This document shows, piece by piece, positions 1 to 64,000 of a stretch of DNA of 64,000 nt. The DNA is taken from contig JAMWCW010000001.1 of the NCBI GenBank assembly GCA_023819145.1, positions 154,474 through 218,473 on the forward strand. The letters run 5' to 3'. This DNA is from Candidatus Omnitrophota bacterium (GTDB lineage: Bacteria; Omnitrophota; Gorgyraeia; DTHP01). Under the pieces are notes generated by a model. It did no database searches, was not told where the DNA came from, and saw nothing but the letters and a program-made list of their open reading frames with translations. The translations under genes were made by a program, and so were the position numbers. The stretch's first letter is position 1, and each line of letters starts with the position of its first letter.

Positions 1-63
1 AAATTTTTATAATTAAAATAAGAGAAAAATTAAATTTTTTTGATTTTTACAGGAGGTGAGCTT

Positions 64-228
64 ATGCCTGTATATGAATTTCAATGTATAAAATGCAGTC
101 AGAACTTTGAAGTAAAATGCTCTTTGGAAGAATACAGGAAAATGAAACCCGCTTGTCCTAAATGTAAAAGTGAAATGGTAGAAAGGAAAATTTCTCTTTT
201 CTATGCCCAGACCGAATCTAAGACATGA
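64..228 (+). CDS. FmdB-family zinc-ribbon protein (CxxC...CxxC)
   Basis: MPVYEFQCIKC...CPKCKS motif pair. ATG at 64 follows GGAGGTG. Its stop overlaps the next start (ATGA). Confidence 0.6.
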   Translation: MPVYEFQCIKCSQNFEVKCSLEEYRKMKPACPKCKSEMVERKISLFYAQTESKT

Positions 229-707
229 AGATAGGAATTATCTCTGATACTCATGATAATCTTGATAACGCAGAGAAAGCCTTAAATTTATTTAAAGAGC
301 AAGGAGTGGATTTCTTTATTCATGCTGGAGACTTTGTCGCCCCTTTTTCTCTTAAGCCATATTTTGAAAAGGGGTTTGATTTTGTAGGTGTTTTTGGTAA
401 TAATGATGGAGAAATAATGGGATTGAAAGAAAAATCAAAAGGAAAGATTAAAGAGCCTCCCTTTATTTTTAATCTTGGAGATAAAGAAATTCTTGTAGTT
501 CACGAATTATCTCAAATTAGAAACCTTAACCAACACAATCTTCCTGCGGTGGTTGTTTCAGGGCATACGCATATCGCCGAGATAAAAAAAGAGAAAAACA
601 CTCTTTTTATAAATCCGGGAGAAGCAGGGGGGTGGCTTACGGGGAGAGCGACCTGCGCTATCCTTGATCTTGATAAGATGGAAGCAGAAATTATTGAGGT
701 AAAATAG
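225..707 (+). CDS. Metallophosphoesterase, MJ0936/YfcE family
   Basis: N-terminal GIISDTHDN and GDFV motifs, plus GHTH, are typical of calcineurin-like phosphoesterases. Confidence 0.75.
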   Translation: MKIGIISDTHDNLDNAEKALNLFKEQGVDFFIHAGDFVAPFSLKPYFEKGFDFVGVFGNNDGEIMGLKEKSKGKIKEPPFIFNLGDKEILVVHELSQIRNLNQHNLPAVVVSGHTHIAEIKKEKNTLFINPGEAGGWLTGRATCAILDLDKMEAEIIEVK

Positions 708-717
708 GAGGACACTT

Positions 718-1062
718 ATGCCTATAATGGATATAAATATCATACCTATTGGAACGAAGGGAACATCTTTAAGTAAATATGTTGCTTGTGCCGAGAAAGT
801 TTTAATGAGAGAGAAGGATGTTAAGATGCAAATTACGGCGATGGGAACCATAGTGGAATCAAGGTCTTTGAAGAGGCTTTTAGAAATTGCACAAAAGATG
901 CATCGAGCAGTTATTACTTCGGGAGCAAAGCGAGTTTTGACCAAAATAGAGATTGATGAGCGCAGAGATAAGCGAATAAGTATTGAGAGTAAAGTAAAAT
1001 CAGTTAAAGAAAAGTTTGGGAAGGAGGTGAAGAAGCATGGCAAAATTTCTGATGTTAGGTAA
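718..1062 (+). CDS. MTH1187/YkoF-family (DUF77) small protein
   Basis: About 110 aa. The N-terminus (IIPIGTKGTSLSKYVA...MQITAMGT) matches the MTH1187/YkoF fold family. Confidence 0.55.
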   Translation: MPIMDINIIPIGTKGTSLSKYVACAEKVLMREKDVKMQITAMGTIVESRSLKRLLEIAQKMHRAVITSGAKRVLTKIEIDERRDKRISIESKVKSVKEKFGKEVKKHGKISDVR

Positions 1063-1315
1063 GTATACTTTGGAAGGGATTAAGGGGATTAGTAAAGAGC
1101 GCACAAAAAAGGGGGCAGAGTTAATTGAGAAAGCAGGAGGGAAAGTGGAGAAAATGTATGTTCTCTTAGGAAACTACGACCTTGCTTTCTTGGCAGATTT
1201 TCCTGATAATACACAAGCGCTTAAGGCTTCGGTTGGACTCACAAAACTGACGGGGATTGGTTTTACTACCTGTCCTGCACTTAGTGTGGAGGAGTTTGAT
1301 AAGCTGGTAGGATAA
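1037..1315 (+). CDS. GYD-domain protein
   Basis: About 92 aa with LGKYTLEGIKG and GYD-like core. Overlaps the upstream gene by 26 nt. Confidence 0.55.
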   Translation: MAKFLMLGKYTLEGIKGISKERTKKGAELIEKAGGKVEKMYVLLGNYDLAFLADFPDNTQALKASVGLTKLTGIGFTTCPALSVEEFDKLVG

Positions 1316-1385
1316 TAGAGTAAGAAACAAAAAATATCAATTAAACATAAAAATTTAAGCATAAAATTAGGAGGGGGGAGGCAAG

Positions 1386-1718
1386 ATGTCAATCATTAAA
1401 GAATTTAAGGAGTTTGCGGTTAAAGGGAATGCTATTGATATGGCAGTAGGTATTATTATTGGTGCTGCTTTTGGTAAAGTGATAACTTCACTGGTTAATG
1501 ATGTGATTATGCCTCCCATCGGGCTACTCATCGGAGGAGTGGATTTTAAAGATTTGAAATTGGTTCTAAAGCAAGCTGTGCTTGATAAGCCCGAAGTTGC
1601 CTTGAATTATGGTAAATTTATCAATACATTGCTTGATTTCTTAATCGTGGCCTTTGCTATTTTTATAATGGTTAAGGCAATTAATACTCTAAAGAAAAAA
1701 GCACAAGCAACAAAATAA
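1386..1718 (+). CDS. mscL: Large-conductance mechanosensitive channel
   Basis: [30 protein letters not shown] is the canonical MscL N-terminus. Strong RBS (GGAGGGGGGAGG) upstream. Confidence 0.85.
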
Positions 1719-1862
1719 ACTTAAGTCTATAGAATTTATTAGTTAATCAAAGAAGAAGTAGGGCTTTTTATTTCATAATTTTCAAAAAAGCATATATAGG
1801 CAGGTTGATACTGCTTAGTATACCTTAAAAGGTCTTAAGAACTTTCTTTAAGTCAGTTACCT

Positions 1863-3118
1863 TCAAAAGTAGCTGAGAAGGGGTTGTTTTTTTACCTCTC
1901 GCACTTCTCTAATTCTTCGAGAAAGTAAAAGCACTACCAGCCAACGTAAAGAACTTGAAACTAGGAAAAGGAGAAGAATTTTATAGCCTCTTAAAGGAGG
2001 AAGGTATTTTACTAAGAAACCTCCTAAAAACGCTCCTAGACAGAGAGCTATTCCATTAAAGACATTAAAATAGGCAACGCACCGCGTTCTTTTCTGAGGG
2101 GTTACTGCATCAAGAATAAAATTTGTTGCTGAAAGGTTAAATCCCGACCAGGCAAATCCTGATAGTGCTTGGATAAAAAATAGGTAAAGAGGGTTTTGAT
2201 TAATAATCCAGAGAAAAGGAAGACAGGCAATAAAATGGGAAGTAATCTTTAGAATCCGCACATTCCCTACTTCATCTGCCATCCTCCCCCAACGGTCAAC
2301 CAAAATGATGGAAAACATTGCTACGGTTGTAACCAAAATGGTATAGGTCAAATAATTAAATTTGAGGTCTCTGAGCATAAATACTGAGAAAAAGGGAGCG
2401 GCGATATTCACAGAGAAGTTTAGTCCAGAGACAAAGGTTACAAATTTCAAAAAATTTGACTCCCTGATGCGTCTAATAAAATCTAAGAAACTAAAATATG
2501 ATTCAGGTCTGTTCCTAAAAGGAGGTTCATACATCCGGATTAAGAAAAACCAAGAGAGCATTCTAAAGATAAATGATAGGCTAAAAATAATAACAAAGCC
2601 TTTTAACGGTTTTTGTTTCAAAAAATGCAATATAAATCCGGAAATAAAGGAAGCACTGATTATTATGGTTTGAAAAAGTTTATTTCTTTTACCAAAGAAT
2701 TTACCCCTTTTTTGCCAAGGAATATATTCAGAGATTAAAGAAGTCCAAGGTGGCCCGGCGAAGGCATTTAAGCTGTTGAGTAGAGCTACAAAAAGAATAA
2801 GAAAAAACACGGTATTTTCTTTGAAGATGTAAGGAATAAAGACAAGTGGTATAAACATTAGGGCATGTAAAAGAACAAAGATATTAATAATCTTTTTCCT
2901 GCTTTTCATTTTTTCTGTGAAATCCGCGGATTTAGTTGGACTAAAGAAGATGAAAGATTGGATAAGGCGGAGAGAGTTCCTATTTGTTTTACATTTGCTT
3001 TCAAAGCCAAGGCATAAGGAGTGATATAATCGGTAGTCAATCCAAACATACAAGAGGCAAAAATCCCATCCCACAAAGAATAACCAATGCTTTTTCTAAT
3101 TTTATTTTGCTTATTCAT
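1863..3118 (-). CDS. MFS transporter, reading frame interrupted by a 1-nt slip in a T6/A6 homopolymer (possible pseudogene or sequencing error)
   Basis: The MFS TM1 region (SIGYSLWDGIFASCMFGLTTDYITPYALALKANVKQIGTLSALSNLSS) lies in ORF 2906..3118. The remaining 11 TM-like segments lie in ORF 1863..3074 in another frame. Adding one A to the A6 run (plus-strand T6 at about 2909-2914) fuses them. Confidence 0.6.
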
Positions 3119-3148
3119 ATTTTTATATTATAATAAAAAAATAAAAAG

Positions 3149-4225
3149 ATGAAAACGGGGATAGCACACCTGCCTTTGCATTATGGTAAAGCTCCTTCCT
3201 GGCTCTTTACCCGAATGAAAGTTCTTGCCCGCGAAATTATTTTAATTATAGTTAAGGAATTTGGGCAAGAGGAGATTTTATTTAAACTATCTGACCCTTT
3301 TTGGTTCCAAGCGTTTGGTTGCGTTTTAGGTTTTGACTGGCATTCTTCAGGGTTGACTACCACGGTTTGTGGGGCAATCAAAGAAGGGTTAAGGGATGTT
3401 TCCAAAGAGTTGGGAATTTTTGTCTGCGGAGGCAAAGGTGGGGTTGCGCGTAAGACTCCTCAGGAAATAGAGCAGCTTGCGGAGAAAAGATTCATTGAGG
3501 TTTCACCCGAACGACTTGTCTATGCCAGCAAGATGTCTGCTAAAGTAGATTCTACTGCTTTGCAGGACGGTTATCAAATTTATCATCACAGTTTTATCTT
3601 GACCCGCGACGGCCAATGGTGTGTAATCCAACAGGGAATGAACAAAGATACACGTTGGGCAAGAAGATATCACTGGTTGAGCAAGAATTTGGAGGATTTT
3701 GTTTGCGAACCCCATAAGGCGATTTGCTGTGACCAAAGAGGTAGAGTTCTAAATATGGTGGCAAAAGAGAGTTCATCGGCGAGAGCAATGAGTGTTATTT
3801 TGTCGCGAGAAAAACCCCAAAAAGTTTTGGAAGAATTTAGGAAAGTTAAAGAATTAAAATTATCCTCAAAGCATCCTTTATCTTTCAGGAATATTCGTCC
3901 AGAAAATTTAAGAAAAATTTTACTAAAGACTTATGAAGAAAGACCAGAAAATTTTGAAGAACTTCTCGCCATAGAAGGGGTAGGCCCAAAAACTATTCGT
4001 GCTTTAGCGCTTATTTCTGAGTTAATCTATGGTAAGAAGGTTTCTTTTTATGACCCGGTGAATTTTGCCTTTGCGCATGGTGGAAAAGATGGCTATCCTT
4101 ATCCGGTAAATAGAAGAACATACGATTTATCTATTCAGGTTTTAAAGGATTGTCTTAATCAGGCAAAGATAGGCGAATATGATAAATTGAGAGCATTAAG
4201 GAAGTTATCTCTTTTTGTTGTTTAG
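3149..4225 (+). CDS. DUF763-family protein
   Basis: N-terminus MKTGIAHLPLHYGKAPSWLF plus a C-terminal HhH-like LLAIEGVGPKTIRALALISEL segment. The family is recalled from memory, not searched. Confidence 0.5.
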   Translation: MKTGIAHLPLHYGKAPSWLFTRMKVLAREIILIIVKEFGQEEILFKLSDPFWFQAFGCVLGFDWHSSGLTTTVCGAIKEGLRDVSKELGIFVCGGKGGVARKTPQEIEQLAEKRFIEVSPERLVYASKMSAKVDSTALQDGYQIYHHSFILTRDGQWCVIQQGMNKDTRWARRYHWLSKNLEDFVCEPHKAICCDQRGRVLNMVAKESSSARAMSVILSREKPQKVLEEFRKVKELKLSSKHPLSFRNIRPENLRKILLKTYEERPENFEELLAIEGVGPKTIRALALISELIYGKKVSFYDPVNFAFAHGGKDGYPYPVNRRTYDLSIQVLKDCLNQAKIGEYDKLRALRKLSLFVV

Positions 4226-4310
4226 TAATTTTTTAAATGAGGGTTATTCATTTTTGTTGCAAAATTCTCTTTATTGTTATAAGGTATAGTAGCTAACCTA
4301 ATATACGCTC

Positions 4311-5354
4311 ATGAGCTTAAAAAAGTTTAAGACGTTTTCTAGAAAAATAGTTTTATTGATTCTTCTATTGTCATTTATTTATTCTGAACGGGCAATTCCT
4401 GCGGAAATAAATGATTATTTGGATAAGCTTATTTTTGTTGATTTACAGACTTCTGCGGTAACCATAGAAATGTATAAATATTTGGGATGGGTTGAGGATC
4501 GGAACGAATGGGGCAGGGCTTCGCTCAAAGCTATAGGAGATTTAGAAAAAATAAAAGAACATCTTGAGAGTTTAGATTTTCCCGAGGAATTAAATGGACT
4601 GAAAAATATGTATGGGATAATTATTGCAAGTCTTAAATCAATCTATACAGGTATTGACCAAAAAGATGAAAGTAAGATTAAATCGGAGTTTAGAACTTTT
4701 AATACTCTATATGCCAAATATTCAGAGAACTTAAAGATGTTTAAGGATGTTAAGAAACAAGCGGGGACTTCAATGCCTGTAGAAGAAATTTTGAAATTTA
4801 TAGATAATGAAGAGGATAAAAACAATTTCCTGCAGGCGGTAAAGTTGATGAAGTCCAGAAAGTATCTGCAGGCTTATAGTATTTTAAATAAATTAAAAGA
4901 AAAATATTCAGGGACCGTTTTTGGAGATTGCGTTATGTTGAAAATAACCGATTGTTATCTCCGGGAAGACACCGACATTGAGGTAGTTAATCGCTATAAA
5001 GCGACTGAGGATGCTCTTATAGTTTTGAAAACAATTATTAACAAAAATGTCTATTCTCCTATTCTTTATGAGGCATTCTACAAATGGAGAACGATAGAAC
5101 AGGAGTTTAATCACGGCATGTCTAATATCTCAGATATACCCAATATGGAATATAATGAGCAACGATGGAAAATAGTTCAGGTAATAAAGGCATATCTTAA
5201 GGATAATCCACTTGACCGTTGGGCGAAAATACAGATTGACTTGCTTCTCGGTTTACCTAATATAAAACGTGGTGGTGCGATGGGGAATGATAACTTGATA
5301 CATTGGGGAGTGCTTTACACTGACCTTGCTCAGAGGATAAGCCCTAATTTCTAA
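4311..5354 (+). CDS. Hypothetical secreted protein (Sec-type signal peptide)
   Basis: Hydrophobic N-terminus IVLLILLLSFIYSERA. No recognisable domain. Very AT-rich codon usage. Confidence 0.5.
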   Translation: MSLKKFKTFSRKIVLLILLLSFIYSERAIPAEINDYLDKLIFVDLQTSAVTIEMYKYLGWVEDRNEWGRASLKAIGDLEKIKEHLESLDFPEELNGLKNMYGIIIASLKSIYTGIDQKDESKIKSEFRTFNTLYAKYSENLKMFKDVKKQAGTSMPVEEILKFIDNEEDKNNFLQAVKLMKSRKYLQAYSILNKLKEKYSGTVFGDCVMLKITDCYLREDTDIEVVNRYKATEDALIVLKTIINKNVYSPILYEAFYKWRTIEQEFNHGMSNISDIPNMEYNEQRWKIVQVIKAYLKDNPLDRWAKIQIDLLLGLPNIKRGGAMGNDNLIHWGVLYTDLAQRISPNF

Positions 5355-5455
5355 CCGCTATTTATCTCTCCTGGTGCTTTTAAGATGCGTATTAAAATTT
5401 TAGAAGAAAAACTCATTTCTATTTTTAAACAGTTCGATAAAATGGATAAAATCTA

Positions 5456-6451
5456 ATGAGAAAATTCCATTATTCCACTGATAGATATAATCGGTTAGTT
5501 ATAAAAGCAAAAAACAAAATGTATCCCGTAGAAGGAGAGTTTAAGATTAAGAATAATGAATTAATATTTTTTCCCCATCCCAAATCGCGTTTTACCAAAG
5601 AACTTGACTTACCACGGCGAATACAGTTTGAAGGTAGATGGAGATTGGATAAGAATCATAATCTCTGTCTGTTACTTGAGGATACGGATTACCATTATAA
5701 AGGAGACATACTTGAGATTAAGGGTAAGATAATTGCGGTTGAAGCCGAAGAACTGATTTTTCAGACCCGCTTTAAAAAAGCTCCAGAAGAAGAAAATATT
5801 ACTTTACTGCGTTTAGGAGGGAGGTGGCAGGCGGATGAATTTAATCAGTTGCTTTTTTTAGTTACACGGGATTTAGAAGAAGATGTTTTGAAATTTTCTT
5901 CTGGTTGGGAGGTAAACGAAAATTATAGCATTATCTACACTTATGAAAAAAGAGATTTACTTACGCGAGAGAAAACCGTAGAATATATAGAATTTAAAGG
6001 CTACTGGGAGATTTGTAAGAAGAGGCGCATAAGTTATGTTCTTGATTTTAAAAATAATTCTTTCTTTCAATTTGTGGGGTATTGGAATATTCCCGATGAG
6101 CGCGGAAGGGAAGGAGAGATTAAGTGCAGGATAGGGGTGGGAGTAAGAAAGCTCTACCGGGAGAACGTTTTCTCGCTTCTGGGCGAATGGCGGATTAAAG
6201 AAAAAAATAAACTTTTATTTGAGATAGAGTATAGAGACAAAGGCTTGCCAGGGATAGTTTTTAAGACAGAAATTAAGAGGCGTGATGATAAGAATTTAGT
6301 TTTTGCGCTTAAGAATAAAAATGGCGAGCCCTTGGGAATAGAGTTAAGTTTCGAAATGAGTTTTTTGAAAAAGAATAAGAAATTTTTTCTACGCTTTTTA
6401 AGTTCAGATAAAGAAAAACGTTTAGAAGGAGGATTAAGTTCTAACTGGTAG
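5456..6451 (+). CDS. Hypothetical protein with about five internal G-x-W...N-x-L-x-F repeats
   Basis: The repeated segments are FEGRWRLDKNHNLCLLLE, LGGRWQADEFNQLLFLV, FKGYWEICKKRRISYVL, FVGYWNIPDERG and LLGEWRIKEKNKLLFEIE. No signal peptide. Confidence 0.5.
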   Translation: MRKFHYSTDRYNRLVIKAKNKMYPVEGEFKIKNNELIFFPHPKSRFTKELDLPRRIQFEGRWRLDKNHNLCLLLEDTDYHYKGDILEIKGKIIAVEAEELIFQTRFKKAPEEENITLLRLGGRWQADEFNQLLFLVTRDLEEDVLKFSSGWEVNENYSIIYTYEKRDLLTREKTVEYIEFKGYWEICKKRRISYVLDFKNNSFFQFVGYWNIPDERGREGEIKCRIGVGVRKLYRENVFSLLGEWRIKEKNKLLFEIEYRDKGLPGIVFKTEIKRRDDKNLVFALKNKNGEPLGIELSFEMSFLKKNKKFFLRFLSSDKEKRLEGGLSSNW

Positions 6452-6472
6452 TTGCTTAAAGAAAGGAGAGAG

Positions 6473-7666
6473 ATGAGCATATCAAATAAGGTTAGTCAAA
6501 TCAGTCCGTCGTTAACCTTAGGGATTACCGCTAAGGTAAAACAGATGCAGAATGAAGGGATAAAGGTAATTGGTTTTGGCGCAGGAGAACCGGATTTTGA
6601 TACCCCTTTACATATTAAAGAGGAAGCAAAACGTGCCATTGAGCGTGGTTTTACAAAATATACTCCTTCTTCAGGAATAAGAGAATTAAAAGAAGCAATT
6701 TGTGCAAAATTTAAAAATGATAATCAATTAGATTTCTCTCCGGAAGAGGTAATCGTTTCCTGTGGAGCAAAACACGTTATTTTTAATGCTATCTTTACTC
6801 TTTGTGATGAAGATGATGAAGTAATTTTACCTTCTCCTTACTGGTTGAGTTATCCAGAAATGATTAAGTTAAGCGGTGCAAAGCCAGTGATTGTAGAAAC
6901 GAAGGCAGAAAATGGTTTTAAAATCACCCCACAGCAGATAGAGAAAGTAATCAATTCTAAAACAAAGCTTTTTATTCTCAATTCTCCCTCTAATCCTACA
7001 GGCATGGTTTACAATCGACAGGAATTAGAGGAAATTGCTAAGCTCTTAGTAAAGCATGGTATCTGGTGCATTTCTGATGAGATTTATGAAAAGCTTATCT
7101 ATGATAACGTAAAACATATCAGCATTGCTTCTTTTGGGGAGAATGTTAAGAAAAAAACATTGGTGGTAAACGGTGTTTCCAAAACTTATGCTATGACCGG
7201 GTGGCGCATTGGTTATTGTGCCGGTCCAAAAGAAATCATTCAGGCAATGTCCAATTTACAGGACCATTCTACATCCAATCCTGCTTCCATTTCTCAGATA
7301 GCTGCTTTGGAAGCATTGAGAGGAAGTCAGGAGGGTTTAAATAAAATGGTAAACGAATTCAGGAAAAGAAGAGACTGCATGGTAGAAAAGATAAATTCTT
7401 TGCCCTTGCTTAAAACAATTAAACCTCAAGGAGCATTCTATTGCTGGGTAGATATTTCGGGTATACTGGGTAAATCTCTTGATAAGAAATTGATTAAGAG
7501 TTCTTTGGATTTTACTGAAGTGCTCTTAAATTCAGCTCACGTAGCGGTTGTTCCCGGAGGCGCCTTTGGCGATGAACGATATATTAGGCTTTCTTATGCT
7601 ACCTCGATGGAGAATATTGTTGAGGGTTTGAAGAGAATTAAAGAATTTTTGGAAGAGAGGATTTAA
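6473..7666 (+). CDS. Class I pyridoxal-phosphate aminotransferase (aspartate/aromatic type)
   Basis: GAGEPDFDTP, SNPTG and SKTYAMTGWRIGY (PLP-lysine region) motifs. ATG at 6473 follows AGGAGAG. Confidence 0.85.
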   Translation: MSISNKVSQISPSLTLGITAKVKQMQNEGIKVIGFGAGEPDFDTPLHIKEEAKRAIERGFTKYTPSSGIRELKEAICAKFKNDNQLDFSPEEVIVSCGAKHVIFNAIFTLCDEDDEVILPSPYWLSYPEMIKLSGAKPVIVETKAENGFKITPQQIEKVINSKTKLFILNSPSNPTGMVYNRQELEEIAKLLVKHGIWCISDEIYEKLIYDNVKHISIASFGENVKKKTLVVNGVSKTYAMTGWRIGYCAGPKEIIQAMSNLQDHSTSNPASISQIAALEALRGSQEGLNKMVNEFRKRRDCMVEKINSLPLLKTIKPQGAFYCWVDISGILGKSLDKKLIKSSLDFTEVLLNSAHVAVVPGGAFGDERYIRLSYATSMENIVEGLKRIKEFLEERI

Positions 7667-7669
7667 AAG

Positions 7670-8929
7670 TTGAAAAGAGAGTTTGTTCTTTTTATTTTTT
7701 GGATATTTTTGGTGTTTCTCTTTCTAAACACAAAGAAAGTATACCCATATTTTTTAGAATTTTGGGATAAGGGAAGAGAATGGTTAAATCCCGAAATGCC
7801 TTTTTGTAGCGGTGTAGAAGAAAGTGAAGGAGTTCCTGCTAATGTAGGGAATCTGAATAGATTCTTATCTTCTATAGACAACATGGCGGGTCTATCTGGA
7901 GAAGATACGGATGGATATCCCATAGGAGATTTACTGCCCAAGGATTATGATTTTTTTTGGGAAGAGATGCGTTTTATAAATGCCCCTGATTATCTACGTA
8001 TTCCTACCTATGATGGCAGTGGACAGGCAGTACATCCCGATATAGTTTATTTTCCTCAAGGTTGGCAAGGTTATGCTTATTGGATGGTTTTTACTCCCTA
8101 TCCTTGGAGCAAACGGAGTTTTGAGAATCCATCGATTGTTGCTAGCCACGATGGTTTTTATTGGGAAGTTCCTCCGGGTTTGAAAAATCCTATCGTAGAG
8201 AGAGTGAACATGGGTTATCATGCCGACCCAGACCTTATTTACAATCAGGAAACCAATGAATTATGGATTTATTTTATGCGGTTTAAAGACAATAAAAGTT
8301 ATCTTTTTAGAATCCGTTCTTCCGATGGGATAAATTGGACTCAACCGGAATTGATATTGTGGGAACCCTTCTTTGGCATGCTTTCTCCTTCCATAGTTTA
8401 TAGAGAAGGAGTTTATCATCTTTGGTATGTAGATTCAGGAAGACAGGGTATTAATGCGAGCCATACCGAGGTTAAATATCGCACCTCTTACGACGGCGTT
8501 AATTGGAGCCAGGCAAGTAAAGTAAATATAAATATAGATGGTATTCAAATCTGGCATCTGGAGGTGAATTACATTCTCTCCCAAGGAGAGTTCTGGATGT
8601 TTTTTCCCGGCTTTAAAGAAGGCACTTCTGCTGATAGAACAGATTTATATTTTGCGAGAACAAATAATCCTCTTAATTGGACAACGCTACTTTCACCGGT
8701 ATTGACCAGAGGAACGGGAAAAATTTGGGATAATACAAGAATTTATCAGACAAGTTTTATTTATGATGAAGAAACCCAAGAAATCCATCTTTGGTATTCT
8801 GCAGGACAGAAGGTTTGGAAGGTTTTTTATATTATTCCCTATCCCACCTATCAGTGGAGGATTGGTTATACAAGCCTTAAAATTCCTTTAGTCCAAAGAA
8901 ACATCCCGGATTTGCGAAAGAACTTTTAA
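7670..8929 (+). CDS. Hypothetical secreted protein, possibly a beta-propeller glycosidase-like fold
   Basis: TTG start with a hydrophobic N-terminus. Repeated ...DG..W / NP.IV segments loosely resemble GH43/GH130-type propellers. No motif confirmed. Confidence 0.35.
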   Translation: MKREFVLFIFWIFLVFLFLNTKKVYPYFLEFWDKGREWLNPEMPFCSGVEESEGVPANVGNLNRFLSSIDNMAGLSGEDTDGYPIGDLLPKDYDFFWEEMRFINAPDYLRIPTYDGSGQAVHPDIVYFPQGWQGYAYWMVFTPYPWSKRSFENPSIVASHDGFYWEVPPGLKNPIVERVNMGYHADPDLIYNQETNELWIYFMRFKDNKSYLFRIRSSDGINWTQPELILWEPFFGMLSPSIVYREGVYHLWYVDSGRQGINASHTEVKYRTSYDGVNWSQASKVNINIDGIQIWHLEVNYILSQGEFWMFFPGFKEGTSADRTDLYFARTNNPLNWTTLLSPVLTRGTGKIWDNTRIYQTSFIYDEETQEIHLWYSAGQKVWKVFYIIPYPTYQWRIGYTSLKIPLVQRNIPDLRKNF

Positions 8930-8945
8930 GCTTTTTGGTTTATAA

Positions 8946-8974
8946 TTGACAAACTGAAAGAATTAAGATAATAT
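8946..8974 (+). promoter_or_regulatory. sigma70-like promoter upstream of rpsO-pnp (TTGACA-17-TAATAT)
   Basis: Consensus -35 and a near-consensus -10 with a 17-nt spacer, 74 nt upstream of the rpsO start. Confidence 0.5.
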
Positions 8975-9047
8975 ATTAAAATATCTAAAAGAGATGGATT
9001 CTTTTTGTTTTTTATGAGTTTAATATCGTGAAAGGAGGAGATAAAAA

Positions 9048-9317
9048 TTGGCACTACTTACCGAACAGAAAAAAAAGATAATTACTGATTTTCGGGTGCA
9101 TGAGAAAGATACCGGTTCCTGCGAGGTGCAGATTGCTTTACTTACAGAGAGGATAAATCTCTTATCCGAACACCTTAAGACCCATAAAAAAGACCATAGT
9201 TCTCGCAGAGGGCTACTAAAGTTGGTGGGGAAAAGAAGAAGATTGCTTGATTATTTAAAGAGGCACGACCGCAGAAGGTACGAGAAAATCATAAAGGTTC
9301 TTGACATACGGAAATAA
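9048..9317 (+). CDS. rpsO: 30S ribosomal protein S15
   Basis: [12 protein letters not shown]...[30 protein letters not shown] start 10 nt after AGGAGG. Confidence 0.9.
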
Positions 9318-9319
9318 AG

Positions 9320-11434
9320 ATGGAGCCGATACGTTTAGAGACAAAGATTAATGGCAATCCGTTAATTATTGAAACCGGGAAACTTGCAAAACAAGCAGAT
9401 GGAGCAGTTACAGTGCAGTACGGCGAGACTGTAGTTTTGGTTACGGCAGTTATGTCGCGAGAGATTAAAGAGGGAGCAGATTTTCTTCCCCTTACCGTAG
9501 AGTATCAGGAAAAAACATACGCTGCGGGAAAAATTCCCGGAGGATTTTTTAAACGCGAAGGCAGACCGTCCGAGAAAGAAATCCTTACTTCCCGCCTTAT
9601 TGACCGTCCTATAAGACCTCTTTTTCCCGATGGCCTACGCAATGAAATACAAATTATGGCGATGGTTCTATCAAGCGACATTAGTAACGACCCGGATATT
9701 TTAGGCATTATTGGTGCCTCTTCTGCTTTACATATCTCTGATATCCCTTTCTTGGGGCCAGCGGGAGCAGTGCGTGTTGGGCGTTTAAATAACGAGTTTA
9801 TTATTAATCCCACGTATAGTGAGTTAGAAAATTCTGATTTAGACCTCGTGGTGGCAGGGACCAAAGAGGGAGTGGTGATGTTAGAAGGCACTGCGCGGGA
9901 ATTGCCAGAAGAATTAGTTCAAGAAGCAATCAATTTTGCTCTCCCAGAGATAATGAAAATAATTGACTTACAAGATAAACTGAGAGATTTATGCGGAAGA
10001 CAAAAGAGAACTTTGGAGCTGGATAAGATTGACTCTTCTTTGCTGGAAATGGTAAGAGAAAATAGTATTGAGAATTTACGCGAGATTAATATGCTTTCTG
10101 ACCGAGAAAAACGTATTGAAGCCATTGATTCGCTGGTTAAAGAGATAACTGTTACGCTTTCTAAAATAAACCCCGAATACGATGAAATAAAGGTTAGAAG
10201 CGCGTTGGATAAGATAGAAAAAGAAGAAGTTCGCAAAATTATTATTAAAACCAAAAAACGGATTGATGGGAGAGAGTTAACCGATATACGTCCTGTAAAA
10301 TGTGAAGTAGGGGTTCTTCCGCGTACCCATGGTTCCAGCCTTTTTACGCGTGGACAGACTCAAAGTTTAGCAGTTACTACTTTGGGTACAAGCACGGATG
10401 AACAGATGATTGATGCTTTAGAAGGAGAGACCTTTAAGAAATTTATGCTTCATTATAATTTCCCTCCTTTTAGTGTAGGAGAGGTAAGACCAGTAAGGGG
10501 CCCGGGAAGAAGAGAAATTGGACACGGTGCCTTGGCGGAGAGGGCGCTTCTTCCGGTTATGCCCAAAGAGGAGGAATTTCCTTATACTGTACGGGTGGTT
10601 TCGGATATTTTGGAGTCAAATGGTTCTTCAAGTATGGCTACTGTTTGTGGAGCAAGTCTTTCTCTAATGGATGCGGGTGTTCCCATAAAGAAAGCAGTAA
10701 GTGGAATTGCGATGGGTTTAGTAAAGGAAGCTACCGAGGAGATTGTGCTTACCGATATTGCGGGGCTTGAAGACCACTATGGGGATATGGATTTTAAAAT
10801 AGCAGGCACAGAAGACGGAATAACCGCCATTCAGATGGACTTAAAGATAAATGGTATTGGCGTGGGGTTGATTAGTAAGATATTGTTCCAGGCAAAGCCT
10901 GCCCGAATTTTTGTCTTGGGGAAGATGAAAGAGGTGATAGGTAAGCCACGGGAGAAGATATCCAGTTATGCTCCTAAGATTACTACTTTAAAGTTCCCTC
11001 CTGATAAAATTGCGCTTATCATTGGTCCGGGTGGAAGAAATATAAGAAAGATTATAGATGAAACAGGGGTGAGCATTGACATAGATGATTACGGCGTGGT
11101 TTCAGTTTCAAGTATTGACGAGAATAATCTTAACCGGGCAATTGAAATGATTAATTTTCTTACTCAGGAATTAAAGGTGGGAGAAATTTATAAAGGTAAG
11201 ATTACTCGTGTAACAAATTTTGGGGCTTTCTGCGAACTTGCTCCCGGTAAAGAAGGATTAATTCATATTTCAGAATTGTCCAATAAGTTTGTAAAAGATG
11301 TAACCGACATCGTAAAGGCAGGAGAAGATGTAAGAGTAAAGGTTATTGGGATAGACGAACAGGGCAGAATAAGTCTGAGTATTAAGCAGGCAAGTCCTTT
11401 GGATAAAAAAGAAAGCCCTAAAGAAAAAAGCTGA
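9320..11434 (+). CDS. pnp: Polynucleotide phosphorylase
   Basis: Two RNase PH domains, a KH domain and a C-terminal S1 domain. Classic rpsO-pnp synteny. Confidence 0.95.
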   Translation: MEPIRLETKINGNPLIIETGKLAKQADGAVTVQYGETVVLVTAVMSREIKEGADFLPLTVEYQEKTYAAGKIPGGFFKREGRPSEKEILTSRLIDRPIRPLFPDGLRNEIQIMAMVLSSDISNDPDILGIIGASSALHISDIPFLGPAGAVRVGRLNNEFIINPTYSELENSDLDLVVAGTKEGVVMLEGTARELPEELVQEAINFALPEIMKIIDLQDKLRDLCGRQKRTLELDKIDSSLLEMVRENSIENLREINMLSDREKRIEAIDSLVKEITVTLSKINPEYDEIKVRSALDKIEKEEVRKIIIKTKKRIDGRELTDIRPVKCEVGVLPRTHGSSLFTRGQTQSLAVTTLGTSTDEQMIDALEGETFKKFMLHYNFPPFSVGEVRPVRGPGRREIGHGALAERALLPVMPKEEEFPYTVRVVSDILESNGSSSMATVCGASLSLMDAGVPIKKAVSGIAMGLVKEATEEIVLTDIAGLEDHYGDMDFKIAGTEDGITAIQMDLKINGIGVGLISKILFQAKPARIFVLGKMKEVIGKPREKISSYAPKITTLKFPPDKIALIIGPGGRNIRKIIDETGVSIDIDDYGVVSVSSIDENNLNRAIEMINFLTQELKVGEIYKGKITRVTNFGAFCELAPGKEGLIHISELSNKFVKDVTDIVKAGEDVRVKVIGIDEQGRISLSIKQASPLDKKESPKEKS

Positions 11435-11436
11435 TT

Positions 11437-13704
11437 ATGCAGAGAGAGAAATGGGAAGAGATTTTAGGAGTTATATTTCTGGCTATCGGTATTATCATTC
11501 TTTTTAGTTTCATTTCTTACACTACTGATGATTTATCTTTTTACACCTCCTCACCCAATATACCCCCGCGTAATTTTATACGTATTTTTGGTGCGATTTT
11601 TTCAGGAATAGTTTTCTTTCTCTTCGGTTATGCAGGATATTTTATTCCGCTTTTCTTTATCGCTTGGGCGGTAAAAAAGTTCTTGCATCTTTCTCCCGAA
11701 AGAATAAAATTAAAAATTTTTAGTTTAATTATTTCAGGACTGGTTTTGTCAGGAATTTTTTCAATGATGGGGCTGGAGAAAACAGCCAAATTCAAAATGG
11801 GGGGATTTATTGGACACCATATCTCTCTTTTTCTCTTAAATTATTTTGGTAGATTAGGGGCATGGATAATTTTAATGACTTTGGGACTACTCTCTATCAT
11901 ATTGGTTACGGACATTCTCCTCACCCCCTACATTGCCGGTTTTAGAGAGTGGTTTGTGGAGAGTATAGGTTTTTTTAAAAAATCAAGTTTTAAAATACTG
12001 CGTAGAGAGAAGAAAATAGATAAAGGAATAAAGGGATATGGAAGAGAAAAAGAAGAATCAATTTCTCTTGTAAATGAGAAAAAATGGGCAGAGACCTTGG
12101 ATAAGCCTCCGGAGATTAATATTACCCCCTCGGTGACGCGCCCAAGAGAGGAACCTAAGGAAGTAAAAAATATTTCTCATCAAGAAAAGTATTTAAAAGA
12201 AGAGAGAAGTTCCCAGTTTGTTCTTCCTTCCTTTGACCTTCTGGAATCTCCTCCTCCCATTGAAGAGCGGGAGATCAAAGAAGACCTTGAAGAAAATTCA
12301 CGTATCTTAGAGGAAACTTTACGTGATTTTAGTATTGAGGCAAAAGTCGTAAGAGTAGAACGTGGTCCGGTGGTTACTCTTTATGAACTTCAACCTGCTC
12401 CCGGAGTAAAGATTAATAAGATTGTTTCTCTAAGTGACGATATCGCTTTGGTGATGAAGGCTTCCAGTGTAAGGGTGGTAGCACCGCTTCCCGGAAGAGG
12501 GACAGTAGGAGTAGAAGTTCCTAATTCTCTTACTACTCTTGTATATCTAAGGGATATTCTTGAGGTTAAAGAGTTTAGGAACGCTAATTCCAAATTAGCT
12601 ATTGCTTTAGGAAAAGATATATCGGGAAATCCTTTAATAAGCAATCTCCAGGACATGCCTCATCTCCTTATTGCTGGGGCAACCGGCTCAGGAAAGACAG
12701 TTTGTGTCAATACCATTATTATGAGTATACTTTTTAGAGCCACTCCTTACGATGTCCGTTTTATTCTTATTGACCCAAAGATGGTAGAGTTGGCGATGTT
12801 TAATGGGCTACCCCACCTCCTTTCTCCCGTGGTAACCGATGCTAAAAAGACCGCCTTGGTTCTTTCCTGGTTAGTAGAAGAGATGGAGTGGAGATATCGT
12901 ATATTTGCCAGATTAGGAGTACGTAATATTGAAGGGTATAATGAAAAAATTGACCAAGGAGTAAAACTTTCTGCAGAAGATTTTGATGAAGAATTGGCTA
13001 ATGATTTTCATACGATAGATTTTGACAAACATATGCCTTATATCGTTACAGTGATTGATGAATTGGCTGACCTTATGGTCGTAGCTTCTCGGGAGATAGA
13101 AGAAGCGATTACACGCCTTGCCCATCTTTCGCGTGCTGTAGGGATACATCTTATCTTAGCCACACAGAGACCTTCGGTAGATGTAGTTACGGGAGTAATC
13201 AAGGCAAATTTTCCTGCGCGTATCTCTTTCCGCGTTGCCTCCAAAGTAGATTCGCGCACTGTTCTTGATATGAATGGTGCAGATAAACTTTTGGGTAAAG
13301 GGGATATGCTTTTTCTGAGACCGGGGACTTCTAAGCCCATCCGTGCTCAGGGGAGTTTAGTTTCCGATAGGGAAATAGAGAGGGTTGTGGAGTTTTTGAA
13401 AAAACAAGCTCCTCCTGCCTATAATGAATTTTTATTGAAGGATGCAGAAAAAAGAACATTTGGGTTAGGGAAGGACAAAGATGAGTTATATGATGAGGCG
13501 GTTAAAGTGGTATTAGAAACAGGGCAGGCTTCTGCTTCTATTCTTCAGCGCAGATTACGTCTTGGTTTTACACGTGCAGCTAGACTTATCGATATGATGG
13601 AAGAAGAAGGTATTGTCGGACCTTATAGAGGGGCAAAACCGAGGGAAATACTGGTTAATAAAGAGGAATTAACGAGAGACCCCAATATTAAAGAACAAAC
13701 ATAA
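11437..13704 (+). CDS. ftsK: DNA translocase FtsK/SpoIIIE
   Basis: N-terminal TM segments, a Walker A (GATGSGKT), the motor domain and the C-terminal gamma wHTH domain (ILQRRLRLGFTRAARLIDMME). Confidence 0.9.
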   Translation: MQREKWEEILGVIFLAIGIIILFSFISYTTDDLSFYTSSPNIPPRNFIRIFGAIFSGIVFFLFGYAGYFIPLFFIAWAVKKFLHLSPERIKLKIFSLIISGLVLSGIFSMMGLEKTAKFKMGGFIGHHISLFLLNYFGRLGAWIILMTLGLLSIILVTDILLTPYIAGFREWFVESIGFFKKSSFKILRREKKIDKGIKGYGREKEESISLVNEKKWAETLDKPPEINITPSVTRPREEPKEVKNISHQEKYLKEERSSQFVLPSFDLLESPPPIEEREIKEDLEENSRILEETLRDFSIEAKVVRVERGPVVTLYELQPAPGVKINKIVSLSDDIALVMKASSVRVVAPLPGRGTVGVEVPNSLTTLVYLRDILEVKEFRNANSKLAIALGKDISGNPLISNLQDMPHLLIAGATGSGKTVCVNTIIMSILFRATPYDVRFILIDPKMVELAMFNGLPHLLSPVVTDAKKTALVLSWLVEEMEWRYRIFARLGVRNIEGYNEKIDQGVKLSAEDFDEELANDFHTIDFDKHMPYIVTVIDELADLMVVASREIEEAITRLAHLSRAVGIHLILATQRPSVDVVTGVIKANFPARISFRVASKVDSRTVLDMNGADKLLGKGDMLFLRPGTSKPIRAQGSLVSDREIERVVEFLKKQAPPAYNEFLLKDAEKRTFGLGKDKDELYDEAVKVVLETGQASASILQRRLRLGFTRAARLIDMMEEEGIVGPYRGAKPREILVNKEELTRDPNIKEQT

Positions 13705-13729
13705 TGGTAGTAAGTTTTAGATTAGAGCG

Positions 13730-14440
13730 ATGATAAACATTGGTGAAACATTAAGAAAGAAACGTGAAAGCAAGAAATTAACCTTGGAATCTGTCTATCA
13801 GGCTACGCGTATTCCTCCCCATATTCTTTCTCATTTAGAAAAAGAAGAGTTTGATAAATTAGCAGGTGTTTTGTATGTAAAAGGTTTTTTAAAAAAATAT
13901 GCCGAATTTTTAGGTCTGAATAGTAGCGAAATAGTTAATACCTATCTTTCTTCTCTTTCTCAAACCGAACCTCCTTCTGTTACCCCCGTTGCTTCTTCTA
14001 AAGAGGTGTTTTCCATATTCAAGAATAAGGGAATTATCAGAAAAATAATTGTAGGCCTCGTTCTAGTTATTGCAGTGTTTCTTCTTTTTAAAACTATCAG
14101 TTTTTCTAAGAAAATATCGGCGATGAGAAAAGAAAAAAAGATTTCTCTGAAGGAGAAACCCGCTGAGAGTCTTTTTATCCCCAAGAAGGAGGCGTTAATC
14201 TTAAAGATTAAAGCCAAGAAGGATACATGGATACAGCTCAAGGCAGATGGGAAGATTGTTTTTCAGCACATCTTGAAAACAGGTACTGAAGACTCCTGGA
14301 ATGCGAAAGAAAATTTTGAACTCTGGGTAGGTGAAGCGAAAAATCTTACTCTTTTCCTTAATGAGAAGCCTTTGGAGATTAAAGGTGAAGGGGTGCAAAA
14401 GGGCATTCTCATTGACCATGCAGGGCTACATAGAGAATAG
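13730..14440 (+). CDS. RodZ-like cytoskeleton protein (HTH-XRE + TM + DUF4115-like C-terminus)
   Basis: N-terminal HTH (IGETLRKKRESKKLTLESVYQATRIP), one TM segment, and a C-terminal beta-rich domain. Confidence 0.55.
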   Translation: MINIGETLRKKRESKKLTLESVYQATRIPPHILSHLEKEEFDKLAGVLYVKGFLKKYAEFLGLNSSEIVNTYLSSLSQTEPPSVTPVASSKEVFSIFKNKGIIRKIIVGLVLVIAVFLLFKTISFSKKISAMRKEKKISLKEKPAESLFIPKKEALILKIKAKKDTWIQLKADGKIVFQHILKTGTEDSWNAKENFELWVGEAKNLTLFLNEKPLEIKGEGVQKGILIDHAGLHRE

Positions 14441-14458
14441 TTTCCCTCCTTTGTTAAC

Positions 14459-15805
14459 ATGAAAAAACTCAAAGTATATCTTTTAAGTTTAGGTTGCGCT
14501 AGAAATCTTATCGACTCAGAAATTATCTTGGGTATTTTAAACGATAAAGGTTTTAGAATAGTTAACCAGCCTAAAGACGTAGATTTAGCAATTGTCAATT
14601 CCTGTGCTTTTATAAAAGAGGCTAAGGAAGAGTCGATTGAAACAATTCTGGAATTTATTGAACTTAAGAAGGAAGGAGTTATCCAAAGATTATGGGTTAT
14701 TGGTTGTCTTTACCAGCGCTATGATGAGGAGTTAAAGAAAGAGTTACCTGAAGTGGACGGTTTTTTAGGAGTAGAAGCGTGGAAACATAACTTAGAGGAG
14801 ATGATAGAAAATTTAGTAAACCCCAGTTCACAAAGAGTTAAGTTTAAGATTCCTCGAATGAAGAGTAAACGAGGATTTAGGTCTTTGAGGTTTAGGCTTA
14901 CCCCTTCCCACTATGCTTACATAAAATTAAGCGAAGGTTGTGATAACTTTTGTAGTTATTGTATCATTCCTAAAATCAGAGGCTCCTTGCGTTCCCGTCC
15001 GCTGGAGGAGATTATTAAAGAAGTAAAGAGTTTGGCGAGAGGGCATTTATTGAAGGAAATAAATCTGGTGGCTCAAGATACCACTCTTTACGGTAAGGAC
15101 CTTTATGGAACGCCTACACTTCTTGCCTTGCTAAAGGAACTGGTAAAGATAAAATCTATCTCTTGGATAAGGATACTCTATATGCATCCTGCCCACATAA
15201 CTGATGAATTGATTGAGTTTATTGCAGAGAATGAAAAAATATGTCGCTATATAGATATGCCTATTCAACACATCTCTAATAGAATATTGGCAAGGATGGG
15301 AAGAAAGATTTCAAAAGCGCAAATTTATCAACTTATAGATCGTCTGAGAAGAAAGATTAAGAATGTTGCTTTGAGGACTTCCATTATAGTTGGATTCCCT
15401 GGAGAAAAAGAAGCAGATTTTCAGGAATTAGTTAAATTTGTTCAAGAGGTTAAATTTGAACATTTGGGTGTTTTTGTTTATTCCAAAGAAGAAGACACTC
15501 ACGCCTATAATTTTCCAGAGCAGGTTCATGAGAAAATAAAAAGGGAGCGTTATAACTATCTTTTAGAAATACAGAAAGAAATTTCTTTAGAGATTCTCAA
15601 GGGTTATATAGGGAAAAGCATAAAGGTGCTTATCGATGAGAAGCTTCCCGAGGATAGTTTTACCTTCTTAGGAAGGACTGAATATGATGCTCCCGAAGTA
15701 GATGGGGGTGTAATTATTAGGGATAAGAGTTTGAAGCCGGGAGAATTTATAAAAGCAAAGGTCATTGATACCTGGGAATATGATTTACTGGCACAGAAAA
15801 TATAG
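14459..15805 (+). CDS. rimO: Ribosomal protein S12 methylthiotransferase
   Basis: MTTase N-domain (LSLGCARNLIDSE), radical SAM CxxxCxxC (CDNFCSYC) and a C-terminal TRAM domain (GRTEYDAPEVDGGVII...EYDLLAQ). Confidence 0.8.
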   Translation: MKKLKVYLLSLGCARNLIDSEIILGILNDKGFRIVNQPKDVDLAIVNSCAFIKEAKEESIETILEFIELKKEGVIQRLWVIGCLYQRYDEELKKELPEVDGFLGVEAWKHNLEEMIENLVNPSSQRVKFKIPRMKSKRGFRSLRFRLTPSHYAYIKLSEGCDNFCSYCIIPKIRGSLRSRPLEEIIKEVKSLARGHLLKEINLVAQDTTLYGKDLYGTPTLLALLKELVKIKSISWIRILYMHPAHITDELIEFIAENEKICRYIDMPIQHISNRILARMGRKISKAQIYQLIDRLRRKIKNVALRTSIIVGFPGEKEADFQELVKFVQEVKFEHLGVFVYSKEEDTHAYNFPEQVHEKIKRERYNYLLEIQKEISLEILKGYIGKSIKVLIDEKLPEDSFTFLGRTEYDAPEVDGGVIIRDKSLKPGEFIKAKVIDTWEYDLLAQKI

Positions 15806-15856
15806 ATTTCTGTTTGTGAAAATCGTTTATACATAAAGGAATTTTTTGTTTTCAAG

Positions 15857-16447
15857 ATGAATCTACCCAATATTCTTACCATTCTGCGGGTTTTACTTAC
15901 TTTCATTTTTATGTATTTTCTTTTCTTGCCGGGAATCTTTGCCAAATTGATGGCGATCTTTATCTTTTTTCTAGCAAGTCTTACAGATTATTGGGATGGG
16001 TATTTAGCGCGGAAGAATAATTTAGTTACAAACTTTGGTAAACTTATGGACCCCGTAGCAGATAAAATTCTTGTTTTGGCGGCATTTATTGCTTTTGTAG
16101 AGATGGGGTTAATGTTCTCCTGGATGGCAATGATTATTGTGGGAAGGGAATTATTGGTTACAGGAATCAGAATCTTGGTGATGATGAATGGGACAGTAAT
16201 TCCTGCAATGCGCGCCGGTAAGCATAAGGCGGTATCTCAGTTCTTTACAATCATTACCGTCCTCTTATTTCTCTTTGTTCGTGAATTGTTGATAGGCAAG
16301 AACTTATGGAACAGTTTCTGGGAGGGTGCTTTTAACCATACGGTTTTTTGGTTATTTTTCTTTGTTACCTTTGTGACTTTGCTTTCCGGGATAAGCTTTC
16401 TTTATCATCACCGTTTTTATCTATCCCGGATAATTAATAAAGAATAA
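15857..16447 (+). CDS. pgsA: CDP-diacylglycerol--glycerol-3-phosphate 3-phosphatidyltransferase
   Basis: NILTILR and DYWDGYLARK...GKLMDPVADK, the CDP-alcohol phosphatidyltransferase motif. Confidence 0.85.
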   Translation: MNLPNILTILRVLLTFIFMYFLFLPGIFAKLMAIFIFFLASLTDYWDGYLARKNNLVTNFGKLMDPVADKILVLAAFIAFVEMGLMFSWMAMIIVGRELLVTGIRILVMMNGTVIPAMRAGKHKAVSQFFTIITVLLFLFVRELLIGKNLWNSFWEGAFNHTVFWLFFFVTFVTLLSGISFLYHHRFYLSRIINKE

Positions 16448-16495
16448 TGTTCAGAAAATAGATTAAATTTACAATTTTTTCATACTTTTTAAAAC

Positions 16496-16524
16496 TTGAC
16501 GATTTGGTGGTGTTGTGTTATATA
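16496..16524 (+). promoter_or_regulatory. sigma70-like promoter (TTGACG-17-TATATA) upstream of the CHASE2-PP2C gene
   Basis: Motif spacing read directly from the sequence. Confidence 0.45.
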
Positions 16525-16554
16525 TTTAATAAGTAAAAGAGAGGAGTTCTGGTG

Positions 16555-18390
16555 ATGGCCAAAGTTATGAGAAAATCACAGAAAATTTGCATAAGAATTT
16601 TAAGCTTGGGATTCTTTATTTTAATATTTTCTTCTTTATTAGGTTGGCATGACTCAATAGAGTTAAAAATCTATGATTTCTTTCTAAAGTTTAGGCCTAA
16701 AGGAAATTCTTCTAATTCCCTCATTATTTTAGAGGTAGAGGAAGAGGTAAGAGAAGATGGACTCTGGCCATGGAAAAAGGAGTGGCTACCTTATTTGGTA
16801 AATTACTTGAGCGGTTTGGGAGTAAAAGCAATACTTGTGGATTCATCATTGAAGAAATATATAGATTTTGAGCATCCTTTTTTGAAATCTCCCCCCACCA
16901 AAACTCAAATATTTTATCCGCAAGAAAATTCTTTGGATTTTGAAGACAGAGATTTAATTCTTGACCAGGATGGAAAAATACGTAGATATCGATTGTTTTT
17001 AGAAGGGAAAAAATCTTTAGTCCTTCAAACTTACCTATCCTATATGGAAGAGGACTTAAGCTTTCCTTTCCATAAAGAGTTTTTGATAAACTACGATAAA
17101 AATAAATATTCAGGGGTTGAGAGGTATACATATTTTAATTTAGTAATCTCTATTTTCTTATCTTCCCGACAAGAATCTCCTAAAATAGATTTCTCTCGTT
17201 TTAAGGACAAAATTTGTATAATTGGTATGGCTCCGGTGGTAGTAAACAAATCTTATCCTACACCTTTTAATTTAACTTCTCCCTTAGAGATTCGTCTGCA
17301 GGTTCTTGATAGTCTTCTAAGAAGCAAATTCTTACACCGGGCTAATAGATGGGGAAATACCGGAATTCTTTTGCTTTTATCTTTATTAAGTACTGTGGTG
17401 TTTCTAAAAGTAAGGCGTTCCCGAAGATTTCTTTTTGTCTTTCTTTTTATTCTTTCTTATTTAGCGATTTCTTTTATAGTATTTTATCTTTTGGGATTTT
17501 GGATGGATAATTTTCTTCCCGCTTTTTCTTCTTTTTATATTTTCCTGGCTATCACTATTTATCGCTATAGTGCCGAAATAATGCTTAAAAAAGAGGAAAA
17601 GAAAAAAGAACTGGCTTGGAAATTGAAGCAAGAAACATTTATTAACAACAATTTAGTAACCAAGGACGTAGAAATAGTTATTAAGACATCCTTTAGTCAT
17701 GAGGCAGAAGGAGATTTTTTTGATATTATTAAACTTGAGGATAATCAGATTGGGGTTTTGTTAGGCAGGGCATCGGGTAAAGGATTGGAGACAGTTAACT
17801 ACATTACGAAATTAGTAAATGAGTTTCGTCTCCAGGCTCCTTTATGTAAAAGGCCACGCATATTATTCAATGCGGTAAATAATATTCTTTTTGCGGAAGG
17901 AACAAAAGGAATGTATGCTACTTGTTTATATCTTTTAGTTGATATGGAAAAAAGGATTTTAAGTTTTGCTAATGCAGGACATGAACCTTTAATTATGGCT
18001 TCCGAAGGCAAACAGGAGATAAATCTATATGAAGCTTTAGATTCTACTCCTTTAGGTATTGCTAAGAATGTAGGATTTTTTGACCAGGAAGTGGGATTGA
18101 ATAAAGGTGATTTAGTTGTTGGTTTTACCGCGGGCGTTGTAGAGATAAGAAACAGAGAGGGTAAAGAGTTTGGTATAAACAATTTGAAGGATATCATTAA
18201 CCAGTATCGGACTTGGAATGTGGCAAAGTTGGGAAATAAAGTTTTTGAGAAGATTCATCGTTTCAGTCAAAGCCAAGGTGCTCATAGTGAATTTAGTCTT
18301 TTGCTCCTAAAGGTTAAGGAAGAAGTAGTTAAAGAAAAGGAAACGGTCCATGAAAGAAGAAAAACGCTTGTTCAACAGATGGTTAAATAA
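16555..18390 (+). CDS. CHASE2 sensor-domain / PP2C-family (SpoIIE-like) serine phosphatase
   Basis: N-terminal TM plus a CHASE2-like periplasmic region, 3-4 TM segments, then a PP2C domain (GDFFDII...GVLLGRASGKG...GHEP...GDLVVGFTAG). Confidence 0.65.
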   Translation: MAKVMRKSQKICIRILSLGFFILIFSSLLGWHDSIELKIYDFFLKFRPKGNSSNSLIILEVEEEVREDGLWPWKKEWLPYLVNYLSGLGVKAILVDSSLKKYIDFEHPFLKSPPTKTQIFYPQENSLDFEDRDLILDQDGKIRRYRLFLEGKKSLVLQTYLSYMEEDLSFPFHKEFLINYDKNKYSGVERYTYFNLVISIFLSSRQESPKIDFSRFKDKICIIGMAPVVVNKSYPTPFNLTSPLEIRLQVLDSLLRSKFLHRANRWGNTGILLLLSLLSTVVFLKVRRSRRFLFVFLFILSYLAISFIVFYLLGFWMDNFLPAFSSFYIFLAITIYRYSAEIMLKKEEKKKELAWKLKQETFINNNLVTKDVEIVIKTSFSHEAEGDFFDIIKLEDNQIGVLLGRASGKGLETVNYITKLVNEFRLQAPLCKRPRILFNAVNNILFAEGTKGMYATCLYLLVDMEKRILSFANAGHEPLIMASEGKQEINLYEALDSTPLGIAKNVGFFDQEVGLNKGDLVVGFTAGVVEIRNREGKEFGINNLKDIINQYRTWNVAKLGNKVFEKIHRFSQSQGAHSEFSLLLLKVKEEVVKEKETVHERRKTLVQQMVK

Positions 18391-19159
18391 TAAAAATGGC
18401 TTTCGTATTGACAGTGGTAATAAAGAAAGAATTAGCCAACTGTTGATAGAAGGCATTGCTAATCTGGAGAGGGGATTGCGCGTTTTAGACCGTAATCTCA
18501 TCCTTACCAAGAGACCTTTAGATATTCTTGCGGTAGACCTCTTAGGAGAATTGGTGATAATAGAATTGGAAGTAGGGGATGATGAAACGGTAATTCTTCG
18601 TGCCCTAGAACACTTTGACTGGATTCTTAATAATATAAATTCTATAGTCCAGAAATACAATAAAGATAAAATTGATATAACTCTTGCACCCAGAATAATA
18701 ATTGTAGGAGGTAATTTTGGCGAGGATTTTATCCGGAAACTCAGCTATGTCAACACTACAAAGATTGAACTCTATGAGTATGAACTTAAGAATGAAGATG
18801 GTATTTCCCACCTTATTCTAAGACCATATGCTTTGTCTGTTTCCGTACAGAAGAATATCGAAATAAGTAAACCACGGTTTGAAGATTTAATTAATTCCAT
18901 TAAAATTTTATCCTTAAGGCAATTGTGCCATAGAATTATTAGGGAATTGCGAAACATAAATATAGATGCTACTGTAGATACATCACGGGGATTTATAGAA
19001 ATGCAAGAAAAAGGAAAGATTTTGCTCCGTGTCTATCCTCAGACCGATTTCTTCTGGGTAAGTTTTTCTTCCCATGGTAGATGGCAAGGGATTAAAGTTG
19101 ATGAGGTCAAGAAAGGTGAAGAGATTATTCGGAGATTAAGAGAAGGGGAATTCAACTAA
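18350..19159 (+). CDS. Hypothetical protein with a PD-(D/E)xK-like motif (DILAVDLLGELVIIELE)
   Basis: Overlaps the upstream phosphatase gene by 41 nt and the convergent thpR by 24 nt. The motif resemblance is weak. Confidence 0.4.
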   Translation: MKEEKRLFNRWLNNKNGFRIDSGNKERISQLLIEGIANLERGLRVLDRNLILTKRPLDILAVDLLGELVIIELEVGDDETVILRALEHFDWILNNINSIVQKYNKDKIDITLAPRIIIVGGNFGEDFIRKLSYVNTTKIELYEYELKNEDGISHLILRPYALSVSVQKNIEISKPRFEDLINSIKILSLRQLCHRIIRELRNINIDATVDTSRGFIEMQEKGKILLRVYPQTDFFWVSFSSHGRWQGIKVDEVKKGEEIIRRLREGEFN

Positions 19160-19702
19160 TTTGGTATAGATAGGGCCCAAAGAGGTAAGCTCACTTTTAA
19201 AAAGAAATATTTTATCGACAATAAGGTTATTTTCTGTCCGAAAATTAATTCTCTCCTCAAAAATCTTTTTTAATTTATCTTTATTTTTAAAAGACCTTAA
19301 TCTCCCTAAGGTAAGATGGCAGGAATATGGTTTTTTTTCTTTCGGAAAACCTCTTTGTACTAAACATTTTTCTATCTTTTCAGCCAAGAGAGTTAAGTTT
19401 TCCTTGCCCTTTTCTATCCCTACCCAGATAACACGGGGAAAGTCCAATTTTGGAAAAGCGCCGAGTCTAAAAAAATTTATTTCAAAAGGATTTGTGTCCT
19501 GGATGTTTTTCTCGAGAACCTCTTTTATCTCTCTAAGCTCCTTTTCTTCGGTGTTTCCTAAAAATTTTAGCGTAAGATGCATGTTCTTGGGGTCAACCCA
19601 CTTTACATCTGCGTCAGATTTTTTCAACTCATTTTGCAATTGAGAAAATTCTTTGCGTAAAGGTTCAGGGATTTCTATGGCGATAAAGGTTCGTATACCC
19701 AT
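19136..19702 (-). CDS. thpR: RNA 2',3'-cyclic phosphodiesterase (2H family, LigT/ThpR)
   Basis: Two H-x-T-x motifs (HLTLKFLG and HLTLGRL). Confidence 0.8.
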   Translation of the reverse strand: MGIRTFIAIEIPEPLRKEFSQLQNELKKSDADVKWVDPKNMHLTLKFLGNTEEKELREIKEVLEKNIQDTNPFEINFFRLGAFPKLDFPRVIWVGIEKGKENLTLLAEKIEKCLVQRGFPKEKKPYSCHLTLGRLRSFKNKDKLKKIFEERINFRTENNLIVDKIFLFKSELTSLGPIYTKLVEFPFS

Positions 19703-19804
19703 TTTTAAAAATAGTAAATGTCAAATATTCATGATAAAAAACTTGGGGGTTAGGTAGATATTTTCATTGTTAACGGTTACCATAAGATTAATCAATGAGC
19801 AATA

Positions 19805-21055
19805 TTACTTGGTTTTTGTATTTAGTAAGCGTTTTCTTACCATTTCCAAAGCTGCTTGTGATGTTTTCAGTTTTATATCTAACCTGTCTCCGATAAAGCG
19901 AAATTCTTGGACCATCGTTTTATCTTCTGTAGATAGGGCAATATAGACCAAACCCACCGGTTTCTGGTAAGAACCTCCTTTAGGACCCGCGATTCCTGTA
20001 ACTCCTAACCCGATGTCTACTTTTGCTATTTTACGGACATTTTTTGCCATGATTTCTGCTACTTCTTTACTTACCGCGCCATATTTTTCTAAAATTTTCT
20101 CAGGGACTTTAAGTAATTTAATCTTCTCTTGATTGGAATAAGCGACTATTCCTAAAACAAAATACTGCGAACTTCCAGAGATATTTGTAAGACGGTTGGC
20201 AATCAGTCCTCCAGTGCAAGACTCCGCTACCGCCAGAGTTTTTTTATTTTTGGCTAAAAATTTTCCCACCACTTCCTCCAAGGTTTCTTTATCTTTCCCA
20301 AAGACATAATTTGGGAGACGGCTTTTGATAATTTTCTCAATTTTAGCAATCTTTCTTAAAGCCTCTTTCTTGTTTTTTGCTTTGGCAGTAATTTTTAAAT
20401 CTATCTCTGCAGGATGAGCATATATGCCTACGGTTAAAGGAGGTTTTGATTCCAAAAGGTCTTTTATACTTTCCGCAATTTCTGATTCGCAGAGACCAGT
20501 AAGTTTTAAAGTTTTGCTGAAGATAATTTCTTTTGTCTTGGTTTTATCTTTTAAGAAAGGAATAATTTTCTTTTCAAACATCGGTTTTAATTCTAAAGGA
20601 GGGCCAGGTAAAGCAACGATAAATTTCTTATCTTTATCCAATATAAAACCAGGAGCAGTTCCTATGCTATTTTCCAAAATATGAGAGTTTTCAGGAACAT
20701 ATGCTTGACGTTTGTTACTGGGAGGAGTTTTTAACCCGCGCTTTTTGAAATGTGCTTCTATCCTTGAAAGAATTTCTTCATTGAATATAAGTTTACATTT
20801 AAAAGTTTTGGCAATGGTAGCAACAGTAATGTCATCTACTGTAGGACCAAGACCACCGGTGGTAATGATTATCTCCGAACGTCTAAAAGCTTGTTTCAAA
20901 AGAAAAGAGAGTCTTTTGGGATTGTCGCCTACGGTTGATTGATAGTAAACATCTATTCCCAACTGCGCCAGTTTCTCAGCTAAATAGGCAGCGTTGGTAT
21001 TAATAAGTTGACCTAAGAGTAATTCTGTGCCGATAGAGATAATTTCTGCCTTCAT
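19805..21055 (-). CDS. cinA: CinA competence/damage-inducible protein (MoCF-binding + nicotinamide-nucleotide amidohydrolase domains)
   Basis: N-terminal MKAEIISIGTELLLGQ..NTNA and a C-terminal CinA domain. Confidence 0.85.
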   Translation of the reverse strand: MKAEIISIGTELLLGQLINTNAAYLAEKLAQLGIDVYYQSTVGDNPKRLSFLLKQAFRRSEIIITTGGLGPTVDDITVATIAKTFKCKLIFNEEILSRIEAHFKKRGLKTPPSNKRQAYVPENSHILENSIGTAPGFILDKDKKFIVALPGPPLELKPMFEKKIIPFLKDKTKTKEIIFSKTLKLTGLCESEIAESIKDLLESKPPLTVGIYAHPAEIDLKITAKAKNKKEALRKIAKIEKIIKSRLPNYVFGKDKETLEEVVGKFLAKNKKTLAVAESCTGGLIANRLTNISGSSQYFVLGIVAYSNQEKIKLLKVPEKILEKYGAVSKEVAEIMAKNVRKIAKVDIGLGVTGIAGPKGGSYQKPVGLVYIALSTEDKTMVQEFRFIGDRLDIKLKTSQAALEMVRKRLLNTKTK

Positions 21056-21105
21056 TTAACTCTAAAGTATAGAATAGATTTCAACAAAAAACAACCAGAT
21101 TTTTC

Positions 21106-21134
21106 TTTACAAGATAAAATAGAGGGGATATAAT
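21106..21134 (+). promoter_or_regulatory. sigma70-like promoter upstream of recA (TTTACA-17-TATAAT)
   Basis: Motif spacing read directly. About 80 nt upstream of the recA start. Confidence 0.45.
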
Positions 21135-21216
21135 TTAATAAATCAAATTTTATTATTAGTTTAGCAAGAAAATAAGCATAAAACAAATTGTTATTAGATG
21201 AACAAAAGGAGGCAAT

Positions 21217-22245
21217 ATGGCAGAAATAAAAGCTAAAGAAGAAAAAAAAGAGGTAAAGACAGAGAAGGACCGTGCTTTAGATTTAGCCCTTGCGCAGATT
21301 GAGAAACAATTTGGTAAAGGTTCTATTATGCGCTTGGGTCAGGAGACAAAATTAGAAGTTGCTTTTATTCCTACGGGGTCGATAGCTCTTGACTATGCCT
21401 TAGGTATCGGCGGTGTTCCGCGAGGAAGAGTAGTAGAAATTTTTGGTCCTGAATCTTCAGGTAAAACTACACTTGCTTTAAGCATTATTAGTCAGACACA
21501 GCGCACAGGAGGGGTGGCCGCTTTTATCGATGCGGAACATGCTCTCGACCCCACCTACGCAAAAAAAGTGGGGGTAAATCTGGATGATTTGTTGATTTCT
21601 CAGCCCGATACAGGAGAGCAGGCTTTAGAGATTGCCGAAACTTTGGTGCGTTCCAATGCGGTAGATGTTATTGTGATTGATTCGGTAGCAGCACTGGTTC
21701 CCCGCGCGGAGATCGAAGGCGAAATGGGGGACCAACTTGTTGGCCTACAGGCAAGACTTATGTCCCAGGCAATGCGTAAGCTTACTGCTGCCATTAGCAA
21801 GTCCAAGACGTGTGTTATTTTTATTAACCAAATAAGAGAAAAGATTGGGATTATGTTTGGTAATCCTGAGACTACTCCGGGAGGAAGGGCTTTGAAATTT
21901 TATGCTTCCGTGAGAATAGATTTGAGGAGACAAGAAACTATAAAATCAGGTGATAATATTTTGGGGAGTAGGGTTAAGGCAAAGGTGGTGAAGAATAAAG
22001 TTGCTCCTCCTTTTCATGAGGCAAGTTTTGATATCTACTATGAAGAGGGAATCTCTAAAGAGAGTGGAATTATTGATTTAGGTACAGAACTTGGGATAAT
22101 TGAAAAATCAGGTGCTTGGCTGGTGTATGGAGATAAGAAATTAGGTCAAGGTAAGGATAATGCGCGGATTTTTTTGAAAGAAAATGCCAAAGTTTCCCAA
22201 GAAATTGAGACAAAGATAAGAGAGCGGATAGAAGCTACTTCTTGA
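21217..22245 (+). CDS. recA: Recombinase RecA
   Basis: [12 protein letters not shown] Walker A and the full RecA core. Confidence 0.97.
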
Positions 22246-22423
22246 TAAAATCAGCCACTGGGCAACAAGTCTAATTAAATTAATTTTGTAGGTCGTAATC
22301 TAGTAGTCAATGACCCAAAAATTAAGAATAAATTTTATGTTTTGTAATTTGCATTTTGTTTTTTGGAGGTATTCAAGATTCAGGATTGTTTGTCTATAAC
22401 TTGGATTGAAAGGAGGGTGGAGG

Positions 22424-23905
22424 ATGAAGGTAAATTTAAATAAAAAGACTTTTGCCGGAATTTTAATGATGGGATTGATTGTAGGATTAATTAGTGGGGT
22501 TATTATTACCGCGAGATTCAATTTTACGCCACAGAGCCAAGCTCTTTCTCAGGGAGAGACAGGTGATATTCTAAACGCTTTAGAGAGTGCTTTCATCAAA
22601 GTTGCCGAAGAGGTAGGACCTGCGGTAGTAAGTATTAGCACAGAAACTACCGAGGTGATGAAAGGAGGAGATTTCTTTTTTGGACCTTTTGGAAATGATT
22701 TCTTTGATGATTTCTTTAAGGAGTTTTTCGGAGAGGTTCCACGGAGAAAATTCAAGCGTATGGGAATTGGGTCGGGAGTAATTGTGCATAAAGACGGTTA
22801 TATTCTTACCAATCAGCATGTGATTGAAGGGGCGCAAAAGATTATGGTTACTTTGCCTGATGGTAGAGAATTTAAAGGCGAAGTTAAGGGAGTGGATGCA
22901 CGAGGAGACCTGGCGGTGATTAAGATTAGTGCCCATAATCTTCCGGTGGCAAAATTAGGAAATTCTGATGGAGTTAAAATTGGACAGTGGTCAATTGCTA
23001 TTGGTAATCCTTTTGGATTTGCAATTAATAATCCTAAACCGACTGTAACTATAGGAGTGGTTAGTGCTTTAAATCGTTCCCTACCGCGCACCAGTCGGCG
23101 TGACCGTCTCTATACAGGGTTGATCCAGACCGATGCTGCCATTAATCCAGGCAATAGCGGAGGCCCTCTAGTTAACATCAAAGGAGAGGTAATTGGTATC
23201 AATGTCGCTATATTTTCTACCAGTGGTGGATTTCAAGGGGTGGGGTTTGCTATTCCTATAAATACTGCCAAAGCGGTCTTACAGAATTTAATTGAAGGTA
23301 AAAAAATCTCTTATGGTTGGTTAGGAGTGAACATTCAAGATATCGACGAAAAGATTATGGATTATATGGAATTGACAGATAGAGAAGGAGTGATTATTGC
23401 CGAGGTTTTACCTGAAACTCCTGCAGAAAAAGCAGGTTTAAAGGAAGGAGATATTATAAAAACTTATGAAGGGGAAAAGATTAAGGATACCAATGATTTG
23501 TTGGTCAAGGTGGGATATACTCCTATAGGCAAGAAAATAAAATTGGGTATAATCCGAGATAAAAAAGAAATAAATATCGAAGTAGTGGTGGGAGAAAGAC
23601 CGGAAGAATTTGAAACTGCAAAAGGTAAGGCTTCTGCTGGGAGTTGGAGGGGGATGGAAGTGGAGACTTTAACTTCTGAGGAAGCAAAGCGGAGGAATTT
23701 GGGAATATCACGGGGAGTGATTATTGTTAAAGTTGAAGAAGATAGCCCTGCAGAAGAAGCAGGTCTTAGTGAAGGTGACGTAATTTTATCCATTAACAAT
23801 ATCCCCATCAAAAATGTGGAGGATTATCAGAAAGTGATCGATTCTGTCAAGGGAGATTGTTTGGTTCGGACGCAAAGAGGATTTGTGGTTTTGAAGGAGA
23901 AATAG
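22424..23905 (+). CDS. htrA: HtrA/DegP-family serine protease with two PDZ domains
   Basis: His-Asp-Ser triad context (TNQHV, DLAV, GNSGGPL) plus two PDZ domains. ATG at 22424 follows AAGGAGGG. Confidence 0.9.
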   Translation: MKVNLNKKTFAGILMMGLIVGLISGVIITARFNFTPQSQALSQGETGDILNALESAFIKVAEEVGPAVVSISTETTEVMKGGDFFFGPFGNDFFDDFFKEFFGEVPRRKFKRMGIGSGVIVHKDGYILTNQHVIEGAQKIMVTLPDGREFKGEVKGVDARGDLAVIKISAHNLPVAKLGNSDGVKIGQWSIAIGNPFGFAINNPKPTVTIGVVSALNRSLPRTSRRDRLYTGLIQTDAAINPGNSGGPLVNIKGEVIGINVAIFSTSGGFQGVGFAIPINTAKAVLQNLIEGKKISYGWLGVNIQDIDEKIMDYMELTDREGVIIAEVLPETPAEKAGLKEGDIIKTYEGEKIKDTNDLLVKVGYTPIGKKIKLGIIRDKKEINIEVVVGERPEEFETAKGKASAGSWRGMEVETLTSEEAKRRNLGISRGVIIVKVEEDSPAEEAGLSEGDVILSINNIPIKNVEDYQKVIDSVKGDCLVRTQRGFVVLKEK

Positions 23906-23914
23906 CTTTATTTA

Positions 23915-24373
23915 ATGGAACAAGACAAAGCAAGAAGTTATGCGCTCCGTTTGCTTAAATATCGTCCACGCACAAGGAAAGAGATTTTAGAAAGGCTTAG
24001 GAAGAAGAATTTTTCTTCGGAATCGATAGAAAAGACAATTCAGGATTTAACAGATTTGGGTTTAATTGACGATAGAGCGTTTGTAAAGTTTTGGATTAAC
24101 TGGAGAAAAGAAGTTAATCCGCGCAGTAAGAACTTTGTTTTGTGGGAGCTTCGTCAAAAAGGTATCTCGCCAGATTTGATTGAAGAAGAGATAAAGGCGA
24201 TAAGTTCAGAAGTAGACTTTCTACAGGCAAAAGAACTGGCAAAAAGGCGGTTTGAAAAATTTAAATATCTCACACCTGATAAAGCCAAACGTCGTATATA
24301 CGGGTATCTTCAAAGAAGGGGTTTCGCTCAAGAGGTGATTTTTGAGGTAATAAAGACGATATTCAAAAGTTAA
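23915..24373 (+). CDS. recX: RecA regulator RecX
   Basis: Immediately downstream of recA/htrA. RecX-type three-helix repeats (ALRLLKYRPRTRKEILERL). Confidence 0.8.
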   Translation: MEQDKARSYALRLLKYRPRTRKEILERLRKKNFSSESIEKTIQDLTDLGLIDDRAFVKFWINWRKEVNPRSKNFVLWELRQKGISPDLIEEEIKAISSEVDFLQAKELAKRRFEKFKYLTPDKAKRRIYGYLQRRGFAQEVIFEVIKTIFKS

Positions 24374-24410
24374 GAGGATTTTCCCTCTTAATTTGCTATC
24401 GTATTTTTCG
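24371..24410 (+). terminator. Candidate intrinsic terminator after recX
   Basis: TAAGAGG-attttc-CCTCTTA hairpin followed by a T-rich stretch. Confidence 0.4.
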
Positions 24411-24460
24411 TAAAGTAAACCAAGCACATATACAAGTATAGCCGGTTAAGCAAATATTTT

Positions 24461-27112
24461 ATGCAGACAGATGAGATTCGGAAAAAATTTCTGGATTTTT
24501 TTTCCTCTAAGGAACACCGAATATTTCCTTCTTCTTCATTAGTTCCCCAAGACGACCCTACAGTTTTATTTACCACCGCAGGTATGAACCAGTTTAAAGA
24601 GCAGTTTTTGGGAAAGATTACTGATTTCCGCAGAGCGGCAAGCTGTCAGAAGTGCTTAAGGACAGATGATTTGGATAAGGTAGGTAAAACTCCCAGTCAT
24701 CATACTTTTTTCGAAATGTTGGGCAATTTTTCTTTTGGTGATTATTTTAAAGAAGAAGCAATTACCTGGGCTTGGGAATTTGTTACGCAGGTTCTCAAAA
24801 TCTCTGTGGCCAAACTTTGGGTTTCCGTCTATCTTGATGATAACATCGCGTATGAAGTCTGGGAGAAAAAAATAAAGATAGACAGAAATCGGATAATAAG
24901 GCTGGGACAAGAGGAAAATTTTTGGCCTTCTAATGTTGTTATTGAAGGTCCCAATGGTCCCTGCGGTCCTTGTTCTGAGATTTTCTTTGACCAAGGAGAA
25001 AAAACCGGCTGTGGTAGAAAGGACTGCAATCCCTCTTGTAATTGTGGTCGGTTTGTAGAGGTTTGGAATTTAGTCTTTACCCAATACAATCGCCTTGAGG
25101 ATGAAAGTGGCAGAGGATATCTTAAACCCCTTCCCCAACAAAACATTGATACGGGAATGGGACTGGAGAGAATTTCCGCGGTTATGCAAGGAGTATTAAC
25201 TAACTTTGAAATAGATATTCTTAAGCCGATAGTAAAAGAAATTAAAGCCGAAATTCGGAATCCAGTATCCGGAAACCTAAGTTCAATTTATGCTATTGCT
25301 GACCATACTCGGGCAGTAGTTTTTGCCATTGGCGATGGAGTTTTACCTTCTAATGAAGAAAGGGGTTATGTGGTAAGGAAGTTAATTCGTCGTGCATTTT
25401 GGTATGGATATTGTTTAGGCATAAAGAAGGAATTTCTTTATAGGATTGTTCCTATAGTTACCAAGGCAATGTCTGTGCCCTATCCTGAACTGGAGGAACG
25501 AAGAGAAAATATTTCTCAGATTATTCTTGCAGAGGAGAAGCGTTTTCAGAACACCCTGGAAGAGGGATTAAATATTTTAGATGGCTTAATGGGTGAGGTT
25601 AAGAAAAAAAATGACAAGGTAATAAGAGGAGAAGATGCTTTCAAATTGTATGATACTTATGGTTTTCCTCTTGAACTTACCCAGTTGATTGCCAAAAGAG
25701 AAGGTTTAGAAGTAGAGAGAGAAAAATTTAATCTGCTTATGGAAGAACAAAGAAAGCGTTCCCAAGAAAAGAGTAAAATCAGGAAAGAAATTTTTATTTC
25801 TGAAGTTGCCGATGGTTCCAGAATTGAGAGGATTAATCCCACGGTATTTGTGGGTTATGATAATTTTGTTATTTTTACAAAAGTTTTAGGTATTTTTAGC
25901 AAAGAAGAGTTTATCGAAGAAGCAAATTCCGGAGAAGAGGTAGAGATAATTTTGGAAGAAACTCCTTTCTACCCAGAAGGCGGGGGGCAGGTTGGAGATA
26001 CGGGATTAATAGAAACAGAAAGTGTTAAGGTAGAGATTGAGAATACACTGCGCAAGGGAGACCATATTTTGCATCACGGAAAGGTGATTTCGGGTAAGAT
26101 AAGCTTAAATGATAAGGTTAATGCTAAAATAGATAAGGAGAGAAGGTTGGATATTACGCGTAATCATACCGCAACTCACCTTTTGCAATTTGTTCTACGG
26201 GAGGTTTTAGGAGGGCATATTCAACAGTCAGGTTCTCTTGTAGAATCCGAACGTCTCCGTTTTGACTTTTCCCATTTTAAAGCTATAAGCGAAGAGCAAC
26301 TTGGACGGATAGAAAGTAGGGTTAATGAACTTATCAGAAATAATAATAAACTGGAGTTTGAATTTAAAAATATTGAAGAGGCAAAAAGGAGTGGGGCTTT
26401 GGCTTTCTTCGGAGAAAAATATAAGGAGGAAGTAAGGGTAGTAAAAATCGGTGATTATAGTAAGGAATTATGCGGGGGGACGCATGTGAATTACACTGGA
26501 GAAATTGGTTTATTTGTCATTATCAGTGAATCTTCAATTGCTCAAGGTGTAAGAAGGATAGAAGCCTTAACGGGAAGAGTGGCGTATAATAGAATAAGCC
26601 AGATGTTTGCGCATATAAAGGGAATCTCCTCACGTTATAAAATTAGCGCAGAAGAGGTTTCTAATTATATTGATAATTTACGGGAAAAGTTAACCTCTTT
26701 GGAGAAGGAGACGCAAGAATTAAAACTAAAGATTTTTGAAAAAATAGATTTAGGAAAATTGATGGAAGAAGCAAAGGAGTTGGGATGGGTAAAGATAATA
26801 TTTAAGAGAGTTGATGAACCTGTAGAGATATTGAGGAAATATATAGATATTTTGAAAGAAAAGGCTAAAGAGGATCTCTGTATAATATTTTCCTCTTTGT
26901 ATGAAGGCAAAGCAACAGTGCTAGTTGGGCTGACGAAAGAAATTACAGGGGTTCTTGAAGCAGGGAAGATAGCCCAGAGGATTTCTTCATTAATTGGTGG
27001 TTCGGGTGGAGGAAGGAATGATTTAGCTCAGGCAGGGACAAAGGATGTGGATAAAATTAATTTTATTAATATTGACACTGTTTCTGAGTTGATAAAGGAG
27101 TTTAAAAAATGA
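24461..27112 (+). CDS. alaS: Alanine--tRNA ligase
   Basis: Class II core (FTTAGM, FEMLGNFSFGDYFK), the editing-domain HxxxH/CxxxH region and a C-terminal DHHA1 domain. Confidence 0.97.
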   Translation: MQTDEIRKKFLDFFSSKEHRIFPSSSLVPQDDPTVLFTTAGMNQFKEQFLGKITDFRRAASCQKCLRTDDLDKVGKTPSHHTFFEMLGNFSFGDYFKEEAITWAWEFVTQVLKISVAKLWVSVYLDDNIAYEVWEKKIKIDRNRIIRLGQEENFWPSNVVIEGPNGPCGPCSEIFFDQGEKTGCGRKDCNPSCNCGRFVEVWNLVFTQYNRLEDESGRGYLKPLPQQNIDTGMGLERISAVMQGVLTNFEIDILKPIVKEIKAEIRNPVSGNLSSIYAIADHTRAVVFAIGDGVLPSNEERGYVVRKLIRRAFWYGYCLGIKKEFLYRIVPIVTKAMSVPYPELEERRENISQIILAEEKRFQNTLEEGLNILDGLMGEVKKKNDKVIRGEDAFKLYDTYGFPLELTQLIAKREGLEVEREKFNLLMEEQRKRSQEKSKIRKEIFISEVADGSRIERINPTVFVGYDNFVIFTKVLGIFSKEEFIEEANSGEEVEIILEETPFYPEGGGQVGDTGLIETESVKVEIENTLRKGDHILHHGKVISGKISLNDKVNAKIDKERRLDITRNHTATHLLQFVLREVLGGHIQQSGSLVESERLRFDFSHFKAISEEQLGRIESRVNELIRNNNKLEFEFKNIEEAKRSGALAFFGEKYKEEVRVVKIGDYSKELCGGTHVNYTGEIGLFVIISESSIAQGVRRIEALTGRVAYNRISQMFAHIKGISSRYKISAEEVSNYIDNLREKLTSLEKETQELKLKIFEKIDLGKLMEEAKELGWVKIIFKRVDEPVEILRKYIDILKEKAKEDLCIIFSSLYEGKATVLVGLTKEITGVLEAGKIAQRISSLIGGSGGGRNDLAQAGTKDVDKINFINIDTVSELIKEFKK

Positions 27113-28326
27113 GGCTTTTGAAACTTTATAGTAAAGAGCTGGAGAAATTAATCAACCGTATTTGTCTTCGCAAAAAACGGGTGGAGAAGACAGTAACAAA
27201 GATTATTGACAATGTGCGCAACAATGGAGACGAGGCGGTTCTGAAATATACCTATAAGTTCGACAGAGTAAAATTAAACTCTCGGCAGATGCGCGTTACT
27301 GAGGCAGAGATAAGCGGAGCGTTTCAGAATATCCAGCCAGAATTTGTAACTAATCTTAAAGCCATCATTGATAACGTAGAGAGATTTTATAAGAAAAGAA
27401 TAAAGAAATCCTGGCGCATGCGCAGTGATGAAGGAGTAATTTTAGGAGAGGAAGTCTTTCCGCTTAAGAGAGTAGGGATATACATCCCGGCAGGAACCGC
27501 GCCTCTGATTTCTACTATTTATATGACGGTTATTCCCGCAAGAATTGCCGGAGTGGAGGAGATTGTTTTGGTTACTCCTCCTGGCAAAGATGGTTTTGTA
27601 AACCCTTATATTTTAGTGGTTGCCAGTCTTCTTAAGGTTAAAGAAATTTATAAGATGGGAGGAGCTCAAGCAATTGCCGCTCTTGCTTTAGGAACAAAAA
27701 CCATAAAAAAGGTGGATAAAATTGTTGGACCAGGTAATGTTTATGTTACGGAAGCAAAACGTCAGGTTTTTGGATATGTGGACATCGATATGCTTGCAGG
27801 TCCTTCGGAAGTGGTGATTATTGCAAATAGATTTAGCAATCCGGCTTTCGTCGTTGCGGATTTGAAGGCACAAGCAGAACACGTTGGGGGAACATCTTTC
27901 TTAATTACTACTTCTAAAAGTCTGGCGAAGTTGGTAAAAAAAGAAGTAGATACAGGTTATCTTATTCTGGTCAATAATTTAGATGAAGCGATAGAGTTAG
28001 CCAACCGCATTGCTCCGGAGCATCTTGAGATTCTTGTAGAGAATCCTCGGCGGATAATCAAGAAGATACGCAATGCGGGATGTGTTTTTGTTGGTCCTTA
28101 TAGCCCGGTGGCGGTAGGAGATTATGTAGCAGGACCGAGTCACGTATTGCCCACCGGAGGAAGTGCAAGATTCTTTTCTGCTTTGGGGGTTGAAGATTTT
28201 ATGAAGACAACTCACTTGATCATATATTCCAAAAAAGCTCTCGAGAAGGAAAAAGGCCTTATCGAAACAATTGCCAAGATTGAGAGGATGGAGAAGCATA
28301 TTAATTCAATAAATGTGAGATTCTAA
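27109..28326 (+). CDS. hisD: Histidinol dehydrogenase
   Basis: GGAQAIAALALGT and AGPSEVVIIA motifs. Its start overlaps the alaS stop (ATGA). Confidence 0.9.
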   Translation: MRLLKLYSKELEKLINRICLRKKRVEKTVTKIIDNVRNNGDEAVLKYTYKFDRVKLNSRQMRVTEAEISGAFQNIQPEFVTNLKAIIDNVERFYKKRIKKSWRMRSDEGVILGEEVFPLKRVGIYIPAGTAPLISTIYMTVIPARIAGVEEIVLVTPPGKDGFVNPYILVVASLLKVKEIYKMGGAQAIAALALGTKTIKKVDKIVGPGNVYVTEAKRQVFGYVDIDMLAGPSEVVIIANRFSNPAFVVADLKAQAEHVGGTSFLITTSKSLAKLVKKEVDTGYLILVNNLDEAIELANRIAPEHLEILVENPRRIIKKIRNAGCVFVGPYSPVAVGDYVAGPSHVLPTGGSARFFSALGVEDFMKTTHLIIYSKKALEKEKGLIETIAKIERMEKHINSINVRF

Positions 28327-28402
28327 AATAAGTATAAATCTCTTTCCAAAAGGGCTATTTGGTTATAAATTTTGAATAAATTTGAATAAAAAGGAGAGAA
28401 TA

Positions 28403-29002
28403 ATGGAAAAGCGTAAAGCTTCATTACGAAGAAAGACAAAAGAGACAAACATTTCTATTCGTTTAAACATAGATGGAACGGGTAGATACCAAATAGATAC
28501 AGGTATTGGTTTTCTAAACCATATGTTAGAATTATTTTCTTTTCATGGATTTTTTGATTTAGATATTAAGGCAAAAGGAGATTTGGATGTGGATATTCAT
28601 CATACCAACGAAGATATTGGTATAGCTTTAGCCGAGGCATTTAATAAAGCTTTGGGTGATAAGAAAGGTATAAGAAGATTTGGTTCTTCTTTTATTCCCA
28701 TGGATGAAACACTTGTGCAGGTTGTTTTGGATATTTCCGGAAGGCCGAATCTGATAATTGCTGGAGTCCCAGAGCAACAGCGTGATAAACAGAAAAAAGG
28801 CTACAATTTAAATGATGCTAAACAGTTTCTCAAGGCATTTGTTAATACTTTAGGCATTAACCTCCATATTCAGATTCTTTATGGCGAGGATACCCACCAT
28901 ATTATTGAGGCGATATTTAAAGGGTTGGCTAAGGCATTAGATGAGGCTTCACAAATAGAGGAACGTAAGCGAATAATTCCTTCCACTAAGGGGAAAATAT
29001 AA
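28403..29002 (+). CDS. hisB: Imidazoleglycerol-phosphate dehydratase
   Basis: RKTKETNISIRLNIDG...HHTNEDIGIALAEA. ATG follows AAGGAGAG. Confidence 0.9.
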   Translation: MEKRKASLRRKTKETNISIRLNIDGTGRYQIDTGIGFLNHMLELFSFHGFFDLDIKAKGDLDVDIHHTNEDIGIALAEAFNKALGDKKGIRRFGSSFIPMDETLVQVVLDISGRPNLIIAGVPEQQRDKQKKGYNLNDAKQFLKAFVNTLGINLHIQILYGEDTHHIIEAIFKGLAKALDEASQIEERKRIIPSTKGKI

Positions 29003-29005
29003 AAG

Positions 29006-29728
29006 GTGTTAGTAATTCCTGCAATAGACATTAAAGAAAGTAAGGTAGTTCGTTTAGAAAAAGGAGAATTTGATAAAGTATCTCTTTATTCTGATAATCC
29101 TCTGGAGGTGGCGCTTTTTTGGGAAAGAGAGGGTGCAGAGATACTTCACATTGTAGACCTGGAGGGAGCATTATTAGGGATTCCTCGAAACTTAGATTTA
29201 ATTAAGGAAATAGTCAAGAATTTAAAGATTCCTGTACAGGTGGGAGGAGGCATTAGAAGAAAAGAAGATATTGTCCAACTTTTGGAGGCAGGAGTAAAAA
29301 GAATCGTGATGGGAACAAGGGCTTGCGAAGATATTGATTGGCTAAAAACGGTAATAGAAGATTGCCCGGCTAAAATTATCGTTAGTTTAGATATTAAGGA
29401 TGGTTTTTTAGCTACTGAGGGATGGACAAAAAAAACCGTAATTAAACCTGAGGATTTTGTTAGAGATTTAACTAATTTAGGAATGGACACTTTTATTCTT
29501 ACCGATATTAAAAGAGATGGAACATTAAAGGGGATAAGAATTGATTATATTTCTGAATTCTTATCAAGGACAAATATAAAGGTTATTGTTGCCGGAGGAG
29601 TGGGAAGTCTCGAAGACCTCCAGGCACTTAGAGCGATTTCCGATAAGGGGGTAATAGGTGTAATTATCGGAAAGGCACTCTACGAGAAAAAATTTACTTT
29701 TAAGGAGGCGAGGAAAATTGCAGAATAA
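29006..29728 (+). CDS. hisA: Phosphoribosylformimino-5-aminoimidazole carboxamide ribotide isomerase
   Basis: [35 protein letters not shown]... (beta/alpha)8 barrel. GTG start. Confidence 0.85.
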
Positions 29729-30104
29729 GTTACGGATTATACAGGTAAAAAAAGGATTAAAATCGTTTCTCAAAGAATTGAAATTTGATGAAAAAGGGCT
29801 TATACCCGCAGTTATTCAAGATTTTAAAACAGGCGAAGTGCTGATGGTGGCTTATATGAACAGGTCTTCTTTGAGCAAAACAATTGAAGCCGGAAAAACT
29901 CATTTTTGGAGTCGCTCAAGGAATAAACTTTGGTTGAAGGGAGAAACTTCGGGGAATTTTCAGATAGTTAAAAAGATATTCTATGATTGTGACGGTGATT
30001 GTTTATTGTTTAAAATAAAACAGGTGGGAGGGGTTGCTTGCCATACGGGAAACCGTTCCTGCTTCTTCAGAGAATTTAAGCCTAAAGTTAAAGAGCAGAA
30101 ATAA
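29718..30104 (+). CDS. hisI: Phosphoribosyl-AMP cyclohydrolase (HisI only, no fused HisE)
   Basis: LIPAVIQD...VLMVAYMN...[24 protein letters not shown] start overlapping hisA. Confidence 0.85.
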
Positions 30105-30156
30105 AAACTTCTAATTAGGGATTACCAATTTCAAATTACGGATAAGAGAATATTCC

Positions 30157-31635
30157 ATGGTTTACCCAACTAAAAAAGATTTTATCAAATTATCCAAAAA
30201 AGGTAATCTCATTCCCGTATACTGTGAGTTATTGGCTGATTTAGAGACACCTGTTTCTGCTTTTATGAAAATTGATACTGAAGATTATTCTTTTTTATTA
30301 GAATCTGTGGAGGGACAAGAGAATATTGCCCGTTACTCTTTTTTAGCAAGTGGAGCATCTTTGATTTTCAGCGCCAAGGGTAAAGAGGTAGAAATTATTG
30401 AGAAAGGCAGAAAGGTAAAATCCTTAACGGAAGACCCTTTAGAGAATATTAAGAAGGTGCTGAAGAAGTTTCAATTCGTTGTTCTTGAAGACCTTCCGCG
30501 TTTCTCCGGAGGTTTGGTAGGGTATATTGGATACAATACGGTAAGATTTTTTGAGGATATACCACTCCAGAATAAAGATGACCTTGGCCTTCCCGATTGT
30601 TTATTCATGCTTGCGGATAGTCTGATTATTTTCGACCATCTCAAGCATAGAATTAAAGTAGTAGTCAATGCTTATATCGAGGATAATAAATATAGTGGGG
30701 CTATCTATGATAAGACTGTAACAAAAGTAGAAGCGCTGGTTAAAAAACTGAAAAGTTCGTTCAAGCCTTTAAGTCATCATTGCCGAAAAAATTCGTTGCT
30801 CAAGGTTCGTTCAAATTTTACCAAGAAAGATTTTATACAGGCGGTAAATAAGGCAAAGGAATATATAAAAAAAGGAGAGATTATTCAGGTGGTTCTTTCT
30901 CAGCGTTTGATTACCAAAATTAATACAAAAAGTTTTGATGTTTATAGGGCATTGCGTTCAATAAACCCCTCTCCCTATATGTATTATCTTAAATTTAAGA
31001 ATTTCTCCCTTGTAGGAGCCTCTCCGGAAGTATTTGTGCGTTGTGAGGAGGGAAATGTAGAATTGCGTCCGATAGCCGGGACCAGGGTAAGGGGAGGAAA
31101 TCTTGAAGAAGATAAGTTATTGGAAGAGGAACTTTTAAAAAGCAAAAAAGAATGTGCGGAACACATTATGCTTGTAGATTTAGGAAGAAACGATTTGGGT
31201 AGAGTTTGTGAATTTGGAACTGTAAAGGTAACTGAACTTATGGTAATTGAGCGCTATTCCCATGTGATGCATATTGTTTCTAATATCGTGGGAAAATTAA
31301 AAAAAGATAGAGATATCTTTGATTTAATAAGAGCAACTTTTCCTGCAGGCACCGTGACTGGCGCTCCTAAGATTAGAGCGATGGAAATCATTGCTGAATT
31401 GGAAGAAATTGCTCGTGGTCCTTATGCAGGTTGTGTTGGGTATTTCAGTTTTTCCGGGAATTTAGATTCCTGTATTACCATTCGGACGATTATTATTAAA
31501 GATGGTCAAGCCTACATTCAAGCAGGCGCGGGTATTGTGGCAGATTCCGAACCAGATTCGGAGTATCAGGAGACAGTAAATAAAGCAAAAGCGATGCTGA
31601 GAGCAATAGAACTGGCAGAACAAGGGATGATTTAG
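30157..31635 (+). CDS. trpE: Anthranilate synthase component I
   Basis: Chorismate-binding domain motifs ([23 protein letters not shown]). Confidence 0.9.
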
Positions 31636-31661
31636 ACCTAAGAAATAAAGGGGATAAGAAG

Positions 31662-32231
31662 ATGATATTGATGATTGATAATTATGATTCATTTACCTAT
31701 AATCTTGTTCAGTATCTTGGAGAATTGGGTGGAGAATTAGTGGTTTATCGCAATGATAAGATTACCTTAGAAGAGATTAAGAGGTTAAAGCCTAAGCATA
31801 TTGTAATTTCCCCTGGTCCGGGTAGACCTGAAGATGCCGGCATATCTTGTGATTTAATTCGTGAATTCGCAGGTAAAATTCCTATTTTAGGAGTTTGTCT
31901 TGGCCATCAATGCATTGGTGAAGTTTTTGGAGGAAGAGTTGTTCAGGCAGAAAGACTGATGCATGGGAAAACATCATTGATTTATCATAAAGGTACAGAC
32001 ATTTTTGAGGAAGTAGAAAACCCTTTTGAAGCAACCAGGTATCATTCCTTGATTGTAGAAAGAGAGGGTTTGCCTGCTCTTCTGGAAATCATTGCCGAGA
32101 CAAAAGAGAAAGAAATTATGGGGTTAAAGCATAAAGATTACCCTCTTTGGGGAGTTCAGTTTCATCCCGAGTCCATTCTTACTAAAGAGGGTAAAAAAAT
32201 CCTAAATAATTTCATCAAGATAAATGATTAG
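31662..32231 (+). CDS. trpG: Anthranilate synthase component II (glutamine amidotransferase)
   Basis: [18 protein letters not shown] (catalytic Cys) and GVQFHPES. Confidence 0.9.
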
Positions 32232-33234
32232 AGAGTCGATTGGAAAACTTATAGAAGATTTATCTCTTACTAATGAAGAGATGAAGAGGGTGATGGAAGA
32301 GATTATGACCGGAGAAGCTCTCCCTACTCAGATTTCCTCCTTTTTGACTGCCTTACGGATGAAAGGAGAGACGGTTGAAGAGATTAGCGGTGCTGTCGAG
32401 ACGATGCGCAAATTTGTGATTAGGATTAAAGTGGATTCTCCAGTTATTTTTGATGCCTGTGGAACCGGAGGAGATGGATTGCGCACTTTTAATATCTCTA
32501 CAGTTTCTTCTTTTGTTGTCGCAGGCGCAGGAGTTACTGTAGCAAAACACGGTAATCGTTCGGTTTCCAGTCAGTGTGGAAGTGCGGATTTAGTAGAAGC
32601 TTTGGGAGTGAATCTCGAGGTAGATAAAGAGATAATTGAGTTATGCTTAAAGGAAATTGGTATCGGGTTTTTATTTGCCCCAAAATTTCATCCCGCAATG
32701 AAATATGCTACGCCTGTGCGTAAAGAAATAGGGATAAGGACTATCTTTAACATTTTAGGACCTTTGACCAATCCTGCGGGTGCAACCCATCAACTTTTAG
32801 GGGTCTATGATAGAAATCTCGGAAGAAAAATTGCTCAGGTTTTAGGAGATTTGGGCTCAAAACATGTTTTAGTGGTGCATGGTCTTGATGGGCTGGATGA
32901 AGTTTCTACCAATTCGGAGACTTTGGTCTGGGAGTGGCGTGAAGGAAATTTGGAAGAGTATAGCATAGTTCCTTGGGATTTGGGGATAAAGAGAAGTTCT
33001 TTAGATACGATAAAAACTCCCGATTTAGAGACAAACAAAAAAATAGCTTTAGAGGTATTAAACGGTAAGGAAAGTCCCTATTATGATATCGTGGTATTGA
33101 ATAGCGGTTGTGGACTCTATGCTGCAGATAGGGTGAAGGATATTGAAGAGGGAGTAAATCTGGCAAGGGATGTTATTAAAAAAGGATTAGCAAAAAATAA
33201 ATTGGAAGATTTAATACGCTATACCAACTCATGA
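32224..33234 (+). CDS. trpD: Anthranilate phosphoribosyltransferase
   Basis: [18 protein letters not shown] and NPAG motifs. Confidence 0.9.
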
Positions 33235-34022
33235 GTAGCAAAAGCATATTAAGTCAAATTATAGAATATAAACAAGAAGAGATAAAAAAAAGAAAAGCTT
33301 TAATTTCTCAAAGAGATATTCTCAAAGAGATAAATTCCCTTCCTGCCCCACGTGATTTTAAATCAGCAATTTCTAAAACCACGAGAATAAACCTTATTGC
33401 CGAATTAAAGAAATCCTCACCATCAAAGGGTATTTTACGCAGTGATTTTGATCATCGGGAGATATCCGCGATTTACGAAGCTTCTGGAGCTGATGCTTTA
33501 TCGGTGCTTACAGAAGAGCCATTTTTTCAAGGAGCCATTTCTTACATAAAAGAGATAAAAGAGGTTGTTTCGCTTCCTCTATTGAGAAAAGATTTTATTA
33601 TTGATCCTTATCAGATTTATGAATCGCGCTATTATGAAGCTGATGCGGTGTTACTCATTGCCTGTTTGTTGAGTGGAGATGAACTAAAAAGGTTTTCCGA
33701 AATAGCTAAAAGTTTATCTTTAGAGGTAATGGTAGAGGTGCATACGGAGGAAGACCTGAAAAAAGTTTTAGCCCTTAAAGATATTTTTATAATTGGTATT
33801 AACAATCGTAATCTCTTTACTTTTGAAGTTGATTTGGAAACCACCGTTCGTTTAAGACGTCTTATTCCTGAGGAGAAGATTGTGGTATCGGAGAGTGGAA
33901 TTGATTCTTATGAGGATGTAATGTATTTAAAAAGTTTAGGGGTAAATGCAGTTTTAATTGGGGAAGCATTTATGACGGCGGAGGATATAGGAGGTAAGAT
34001 TAAGAAAATCATGGGACGCTGA
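33231..34022 (+). CDS. trpC: Indole-3-glycerol phosphate synthase
   Basis: IAELKKSSPSKG...LSVLTEEPFFQG...KDFIIDPYQIYESR. Confidence 0.9.
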   Translation: MSSKSILSQIIEYKQEEIKKRKALISQRDILKEINSLPAPRDFKSAISKTTRINLIAELKKSSPSKGILRSDFDHREISAIYEASGADALSVLTEEPFFQGAISYIKEIKEVVSLPLLRKDFIIDPYQIYESRYYEADAVLLIACLLSGDELKRFSEIAKSLSLEVMVEVHTEEDLKKVLALKDIFIIGINNRNLFTFEVDLETTVRLRRLIPEEKIVVSESGIDSYEDVMYLKSLGVNAVLIGEAFMTAEDIGGKIKKIMGR

Positions 34023-34048
34023 TAAGGGTTAGAGGGTTAATTTATTTA

Positions 34049-34678
34049 ATGGGTAAAATAAAGGTTAAGATTTGTGGAATAACCAATTTGGAAGATGCAA
34101 AACAGGCAGTAGATTTAGGTGCGGATATATTAGGCTTCGTTTTTGCGCGAAGTCCACGCCAGATTACTCCCCAAAAAGCCAAGGCAATTATTAAAAATCT
34201 CCCTCCTTTTGTCATTAGGGTGGGGGTTTTTGTGAATGAAAAGTTGGAGAATATTGAGAAAATCGTGAATTTTTGCAGATTGAATTTAGTGCAGCTTCAC
34301 GGTGAAGAATCTCCAGATTTCTGCAAGAAAGTAAGAAAATTTGTAGGGGTGATTAAAGCCTTCAGGATGAGGAGTGCATTAGAGTTAAAGAAAATGCTTA
34401 ATTATGATGTGGATGCTTATTTATTAGATTCTTTTGTTACCGGAGTATATGGTGGAACAGGGAAAACTTTTGATTGGGGACTGGCAATAAAAGCGAAAAG
34501 AATTTTGAATAAACGTCCTTTAATCCTTTCGGGAGGGCTTAATCCAGAAAACATTGCTCAAGCCATAAAAAAAGTTCGTCCCTACGCAGTAGATACTTCC
34601 AGTGGAGTGGAGAAGTTTCCTGGGAAAAAAGATAAAGTTTTATTAAAGAGATATTTTCGCAAGCTTTTCCTTCCATAA
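34049..34678 (+). CDS. trpF: Phosphoribosylanthranilate isomerase
   Basis: KICGITNLEDA...GADILGFVF...VQLHGEE. Confidence 0.85.
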   Translation: MGKIKVKICGITNLEDAKQAVDLGADILGFVFARSPRQITPQKAKAIIKNLPPFVIRVGVFVNEKLENIEKIVNFCRLNLVQLHGEESPDFCKKVRKFVGVIKAFRMRSALELKKMLNYDVDAYLLDSFVTGVYGGTGKTFDWGLAIKAKRILNKRPLILSGGLNPENIAQAIKKVRPYAVDTSSGVEKFPGKKDKVLLKRYFRKLFLP

Positions 34679-34850
34679 AATTATTTTTAGAACTTACATG
34701 GTCAAAAAATTGTTTATCCGCACTTACGCTTGTCATATGAATGCGTTGTTACATTTGGGTTTTACAATCATCCAGGAATATTACGATAGAAATTAATCAT
34801 TAAGAGATTTATTGTTTTATAGATATCCTTAGAAAGGGGGAAAGACGTAA

Positions 34851-35339
34851 ATGGAAACTAACGATTTTCAGAATAAAGAGGGAATTGTTAGGTCTTTAGG
34901 TGCATTTATTATTGTGTCGGTGGTGGTTGTAGTTGTTGTTTCTTTTATTATCTATAAGAAGAGTTTGCTGGGTCCAGTTTTAATTGGGTTGGGGTTATTG
35001 CCTTTGATATGGGTAAAATTTTCTGGGCGCAGTGTAAAGTCAATAGGAGCTGACATAGTGTTTGGAGCAATTGATACTAGTCTATTAGGGGTAGCAGCTC
35101 TAATCGGTGCAAACTTTGCAGGAACGCTAGGTGCTGTTGTGGGTGGAGCAGTAGGAGATGTTATCACTGATGGTATTGCAGGGCTTTTTGAAGGAAGAAT
35201 CTCATCAACTTTAAGAAGATACGGCATTGAAGAGGCAAGGACTCCTTTAAGTAGCTCAATGGGTAAGATGTCCGGATGCTTAGTAGGCATAGGGGTTGTC
35301 TTGACTATTGCGTGGACGATTTTACGTTTGAAGATGTAG
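34851..35339 (+). CDS. Hypothetical membrane protein (Gly/Ala-rich TM segments)
   Basis: Four predicted TM stretches and a VVVVVVV run. No known motif. Confidence 0.45.
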   Translation: METNDFQNKEGIVRSLGAFIIVSVVVVVVVSFIIYKKSLLGPVLIGLGLLPLIWVKFSGRSVKSIGADIVFGAIDTSLLGVAALIGANFAGTLGAVVGGAVGDVITDGIAGLFEGRISSTLRRYGIEEARTPLSSSMGKMSGCLVGIGVVLTIAWTILRLKM

Positions 35340-35356
35340 AACATTTTAAATAAAGA

Positions 35357-35383
35357 ATTTTAGCGGAGCGAGAGTTTCGCTAA
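35357..35383 (+). other. Hairpin TTTAGCG-N11-CGCTAAA just downstream of the membrane-protein gene
   Basis: A 7-bp perfect inverted repeat with no U-tract. Function unclear. Confidence 0.3.
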
Positions 35384-35560
35384 AGGGTCATATGGAATAA
35401 ATCGTAAAAGCATTAGAGAGTTAAAAAAGAGATGAAAAAGAGATGGGTTGTGGTTAACGATTTTATGCAGCGAGGATATCGTTATTTGCGTGTTGAGCCG
35501 ATGGGCAAGAATTTTGACAAAGAGTTTAAACCTCAACTTACTCCAAAACAGATGTTGTAG

Positions 35561-35941
35561 ATGGGCGTATTTGGCGGTAAATACATGACCGACTGTCGTC
35601 ATGAATTTCCCGCATCATGGTTTAAGAAAGCGAAGTTATGTCCTGAAAAACATGACCCAAAATTGAATTATTTTGGTGTAAATGCCAGCCAACCGCTTTC
35701 AGTGTGGAGAAAGAAAGGATGGATCTATAAAGATGACCCCCGGGGATGGTTCCAGTGGTACTGTCGGTATTATATGGGCAGGAGAATTCCCGAAGAAGAT
35801 AGGCGTCAGATTAAAAGATGGAAAGCTATAAAAAGACATATTGCTCAGATAAAGAAAAATTGCGGAAAGAGCAGGCGCTTATGCAGACTGAAACAACGCC
35901 AGGTACTACTTCATTGGGCTTATGATAGTAGGAGGATATAA
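35561..35941 (+). CDS. Conserved hypothetical basic protein, preceded by an in-frame 42-codon ORF (35432-35557) separated only by TAG
   Basis: ATG at 35561 follows an in-frame TAG at 35558-35560. The upstream segment MKKRWVVVNDFMQRGYRYLRVEPMGKNF... is in the same frame. GVFGGKYMTDC and WFQWY motifs and a Lys/Arg-rich C-terminus. Confidence 0.5.
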   Translation: MGVFGGKYMTDCRHEFPASWFKKAKLCPEKHDPKLNYFGVNASQPLSVWRKKGWIYKDDPRGWFQWYCRYYMGRRIPEEDRRQIKRWKAIKRHIAQIKKNCGKSRRLCRLKQRQVLLHWAYDSRRI

Positions 35942-36906
35942 TGCGAAGCTCTTTTCCAAAACCAAATATCTTTATCAGTAAATGTCTCGGTTTTGCCAAT
36001 TGCCGTTGGAACGGAGAAATCATTCCCGATATCTTTGTTGAAAAATTAAAACCTTTTGTGTCCTATACCACTACGTGCCCTGAATGTGAGATTGGTTTAG
36101 GAGTTCCCAGAGACCCGATACGAATCGTGTTTAAAAAAGATGTATACCGTTTGATGCAGCTTAACACTGGAAGAGATGTGACTCGTGAAATGAATGAATT
36201 TTCTCTGGATTATCTGGGATCATTAGAGGAGATAGATGGATTTATCTTAAAAGACCGTTCTCCATCATGTGGCATAAAAGAAGTTAAGGTGTATCCAAGT
36301 CTTGATTCCTCGGCTTCGTTTAAGAAATCATCAGGATTCTTCGGTAAGGCGGTTTTGAACCATTTTCCTCATTCCGCGATTGAAACTGAAGCCCGACTTA
36401 CCAATTTGGGAATCAGAGAGCATTTTTTAACGAGGATATTTACGTTTGCGCGGTTTAGGAATATGTCAAGCGGATTTAAAATAAAAAATTTGGTGCAGTT
36501 CCATACCGAGAATAAATTCTTATTAATGATGTATAGTCAGAAAGAGCTAAAACTTATGGGTAATATCGTAGCTAATAGGCAAAAGAACCTACCACAGCGA
36601 GTTTTTAAAAATTACCAAGAAGCACTTTACAGAGCTTTAAACAAAAAACCTACCTTTAGCGCAGCGGTCAATGTTTTAATGCACGGTTTAGGTTATTTTA
36701 CAAAAGTTCTCAAACCCGAAGAAAAACGTTTTTTTCTTAATACCTTGGAAGAATATAGAAGGGAACAGATTCCTTTAAGTGTTCCACTGAGCATTCTGCA
36801 TGCATATGCGCTCAGACATAACACATCATACATCAGTCAACAAACATTCTTAGAGCCTTTCCCTCGGGCATTATTAGAAACGAGGGACACGAGTAAGGGT
36901 AGATAG
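35941..36906 (+). CDS. DUF523 (TudS-like thiouracil desulfidase fold) fused to DUF1722 (YbgA-like)
   Basis: N-terminal Cys ligands (CLGFANCRWNG, TCPEC, SPSCG) typical of DUF523. The C-terminal half matches YbgA/DUF1722. Confidence 0.65.
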   Translation: MRSSFPKPNIFISKCLGFANCRWNGEIIPDIFVEKLKPFVSYTTTCPECEIGLGVPRDPIRIVFKKDVYRLMQLNTGRDVTREMNEFSLDYLGSLEEIDGFILKDRSPSCGIKEVKVYPSLDSSASFKKSSGFFGKAVLNHFPHSAIETEARLTNLGIREHFLTRIFTFARFRNMSSGFKIKNLVQFHTENKFLLMMYSQKELKLMGNIVANRQKNLPQRVFKNYQEALYRALNKKPTFSAAVNVLMHGLGYFTKVLKPEEKRFFLNTLEEYRREQIPLSVPLSILHAYALRHNTSYISQQTFLEPFPRALLETRDTSKGR

Positions 36907-36993
36907 AGTTTCTGTGCTTATTCACCGGTTCTCTTTGGTGGAGAGAAGATAGTTTGCGATAGAGTAAGTTATTTTGTAGAAAAACATAAGATA

Positions 36994-38712
36994 ATGCATT
37001 ATCTAAGTGAACATAATATCTTCGTATTTTTAGTCCAAATTGTTATTCTCCTTGGTCTTGCCAGAGGATTGGGTGAATTATTTCGCAGGTGGAAGCAACC
37101 GCCTTTAACCGCAGAACTTTTAGTAGGAGTTTTTTTAGGGCCTACGATTCTGGGTAGATTGGCTCCTACTTGGCATCAAATTATTTTTCCTCAGGATGTT
37201 ACACAACATAATATGTTTGAAACCGTAGCTTGGCTTGGAGTCCTATTCCTGCTTTTAGAAGCGGGGCTTGAAATCGATTTTACCTCTGCTTGGAGACAGC
37301 GAGGAGATGCTTTGAAGATAGCAATATCCGATATTATCATACCGATGGTTATTGCATTTATACCCTGTTTTTTCCTCCTTGATTCATATTTGGTAAATCC
37401 AGAGCAAAGGTTTATTTTCGCTATGTTTATGGCAACAGTGATGACCATCAGTGCTTTACCGATTGCGGTAAGAGCATTACATGATTTGAAGCTTTCAAAA
37501 ACCGATCTGGGGTTTTTGATAATGTCGGCATTATCGGTAAATGACTTTATCGGATGGTTGTTCTTTACCTTAGTGCTCGGAGTATTTACGCAGGCTAATT
37601 TGGATATTATAAAGGTCTTAGCAATTGCTGGCACAACGATTATCTTTACAGTCATTTGCCTTTCTATTGGGAGAAAAACCGTTGATAAAATAATCACAGG
37701 TATAAAGTCTGCTCAGATGCCTCAACCGGGAATACCCTTGACTTTCATCTGTTTGCTCGGTGCCTTTTGTGGAGCCATAACTCAGAAGATTGGCATTCAC
37801 GCATTGTTTGGATTTTTTATTGCAGGAATTATGGCCGGCGGTTCACGCGCGCTATCGGAAAACGTCCGGCAAGTTATCTCTCAAATGGTCTATGCCATAT
37901 TCGTTCCGTTATTTTTCGTAAATATTGGTTTAAAAGTCGATTTTCTAAAAAGTTTTGATATTTTTCTTGTTCTGTTTATTAGCATTATTGGTATTGGCGG
38001 AAGATTTCTGGGGGCATGGATTGGGGTTAATTTTACAAAACTACCCAAGACGAATAGACTTGCTATAGCGATTGCCCATACACCCGGCGGAGCGATGGAA
38101 ATCGTTGTGGCTTTGCTTGCTTTAGAATACAACCTTATCAGCCAGCCGGTATTTGTAGCTATTGTTTTTGGTGCAGTAATATCTTCTGTTATCCTCGGGC
38201 CTTGGTTTAGCTACGCGATAAAGAAGCGGAAAGAAATAAGCATTCTTGAATATTTTTCTGCAAGAGGCATAATTGGGTCTATTAAACAAGATGACAAAAG
38301 TAAAGCAATTAAGGATTTATGTAGGCTTGCCGATAGTCAGGATGATATGCCCGATTCAGAAACTATTTATGAAGCAGTAATGAAGCGTGAGAATGAAATG
38401 GGTACGGGGATGGAGGAGGGTTTGGCTGTTCCTCACGCGCGACTCTCGGCAATTAAACGACCATTGGTCTACTTTGGACGTTCGGTTGATGGTATTGAAT
38501 GGGATACCCCGGACGGCAAGCTTGTCCGTTTTATTTTTTTAATATTGACTCCCAGTGATGACGATGATTCTCAGGTACAGATATTAGGTGCTATCGCAAG
38601 AACAATAAGTGATGAACAGATAAGGGATTCTATTTTAAAGGCGATAGACGAACATGAAATTTGGTTAATCTTACAGAAGGTTTTTTCCACCCAGCACATT
38701 AGAAAAGAGTAA
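36994..38712 (+). CDS. CPA2-family cation:proton antiporter fused to a C-terminal PTS EIIA-type-2 (PtsN-like) domain
   Basis: About 12 TM Na+/H+ exchanger core, then a soluble domain with MGTGMEEGLAVPHARL (phosphorylatable His) typical of EIIA-Ntr/Fru. Confidence 0.75.
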   Translation: MHYLSEHNIFVFLVQIVILLGLARGLGELFRRWKQPPLTAELLVGVFLGPTILGRLAPTWHQIIFPQDVTQHNMFETVAWLGVLFLLLEAGLEIDFTSAWRQRGDALKIAISDIIIPMVIAFIPCFFLLDSYLVNPEQRFIFAMFMATVMTISALPIAVRALHDLKLSKTDLGFLIMSALSVNDFIGWLFFTLVLGVFTQANLDIIKVLAIAGTTIIFTVICLSIGRKTVDKIITGIKSAQMPQPGIPLTFICLLGAFCGAITQKIGIHALFGFFIAGIMAGGSRALSENVRQVISQMVYAIFVPLFFVNIGLKVDFLKSFDIFLVLFISIIGIGGRFLGAWIGVNFTKLPKTNRLAIAIAHTPGGAMEIVVALLALEYNLISQPVFVAIVFGAVISSVILGPWFSYAIKKRKEISILEYFSARGIIGSIKQDDKSKAIKDLCRLADSQDDMPDSETIYEAVMKRENEMGTGMEEGLAVPHARLSAIKRPLVYFGRSVDGIEWDTPDGKLVRFIFLILTPSDDDDSQVQILGAIARTISDEQIRDSILKAIDEHEIWLILQKVFSTQHIRKE

Positions 38713-38730
38713 TGTCAGAAATTAAAACAA

Positions 38731-38793
38731 AAAAAGTCTATTTACCTGCACTTTCGGCTGACTGAACGTTACAGTGGTTCGGGATGGTGCTTG
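38731..38793 (+). repeat. Degenerate duplicate of the 5' end of the miaB-like gene (compare 40038-40105)
   Basis: The exact 13-mer GCACTTTCGGCTG occurs at 38748-38760 and at 40055-40067. The flanks are about 70-75% identical by eye over roughly 60 nt. Confidence 0.45.
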
Positions 38794-38925
38794 AAACATT
38801 ACGCAAGATAAGTGCCTTAGAATAAAAGGATTACGAAACACTGTTATTAATAAGTGATTTTTTTTGAAATATGGCATAATGTTGTATAAAGTTGACATCT
38901 GTTTGGTAGGTATCAACTTTTAGTC

Positions 38926-39025
38926 TGTTACCCAACAGGATATGTAATATTAATATTTGTTAGGTAATTATTTCCTTGACATTTGTTACCCAACAAGTTA
39001 TATTGTTATGTAGTTTGTTGGGTAA
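38926..39025 (+). promoter_or_regulatory. Promoter TTGACA(38976)-17-TATATT(38999) embedded in two inverted-repeat operator pairs (TGTTACCCAACA ... TGTTRGGTAA)
   Basis: The direct half-sites TGTTACCCAACA are at 38926-38937 and 38984-38995. The inverted half-sites are TGTTAGGTAA at 38959-38968 and TGTTGGGTAA at 39016-39025. The second pair straddles the -35/-10 spacer and the predicted transcription start. Confidence 0.55.
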
Positions 39026-39036
39026 TGGGAGGGTTT

Positions 39037-39357
39037 ATGCGAGGTATAATAAAAGGGGTCTTAGCAGAAGAACTTGAAAATTCGCTTCGGATGAGAAAGG
39101 AGTATGAAGAGGTATTGGGTAGATTACCTAAAGGATGTCTTGCGATAAGAAAGATAAGAGGTCACGAGTATTATTATCTGGTAAAGAGAATAGGTAAGAA
39201 GGTAAAGTATATCTACAAGGGAAAAATATCCGAAGAAGAGAAAAAGAAGTATGACGAAGCCAAAGAGTTGCGGGCAAAATACAAGAAATTATTGTCCCAA
39301 GTCAAAAAGCAAATAAGATTCTTAAGGAGTTCATTGCGTGGAAAAGAAGCAATTTGA
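39037..39357 (+). CDS. Small basic protein (106 aa), candidate DNA-binding antitoxin or regulator of the downstream nucleotidyltransferase
   Basis: ATG follows GGGAGGG. Promoter TTGACA-17-TATATT upstream with operator repeats. Lys-rich coiled-coil tail. A beta-hairpin segment GHEYYYLVKRIGKKVKYIYKG. Confidence 0.5.
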   Translation: MRGIIKGVLAEELENSLRMRKEYEEVLGRLPKGCLAIRKIRGHEYYYLVKRIGKKVKYIYKGKISEEEKKKYDEAKELRAKYKKLLSQVKKQIRFLRSSLRGKEAI

Positions 39358-40027
39358 TTTATGTCTTGAAATTTTAAGAAGATTTCATAAAGAGGGTATC
39401 TTAGACGACTTAATTCTTATAGGTAGTTGGTGTATATATTTTTATAAAGAATATTTTAGTAATGTGCCTTACATAGAACAAGCCGCCATACGAACCAGAG
39501 ACATCGATTTTTTAATCGCTAAGCCAGCAAAAATAAAACATACCGTAAATATTCCCGAGCTTCTAAAGGATTTAGGTTTTGTAACGATTCTAAAAGGGCG
39601 CGAGGGTTATGTCAAACTTGACCATCCTGACTTAATGCTTGAGTTCTTGGTTCCGGAAAGGGGGAAAGGCACGGACAAGCCGGTTCCGCTAACAAAGTTG
39701 GGTATAAATGCAGTGGCGCTAAGATTTTTGAACCTACTCACTGATAATATAATTAAAATAAAAGTTGAAGATTTTACTATCTCAATGCCACATCCCGCCA
39801 ATTTCGCTCTTCATAAATTAATAATCTTCCAGCGCAGACTCAGGGAAGAAAAAGCGATAAAAGATAGAAACGCTGCCATTGATATTTTAAAGGCCTTGAT
39901 ACGTAAAGGAGATATAGCAATTATTCAACGGATTTTTAATTCCATGATTCCGAAATGGCAAAAGAAGATTATAAAGGGGTTGCAAGAAGTTAAAGAAAAA
40001 GAAATATTAGAAATATTGACCGATTAA
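39338..40027 (+). CDS. Nucleotidyltransferase-fold protein (GS...DxD; AbiEii/MenT/DUF1814-like candidate toxin)
   Basis: LILIGSWCIY (GS motif) and IRTRDIDFLIA (DxD) lie about 25 residues apart. Overlaps the upstream gene by 20 nt. Stop and miaB start form TAATG. Confidence 0.55.
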   Translation: MEKKQFDLCLEILRRFHKEGILDDLILIGSWCIYFYKEYFSNVPYIEQAAIRTRDIDFLIAKPAKIKHTVNIPELLKDLGFVTILKGREGYVKLDHPDLMLEFLVPERGKGTDKPVPLTKLGINAVALRFLNLLTDNIIKIKVEDFTISMPHPANFALHKLIIFQRRLREEKAIKDRNAAIDILKALIRKGDIAIIQRIFNSMIPKWQKKIIKGLQEVKEKEILEILTD

Positions 40028-41172
40028 TGGTTAAAAATGAAAAAGTTTTTGTCCGCACTTTCGGCTGTCAGATGAATGTGCGCGATTCTGAGGTGATTGC
40101 CGGTTTACTAACCGCTAACAACTATACGCTCACCACTAACCCCCAGCAAGCCGATATTATCATATTTAACACCTGTTCTGTGCGTCAACATGCGGAAGAC
40201 AAAGTATGGTCAGAAATAGGGAAGTTTAAAAAAAAGCGAAATTCCCCGATGATTGGTCTTGTCGGTTGTATGGCACAGGTATATAAAGAGAAAATTTTTG
40301 AGCGTGTTCCGCAGGTAGATTTTGTAGTGGGTCCATCTGATATCCACAAAATTCCCGAAATAATCAGTAAACTATCCGCTATGCGCTGGCCGCTATACGC
40401 TACTAAAATCTGGGAGACCGGTGGAAACATTCGTCCTGAGGAAATATACCACAGCGGATTTTATGAGGATAAAGAGCATACTTATGTGATTATCTCCGAA
40501 GGTTGTTCCCATTATTGTTCCTATTGTATTGTGCCCTATGTTCGAGGCCCTCTAAGAAATCGGAACTATGCAGATATCATCAAGGAAATAGAAAAAGCAA
40601 TAGATAAAGGTATAACAAAGGTTACTCTTTTAGGTCAGAATGTAAACGCCTATCAATATAATGGCGTTAATTTCGTTAAATTCGTTAATATGGTTAATGC
40701 TGTTAAAGGATTGAAAGAATTCAGCTTTGTTACCTCACACCCTAAAGACACAACTTTAGAACTATTTAAGGCAATGCAAGATTTAGAAAAGTTAAAGAAG
40801 TACCTACACCTACCAGTGCAGTCGGGTTCGGATAGAATCCTAAAATTAATGAATAGAGGTTATACCCGAAAATTATATTTGGATTTAGTAGATAATTATC
40901 GTAAAATTGTTAAAAATGGCATATTAACCACCGATATTATTGTGGGTTTTCCCACAGAGAGTAAAGAGGATTTTCAGGAAACTTACAATTTAGTTAAAGA
41001 GATAGAATTTAATGCAGGTTTTATTTTTAAATATTCTCCTCGCCCCTATACCGAGGCAGAAAAATTGCCTGACGATGTTTCTAAAGAGGAGAAAGTGAGA
41101 AGACATAGATTGGTATTGGAATTGCAGAAGAGAATATCCCTAAATAAAAATGATAAAGCAGAGGCAAAGTAG
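40027..41172 (+). CDS. MiaB-like tRNA methylthiotransferase lacking the C-terminal TRAM domain
   Basis: MTTase N-domain (VRTFGCQMNVRDSE), radical SAM CSHYCSYC and a complete AdoMet core. The protein ends right after the core at 381 aa, with no TRAM. Confidence 0.75.
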   Translation: MVKNEKVFVRTFGCQMNVRDSEVIAGLLTANNYTLTTNPQQADIIIFNTCSVRQHAEDKVWSEIGKFKKKRNSPMIGLVGCMAQVYKEKIFERVPQVDFVVGPSDIHKIPEIISKLSAMRWPLYATKIWETGGNIRPEEIYHSGFYEDKEHTYVIISEGCSHYCSYCIVPYVRGPLRNRNYADIIKEIEKAIDKGITKVTLLGQNVNAYQYNGVNFVKFVNMVNAVKGLKEFSFVTSHPKDTTLELFKAMQDLEKLKKYLHLPVQSGSDRILKLMNRGYTRKLYLDLVDNYRKIVKNGILTTDIIVGFPTESKEDFQETYNLVKEIEFNAGFIFKYSPRPYTEAEKLPDDVSKEEKVRRHRLVLELQKRISLNKNDKAEAK

Positions 41173-41962
41173 AAATAGCTACCGAAACAAGCGCTTTTTT
41201 AGATTAATAATTATTCTTCTGTGTTTGATGATTTTTGTTTTATTGTGGAGAGATTTTTCTTGGGGAGAGGATTTTGATTATCTTTGGGAAAGTTTTCTTA
41301 AAGGTGATTATCATAAGGTAATCAATACTTCTGAAGGATTGGGGAGTAAAGGTACGCGTGATAAACTCAGTGCCGATTTTTATTATCTCTTAGGAATGAG
41401 TTATCTTCAGATAGGCGATTCTATTCTTGCACGCAATAATTTTAACTTTTTGCTGGAAAAATATGCCCAGAGTGAGTGGAGGGATTATGCCAAACTTGCT
41501 TTGGGAGATTCTTTCTTCATCGAGCATGATTTTACTAAAGCCGCAGAGTTTTATCAGAATTTTATAGAAAAAAATAAAAAATCTCCTCTTTTAAGTTTAG
41601 CCTACTTTAAACTTGCAGAAACAAAACGTAAACAAGGGCTATGGGAGGAGGCAAAAAAACTTTATGAGAAAATAAAATCCGTGTTTCCCCATTCCTTGGA
41701 AGCAAAATTATCCCGGGATATAATTTCCAATAATGAGTTTTTCTTCACTCTTCAGGTGGGTTCTTTCCTTAATAAAGAAAATGCAAACAAGTTGGTTGAG
41801 GAGCTAAATGCCCAGGATTTTCCTGCGTATCTCTCTGGAATTGCAAAATCGGGACAGGTTTATTACCGGGTGCGCGTAGGCAAGTTCTTAAATCGTTCCG
41901 AGTGTGAAAATACACGGAAGAGACTGATTAAAGCTGGATACACCCCTTATCTCTATCCTTGA
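41150..41962 (+). CDS. TPR-repeat protein with a C-terminal SPOR (peptidoglycan-binding) domain
   Basis: N-terminal TM, TPR-like helices, then a C-terminal FTLQVGSF...YYRVRVGKF...AGY SPOR signature. Confidence 0.6.
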   Translation: MIKQRQSRNSYRNKRFFRLIIILLCLMIFVLLWRDFSWGEDFDYLWESFLKGDYHKVINTSEGLGSKGTRDKLSADFYYLLGMSYLQIGDSILARNNFNFLLEKYAQSEWRDYAKLALGDSFFIEHDFTKAAEFYQNFIEKNKKSPLLSLAYFKLAETKRKQGLWEEAKKLYEKIKSVFPHSLEAKLSRDIISNNEFFFTLQVGSFLNKENANKLVEELNAQDFPAYLSGIAKSGQVYYRVRVGKFLNRSECENTRKRLIKAGYTPYLYP

Positions 41963-41976
41963 CATAAAAATATAAA

Positions 41977-42912
41977 ATGGCTCTCCTTGTTTTTTTAGTT
42001 GGTCCTACTGCGGTAGGTAAGACTGCTTTAGCTTTAGCACTTGCTCCCCTTATTGATGCCCAGATAGTTTCTTGTGACTCGATGCAAATCTATTCAGGTA
42101 TGGATATTGCTACTTCTAAACCCACTATCGCAGAAAGAGAGATTGTAAAGCATCATATGCTTGATGTGGTTTCCCCCCGGTGCGAATATTCGGTAGCGGA
42201 TTACCGCCGTGACGCTTTAAAGATTATAGAAGGGATAATCAATAACGGAAGAATTCCGCTTATTGTAGGAGGAAGTGGTCTGTATTTTAAGGCATTGTTA
42301 GATGGTATCTTTAACGGGCCATCCAAGGATACAGCTTTGCGCGAGAGTTTATATAAAGAGGCTAGTGAGAGGGGTAATGAATTTCTCTATGAGCGATTAA
42401 AAAAAATAGACCCCGCCACAGCGGAAAAGATTCATTCTCATGATTTAAGGCGAATAATAAGAGCCCTGGAAGTATATTATCTCACAGGAATGCCTATTTC
42501 CGTATTACGAAGACACACCACCGGTCTTTTTTCACACTACAAGACCGTTATCTATGGTTTAATCCGTCCGAAGAAAGAACTCTATCAAATTATAGATGAG
42601 AGAGTGGAAATGATGTTTGCAAGAGGGTTACTTCCTGAGATAGAGAGGTTGAAAAACATAAAGATTACGCCTATCGCTCAACAGTGCTTGGGTTATAGAG
42701 AAATAACCGCTTTTTTAGAAGGGAAAATTACTCTTGATGAGGCAAAAGAGTTATTAAAACGCCATACGCGGCAATTTGCTAAACGCCAGCTTACTTGGTT
42801 TCTTCGGGATAAGCGGATTAAATGGATTAACCTGGATAATTCTGTTGATATAAATACCTTGGCCAAAGAATTAGCCAACGAAATAAAACAATTTTCTCAT
42901 TTAACCATTTAA
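41977..42912 (+). CDS. miaA: tRNA dimethylallyltransferase
   Basis: GPTAVGKT P-loop and SCDSMQIYSGMDIATSKPT. Confidence 0.9.
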   Translation: MALLVFLVGPTAVGKTALALALAPLIDAQIVSCDSMQIYSGMDIATSKPTIAEREIVKHHMLDVVSPRCEYSVADYRRDALKIIEGIINNGRIPLIVGGSGLYFKALLDGIFNGPSKDTALRESLYKEASERGNEFLYERLKKIDPATAEKIHSHDLRRIIRALEVYYLTGMPISVLRRHTTGLFSHYKTVIYGLIRPKKELYQIIDERVEMMFARGLLPEIERLKNIKITPIAQQCLGYREITAFLEGKITLDEAKELLKRHTRQFAKRQLTWFLRDKRIKWINLDNSVDINTLAKELANEIKQFSHLTI

Positions 42913-42924
42913 CCATACTTCTAT

Positions 42925-44181
42925 ATGGAACGAGCAATTTTAGTAATTACCCATCTAAAACAGGAAAAAAAAGGCTGGGATCTTGAGGATGATGCCCAGG
43001 AATTGGAAGAGTTAACTTTGTCTTCAGGTGGCGAGGTGTTAGAAAAAATAACCGTGGAGATAAAAAAACCACATCCTGCCTATTTTATTGGACGGGGTAA
43101 GGTTCAAGAGATTGCCATTAGTGCTCAAAGAAACGGTGCAGAGGTGGTTATATTTAGCGATAATCTTTCTAGTACCCAGCAGAGAAACCTTGAAGAGATT
43201 ATTCAGGTTAAAACTATTGATAGGACACAGTTAATTCTTGATATATTTGCTCGTCATGCGCGGAGTATGGAAGGCAAGATTCAGGTGGAACTGGCGCAGT
43301 TAGAATATCTTTATCCTCGTCTTACGGGTAAAGGGATTATGCTTTCCCGTTTGGGAGGGGGCATTGGAACACGTGGACCGGGTGAACAAAAGTTGGAGGT
43401 TGACCGAAGGAGGATTAGGAAACGCATTGCCAAATTGAAAAATGATTTAGAGCTGATAAAATCAAGAAGAGATACGTTGAGAAAGAAAAGAAAAGAGCTT
43501 GATATTCCCCTTGTAGCGATCATTGGTTATACCAATGCTGGTAAAACCACTCTTCTCAATACCCTTACTGCCTCCCAGGAATTGGTGCAGAATAGTTTAT
43601 TCAGCACTCTTGATGCAGTTTCCCGAAGATACATTTTACCGGATAAACAAAGGATTCTCTTTATAGATACAGTGGGGTTCCTTCATAAGCTTCCCCATGG
43701 ACTCATTGAAGCATTCAAATCCACTTTAGAGGAGGTAAAAGAAGCAGATATTCTCTTACATGTTCTGGATATTTCTGACCCGCTGGCGCAAAAAAAGAAA
43801 GAAGCGGTTTATGAAGTTCTGTCAGAATTGGAAGCAATAGGCAAGCCGATTATTACTGCTCTGAATAAGATAGACAGATTGGAGAATAAGGAAGTTCTTG
43901 AGAATAAGCTTTCACGTTATGAAAATGCGGTAGCAGTTTCTGCGTTGTATGGGATGGGATTAGAACTGCTTATAAATAAAATCACCACTATCCTTAAATC
44001 CCGATTGGTTTCTCTAAAAATATTTCTTCCTTTAAAAGAAGCAAAATTTATTTCACTTATCCATCGAGAAGGAAGGGTCATTAAGGAAGAATATTCCCCT
44101 CAGGGGGTTTATCTTGAAGCAGAGATTCCTTGTTTGCTAAAAGAGCGCATTGTTTCCAGTTGGAAAAGTTTTGCAAAATAA
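42925..44181 (+). CDS. hflX: GTPase HflX
   Basis: HflX N-domain plus G-domain (GYTNAGKTTL, DTVGF, NKID). Confidence 0.9.
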   Translation: MERAILVITHLKQEKKGWDLEDDAQELEELTLSSGGEVLEKITVEIKKPHPAYFIGRGKVQEIAISAQRNGAEVVIFSDNLSSTQQRNLEEIIQVKTIDRTQLILDIFARHARSMEGKIQVELAQLEYLYPRLTGKGIMLSRLGGGIGTRGPGEQKLEVDRRRIRKRIAKLKNDLELIKSRRDTLRKKRKELDIPLVAIIGYTNAGKTTLLNTLTASQELVQNSLFSTLDAVSRRYILPDKQRILFIDTVGFLHKLPHGLIEAFKSTLEEVKEADILLHVLDISDPLAQKKKEAVYEVLSELEAIGKPIITALNKIDRLENKEVLENKLSRYENAVAVSALYGMGLELLINKITTILKSRLVSLKIFLPLKEAKFISLIHREGRVIKEEYSPQGVYLEAEIPCLLKERIVSSWKSFAK

Positions 44182-44208
44182 AGCAACATTTTGTATAATA
44201 TTTCACCC

Positions 44209-44817
44209 ATGAAGATAAAGACCATAATTTTTGACTTGGGAAATGTTTTGATTAGATTTAGCCATTCTATCGCGGCAAAGAAACTTACTCAGTATAGTCC
44301 CTATAGTCACGAAGAAATTCATAATCTTATTTTTGATTCAAACATTGTTTCCCGTTACGAGACAGGGAAGATAAAGACAAAAGATTTCTTTTTCCGCCTT
44401 AAGAAACTTCTAAAACTAAACATCGGTTATCTTGAATTACGCAGAATCTGGAATGAGATTTTCTTTGCTAATCCCCCTGTAGAGCTGATTGTTAAGAAAT
44501 TGAAGGGGAGATACCGTTTGATTTTGCTTTCTAACATAAACTATTCCCATTTTGCTTATATCAAAGAGAAATTCCCGGTGGTAGGAGAATTTGACCGGAT
44601 CATTCTTTCTTATCGGGTGGGTTTCAGGAAACCACATCCTTTGATATACAAGAAGGCAATAGAAGTGAGCAATTGTTTGCCTGGGGAGATTCTCTATATT
44701 GATGACCGTGTGGATTTGGTTTCCGCAGCCCTTGTGTTGGGGATAAATGCGCTATGTTTTAGGACAGTGGGAGAGTTAAAGAAAGCAATGGGACGATTGG
44801 GAGTAAATAGCTTATAA
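44209..44817 (+). CDS. HAD-superfamily hydrolase
   Basis: IIFDLGNVL (motif I DxG), LLSNIN (motif II) and a K...DD motif III/IV. Confidence 0.6.
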   Translation: MKIKTIIFDLGNVLIRFSHSIAAKKLTQYSPYSHEEIHNLIFDSNIVSRYETGKIKTKDFFFRLKKLLKLNIGYLELRRIWNEIFFANPPVELIVKKLKGRYRLILLSNINYSHFAYIKEKFPVVGEFDRIILSYRVGFRKPHPLIYKKAIEVSNCLPGEILYIDDRVDLVSAALVLGINALCFRTVGELKKAMGRLGVNSL

Positions 44818-44823
44818 AAAGAT

Positions 44824-45258
44824 ATGGATATTGAGTTCTACAAAAAAATTAAAGAGATACTAAAAGTTGATCCCCGTTATAAAATTTCTGCCTATGAATT
44901 TTTATTTCAGGCGCTTTTCTATACTCAGACAAAATTGAATCGGCGCGGTCATGTTACGGGGAAAGAACTTCTGGAGGGGATAAAAGAGTATGCAGTAGAG
45001 CAGTTTGGGCCACTGGCTCAAAGTGTTCTTGAAGATTGGGGAGTAGAAAAAACCGATGATTTTGGAGAAATAGTTTTTAGCTTAATAGATAAGGGGTTGC
45101 TTAAGAAGACCGAAGAAGACTCGCTTGAGGATTTTAAAGGAGTATACGATTTTCAAGAAGCATTTAATGAGGAATATAAAAAACGACTGCGGGAGGAAAT
45201 TAAGCGTGTCCTCAGTATATCGGAGTATCCTTCAAAGAAGGACGATAAGAAGCTTTAA
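44824..45258 (+). CDS. Hypothetical small acidic protein
   Basis: ORF with no recognised domain. Confidence 0.4.
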   Translation: MDIEFYKKIKEILKVDPRYKISAYEFLFQALFYTQTKLNRRGHVTGKELLEGIKEYAVEQFGPLAQSVLEDWGVEKTDDFGEIVFSLIDKGLLKKTEEDSLEDFKGVYDFQEAFNEEYKKRLREEIKRVLSISEYPSKKDDKKL

Positions 45259-45826
45259 ATCCAAGAAAATTCCTCGCTCTATTTTGAGAAAATTGGTAAA
45301 TGCCGGCAGGCTTGCTCCCTCCGCCGCCAATCTGCAACCTTTGGAATTTCTGGTGGTAGACAAGAAAAAACTTTCCCAAAGCATTTTCCCTTTTCTTAAT
45401 TGGGCAGGCTATATCTCACCTTATGGAACACCACCCCAGCATAAAAGGCCGGTTAGTTATATTTTGATTCTTGTCAATAAAAGGAAGGAAAATCCCCAAT
45501 ATAGTCCTTACGATGTGGGAGCTGCTGTGGAGAACATTATTCTTACTGCTTGGGAGTTAGGGATAGGAGTTTGCTGGATTAAGTCGATGCAGAAAGAAAA
45601 AATCTCTTCCTTATTTAATTTACCTGATTATCTAAATTTGGATTCTGTGCTTGCTTTAGGTTATCGCGATGAGATGCCGAGGTTAGAGGTATTGAAAGAT
45701 TCGGTAAAATACTGGAAAGACAAGTTTGGTCGGCTCCATGTACCCAAGCGTAAATTATCCGAAGTTTTGCATATAAATCGGATGGAAAGAGGAGAAAGCG
45801 ATTTCTATTTCTTAACGGAGAGATAA
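45205..45826 (+). CDS. Nitroreductase-family protein
   Basis: RRTIRSF...APSAANLQP signature. Probable GTG start inside an overlap with the upstream ORF. The exact start is uncertain. Confidence 0.65.
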
Positions 45827-45870
45827 TTTTTGGTATTTTCTTTAACTCTTTAACTAATATACGCTTATCT

Positions 45871-46542
45871 ATGACGAGAGTAATTTTTGATATTGAGACG
45901 ATCGGAGAAGATTTTGAGAATCTCGATGAGACCTCCAAGGAGTATATGCTTAAATATTCTGAGACCGAGGAAGACAAAGAGTCAGTGCGTCAGTCTTTGG
46001 GTTTTTATCCGCTTACGGGTGAAATCGTGGCTATTGGCATGCTCAATCCAGACACAGACAAAGGGGTAGTGTATTTCCAAGCACCGGGGACAGAATTAAC
46101 AAGATTAGTTGAAGACAATGTAGAATTTGTGCAGGGAGATGAGCAAGAAATCCTTATGCAATTCTGGCAGACCATAAGGCGCTATGACCAATTTATTACC
46201 TTTAACGGGAGAAGTTTTGATTGTCCTTATATTATGATTCGTTCTGCGATTCACAAAATAAAACCCACGCGGAATCTCATGCCTTATCGTTATGACTCCA
46301 AAGAACACATTGATTTACTGGACTTATTTACTTTTTACGGAGCAGTAAGAAAGAGATTCAGTTTACATATGTGGTGCAGAGCCTTTGGCATAAAAAGCCC
46401 TAAAGAAGAAGGCATCACCGGCGATACAGTTAAGGATTTCTTTAAGGAGAAGAAATTTTTAGAAATCGCACGGTATTGTTTAGGAGATTTATACGCCACC
46501 AAAGAACTCTATTTTTACTGGGATAAATACATCAAGGTCTAA
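45871..46542 (+). CDS. Predicted 3'-5' exonuclease, RNase H-like (PolB-exo-related, DEDD)
   Basis: FDIETIG (exo I), FNGRSFDCPYI (exo II) and YCLGDLYAT (exo III with Tyr). Confidence 0.6.
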   Translation: MTRVIFDIETIGEDFENLDETSKEYMLKYSETEEDKESVRQSLGFYPLTGEIVAIGMLNPDTDKGVVYFQAPGTELTRLVEDNVEFVQGDEQEILMQFWQTIRRYDQFITFNGRSFDCPYIMIRSAIHKIKPTRNLMPYRYDSKEHIDLLDLFTFYGAVRKRFSLHMWCRAFGIKSPKEEGITGDTVKDFFKEKKFLEIARYCLGDLYATKELYFYWDKYIKV

Positions 46543-46560
46543 AATTTCTTTCCAGAATAA

Positions 46561-47640
46561 ATGGATAAGTCTATTGTTTTTTTTATTCCTGCAGAGCAAA
46601 GCAAAGACATAGAGCGTTTGGGATATCTTTTAAAAGTCCTTATCAAAGAGAGTGAATTGCTTGAGGATACCGAGAAGCATTCCTTGGTTGCCATAAAGCT
46701 TACCTTTGGGGAAAAAGACAATAAGGGTTTTCTTGATCCACGTTTGGTAAAAATTATTGTGGAGAGATTAAAAAAAAAGGGAGCAAAACCTTTTCTCACC
46801 GATACCAATGTAATTTATCCGGGAAAGAGAACCAATGCCGTAGACCATTTAGAGCTTGCTTCTGGGCATGGTTTTAGCTGGGAGGCATTAAATTGTCCAC
46901 TTTTTATCGGCGATGGTCTTCTGGGTGAGAGTAGTCGTGAGTTGGAGATAGATAAGAAGCATATTAAAAGTGCCCACATCGCCCCTTTTATTTTTTATAT
47001 AGAGCATTTAATTTCCCTTGCTCATTTTACAGGACATCTGCTTACCGGTTTTGGAGCGACATTAAAGAATCTGGGAATGGGTCTTGCTACCCGTAAGGGA
47101 AAATTGCAACTGCATGCCAATATCAAACCTAAGGTTATCGCTAAGAATTGCCGTTTTTGCAAACTTTGCATCGCAAACTGTCCAACGAAGGCAATTGTCG
47201 AGAAAGAGAATTTTTGTTTCATCCAAGAAGAACGATGTTTAGGTTGTGGCGAGTGTTTGGTAGCCTGTAAATTTAATGCTATCGAAGTTGACTATGGTGA
47301 AGAGGTCAATATTCTTTGTGAGAAGATAATAGAGTATGCCTATGCAGTTTTAAAAGGTGTAAAAAGAAAGGCATTTTTTAATTTTCTGGTGCATATTACC
47401 AAAGAATGCGATTGTATGGCTAAAGACGACCCTTTAGTTATTCCCGACATCGGCATTTTAGCTTCTACTGACCCTGTAGCCGTCGACAAGGCAGGAGTGG
47501 ATTTAGCAAGAGAGAAGGCAGGGAGAGATATTTTTAAAGAGTTACATCCCAAATCTGCACGATGCGAAATTCAATTAGAATATGCCCAAAATATTGGATT
47601 AGGAAGTTTAGATTATGAATTAATAACTTTAAAATCATAG
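46561..47640 (+). CDS. DUF362-domain protein with 2x[4Fe-4S] ferredoxin insert
   Basis: CRFCKLCIANCP and CLGCGECLVAC clusters inside a DUF362 scaffold. Confidence 0.7.
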   Translation: MDKSIVFFIPAEQSKDIERLGYLLKVLIKESELLEDTEKHSLVAIKLTFGEKDNKGFLDPRLVKIIVERLKKKGAKPFLTDTNVIYPGKRTNAVDHLELASGHGFSWEALNCPLFIGDGLLGESSRELEIDKKHIKSAHIAPFIFYIEHLISLAHFTGHLLTGFGATLKNLGMGLATRKGKLQLHANIKPKVIAKNCRFCKLCIANCPTKAIVEKENFCFIQEERCLGCGECLVACKFNAIEVDYGEEVNILCEKIIEYAYAVLKGVKRKAFFNFLVHITKECDCMAKDDPLVIPDIGILASTDPVAVDKAGVDLAREKAGRDIFKELHPKSARCEIQLEYAQNIGLGSLDYELITLKS

Positions 47641-47653
47641 AAAGGAGGTAAAC

Positions 47654-48343
47654 GTGTTTTTCCTTATCTTTAAGACAGTATTGTTTTTTTTCTTTCTCGT
47701 AAATAGCGTATCAGCCGCCCCTACCTGTGGCACGATTGTCCCTGGGAGGAATAAGTTCCAGTGGGGATTAGCGATTAATTCTATCCAGAAATACAGAATG
47801 AAGGGGGCGGTAAATAAGATAGATTTTAAAAGCAATCAGGCGTTTTTAACCCTTGCTTACGGAATTCTTAATAAACTTGTTTTGGACGGAAAATTGGGAA
47901 TTGGCTCTATCAAAAATGATTATGTAAATAACAACGACTTTGATTACGATACCGGATGGGGAGGGGGTTATGGCTTGAGATTTAAACTTTATGAAAATGA
48001 AAACCAAAAGACAAAAATAATTTTGGGTGCACATCATATAAGTATTCATCCTCCTGATGAAGAGTTAAATTCCGTTGAGTATAAAACCATATTAGATGAC
48101 AACCAGTTTGATGCCCTTTTCTCTAAAGATTATGACTTTGGTACCCCTTATGTGGGTCTGAAATTATCCCGCAGTAGGCTCTTGCGTCGGGATAATAACG
48201 GGAATAGTTCCTTTCACTCACCCTGGAAGATAGGAGTGGTTTTTGGTTATGATAGAGAAGTTTCCCAAAACACTTTTCTTAATCTGGAGATGCGTTTTAT
48301 TGATGAGATCTCCTTTAGCCTTGGGCTTTCTCGTCTATTTTAG
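47654..48343 (+). CDS. Small predicted outer-membrane beta-barrel protein
   Basis: GTG start after AAGGAGGT. Signal peptide, alternating hydrophobic pattern and a C-terminal ...LSRLF. Confidence 0.4.
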   Translation: MFFLIFKTVLFFFFLVNSVSAAPTCGTIVPGRNKFQWGLAINSIQKYRMKGAVNKIDFKSNQAFLTLAYGILNKLVLDGKLGIGSIKNDYVNNNDFDYDTGWGGGYGLRFKLYENENQKTKIILGAHHISIHPPDEELNSVEYKTILDDNQFDALFSKDYDFGTPYVGLKLSRSRLLRRDNNGNSSFHSPWKIGVVFGYDREVSQNTFLNLEMRFIDEISFSLGLSRLF

Positions 48344-48421
48344 CACTTGACAAATTTTAGGACTATGTTATAATTTTAATAGAAAAACTTAAGGCAAGTT
48401 AGCTTCTAAACTTCCCAAGAA

Positions 48422-48850
48422 ATGGCTATTTATTGTTGTCCTAAATGTGAACTGTGGAATTCTTGCTCTACCAAGTGGCTCCGCTCAGAGAAAGGTGAGG
48501 AGAATCTTTGTTGTAGTTCCTGTTCCGCTTATAAAGATTGCCTCAGAAAAGACATCGAAAAACTTCTGGAAGAAAAAGCAGTAAAAATTGATTGGCTAAG
48601 AGAGCAGTTGGATGAGGCGATCAATCCCGAAACAATAGTTTCCTCGGAAAATATCTACGGTTTAAATCTACGCGATTTTAAAGCCTTTGTGGCTAACTAT
48701 GCGCTTACAGGTTTCTGGATACTTCTTGGTCTGGAAACAAAGTTGTTACAGCAGAGTATTCTTTATACCATCTCCATTATTCCTTGCCTTCTCGTCTTTT
48801 GGATAATTTTGAGAAAGGTGCAGAAATCCGTATCCATAGCAAAAGCTTAA
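48422..48850 (+). CDS. Cys-rich (CxxC x3) membrane-anchored hypothetical protein
   Basis: CCPKCE...CCSSCSAYKDC N-terminus and two C-terminal TM helices. Confidence 0.4.
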   Translation: MAIYCCPKCELWNSCSTKWLRSEKGEENLCCSSCSAYKDCLRKDIEKLLEEKAVKIDWLREQLDEAINPETIVSSENIYGLNLRDFKAFVANYALTGFWILLGLETKLLQQSILYTISIIPCLLVFWIILRKVQKSVSIAKA

Positions 48851-48969
48851 ATTCTCAAATTCTCAATTTCTTAATTTTATAATTTTATTTTTACCATTGC
48901 ATATTTTTATTTTTTGTGTTAACATTACATTCCTAAATTTAAAGAATATTTTTTAAAAAGGAGGTAGAG

Positions 48970-50922
48970 ATGAAAAGTTTTTTTCTTGCTTTAATTTTGG
49001 GTTTTTTGCTTTTTACGACGTTGGTGGAAGGTGCTTCTCGGGTAGTTCCCTTAGAATATCCTGATATAAGTGAGTTAGAAGATGATAAATTTTTAGACCT
49101 TGTTCAGAGAAAGGCATTTGAGTTTTTCTGGTATGAAGCAAATCCCGAAAATGGGTTAATCAAAGACCGCGCTAACAACTTTGGACCAGATGAATATAAG
49201 ATTTCTTCTATTGCCTCCGTAGGGTTTGGTCTGACCGCGCTGTGCATTGCCGAGAAAAGAGGTTGGCTTACTCACGAAGAGGCATACAACCGTGTGCTTA
49301 CTACCTTAAAGTTTTTCAAAGATAAAATGAAGCGCGAATTCGGCTTTTATTACCATTTTGTGCATATGGATAATGGTGAACCCTTGAGAAAGACAGAAGT
49401 TTCTTCCATTGATACCGCGCTCTTTCTCGCAGGAGCATTATTCTGCGGTGAGTTTTATAAAGGAACAGAGGTAGAGAAGTTAGCAGTTGAGCTCTATCGG
49501 GAAGTGGAATGGGATAAAATGTTAAATGGAGGGACTACCCTTTCGATGGGTTGGAAACCAGCGCACTTGCCCGATGCCGGATTTATTGTTGACCGCTGGA
49601 GTTATTATTCCGAAGCGATGATGCTCTATCTTTTTGCCATTGGTTCGCCGAACCATCCTATACCCAGTGAATATTGGTTTGAATGGATGCGTCCCATAAG
49701 AAAATATAAAGATTTTGTTACGGTATCTTTTCCTGCTTTGTTTGCGCATCAATATTCTCATCTCTGGATAGATTTTCGCAACAAAAACGATGGGATTTGC
49801 GACTATTTTCAGAATTCTGTAAATGCCACTTTAGCCAATCGTCAGTTTTGTATTGATAATATGAATAAGTATAAAACCTACGGCCCTGACTCATGGGGGT
49901 TAACCGCCTGTGACGGACCAGAAGGCTACAATGTCTACGGCGCTCCTCCTTCTATCTATTTACCCAAACATGACGGAACCATTGCTCCTACTGCAGCGGG
50001 TGGTTCGTTAATGTTTACTCCCCAGGAGTCCATTTCCTGTTTAAGAAATCTCTATACCCAACACAAAGAGAAAATTTGGGGAATCTATGGATTTTCCGAT
50101 GCCTTCAATTTAGACAAAAACTGGTTTGCTTCAGATGTAATCGGTATTGATTTAGGAGCGATTGTTTTAAGTATTGAGAATTACCGTTCGGGAATGGTTT
50201 GGGATTATTTTATGCGTAATGAATTTATAAAGAAGGCATTGGAGAAAGCGGGATTTAAAGAAGGGACAAAAAATTTGGTCTGGGAACTGCCTCAGGTGAA
50301 GGCGAAATTTACAGCCAAACCTCCCAAACTTGATGCCGATCTCAAAGAATGGAAAGAGGTTGATTATGTCGAACTCATTCCCCAGAAGCATCTGGAATAC
50401 CTTTATGTTACCGATACGAAAATTGACTTAAGAGGAAAATTTTATTTTATGTGGGATAAAGAAGCCTTGTATATTGCTGCAGAGGTGATAGATAATGAAA
50501 TTATTGGGAGGATGCGCGATAACTTAATTTATAAAGATGACTGTATTGAAATTTTTATCGACCCTAAAAATGATGGTTTTATTTTTAGAAATCCTGATGA
50601 TTTTCAATTCGGTTTTGCTCCCACAGGATTTGAAGGAAAGCCCATTAAGTGGGAATGGTTTCATCAGGACAAATTTCAGGATAAAATAGATTTCGCCATG
50701 AAAGAGCATAAATTAGAAGGGAGAAACGGCTACATCTTAGAAGCAAAAATTCTCTGGGAATTTCTCGGGATAGAACCAGAAAAAGGAGTTGTTTTTGGAA
50801 TATCGCCAGCTATTCATGATGTTGATGAATTGGATAACTCCCCTCAGGCAAAATTAAACTGGTTTTATATCTATCAGGTTAACGACCCAAGAATTATCTT
50901 GGGGCAAATACTGTTGGAATAG
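48970..50922 (+). CDS. Secreted (alpha/alpha)6-type glycoside-hydrolase-like protein (DUF3131/GH144-like) with a C-terminal CBM9-like domain
   Basis: Signal peptide. N-terminal helical-hairpin-rich region. C-terminus with DADLKEWKEVDY...YFMWDKEALYIAAEVIDNE, typical of CBM9-like sugar-binding modules. The assignment is by memory only. Confidence 0.4.
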   Translation: MKSFFLALILGFLLFTTLVEGASRVVPLEYPDISELEDDKFLDLVQRKAFEFFWYEANPENGLIKDRANNFGPDEYKISSIASVGFGLTALCIAEKRGWLTHEEAYNRVLTTLKFFKDKMKREFGFYYHFVHMDNGEPLRKTEVSSIDTALFLAGALFCGEFYKGTEVEKLAVELYREVEWDKMLNGGTTLSMGWKPAHLPDAGFIVDRWSYYSEAMMLYLFAIGSPNHPIPSEYWFEWMRPIRKYKDFVTVSFPALFAHQYSHLWIDFRNKNDGICDYFQNSVNATLANRQFCIDNMNKYKTYGPDSWGLTACDGPEGYNVYGAPPSIYLPKHDGTIAPTAAGGSLMFTPQESISCLRNLYTQHKEKIWGIYGFSDAFNLDKNWFASDVIGIDLGAIVLSIENYRSGMVWDYFMRNEFIKKALEKAGFKEGTKNLVWELPQVKAKFTAKPPKLDADLKEWKEVDYVELIPQKHLEYLYVTDTKIDLRGKFYFMWDKEALYIAAEVIDNEIIGRMRDNLIYKDDCIEIFIDPKNDGFIFRNPDDFQFGFAPTGFEGKPIKWEWFHQDKFQDKIDFAMKEHKLEGRNGYILEAKILWEFLGIEPEKGVVFGISPAIHDVDELDNSPQAKLNWFYIYQVNDPRIILGQILLE

Positions 50923-50985
50923 AAAACTAAAAGTTTGTTATCTGGTGATGTTTGTTTTGCGCGTAACGAGATTAACCCCACTTTT

Positions 50986-51023
50986 GAATTTAGAGTTTCG
51001 AGTTTAGAGTTTAAAAAGTAATG
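50986..51023 (+). repeat. Copy A of a roughly 38-nt conserved element (GAATTTAGAGTTTCGAGTTTAGAGTTTAAAAAGTAATG) ending at the start codon of the ThyA-like gene
   Basis: About 90% identical to 59899-59933. Contains three direct GAGTTT repeats. Confidence 0.6.
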
Positions 51024-51779
51024 TCCCAAAACGATTTCTTAAAGCCCGTTTACATTGATGCTTTTGATTTAGACGACGCCTGGTTTCAATGCCTCTCCCA
51101 GATTTTAGAGCAGGGTTATATCTACACGATTACTCGAGGAAGTTACCAAGGACAGCGAAGATTAGAATTTGATTTTGTTACAGTTAGGGTGCGCAAGCCC
51201 GAGCACCAGATTATTCCCCTTATGCCTGAAGGTTGTGGAATTCCTGCTCCTACCAGTATGGAATATATCCAGAGTTATCTGAGTTATTTACTTACCGGTG
51301 CCAAGACCTCAACCGAGGATTATACCTATGGAGAACGTCTGGTTGAACCAAAGGTAAGAACTGAAGAAACGGTTAATGGCAAGAGAATGGTCAAGGAGAT
51401 GCCTTTAAATTGTAATCAGATAGAAGAGGTTATCAATATCTATAAAACCCAAGGAGAAGGCACGAATCAGGCGATTATGGAAATTGGAATGCCTTCAGAT
51501 ATAAAACTCCTCGACCCACCTTGTTTACGGCTCATTGATACCCGCCTGCGTTATGGAAAGTTGCATTTTATGCTCTACTTTCGTTCTTGGGATCTCTGGG
51601 GAGGATTTCCTTCTAATCTGGGCGGTTTGGAACTGGTTAAGCAATATATGGCGCAGGAAATCGGGGTAGAGAACGGAGAGATTATTGCCTGTTCCAAAGG
51701 GCTTCATCTCTATGAATATGCTTGGGAATGCGCGAAAATTCGTACCAAAAAAATAGACCTCAAAATAGGCGGAAAATGA
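51021..51779 (+). CDS. Thymidylate-synthase-fold protein (divergent, archaeal-type ThyA-like)
   Basis: PPCLRL (catalytic Cys) ...KLHFMLYFRSWDLWGGFPSNLGG...GLHLY aligns with the ThyA core PCH..FQFYV..KLSCQLYQRS.D.FLG.PFNIAS...THLY. Confidence 0.6.
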   Translation: MSQNDFLKPVYIDAFDLDDAWFQCLSQILEQGYIYTITRGSYQGQRRLEFDFVTVRVRKPEHQIIPLMPEGCGIPAPTSMEYIQSYLSYLLTGAKTSTEDYTYGERLVEPKVRTEETVNGKRMVKEMPLNCNQIEEVINIYKTQGEGTNQAIMEIGMPSDIKLLDPPCLRLIDTRLRYGKLHFMLYFRSWDLWGGFPSNLGGLELVKQYMAQEIGVENGEIIACSKGLHLYEYAWECAKIRTKKIDLKIGGK

Positions 51780-53038
51780 GAAGAGTAAAAGCATTAATTT
51801 TAGGAGGAGGACAAGGGAAAAGACTTTTTCCCCTAACCCGTGACCGTTCAAAGCCCGCAGTTCCCATTGCTGGTAAATATCGGCTTATTGACATTTCCTT
51901 AAGTAACTGTATCAACTCCAATATCCGCAATATCTTTGTGCTTACCCAGTTCAATTCCGCTTCCTTAAATCACCATATTAATCACACCTACCGCTTTGAC
52001 TATTTTACCCAGACCTTTGTCGAGATTCTTGCTGCTGAACAGACCATCCAAAATAGAGAATGGTTTCAGGGGACTGCCGATGCTGTAAAAAAGAATATAA
52101 ACCATCTCAATCTGGAAGACAATGATGATGTGCTCATTCTTTCCGGTGACCATCTCTACAAGATGGATTATCACGAGATAATCGCCTTTCACCGTGAGAA
52201 AAACGCTGACTTTACCGTTTCCACAGTAATTATTCCTGCCCATATCATAGAGGAGTTTGGAATTATTAAACTTGATAAGCAGATGCGCTTAAGCGAGTTC
52301 AAAGAGAAACCTTCGCGCAAAGAAATGCCCAAGAGTATGAGTCTCTGCGGAGAATGGAAAGAAAAGTTTAACTTAGATAAAGATAAGGATTTTTATCTTG
52401 CCTCTATGGGAGTTTATGTTTTTAAAGCAGACGTTTTAAAAAAGATTCTTGCCTATACAAGCGCCGTGGATTTTGGTATGCAGGTTATACCCGAAGCGAT
52501 AAAAAGATATAAGGCATACGGTTTTATTTTTGACGGTTACTGGCGAGACATCGGAACGATAAAGTCATTTTATGAAGAAAACATCGCCCTTACTGAAGTA
52601 AATCCCAAATTTGATTTCTTCTCTGAAGAAAGAAAAGTTTTTACCCATCCCCGTTTTCTTCCGCCGGCAAAAATTATAGACTCTCAAATTGTAAATTCTC
52701 TCATTACCGAAGGCTGTTTAATCCAGGGAGCACACATTGAGAAATCAGTTATCGGACTGCGTAGCGTAATCAATAAGAAAGTAACGCTTAAAGAATCGAT
52801 TGTAATGGGTGCAGATTATTATGAAAGAGAGAGTAGCCGGGGAATTATTCCCTTGGGTATCGGAGAGGGTTCGGTTTTAGAGAGGGTTATCGTGGATAAA
52901 AATGCCCGCATTGGTAAAAGAGTAGTTATCAAGAACCTCGAAGGCATAAAACATTTTGATAGTGAAAACTACTATATTCGCGATGGCATCGTGATTATTC
53001 CCAAAAATGCGTTAATCCCTGACTCTACCCAGATATGA
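51776..53038 (+). CDS. glgC: Glucose-1-phosphate adenylyltransferase
   Basis: ILGGGQGKRL...KPAVPIAGKYRLIDISLSNCINS plus a C-terminal LbH domain. ATGA overlap with the upstream gene. Confidence 0.85.
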   Translation: MRRVKALILGGGQGKRLFPLTRDRSKPAVPIAGKYRLIDISLSNCINSNIRNIFVLTQFNSASLNHHINHTYRFDYFTQTFVEILAAEQTIQNREWFQGTADAVKKNINHLNLEDNDDVLILSGDHLYKMDYHEIIAFHREKNADFTVSTVIIPAHIIEEFGIIKLDKQMRLSEFKEKPSRKEMPKSMSLCGEWKEKFNLDKDKDFYLASMGVYVFKADVLKKILAYTSAVDFGMQVIPEAIKRYKAYGFIFDGYWRDIGTIKSFYEENIALTEVNPKFDFFSEERKVFTHPRFLPPAKIIDSQIVNSLITEGCLIQGAHIEKSVIGLRSVINKKVTLKESIVMGADYYERESSRGIIPLGIGEGSVLERVIVDKNARIGKRVVIKNLEGIKHFDSENYYIRDGIVIIPKNALIPDSTQI

Positions 53039-53970
53039 AAATAGTGATTGTCGGTCCGGGTGCCATAGGTTGTCTATTTGGTGCTTTCTTCTTAAAGGCA
53101 GGTGAAGAGGTTTGCTTTCTGGATAAGGATAAAAAGAGAACAGCGGTTTTTGCAAAGAAGGGTATTCGGGTTGAGGGTTTAAGCAATTTTAGAATAAATA
53201 AGATAAAGGTAACACATATCCCCAAAATTGTTAAAGAGGCAGATTTGGTGCTCATTGCTACCAAAGCTTACGCTACCGAATTCGCCATAAGAAATATTTA
53301 TTACTTTCTCTCTCCCCAAACTTTCGTGCTTACTTTACAGAATGGTTTGGGTAATGTGGAGACAATTTCCCAATATGTTCCCTGCCCGCAAATTCTCGCC
53401 GGCGTTACCGCCCAAGGAGCAACTTTTATGGATATCGGACATATTCGCCATGCGGGAAAAGGAGAAACAATCATCGGTCCGATAGTAAAGAGCAAGTATC
53501 AAAAAGTAAAATTAGAGCAGATTGTAGATGCTTTCCATAAGGCAGGTTTTAAAACCAAATTGACCACAAATGTTGAAAGCCTTCTCTGGTCAAAGTTAAT
53601 CATCAATTCCGCAATCAATCCCTTAACGGCGATTACCAAATTGCCCAATGGAAGGCTTTTAGATTTTCCTTTTACCCGCCAGATAATGCAAGAGGTTGTT
53701 GGTGAGGCTTATCGCATTGTGAAAAAAAAGAAAATCCGTTTATTTTACAGCCAACCGTTTAAAGAAGTAGAGGAGGTGTGTAAAAAGACTTACTCAAACA
53801 TCTCCTCGATGCTTCAAGATGTTTTGCATCAGAGGAGAACAGAGATTGATTTTATCAACGGTGTGCTGGTGCGGGAAGGAAGAAGACTAAACATTCCCAC
53901 CCCCGTTAATAGCGTGCTTTTTGCTTTAATAAAAACCCTTGAATCAAGTTATAATTTAAAGGTTAATTGA
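53035..53970 (+). CDS. 2-dehydropantoate 2-reductase family (ApbA/PanE) oxidoreductase
   Basis: MKIVIVGPGAIGCLFG Rossmann N-terminus and a conserved K/N/E layout. Confidence 0.7.
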   Translation: MKIVIVGPGAIGCLFGAFFLKAGEEVCFLDKDKKRTAVFAKKGIRVEGLSNFRINKIKVTHIPKIVKEADLVLIATKAYATEFAIRNIYYFLSPQTFVLTLQNGLGNVETISQYVPCPQILAGVTAQGATFMDIGHIRHAGKGETIIGPIVKSKYQKVKLEQIVDAFHKAGFKTKLTTNVESLLWSKLIINSAINPLTAITKLPNGRLLDFPFTRQIMQEVVGEAYRIVKKKKIRLFYSQPFKEVEEVCKKTYSNISSMLQDVLHQRRTEIDFINGVLVREGRRLNIPTPVNSVLFALIKTLESSYNLKVN

Positions 53971-55091
53971 TGGCTAAAGATAAAAGAAATGTAAAACGCT
54001 TATTTATTGCTGCTACCATGCAGAACGATGGTAAGACGACCATTGCCTTGGGACTTATTTCTGCTTTAAGAAGGAGATTCAAGAAGATTGGGTTTATTAA
54101 ACCCGTAGGTCAGCGCTACCTTTTAGAAGATGGATATAAAGTGGATGAAGATTCGGTGCTTATGGAGAAAGTGTTTGGCTATCGCTGTTGTATCAAAGAT
54201 ATGAATCCTATTGCGGTAGAACGGGGTTTTACTGAGCGCTACATTTTACGTGGGAAAAAAGAGAGTTTAGAGAAAAGAATTTTTAGAGCTTTTGAAAAAT
54301 TATCCCAAGATCAAGATAATGACTTAATAATCATTGAGGGCACAGGCCACGCCGGGGTGGGTTCTTGTTTTGACCTTTCCAATGCTCGGGTGGCGAAGAT
54401 GTTGGAAGCGCCGGTCATTCTCATTTCTTCTGGCGGTGTGGGTAAGCCCATTGATGAAATTCTCTTGAATAACGCCCTTTTTGAACGCGAGGGAATTGAA
54501 ATTCTGGGAGTGGTAATAAACAAGGTTCTGCGCGAAAAATATAAAAAGGTGCGCCGTTTAGTCAGTCTGGGATTGCGAAAGAAAGGAATTGAACTTTTGG
54601 GAGTTGTTCCCTACAACAAAATGCTTACCGCTCCCACAGTGCGCCAGATTGCTGAAGAACTGCGCCTAAAATTCTTAAATTCCTCGGGCAATCTGGACAA
54701 TTTGGTCAAAAAGATTGTGGTGGGAGCAATGGAACCCCATGAGGCGTTAAATTACTTTGAGGATGGTTCTTTGATTATTACTCCCGGTGACCGTGAAGAC
54801 ATTATCCTCTCGGCGATGAGTTTTCATCTTACTGGTAGAGAGCGGGGAAAGGTCATTTCTGGAGTGCTTCTTACGGGAAACCTTATGCCCCATCGGAGAA
54901 TCTTGAGACTTCTGCGTCTGGCAAAGATTCCTCTGTTGATTTCTCCTGAAGATACCTATGCGGTTGCCTCTCGGATTCACGACCTAACCGTAAAGTTAAG
55001 ACCTGAAGATAAAGAAAAGATTAAACAGGTAAGAAATCTTATTGAGCGGTATATAGACATTGATAAAATCTTTGCTTTTCTCAAAGAGTAA
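53967..55091 (+). CDS. Stand-alone phosphotransacetylase N-terminal-like protein (BioD/CobQ-like ATP-binding + DRTGG domains)
   Basis: ATMQNDGKTT P-loop-like segment, IIEGTGHAGVG, and a C-terminal DRTGG-type region. Confidence 0.55.
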   Translation: MMAKDKRNVKRLFIAATMQNDGKTTIALGLISALRRRFKKIGFIKPVGQRYLLEDGYKVDEDSVLMEKVFGYRCCIKDMNPIAVERGFTERYILRGKKESLEKRIFRAFEKLSQDQDNDLIIIEGTGHAGVGSCFDLSNARVAKMLEAPVILISSGGVGKPIDEILLNNALFEREGIEILGVVINKVLREKYKKVRRLVSLGLRKKGIELLGVVPYNKMLTAPTVRQIAEELRLKFLNSSGNLDNLVKKIVVGAMEPHEALNYFEDGSLIITPGDREDIILSAMSFHLTGRERGKVISGVLLTGNLMPHRRILRLLRLAKIPLLISPEDTYAVASRIHDLTVKLRPEDKEKIKQVRNLIERYIDIDKIFAFLKE

Positions 55092-55100
55092 CGTTTCCTT

Positions 55101-55733
55101 ATGCCTAAACACACTATTCCTCAAACGACCATCTATAGACTTTCTTTATACTTGCGCGCCTTAGAGCGTCTGGAAAAAGAAGGAAAAGAATACATTTCCT
55201 CTTTTGTCTTAAGTGTTAAGACGGGGATAAGTTCCCATCAGATAAGGCGCGATCTAAGTTATTTTGGTAAATTTGGTAAAAGTAGATTGGGTTATCGCAC
55301 CAATATCCTTGTAAAGAATATTCGTAAGATTTTAGGCATTGATACCCATCGCTGGAAAGTGGCTTTAATCGGAGCAGGGAATTTGGGTAGAGCCCTTTTT
55401 TCTTACCGCGGTTTTCGTGAACGGGGATTTTTCATCAAAGCGGTTTTTGATGCCGACCCGAGGAAAATTGGAAAGAAGCTTAACGGGATAAAGATTGAGA
55501 ATATCAAGAATTTAATCAACTCTGCTAAAGAAGAGAAATTTGATATCGCGATACTCGCTGTGCCTGCTGATTACGCTCAGGAGACCGCCGAAAAAGCGGT
55601 AAAGGCAGGGATAAAAGCAATTCTCAATTTTGCTCCGGTAAGGATAAATCTCTCCTCGGCGATTATCTTGAGAAATGTAGATTTGTCGATGGAACTGGAG
55701 AACCTCTCTTTTCATCTCAGTAAATTGAAATGA
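55101..55733 (+). CDS. rex: Redox-sensing transcriptional repressor Rex
   Basis: N-terminal wHTH (IYRLSLYLRALERL...SSHQIRRDLSYFG) and a Rossmann GAGNLG. Confidence 0.85.
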   Translation: MPKHTIPQTTIYRLSLYLRALERLEKEGKEYISSFVLSVKTGISSHQIRRDLSYFGKFGKSRLGYRTNILVKNIRKILGIDTHRWKVALIGAGNLGRALFSYRGFRERGFFIKAVFDADPRKIGKKLNGIKIENIKNLINSAKEEKFDIAILAVPADYAQETAEKAVKAGIKAILNFAPVRINLSSAIILRNVDLSMELENLSFHLSKLK

Positions 55734-56725
55734 GCATACTTTTTTTTCTTATTTCTCTTTTTCTCTCTGGGTGTTCTCCCCAAAAAGAGGTTTTTAAGAG
55801 AGAGGAGATGGTTTTAGGAACTTTTGGCGAAATTACCTGTTTTGGTGAAAAAGATTCCTGTAAAAAGGGGATAGATAAAGCCTTCAGAGAGATAAAAAAT
55901 TTAGAAGAGATCCTTTCCTTTTTTAAAGCCGAATCCGATATCAGTTTCCTCAATAATGCCCAAGGCAAGCCGGTAGGCGTAAAGAAAGAAACACTTGAGG
56001 TGCTTAAAAAAGCCAAGGAAATCTCTCAAAAAACCCAAGGTGCCTTTGAGGTTACGGTTGCTCCTTTATTGGCAATCTGGGGATTCTATCAAAAAGAGAA
56101 AGAGAGTTTTTCTCCACCGTCTGGGGAATTAATTAAAGAAACACTTGCTCTTGTGGGGCAAGATAAAATTATCTTGGCAGAGGATACAGGAAGTGTTATT
56201 TTAAAAAATCCCTCAATGAAGATTGATTTGGGTGGACTTGCCAAGGGATACATTGTGGATAGAGCAGTTGCCGTTTTAAAAAAAGAGGAAATAAAAAATG
56301 CCTTGGTCAATTTGGGAGGAGATATTTTCTGTCTCAGTGAAGGAAGAACAGCTAAAGTATGGAAAATCGGCATCCAAGACCCTCAAGCAAAAGAGAAACT
56401 TATCGCCACCTTAAAAGTAAGAAATAAAGCCATTGCCACCTCTGGCCAGTATGAGAATTTCCGCGAATTTAAGGGAAAGAAACTCGGCCACATTATTGAC
56501 CCACGTACTGGATATCCCGTAGAAAACGATGTTTTAAGTGTGACCGTTGTTGCTTCTGACTGCCTTACTGCTGATGCTTTAGCCACGGCTATTTTTGTTT
56601 TAGGAAAAGAACAGGGAAGCGCACTTTTAAAAACCTTTTCCGCGGAAGCAGTGATTATTAGTAAGAGTCCAAAAGGAAAGCGCCTTTGGATAAGTGGGGG
56701 ATTAAAAAATAAAGTTTCCTATTAA
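55730..56725 (+). CDS. apbE: FAD:protein FMN transferase (ApbE family) lipoprotein
   Basis: Lipobox-like LSGCS, DLGGLAKGY and GTSGQYE motifs. Confidence 0.8.
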   Translation: MSILFFLISLFLSGCSPQKEVFKREEMVLGTFGEITCFGEKDSCKKGIDKAFREIKNLEEILSFFKAESDISFLNNAQGKPVGVKKETLEVLKKAKEISQKTQGAFEVTVAPLLAIWGFYQKEKESFSPPSGELIKETLALVGQDKIILAEDTGSVILKNPSMKIDLGGLAKGYIVDRAVAVLKKEEIKNALVNLGGDIFCLSEGRTAKVWKIGIQDPQAKEKLIATLKVRNKAIATSGQYENFREFKGKKLGHIIDPRTGYPVENDVLSVTVVASDCLTADALATAIFVLGKEQGSALLKTFSAEAVIISKSPKGKRLWISGGLKNKVSY

Positions 56726-56753
56726 AAAAAGATAATTTCTTGGTGCTTTCTAC

Positions 56754-56782
56754 TTGACAGAAATTCTTTTTAAAATTATAAT
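56754..56782 (+). promoter_or_regulatory. sigma70-like promoter upstream of pilB (TTGACA-17-TATAAT)
   Basis: Perfect consensus hexamers with a 17-nt spacer, about 60 nt upstream of the pilB start. Confidence 0.55.
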
Positions 56783-56842
56783 AATCACATAAATATAAAT
56801 AAGACAGTTAGTTTCTAAATAACACAGTTAACCATTTTCGCG

Positions 56843-58558
56843 ATGGAAAAGAAATTATTAGGAGAGATTCTTTTAGAAAAAGGTTTCCTTAGTCGTGAAC
56901 AGCTTCAAACTGCCCTTGAGGAACAGAAGAAAAGCGGGGCGCGTTTAGGCCAGATTCTTCTTAAATCTGGTTTTATTACCGAGAAACAACTTGCCATTTC
57001 CCTTGCCCAACAACTCAATCTTCCCCTCGTTGATTTAGATAATGAAAAGATAGATAAGGAAGCAATTTCGGCAGTAAAAGAAGATTTCTGCCTTAAATAT
57101 AAACTCATTCCCTTAAAACTTGAAAACGGCGTGTTAAAAATTGTGATGGCTGACCCCTTTGACATCAATGCCATTGACGAGTTGGCAAAGCAGACCGGCT
57201 ATCGCATTGAGACTCTTGTCAGTTATGAGCGTCAGATTATCCAGGCCATTGATAAATACTATGGCCATTACAGCCCTGTGGATAAGATTATTAGCGATTT
57301 AGAACAGAAAGCCGAGTTTAAGGCAGAAGAAGTGGAACTGGAGGAGGAGAAAAAGGATGTTACCGCCATTGAAGAGGCTGCTCAACAGGCACCCATTGTT
57401 AATTTAGTAAATACTGTGCTTGCCACGGGCATAAAACTCCACTCTTCCGACATTCATATTGAACCCCACGAAAAGCATGTGCGCGTGCGTTACCGCGTCG
57501 ATGGGGTTCTCCAGGAAGGGGCAAAGCTTCCCAAAGAGACCGAACTTCCCGTAGTTTCGCGGATTAAGATTATGTCCAAATTAGACATTGCCGAGAGAAG
57601 GATTCCTCAAGATGGAAGAATCAAGGTGAGAATTGGGAGTGATGAAGTGGATATGCGTGTGGCAACGCTTCCTACTTTACACGGTGAAAAAGTAGTGATG
57701 CGCATTATTGATACAAGCCGTGTCTATGTTGATTTAACCAAACTCGGCTTTCAGCCCGAGACTTGGGAAAAGTATGAGAAACTTATTTCCCGTCCCCACG
57801 GGATAATTCTCGTTACTGGTCCTACTGGTTGTGGTAAAACTTCTACCCTCTATGCTTCCTTAAACAAAATTAACTCCATTGAGAAAAACATTATTACCAT
57901 TGAAGACCCTATTGAATTTCCCCTTCCCGGGGTAAATCAGGTGCAGATTAATCCCAAAGCCGGGCTTACCTTTGCTTCTGGTTTGCGCGCCTTCTTAAGA
58001 CAAGACCCAAACATCATTATGGTGGGTGAGATTCGCGATAAAGAGACCGCTGAGATTGCGGTTCACGCCGCTCTTACCGGGCATCTGGTTTTCTCTACCT
58101 TACACACCAACGACGCTCCCGGTGCCTTAACCCGCTTAATTGATATGGGCGTTGAGCCGTTTTTGGTTTCTTCCTCGGTAATTGGCGTTTTGGCACAACG
58201 CTTGGTGCGGATGATTTGTCCCGATTGCAAAGAAGAGTACAAACCTCCTGCTTCTTTATTTGAACAGTTGGGGATTAAGAAAGAGGGAGATTTAAAATTC
58301 TTTCGGGGAAAAGGTTGTCTCAGTTGTCGCCAGACCGGTTATTTGGGACGAACCGGCATTTTTGAACTTTTGTTGATGCATGAAGAAATTGCCGAACTGG
58401 TCGTGGCTAAAGCCACCAGTCGCGATATTCGCCGTGTGGCTATCAAACAAGGAATGGAAACCTTACGCGATGATGGTATAAGGAAAGCCATTTCCGGCAT
58501 TACCACTTTAGAGGAAGTTTTGCGCGTTACTCAGGAGGAAGAAGTGGTGATTGGGTAA
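56843..58558 (+). CDS. pilB: Type IV pilus assembly ATPase PilB / GspE family
   Basis: Two T2SSE_N repeats, Walker A GPTGCGKT, Asp/His boxes and a tetracysteine CPDC...CLSC. Confidence 0.9.
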   Translation: MEKKLLGEILLEKGFLSREQLQTALEEQKKSGARLGQILLKSGFITEKQLAISLAQQLNLPLVDLDNEKIDKEAISAVKEDFCLKYKLIPLKLENGVLKIVMADPFDINAIDELAKQTGYRIETLVSYERQIIQAIDKYYGHYSPVDKIISDLEQKAEFKAEEVELEEEKKDVTAIEEAAQQAPIVNLVNTVLATGIKLHSSDIHIEPHEKHVRVRYRVDGVLQEGAKLPKETELPVVSRIKIMSKLDIAERRIPQDGRIKVRIGSDEVDMRVATLPTLHGEKVVMRIIDTSRVYVDLTKLGFQPETWEKYEKLISRPHGIILVTGPTGCGKTSTLYASLNKINSIEKNIITIEDPIEFPLPGVNQVQINPKAGLTFASGLRAFLRQDPNIIMVGEIRDKETAEIAVHAALTGHLVFSTLHTNDAPGALTRLIDMGVEPFLVSSSVIGVLAQRLVRMICPDCKEEYKPPASLFEQLGIKKEGDLKFFRGKGCLSCRQTGYLGRTGIFELLLMHEEIAELVVAKATSRDIRRVAIKQGMETLRDDGIRKAISGITTLEEVLRVTQEEEVVIG

Positions 58559-58597
58559 GATTAGTTAAATGGTTAAATAGGTAATGAGATAAAGGGA

Positions 58598-59818
58598 ATG
58601 CCTAAATATTTCTACCGTGCCCGTGACGAACAGGGAAAACTCATCGAAAAAACTACTGAGGCGGTTTCACAGGAACAGTTATTTAAGAATTTAAGCGCCA
58701 GCGGCTATTTTGTCATTGATATTGAAGAGAAAGAAGAGCTTATCTTTAAAACCCAACCCTCCTTTTCTTTAAATTTCCTAAAAAAAGTCAAACCCCGCGA
58801 CCTCATTGTCTTTACCCGTCAACTGGCGACTATGCTTCATGCTGGCGTTGCCTTTCTTGATGCTTTAAGCACCATTGGTGAGCAGACCGAGAATCTTAAA
58901 TTAAAAACCGTCATTAAAGACATTACCCGCTTAGTCAAAGAAGGTTCTTTATTTTCCAAAGCTCTGGCTAAATATCCCGCGATTTTTAACCAGCTCTATA
59001 CAAGTATGGTTGAAGTAGGGGAGGCAACGGGAACCTTAGAAGAGGTCTTAAACCGCATTGTTTTTATTATGGAACGTGATGAAGAGACCCGTGCTAAAAT
59101 AAAATCCGCACTCACTTACCCCGTAATTATTATCGTTATTGTCATTGGCGTGGTGGGCTTTCTTACCACCTTTGTCTTTCCCAAGTTTATTACTATTTTC
59201 CAGCAGGCAGGAATCACCCTTCCTCTTCCCACCCAACTGCTCTTTATGTTCAGCAATTTAGCCAAAAAACTCTGGATTCTCTGGCTGGCGGTAGTTTTTA
59301 TCGGGCTCTATCTGCTTAAGCGCTACCGCAAGACAGAAATCGGTCGTTATACCACTGACAAATTAATGCTTTCCTTGCCTTTAATGGGGAATTTAATTAA
59401 AAAGATTGTCTTAAGCCGCTTTACGCGGACGCTCGCTACCCTCTATGCCAGTGGTGTGCCTATTTTACGCTCGTTAGAGATTGTTGAACGCGGAATACCC
59501 AATTCCGTGTTGATCAAAATTATCCGCAAGATTCACGAAGATGTACGCGAAGGAAAATCCCTTGCCAAACCAATGAGCCAACACAAGGAATTTCCGCCGA
59601 TGATGGTGCAGATGATTGCCGTAGGCGAAGAAACCGGTTCTATTTCCGATATGCTTAATGAGGTTTCCCGTTCTTACGAAACCGAAGTAGAATACGCCTT
59701 AAAGAACCTTACTACTGCCATTGAACCGCTTTTAATTGTCTTTATGGGAGTAATTGTGGGCTTCACCGCTTTATCTTTATTCTTACCGATGTTTGATATG
59801 ATGAAGATGGTGAAATAG
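58598..59818 (+). CDS. pilC: Type IV pilus platform protein PilC / GspF family
   Basis: Two GspF repeats and three TM segments. Confidence 0.9.
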   Translation: MPKYFYRARDEQGKLIEKTTEAVSQEQLFKNLSASGYFVIDIEEKEELIFKTQPSFSLNFLKKVKPRDLIVFTRQLATMLHAGVAFLDALSTIGEQTENLKLKTVIKDITRLVKEGSLFSKALAKYPAIFNQLYTSMVEVGEATGTLEEVLNRIVFIMERDEETRAKIKSALTYPVIIIVIVIGVVGFLTTFVFPKFITIFQQAGITLPLPTQLLFMFSNLAKKLWILWLAVVFIGLYLLKRYRKTEIGRYTTDKLMLSLPLMGNLIKKIVLSRFTRTLATLYASGVPILRSLEIVERGIPNSVLIKIIRKIHEDVREGKSLAKPMSQHKEFPPMMVQMIAVGEETGSISDMLNEVSRSYETEVEYALKNLTTAIEPLLIVFMGVIVGFTALSLFLPMFDMMKMVK

Positions 59819-59832
59819 AATGCATTTTTTTC

Positions 59833-59861
59833 TTGACAACCCCCCGTCTTTTTGTTATATT
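59833..59861 (+). promoter_or_regulatory. sigma70-like promoter (TTGACA-17-TATATT) about 250 nt upstream of the major OMP gene
   Basis: Consensus hexamers. The long leader contains the GAGTTT repeat element. Confidence 0.45.
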
Positions 59862-59898
59862 TATAACCAATAAAATTCGTTCTTTTTAGAAGAATTTC

Positions 59899-59933
59899 GG
59901 ATTTAGGGTTTCGAGTTTTGAGTTTAAGTAATG
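59899..59933 (+). repeat. Copy B of the same element (GGATTTAGGGTTTCGAGTTTTGAGTTTAAGTAATG) in the leader of the OMP gene
   Basis: See copy A. Ends in an ATG that opens an 18-codon ORF. Confidence 0.6.
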
Positions 59934-60107
59934 GGCTTTACCACCGTGGATAACTTCAAATCCCGGCAGGAAAGGAGGGGAAACTAAGAAACGCCAAGAA
60001 GTTATCTCTCAAACGGTGATAAAGATATATAAGTTGAAACAGAAGATTTTTCCAGAAAAAAATTAATCTGGTTTAAGTAAGAGAACACAATAGGAGGGAG
60101 AAAAAAA

Positions 60108-61529
60108 ATGAGTAAAAAATTAACCTTAATTTTGGCTTTAGTAATTGTCGGCGGAATTTGTCTGCCCGCATTTGCTGAAGTCCAGAATGTTAAGGTCAGC
60201 GGAGATATTACCGTTTATGGCATCTACCGCGATGAGTATGATTTGGATAGCCGAAAGGGCGATGGCTCCGAATCCGAATATGATGACAATGCCTTTTACG
60301 CATCCATCGCCAGAGTAAGAATTGATGCTGACCTCACCGACAATGTCGGAGCAACCATCAGGTTGCTTAATGAAAGAGTCTGGGATGTAGAAGACTCTTG
60401 CTCGGATGACACAAGTATGAATTTAGATTTAGCCTATATCACCCTAAAAGAGTTCCTCTATTGTCCTTTGACCTTAACCATTGGTCGTCAGAATTTAAAG
60501 TTTGGTTCAGGTCTGGTTGTGGGTGATCCGGACACCAATGCGGCAGTAGGTTCCACCGCTCTTGATGGGACCATTGCTGAGGACTTAAGTGCCCGCAAAG
60601 CCTTTGATGCCATTCGTGCCACCTTAGACTATTCACCCTTTACTATTGATTTAATCCTCGCCAAGATTAACGAAGTAGACCAAACTGGTTCTACTAATAA
60701 TGGGGTAGAAGATGAGGACCTTTATGGGGTAAATGTTGCCTACAATGTGGGACAATACAATTCGGTAGTGGAAGGATACCTTTTTGTGAAGGATGCTGAT
60801 ACCGAATCTACAGATACAACTCTTACTGGTTTATCTCCCAGTGGCGACATTTATACTCTCGGTTTGCGTGGTGGACTTGAGCCAGTTAAGGGCTTAACCC
60901 TTACCGGTGAAGTTGCCTATCAGTTTGGTAAAGCACGGGAAGCCGGTGGGACGGAAAGAAAGCAAAGAGCTTGGGCTCTGGACTTAGACGGCGGTTATGT
61001 CTGGGATAATGAATATACCCCGGGCATTGGTTTAGGTTATTCCTATCGTTCGGGTCAAGACCCGGCAGTAACCACTGGCAAATACAAGGCATGGAATCCC
61101 ATGTATGAAGACCAGACCCAAGGAATTATTGCCGATTACATCCTTGCCGGTGTGAACAATGGGGTAACTTCTAATGCCTCCATTATCAAGGCTTATGGTT
61201 CGGTAAAACCAATCAAGGATGTTACTTTATCCGCTAATTACTACAACTATCGTTTAGTCAAGGCCTTGGTAAGCGCTGATGACAGTTCGTATGATGGATA
61301 TACAGATTCAGGTACCACTCTTGGAACCGTTTATATGAACAAGAGCAAAGCCTTAGGAGACGAAATTGACTTAGGCCTGACCTACAACTATACTGAAGAT
61401 GTGAGTTTTGGTTTAACTGCTGGTTGGTTCTTCCCGGGTAAGGCACTTAAGGGTAAGGACGGTAATGGTGAGAAAGCCAACGATGATACCGCTACTTCCA
61501 TCATCGGTTCGGTCAAGGTGGTCTTCTAA
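60108..61529 (+). CDS. Predicted major outer-membrane beta-barrel (porin-like) protein
   Basis: Signal peptide LALVIVGGICLPAFA, amphipathic beta-strands rich in Gly/Tyr/Asp/Thr and C-terminal ...VKVVF. GC-richer codons suggest high expression. Strong terminator downstream. Confidence 0.5.
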   Translation: MSKKLTLILALVIVGGICLPAFAEVQNVKVSGDITVYGIYRDEYDLDSRKGDGSESEYDDNAFYASIARVRIDADLTDNVGATIRLLNERVWDVEDSCSDDTSMNLDLAYITLKEFLYCPLTLTIGRQNLKFGSGLVVGDPDTNAAVGSTALDGTIAEDLSARKAFDAIRATLDYSPFTIDLILAKINEVDQTGSTNNGVEDEDLYGVNVAYNVGQYNSVVEGYLFVKDADTESTDTTLTGLSPSGDIYTLGLRGGLEPVKGLTLTGEVAYQFGKAREAGGTERKQRAWALDLDGGYVWDNEYTPGIGLGYSYRSGQDPAVTTGKYKAWNPMYEDQTQGIIADYILAGVNNGVTSNASIIKAYGSVKPIKDVTLSANYYNYRLVKALVSADDSSYDGYTDSGTTLGTVYMNKSKALGDEIDLGLTYNYTEDVSFGLTAGWFFPGKALKGKDGNGEKANDDTATSIIGSVKVVF

Positions 61530-61557
61530 GCGGGTTTAGCTTCTCTGGTGGTTTTAA

Positions 61558-61600
61558 AAAGACCCCGCCCCCAAGTACAATGAGGGCGGGGTTCTTGTTT
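61558..61600 (+). terminator. Intrinsic terminator after the OMP gene
   Basis: GACCCCGCCC...GGGCGGGGTTCTTGTTT is a GC-rich stem followed by a U-tract. Confidence 0.6.
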
Positions 61601-62393
61601 AAAAGGGGCCAGACCCCTTTTTGCCTGTCCCTTTTTTAGTTGATTTTTCACTTGCAATTTTTGCTTTTTATTTTTTATAATAATATCTATGCCTCGTGCA
61701 CCACGTGTATATTTTCCAGGCGCAGTATTTCATATTATTCAAAGAGGTAATAACCAACAAGAGATTTTCTTAGATGATAAGGATTACTGGCATTACCTTA
61801 AACTTCTTTTAGAGGCAAAGAAAGAATTTGGTGTTCTTGTTTATGGGTATGTGTTAATGCCTAATCATATTCACCTTATTCTTGAAACTCCCAACGAAAA
61901 CCCTATTTCTGAAATTATGAAATTTATTGGAGGAAGTTACGCAATATATTTCAACAAGAAATATAATCGCGTCGGTCATTTATTTCAAGGGAGGTTTAAA
62001 AGTATCTTAGTAGAGAAGGAATCTTATCTTTTAGAACTTTCTCGTTATCTTCATTTAAACCCTGTAAAAGCAGGGTTGGCTAAATCTCCCGAAGCTTATA
62101 AATGGACAAGTTTTAATATTTATACTGGAGAGAAAAGAGATTTATTAGTAGATACAAATTTCATTTTAGATTTATTTAATTTCAAAGACGAAGAAGAGAA
62201 AAGAGTTGCCTATAAATTGTTTGTGTTGGAAGGAATTAAGGAACTAGATAGAAAAGAAGACTGGTTAAAGAAGCATCTTAAATATCAACGTTTTCTTGCC
62301 ACAGCCAGCTTTATCGAAAAAATTAAAAGGGGTCTGACCCCTTTTAATGACCCCTTTTAATAATGACCCCTTTTAATAACTGACCCTTTTTGG
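61601..62393 (+). mobile_element. REP-RAYT unit: RAYT gene flanked by AAAAGGGG-N5-CCCCTTTT hairpins, plus downstream tandem TGACCCCTTTTAA repeats
   Basis: The hairpin at 61601-61621 (AAAAGGGGccagaCCCCTTTT) and the hairpin at 62322-62347 (TTAAAAGGGGtctgaCCCCTTTTAA) share the same stem. Three and a half tandem copies of TGACCCCTTTTAA lie at 62335-62393. Confidence 0.6.
61689..62360 (+). CDS. REP-associated tyrosine transposase (RAYT; IS200-like HuH Y1, COG1943)
   Basis: HuH motif MPNHIHLIL, GHLFQGRF and NPVKAGLAKSPEAYKWTSF (catalytic Tyr region). Flanked by matching palindromes. Confidence 0.75.
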   Translation: MPRAPRVYFPGAVFHIIQRGNNQQEIFLDDKDYWHYLKLLLEAKKEFGVLVYGYVLMPNHIHLILETPNENPISEIMKFIGGSYAIYFNKKYNRVGHLFQGRFKSILVEKESYLLELSRYLHLNPVKAGLAKSPEAYKWTSFNIYTGEKRDLLVDTNFILDLFNFKDEEEKRVAYKLFVLEGIKELDRKEDWLKKHLKYQRFLATASFIEKIKRGLTPFNDPF

Positions 62394-62400
62394 AGGGGAG

Positions 62401-64000
62401 ATGCTTTATTTGGCTTTTCTCTGGCACATGCATCAACCTTACTACCGGAACCTCTTGACCGGTGAAGTTTACCTTCCTTGGGTAAGACTTCATGGAATTA
62501 AGGATTACTTGGATATGCTTATTATACTGGAGCGCTACCCCAAGATTAAAGCCAATTTCAATTTAGTGCCTTCGTTGATTGACCAGCTTGAAGGTTATAC
62601 CCAAGGAACGGTTAAAGATGTTTATTTAGAAATTTCCCGCAAAAACGCCGAGGAGTTAACTACCGAAGACAAAATCTTTATTCTCTCCAAATTTTTCACC
62701 CTTAACTGGCACACCATGCTTAAGCCCTATCCCCGTTACAGTGAATTACTTAACAAACGGGGAGAATTCTTGAATTCCCGCGATGTTTCCCGCGCTTTAA
62801 AGAATTTTACTCTCCAGGACTTTCGCGACCTAATCACTTGGTTTAATCTCTCTTGGTTTGACCCCTATTTTAAAGAGCATATCCCTGAGTTGAAGGAGTT
62901 AGTTAATAAAGGCAAGCGTTTTACCGAAGAAGAGAAGAATTTGGTTCTGGAAAAACAGATCGAAATTTTAAAACAAATTCTTCCCAAATACAAAGCATTA
63001 GAGGAGACAGGCCAAATTGAAATAAGCGTAACCCCTTATTACCATCCGATTATGCCCTTAATTTTAGATTCTGATGCAAGTCGCGAAGCCCTCCCCAATA
63101 TACCTCTTCCTTCACAGCGCATTCAATTTCCTGAAGATTTAACTTGGCAGATTGAAAGTGCGGTAGAGAAGTATAGAGGCTATTTTGGCAAAAGACCTCA
63201 AGGGATGTGGCCATCAGAAGGATCGGTTTCCGAAGCGATTTTACCCTTTCTGATGAAGGCAGGGATAAACTGGATTGCCTCCGATGAGGAAATTCTCTGG
63301 CGTTCTTTAAAGCATGCCAAGTCCGATGAGCTTCTGTATCAGCCCTATCTTTTAGAGCGCAACCAAGGGAGATTAAACATTGTTTTTCGCAACCATACCC
63401 TTTCGGACTTAATTGGTTTTGTCTATCATCACTGGAATCATAAGGATGCAGTTGAGGATTTCTTGGGACGGCTGAGGAAAATTAGAGACACTCTTCCCAA
63501 AAACAGAAACTATCTTCTCCCTATCATCTTAGATGGGGAGAATGCTTGGGAGTATTATCAGCGCGATGGCTGGGACTTTCTTAACTTGCTCTATACCCGA
63601 CTCTCGGAAGAAGAAGGAGAAATTGTCTCTACTACTATCAGTGGTTTCTTAAGCGCCAATCCTCCTAAGGAAAATATCGGAAGACTCTTTGCGGGTTCCT
63701 GGATTAACGGAAATTTTTCCATCTGGATTGGCCAGGAGGAGAAGAATCTCTCCTGGGATTATCTTTTCCGAACGCGTAAGAACCTCGTAGAATTCTTGAA
63801 AAATAACCCCCAAGTTAAAGATTCTCCCGAGGCAAAACTTGCTTGGCAGAATATCTATGCCGCCGAAGGAAGCGATTGGAATTGGTGGTATGGACCGGAA
63901 CACGTCTCGGTGAACAACGAGGAGTTTGATAAAATCTACCGCACCCACTTAGCCAATGTCTATATTACTTTGGGTAGAGAAATTCCTGAGTTTTTGAAAG
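62401..64000 (+). CDS. Glycoside hydrolase family 57 alpha-glucan enzyme (branching/4-alpha-glucanotransferase type), 3'-truncated by the window end
   Basis: FLWHMHQPYY (GH57 motif I) and DGENAWEYY. ATG after GGAGGGGAG. Runs to the window edge. Confidence 0.8.
   Translation, partial: MLYLAFLWHMHQPYYRNLLTGEVYLPWVRLHGIKDYLDMLIILERYPKIKANFNLVPSLIDQLEGYTQGTVKDVYLEISRKNAEELTTEDKIFILSKFFTLNWHTMLKPYPRYSELLNKRGEFLNSRDVSRALKNFTLQDFRDLITWFNLSWFDPYFKEHIPELKELVNKGKRFTEEEKNLVLEKQIEILKQILPKYKALEETGQIEISVTPYYHPIMPLILDSDASREALPNIPLPSQRIQFPEDLTWQIESAVEKYRGYFGKRPQGMWPSEGSVSEAILPFLMKAGINWIASDEEILWRSLKHAKSDELLYQPYLLERNQGRLNIVFRNHTLSDLIGFVYHHWNHKDAVEDFLGRLRKIRDTLPKNRNYLLPIILDGENAWEYYQRDGWDFLNLLYTRLSEEEGEIVSTTISGFLSANPPKENIGRLFAGSWINGNFSIWIGQEEKNLSWDYLFRTRKNLVEFLKNNPQVKDSPEAKLAWQNIYAAEGSDWNWWYGPEHVSVNNEEFDKIYRTHLANVYITLGREIPEFLK

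Follow-up and report, generated by a model that had tools for sequence, protein, structure and literature searches.

An unstudied nucleotidyltransferase gene pair at the miaB 5′ end of an Omnitrophota genome, apparently related to the AbiE/MenAT toxin-antitoxin modules

Directly upstream of miaB, the 64,000-nucleotide stretch of Candidatus Omnitrophota DNA analyzed here (the window) carries two small overlapping genes, which an earlier note, made from the sequence alone, described as a self-contained module of a small basic protein and an AbiEii/MenT-like nucleotidyltransferase with its own operator-wrapped promoter. This raises the question of what the pair does and whether its place beside tRNA modification genes has a bearing on it. 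From its sequence features (Table 1), the cassette looks like an unstudied relative of the AbiE/MenAT toxin-antitoxin modules, with a nucleotidyltransferase of another family and a partner structurally unrelated to theirs, and by our analysis its most likely function would be that of an autorepressed, toxin-antitoxin-like accessory module.

Table 1. Features of the cassette and its flanks (positions in the window)
Feature	Position	Strand	Basis or remarks
Decayed miaB 5′-end copy (attL-like stub)	38712..38790	+	Alignment score 52 vs shuffles with mean 24.4, SD 4.5, max 49
"Type a" element-end sequence, right of miaB-like core	38766..38925	+	Also flanks the cassette in L002/L088, L089, L092
Distal operator pair TTACCCAACA-N20-TGTTAGGTAA	38928..38967	.	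Half-site scan; 62/76 related loci
Sigma-70-type promoter	38976..39004	+	Promoter scan; invariance in 5 loci
Proximal operator pair TTACCCAACA-N20-TGTTGGGTAA	38986..39025	.	Spans promoter spacer, −10, early leader
Gene 1	39037..39357	+	106-aa basic protein; predicted structure; family HMM
Internal Shine-Dalgarno AAGGAG and GTG start of gene 2, inside gene 1 end	39324..39340	+	GTG at 69/79 loci; Shine-Dalgarno-like at 59/79
Gene 2	39338..40027	+	229-aa Pol-beta-fold nucleotidyltransferase, Pfam PF12281 NTP_transf_8 ("GSU2403 family")
Intact miaB 5′ end (attR-like)	40027..40080	+	ATG overlaps gene 2 stop (TAATG)

The nucleotidyltransferase and its small basic partner

The two genes lie where the earlier note had put them and overlap by 20 nt. 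The gene 1 product is a protein of 106 amino acids (aa) with an isoelectric point of 10.06 and 31 Lys and Arg residues, and the gene has a Shine-Dalgarno (SD) sequence, GGGAGGG, at positions 39027 to 39033. A longer, 124-aa version with a TTG start at 38983 was rejected because the homologues are uniformly of 106 aa and the SD sequence precedes the ATG at 39037. In the predicted fold (pLDDT 89.1), helix 2-29 is followed by a three-stranded beta-meander (residues 34 to 62) and helix 66-105, so that the modeled protein is a coiled-coil hairpin with the beta-meander at its tip. Gene 2 starts with GTG behind its own SD sequence (39324 to 39329), and, judging from these signals, its overlapping start is translationally coupled to gene 1. 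At each of the 78 loci that could be tested, which come from more than 10 phyla and from unrelated contexts, gene 1 directly precedes gene 2; among GTDB species genomes, the family had more than 500 hits, across over 10 phyla.

The gene 1 family HMM matches, in register, the N termini of single-chain GSU2403-family proteins (E values of 1.5e-8 to 5.8e-7), the alphaproteobacterial form, in which one chain holds both this domain and the nucleotidyltransferase. The family is thus a single-chain one that occurs here in split form, and the alignments show the two proteins to correspond in sequence to the two halves of one alphaproteobacterial polypeptide. The fused forms (339 aa; 242 plasmid records) stand alone among metabolic genes on alphaproteobacterial replicons, belong to the same PF12281 family with the same invariant residues, and carry an N-terminal region of ∼100 aa homologous to gene 1. 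They differ from the pair in being one polypeptide of ∼339 aa instead of two overlapping genes and share ∼27% identity with it. Two tandem palindromes lie just upstream of the fused genes as well, with short spacers (about 4 to 18 nt) and different half-sites. Since the single-chain protein is uncharacterized, it adds no functional information.

The existence of single-chain homologues, the conserved overlap, and the +1 offset of the gene 2 reading frame from that of gene 1 would agree with programmed +1 frameshifting within the 20-nt overlap, by which one protein would be made and the single-chain form recreated. We consider this very improbable: the GTG start is conserved, as is the AAGGAG SD sequence that precedes it by 8 nt, no recognizable +1 slippery motif precedes the TGA, and all databases annotate two proteins.

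It had been suggested that the small gene 1 protein might be a new type of antitoxin. Small size alone is not new, because the MenA1 antitoxin has only 68 aa (PMC7450476), and the homology to the N-terminal domain of single-chain GSU2403 proteins makes gene 1 a detached domain of these and not a free-standing new antitoxin. Searches of gene 1 against Pfam, NCBIfam, and PADLOC gave no match to the COG5340 (AbiEi), COG4861, or MazE-like MenA partner types. PF20586 (DUF6788) was not matched by gene 1 at an E value of ≤10; about half of the close homologues have a weak precomputed match to it, and one relative scored 16.5 bits, below the cut-off of 27.2. Identity of gene 1 is 80 to 93% across more than 120 clusters. 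Less in keeping with a toxin-antitoxin pair, some AraC-type regulators with a helix-turn-helix (HTH) of their own carry the domain in fused form as well. In P0341, a domain resembling gene 1 is joined to an NTP_transf_2 domain of the MNT type.

Gene 2 matches PF12281 with 80.9 bits (cut-off, 26.3; E value, 1.7e-22; residues 11 to 187), a domain carried by all of the at least 120 homologues listed, several of which NCBI names GSU2403 family. In 48 homologues, LIG29S30WC and T53-R54-D55-I-D57-F are invariant motifs. The conserved residues comprise G29-S30, T53-R54-D55-x-D57, E102, K160-x6-R167, and K175-D176, and from Omnitrophota to Alphaproteobacteria G-S, T-x-D-x-D, E102, K160...R167, and K175-D176 are invariant. 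A Foldseek search of the PDB with the AF2 model (pLDDT 82.9, pTM 0.83) returned 11 matches with E values of ≤0.001, all of them nucleotidyltransferases. Sequence and model thus agree with the earlier assignment: gene 2 is a predicted nucleotidyltransferase of the Pol-beta superfamily with its active-site signature (the hG[GS] motif LIG29S30, the metal-binding DxD motif D55-I-D57, and E102 as third carboxylate) intact.

The more specific label, AbiEii/MenT-like, holds in part. The family is PF12281 and not DUF1814/AbiEii/MenT: gene 2 had no match to PF08843 (AbiEii/DUF1814) at an E value of ≤1, with the AbiEii protein of locus L012 scoring 146 bits in the same library, and neither phmmer nor the family profile found MenT or AbiEii among PDB sequences, single-protein PDB searches being likewise empty. 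An hhalign comparison of the gene 2 family with one AbiEii gave an E value of 0.015 for the motif I/II region only, where TRDIDFL stands opposite TLDIDFL. We took the nucleotidyltransferase motif definitions from PMC3985639 and PMC11375011. In DUF1814, motifs I and II follow the pattern hG[GS]-x15-DhD, and motif II includes an Arg (PMC3985639); gene 2 has the residues (G29-S30, R52/R54, D55, D57) at a GS-to-DxD spacing of 24 and not, as had been claimed, of the 15 typical of DUF1814. Motif III (KLxAaxxR type, with its Lys in hydrophobic surroundings) is represented by K160-L-I-I-F164-Q-R-R167, with an aromatic residue at +4 and Arg at +7, a match by pattern and not by structural superposition, in which K160 and R167 are invariant, fused forms included. 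Motif IV, the DUF1814-specific +DxxD pentad, is incomplete (K175-D176-R-N-A/T), the basic-Asp pair being invariant and the second Asp absent at +3. What stands of the comparison is the MenT-like T-R-D-x-D, KLxxaxxR, and K-D motifs and MenT1 as the top fold match (8an5_B, in the MenAT1 complex; E value, 3.6e-5), which is weak, with TM-scores of 0.39 to 0.47.

The TM-scores of ANT(2'')-Ia (0.48/0.57) and LnuA (0.44/0.61) equal or exceed that of MenT1, which would suit a non-toxic, self-regulated enzyme modifying a small molecule (e.g., an antibiotic, as do ANT(2'') and Lnu) or carrying out a benign modification of RNA or protein, with gene 1 or, in fused forms, the N-terminal domain as its dedicated repressor, sensor, or oligomerization subunit. 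The fused single-gene forms among metabolic genes on alphaproteobacterial plasmids, the very high sequence conservation, and the search of both proteins against PADLOC, NCBIfam, and PHROGs, in which nothing relevant and no match in the defense and toxin-antitoxin libraries was found, point the same way. Motif II (T-R-D-x-D-F), KLxxaxxR, and K-D, however, resemble the DUF1814 toxins and not the aminoglycoside or lincosamide nucleotidyltransferases. We regard a non-toxic enzyme as rather unlikely, and the existence of the fused forms keeps it a live alternative.

The promoter and its four half-sites

A near-consensus sigma-70-type promoter precedes gene 1, with TTGACA (38976 to 38981) and TATATT (38999 to 39004) separated by 17 nt. 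It has 11 of 12 consensus positions, was joint best among 13 promoter-like sites in a 3-kb scan, and is invariant as TTGACA-17-TATATT in five loci of differing genomic context. Four TTACCCAACA half-sites, at 38928 to 38937 (+), 38958 to 38967 (−, one mismatch), 38986 to 38995 (+), and 39016 to 39025 (−), form two inverted pairs that are 58 nt apart and enclose the promoter. The earlier description of a consensus promoter between two inverted-repeat pairs ∼58 nt apart is thus borne out at every coordinate, with two amendments: the arms are separated by 20 nt and not 21, and of the second pair, said to overlie the spacer and the transcription start, half-site 3 does lie in the −35/−10 spacer, while half-site 4 falls just downstream of the −10 element, in the early leader.

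The paired pattern TTACCNNACA-N16-24-TGTNNGGTAA occurs at only two places in 64 kb, both at the operator (0 expected; 0 of 100 shuffles reached the observed count). In the related loci, whose distal half-sites have positions of about −113 and −82 relative to the ATG of gene 1, the four-half-site operator was conserved in position at 62 of 76 (called at a score of ≥38; the best shuffle scored 35), and it is the most conserved non-coding feature. Between clades, the half-site sequence shifts in concert at all four positions (CA, TA, AA, and AT variants). The operator is under strong selection, consistent with autorepression. The comparison across many phyla shows joint sequence conservation of the pair, the 20-nt overlap with its SD sequence and GTG, the promoter, and the four-half-site operator. 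The putative tight four-site autorepression, the weak GTG start, and the coupling are typical of toxin control and speak against a non-toxic enzyme. Mutual information between half-site class and protein columns, a measure confounded by phylogeny here, did not favor gene 1 above gene 2 as the protein that reads the DNA.

Outside the operator, the window contains 13 one-mismatch copies of the half-site, against ∼4 expected in total. HEPN-MNT systems use their nucleotidyltransferase as the antitoxin. Both facts would fit a reversed or switch logic, in which the nucleotidyltransferase is a regulator that nucleotidylylates the gene 1 protein or itself and so tunes DNA binding, with gene 1 as effector or as a transcription factor for other genes; so would the joining of a gene 1-like domain to the MNT-type domain in P0341. 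Against it, gene 1 lacks any catalytic signature, the cassette is the only place in the 64 kb with the paired operator, and the pair contains neither a HEPN nor another effector domain. Neither protein matched HEPN or NTP_transf_2 in a scan that detects the true HTH-MNT/HEPN pair of L058. This logic appears improbable to us.

The insertion at the miaB 5′ end

Alignment of its flanks shows that the cassette is part of an insertion into the start of miaB. A duplicated target 5′ end flanks the insert and the gene is restored: the upstream stub (38712 to 38790), whose ATG overlaps the stop codon of the Kef-type transporter gene before it (TAATG), is frameshifted and reads MSEIKTKKVYL..TFG*LNV..VRD, and the intact 5′ end, probably supplied by the insert, begins at 40027, with no terminator between gene 2 and miaB. 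DNA homology to L002/L088 begins at 38729. The "type a" element end contains a hairpin with 13-nt arms at 38888 to 38920; an Rfam scan of the region gave no RNA family.

Within the insert, the compact operon region (38926 to 40024) forms a 1.1-kb two-gene cassette. DNA homology between its copies starts exactly at the first half-site and stops at the gene 2 stop codon, and its neighbors differ among L001 to L004. The description as a self-contained module with its own operator-wrapped promoter is upheld, and the module is mobile besides.

The earlier note had also tied the module by position to the tRNA modification genes miaB and miaA and had asked for its presence in relatives to be checked. 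Among 48 related miaB loci with enough upstream DNA, one carries the cassette and 47 lack it. The miaB-TPR-miaA-hflX synteny is kept in nearly all of the same loci. Repeated miaB 5′ stubs mark the miaB 5′ end as an insertion hotspot, and a duplicated 5′ end flanking an insert, with the gene restored, is seen at ∼10 other miaB loci. Because so few related loci carry the cassette and the site is a hotspot, the adjacency is incidental, and a functional link to miaB/miaA was rejected. A housekeeping pair tied to these genes, which physical adjacency in the window, in L101, and, more distantly, in L041 might suggest, is effectively refuted by the single occurrence beside a nearly universal synteny, by the unrelated contexts of the cassette elsewhere, and by the hotspot with its duplicated stubs.

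Elsewhere, the same hotspot holds AbiEi/AbiEii (L012), HTH-MNT/HEPN (L058), Fic, and a serine recombinase (L058). That the cassette travels alone and shares a hotspot with toxin-antitoxin modules again argues against a non-toxic enzyme. The inserts measure 0.2 to 3 kb and most are without a recombinase, in tandem arrays parted by repeated stubs; a large serine recombinase inside the insert was found only in L058. The 1.3-kb insert studied here contains no recombinase, and tblastn with the L058 serine recombinase gave no match in the 64-kb window at an E value of ≤0.01. At rlmH, SCC-type elements accrete in tandem via large serine recombinases. Such arrays and the dusA islands resemble the miaB inserts in the insertion into a gene's 5′ end, with an old 5′-end stub upstream and a new 5′ end provided, in tandem arrays with repeated stubs, and in the large serine recombinase of one insert (L058). 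The miaB inserts differ in their target, their small size, and the usual lack of a recombinase, the present insert included, and their mobility is deduced from sequence. The dusA-specific genomic islands integrate into the 5′ end of a tRNA modification gene and replace it (PMC4482086). Through cassette arrays at the miaB 5′ end, Omnitrophota, a group with few cultured representatives, may acquire genes by a new route.

Proposed function and known systems

The locus has the layout of a toxin-antitoxin system, a small, bicistronic, coupled operon in variable locations, and from this we infer a toxin-antitoxin function. We give a probability of roughly one-half to the reading that the cassette is a compact, horizontally mobile, self-regulated operon working like an AbiE/MenAT-type toxin-antitoxin or abortive-infection module. 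In the mechanism we propose, the gene 1 protein would bind the four GTTACCnnACA half-sites, probably as an oligomer assembled through its coiled coil, and occlude the −35/−10 spacer and the transcription start, and this occlusion would bring about negative autoregulation; it would also bind the nucleotidyltransferase and keep it in check. Free nucleotidyltransferase would transfer an NMP onto a cellular target, most plausibly an RNA 3′ end such as that of tRNA, by analogy with MenT and AbiEii, and self-inactivation may take place at the conserved Thr that stands two residues ahead of the first catalytic Asp (T53-R-D55; T39-R-D41 in MenT1). The fused single-chain forms misfit a classical addiction module with a labile antitoxin, and both proteins are unusually conserved for such a pair.

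The cassette shares with the type IV AbiEi/AbiEii systems (COG5340 plus DUF1814/PF08843) the bicistronic order of regulator gene before Pol-beta nucleotidyltransferase gene, a promoter covered by inverted repeats, which in AbiE are used for autorepression and here would be, mobility with use of the same miaB hotspot (L012), and the T-x-D-x-D-F motif II, KLxxaxxR-type motif III, and basic-Asp motif. It departs from them in nucleotidyltransferase family and GS-to-DxD spacing (PF12281 and 24, compared to PF08843 and 15), in the incomplete +DxxD motif IV (KDRNA), in having a 106-aa coiled-coil/beta-meander partner where AbiEi has a winged HTH and a C-terminal domain, and in its four half-sites of 10 to 11 bp (20-bp spacers, 58-bp period) in place of two 23-bp repeats. 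With MenA1/MenT1 of Mycobacterium tuberculosis (Rv0078B/Rv0078A), it has in common a small upstream partner and a minimal nucleotidyltransferase, which is the best structural match of gene 2, as well as a similar Lys-to-Asp spacing from motif III (15 versus 16) and an identical T-R-D triad at the first catalytic Asp, T39-R40-D41 being the auto-phosphorylation site of MenT1. Here the low TM-scores are accompanied by no sequence-level relationship between gene 2 and MenT1. The 68-aa MenA1 is related to MazE and is predicted to be disordered and to have no domain for DNA binding, and MenAT1 is not transcriptionally autoregulated (PMC7450476, PMC11375011), in contrast to the conserved operator found here.

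More tentatively, PF12281 and its partner may be an unrecognized and very widespread nucleotidyltransferase toxin-antitoxin or defense family, in which a partner without a solved structural relative would be both the sequence-specific repressor reading four widely spaced half-sites and a regulatory subunit of the enzyme, and which in Omnitrophota would move as a cassette without a recombinase, in integron-like arrays growing at an att site within the first miaB codons; this broader proposal is possible, but we do not favor it strongly. No relatives were found in phage genomes (tblastn) or in IMG/VR (scan). PF12281 is a large annotated family, for which a literature search (PF12281/NTP_transf_8/GSU2403 and PF20586/DUF6788) returned nothing relevant, toxicity and neutralization included, and the locus supplies a partner, an operator, and candidate catalytic and regulatory residues as a testable model. 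If gene 2 is toxic, the AbiE/MenAT theme of a regulator with a tRNA-type nucleotidyltransferase would extend to a second nucleotidyltransferase family, and a differently folded partner, both split and fused, would bear on how such enzymes are restrained. The half-sites, changing in concert from clade to clade, offer a natural series for the study of DNA recognition specificity, and one metagenome-assembled genome (MAG) holds two diverged copies of the cassette with different half-sites (L098, L112).

The nucleotidyltransferase and its small basic partner

The two genes that the earlier note had described, one for a very basic protein of 106 amino acids and one for a nucleotidyltransferase overlapping it, are both present, overlap included. 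Gene 2, whose product is 100% identical to an Omnitrophica protein at NCBI, matched PF12281 (NTP_transf_8) with 80.9 bits (cut-off, 26.3) and gave no match to PF08843 (AbiEii/DUF1814) even at an E value of ≤1, in the same library in which a genuine AbiEii from another locus scored 146 bits. The note's AbiEii/MenT-like enzyme is therefore a nucleotidyltransferase, as proposed, and not a member of AbiEii/DUF1814. Homologues of gene 2 are named "GSU2403 family nucleotidyltransferase fold protein" by NCBI; scans with PADLOC, NCBIfam, and PHROGs returned nothing relevant, and a literature search on the PF12281/GSU2403 family found nothing. The AlphaFold model of gene 2 was confident (pLDDT 82.9, pTM 0.83), and its PDB neighbours in Foldseek were nucleotidyltransferases only, with MenT1 within the MenAT1 complex at the top (E 3.6e-5, TM 0.39-0.47), the CCA-adding enzyme and TM1012 ranked lower, and ANT(2'')-Ia (TM up to 0.57) and LnuA (TM up to 0.61) also present. 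Given these neighbours, the substrate of gene 2 is not assignable from the fold alone.

At the sequence level, gene 2 is a catalytically intact PF12281 nucleotidyltransferase, with G29, T53, D55, D57, E102, H159-K160, R167, and K175-D176-R177 invariant from Omnitrophota to Alphaproteobacteria. Motifs I and II of DUF1814 are also found in it, but 24 residues apart instead of the published 15 (PMC3985639), contrary to the spacing that had been claimed. Motif III of DUF1814 (KLxAaxxR) has a counterpart in K160-LIIFQR-R167, and only half of the DUF1814-specific +DxxD motif is present (KDRNA). The T39-R40-D41 triad of MenT1, in which Thr is the site of antitoxin-induced auto-phosphorylation (PMC11375011), is identical to T53-R54-D55 of gene 2, and a profile-sequence alignment placed RTRDIDFL of gene 2 on TTLDIDFL of an AbiEii (E 0.015). 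These shared motifs, the triad, and the alignment suggest that gene 2 plausibly works like a MenT/AbiEii enzyme, as a member of a sister family.

Homologues of gene 1 were invariably 106 amino acids long and 80 to 93% identical (>120 clusters), and a profile search with gene 1 gave 443 representative clusters, most of them free-standing proteins of 100 to 110 amino acids. Gene 1-type domains were also seen N-terminal to an MNT-type NTP_transf_2 nucleotidyltransferase (P0341, 209 amino acids) and, in P0314 and P0371 (372 and 530 amino acids), to regulators of the AraC family that carry a periplasmic-binding-protein-like domain. In 242 alphaproteobacterial plasmid records, a GSU2403-family protein of ∼339 amino acids carries PF12281 at residues 104 to 311. 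When an HMM was made from the window protein and 91 diverse relatives of gene 1, it aligned in register with the N-terminal residues 30 to 95 of these fused proteins (E 1.5e-8 to 5.8e-7). Gene 1 and gene 2 thus represent a single-chain family in split form, and this is strong evidence that their products act together.

A scan of GTDB species genomes gave 520 confirmed matches, of which the best 80 (identity 86% down to 37%) were retained; their hosts were Omnitrophota, Elusimicrobia, Planctomycetota, Chlamydiota, Nitrospirae, Acidobacteriota, Verrucomicrobiota, Kiritimatiellaeota, Saganbacteria, Desulfomonilia, and others. Among these best 80 of 520, gene 1 lay immediately 5' of gene 2 in all 78 loci with upstream DNA, in most with the 20-nt overlap. 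Of 79 loci, 69 kept the GTG start and 59 had an SD-like sequence, which favours coupled initiation over frameshifting.

The operator and the limits of the mobile unit

The promoter was joint best among promoter-like sites in a 3-kb scan and lies, as the earlier note had it, within two inverted-repeat pairs, made up of four half-sites. The pairs are 58 nt apart, as described, and the spacing between the arms is 20 nt, not 21; the proximal pair spans the −35/−10 spacer, the −10 element, and the first leader bases. The paired motif TTACCNNACA-N16-24-TGTNNGGTAA occurs at two places in the 64 kb, both of them the cassette operator (expected, 0; reached by no shuffle).

Features of the cassette and the miaB hotspot (window positions unless a locus is named)
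Feature	Position	Strand	Remarks
Decayed miaB 5'-end copy (stub)	38712-38790		right after the stop of a Kef-type transporter gene
Stub repeat	38766-38925		
Hairpin-capable inverted repeat	38888-38920		AAAGTTGACATCT / AGGTATCAACTTT; just 5' of the operator; contains a second TTGACA
Onset of DNA similarity among cassette copies	38924-38928		first half-site
Half-sites TTACCCAACA	38928, 38958, 38986, 39016	+, −, +, −	four copies; one mismatch at 38958
Promoter	38976-39004	+	TTGACA-17-TATATT; 11/12 consensus positions
Gene 1	39037-39357	+	106 aa; pI 10.06; Shine-Dalgarno (SD) GGGAGGG before start
Gene 2	39338-40027	+	229 aa; GTG start, AAGGAG eight bases before; 20-nt overlap with gene 1
End of DNA similarity among cassette copies	40005-40024		gene 2 stop
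Gene 2 stop/miaB start overlap	40025-40029		TAATG
Intact miaB	start 40027		5' end 40027-40080
Large serine recombinase	L058 2349-4037		562 aa; Resolvase + Recombinase + Zn_ribbon_recom; directly upstream of miaB, within insert

Four half-sites in the same layout were found in 62 of 76 loci from the best 80 of 520 GTDB matches (scores of at least 38 versus a shuffled maximum of 35), at about −113 and −54 on the plus strand and about −82 and −23 on the minus strand relative to the gene 1 ATG. Among loci of this set, the half-site GTTACC[CA/TA/AA/AT]ACA varies from clade to clade in concert at all four positions, as would be expected if an operator bound by a protein co-evolves with the protein that reads it. 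Immediately 5' of the fused alphaproteobacterial genes are two tandem palindromes, one of which (TACCCCACAAAA/TTTTGCGGGGTA) is similar to the Omnitrophota half-site. Because the gene 1 product is basic, and because split and fused loci have only the gene 1 domain and the nucleotidyltransferase in common, we infer that gene 1 encodes the candidate DNA reader of the half-sites; a covariation test for the reader did not discriminate between gene 1 and gene 2.

When cassette copies from different genomes are compared, DNA similarity starts abruptly with the first half-site and extends as far as the gene 2 stop, in line with the self-contained two-gene module that had been proposed. These comparisons identify the cassette as a mobile operon with an obligate partner and a conserved, predicted four-site operator over its promoter.

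One genome (MAG JAUYCX01, isolate C20_maxbin.112_sub) holds two diverged cassette copies (loci L098 and L112; gene 2 identity to that of the window, 70% and 65%) whose half-sites are unlike each other (TTACCCAACA in one, TTAACCAACA/TTACCTAACA in the other), as though to keep the two from cross-talk. One-mismatch copies of TTACCCAACA number 17 in the window (dinucleotide-shuffle mean, 4.1; maximum, 11), of which 13 are scattered outside the cassette (e.g., 526, 9058, 25077, 30162, and 57003); these form no pairs in the window apart from the cassette, and base composition or stray binding sites may account for the surplus. The inverted repeat just 5' of the operator is kept in locus L002 and not in more distant cassette copies.

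The miaB 5' end as an insertion hotspot

The cassette adjoins miaB-like and miaA genes, as had been noted. In 80 metagenomic loci with MiaB 54 to 75% identical to that of the window, the downstream synteny miaB-TPR/SPOR-miaA-hflX is retained nearly everywhere; of the 48 whose upstream sequence spans 1.4 kb or more, 1 carries the cassette, which is therefore not a syntenic housekeeping pair in relatives. As its neighbours also differed in all loci examined, a functional tie to the tRNA-modification genes is effectively ruled out. The sequence features reported earlier thus stand, and their interpretation stands in part, without the AbiEii family and the functional miaB/miaA link.

In ∼10 further loci, intact miaB is likewise preceded by the stub, which reads KKV[FY]I[RK]TFG and then W or stop; loci with stub and insert comprise the window, L012, L016, L017, L025, L041, L042, L058, L063, and L066. 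The insert junction falls a few bases past TTCGGCTG, and the DNA between stub and miaB varies by locus (0.2 to 3 kb), encoding AbiEi/AbiEii (L012), HTH-MNT/HEPN and a large serine recombinase (L058), Fic (L063, with two stubs), an AAA_14/DUF4143 ATPase (L042), putative glycosyltransferase-like ORFs (L016 and L017), or the nucleotidyltransferase cassette (window and L041). On this comparison, the miaB 5' end is an insertion hotspot, which accounts for the position of the cassette beside miaB, with the decayed stub on one side and the intact gene on the other.

The stubs belong to a conserved family of repeats, whose right arms fall into at least three subtypes and reach ∼70 nt beyond the miaB-like core; members are present in the window, L001/L142, L002/L088, L089, L092, L105, and L153. 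In several genomes, among them the complete genome of Velamenicoccus archaeovorus, these stubs lie as direct repeats on either side of the nucleotidyltransferase cassette, with up to three per locus, which suggests integron-like arrays of recombinase-less cassettes. Small integrative cassettes, most of them without a recombinase, appear to have accreted at an att site in the 5' end of miaB, an event of the kind known for islands at the dusA 5' end (PMC4482086). Neither a recombinase match nor a second cassette copy was found in the window; the serine recombinase of L058 is a candidate integrase of the hotspot. The stub of L058 is inverted (at ∼824). These arrays, found along the way, add to the interest of the cassette.

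Since gene 2 and miaB overlap and no terminator-like site lies between them, transcription of miaB, and possibly of the TPR-miaA-hflX genes that follow it, may now start from the presumably autoregulated promoter of the cassette.

A probable toxin-antitoxin-like module and its rival, a self-regulated enzyme

In the most likely mechanism, the partner would oligomerise via its coiled coil, occupy the half-sites, and thereby repress transcription, and would also bind the nucleotidyltransferase and restrain it; free nucleotidyltransferase would nucleotidylylate some target in the cell, for which an RNA 3' end is the most plausible candidate, with T53 as a possible self-inactivation site. The company kept at the hotspot, the mobility of the cassette on its own, and the GTG start, weak and coupled, all fit a toxin-antitoxin or abortive-infection module. 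A non-toxic, self-regulated enzyme is a serious rival, since the single-chain forms are solitary among metabolic genes and the sequences are conserved to a degree that is unusual for a toxin-antitoxin pair. As a putative toxin-antitoxin module, the cassette shares the regulator-plus-nucleotidyltransferase plan of AbiE and MenAT but differs in that its nucleotidyltransferase family is uncharacterised and its partner is without a solved structural relative; experiments on this large family would have a ready model in it. Locus L003 shows that both types of nucleotidyltransferase module can occur together in one genome neighbourhood: on its contig, a PF08843 AbiEii gene (10111-10693) is found ∼4.4 kb downstream of the cassette.
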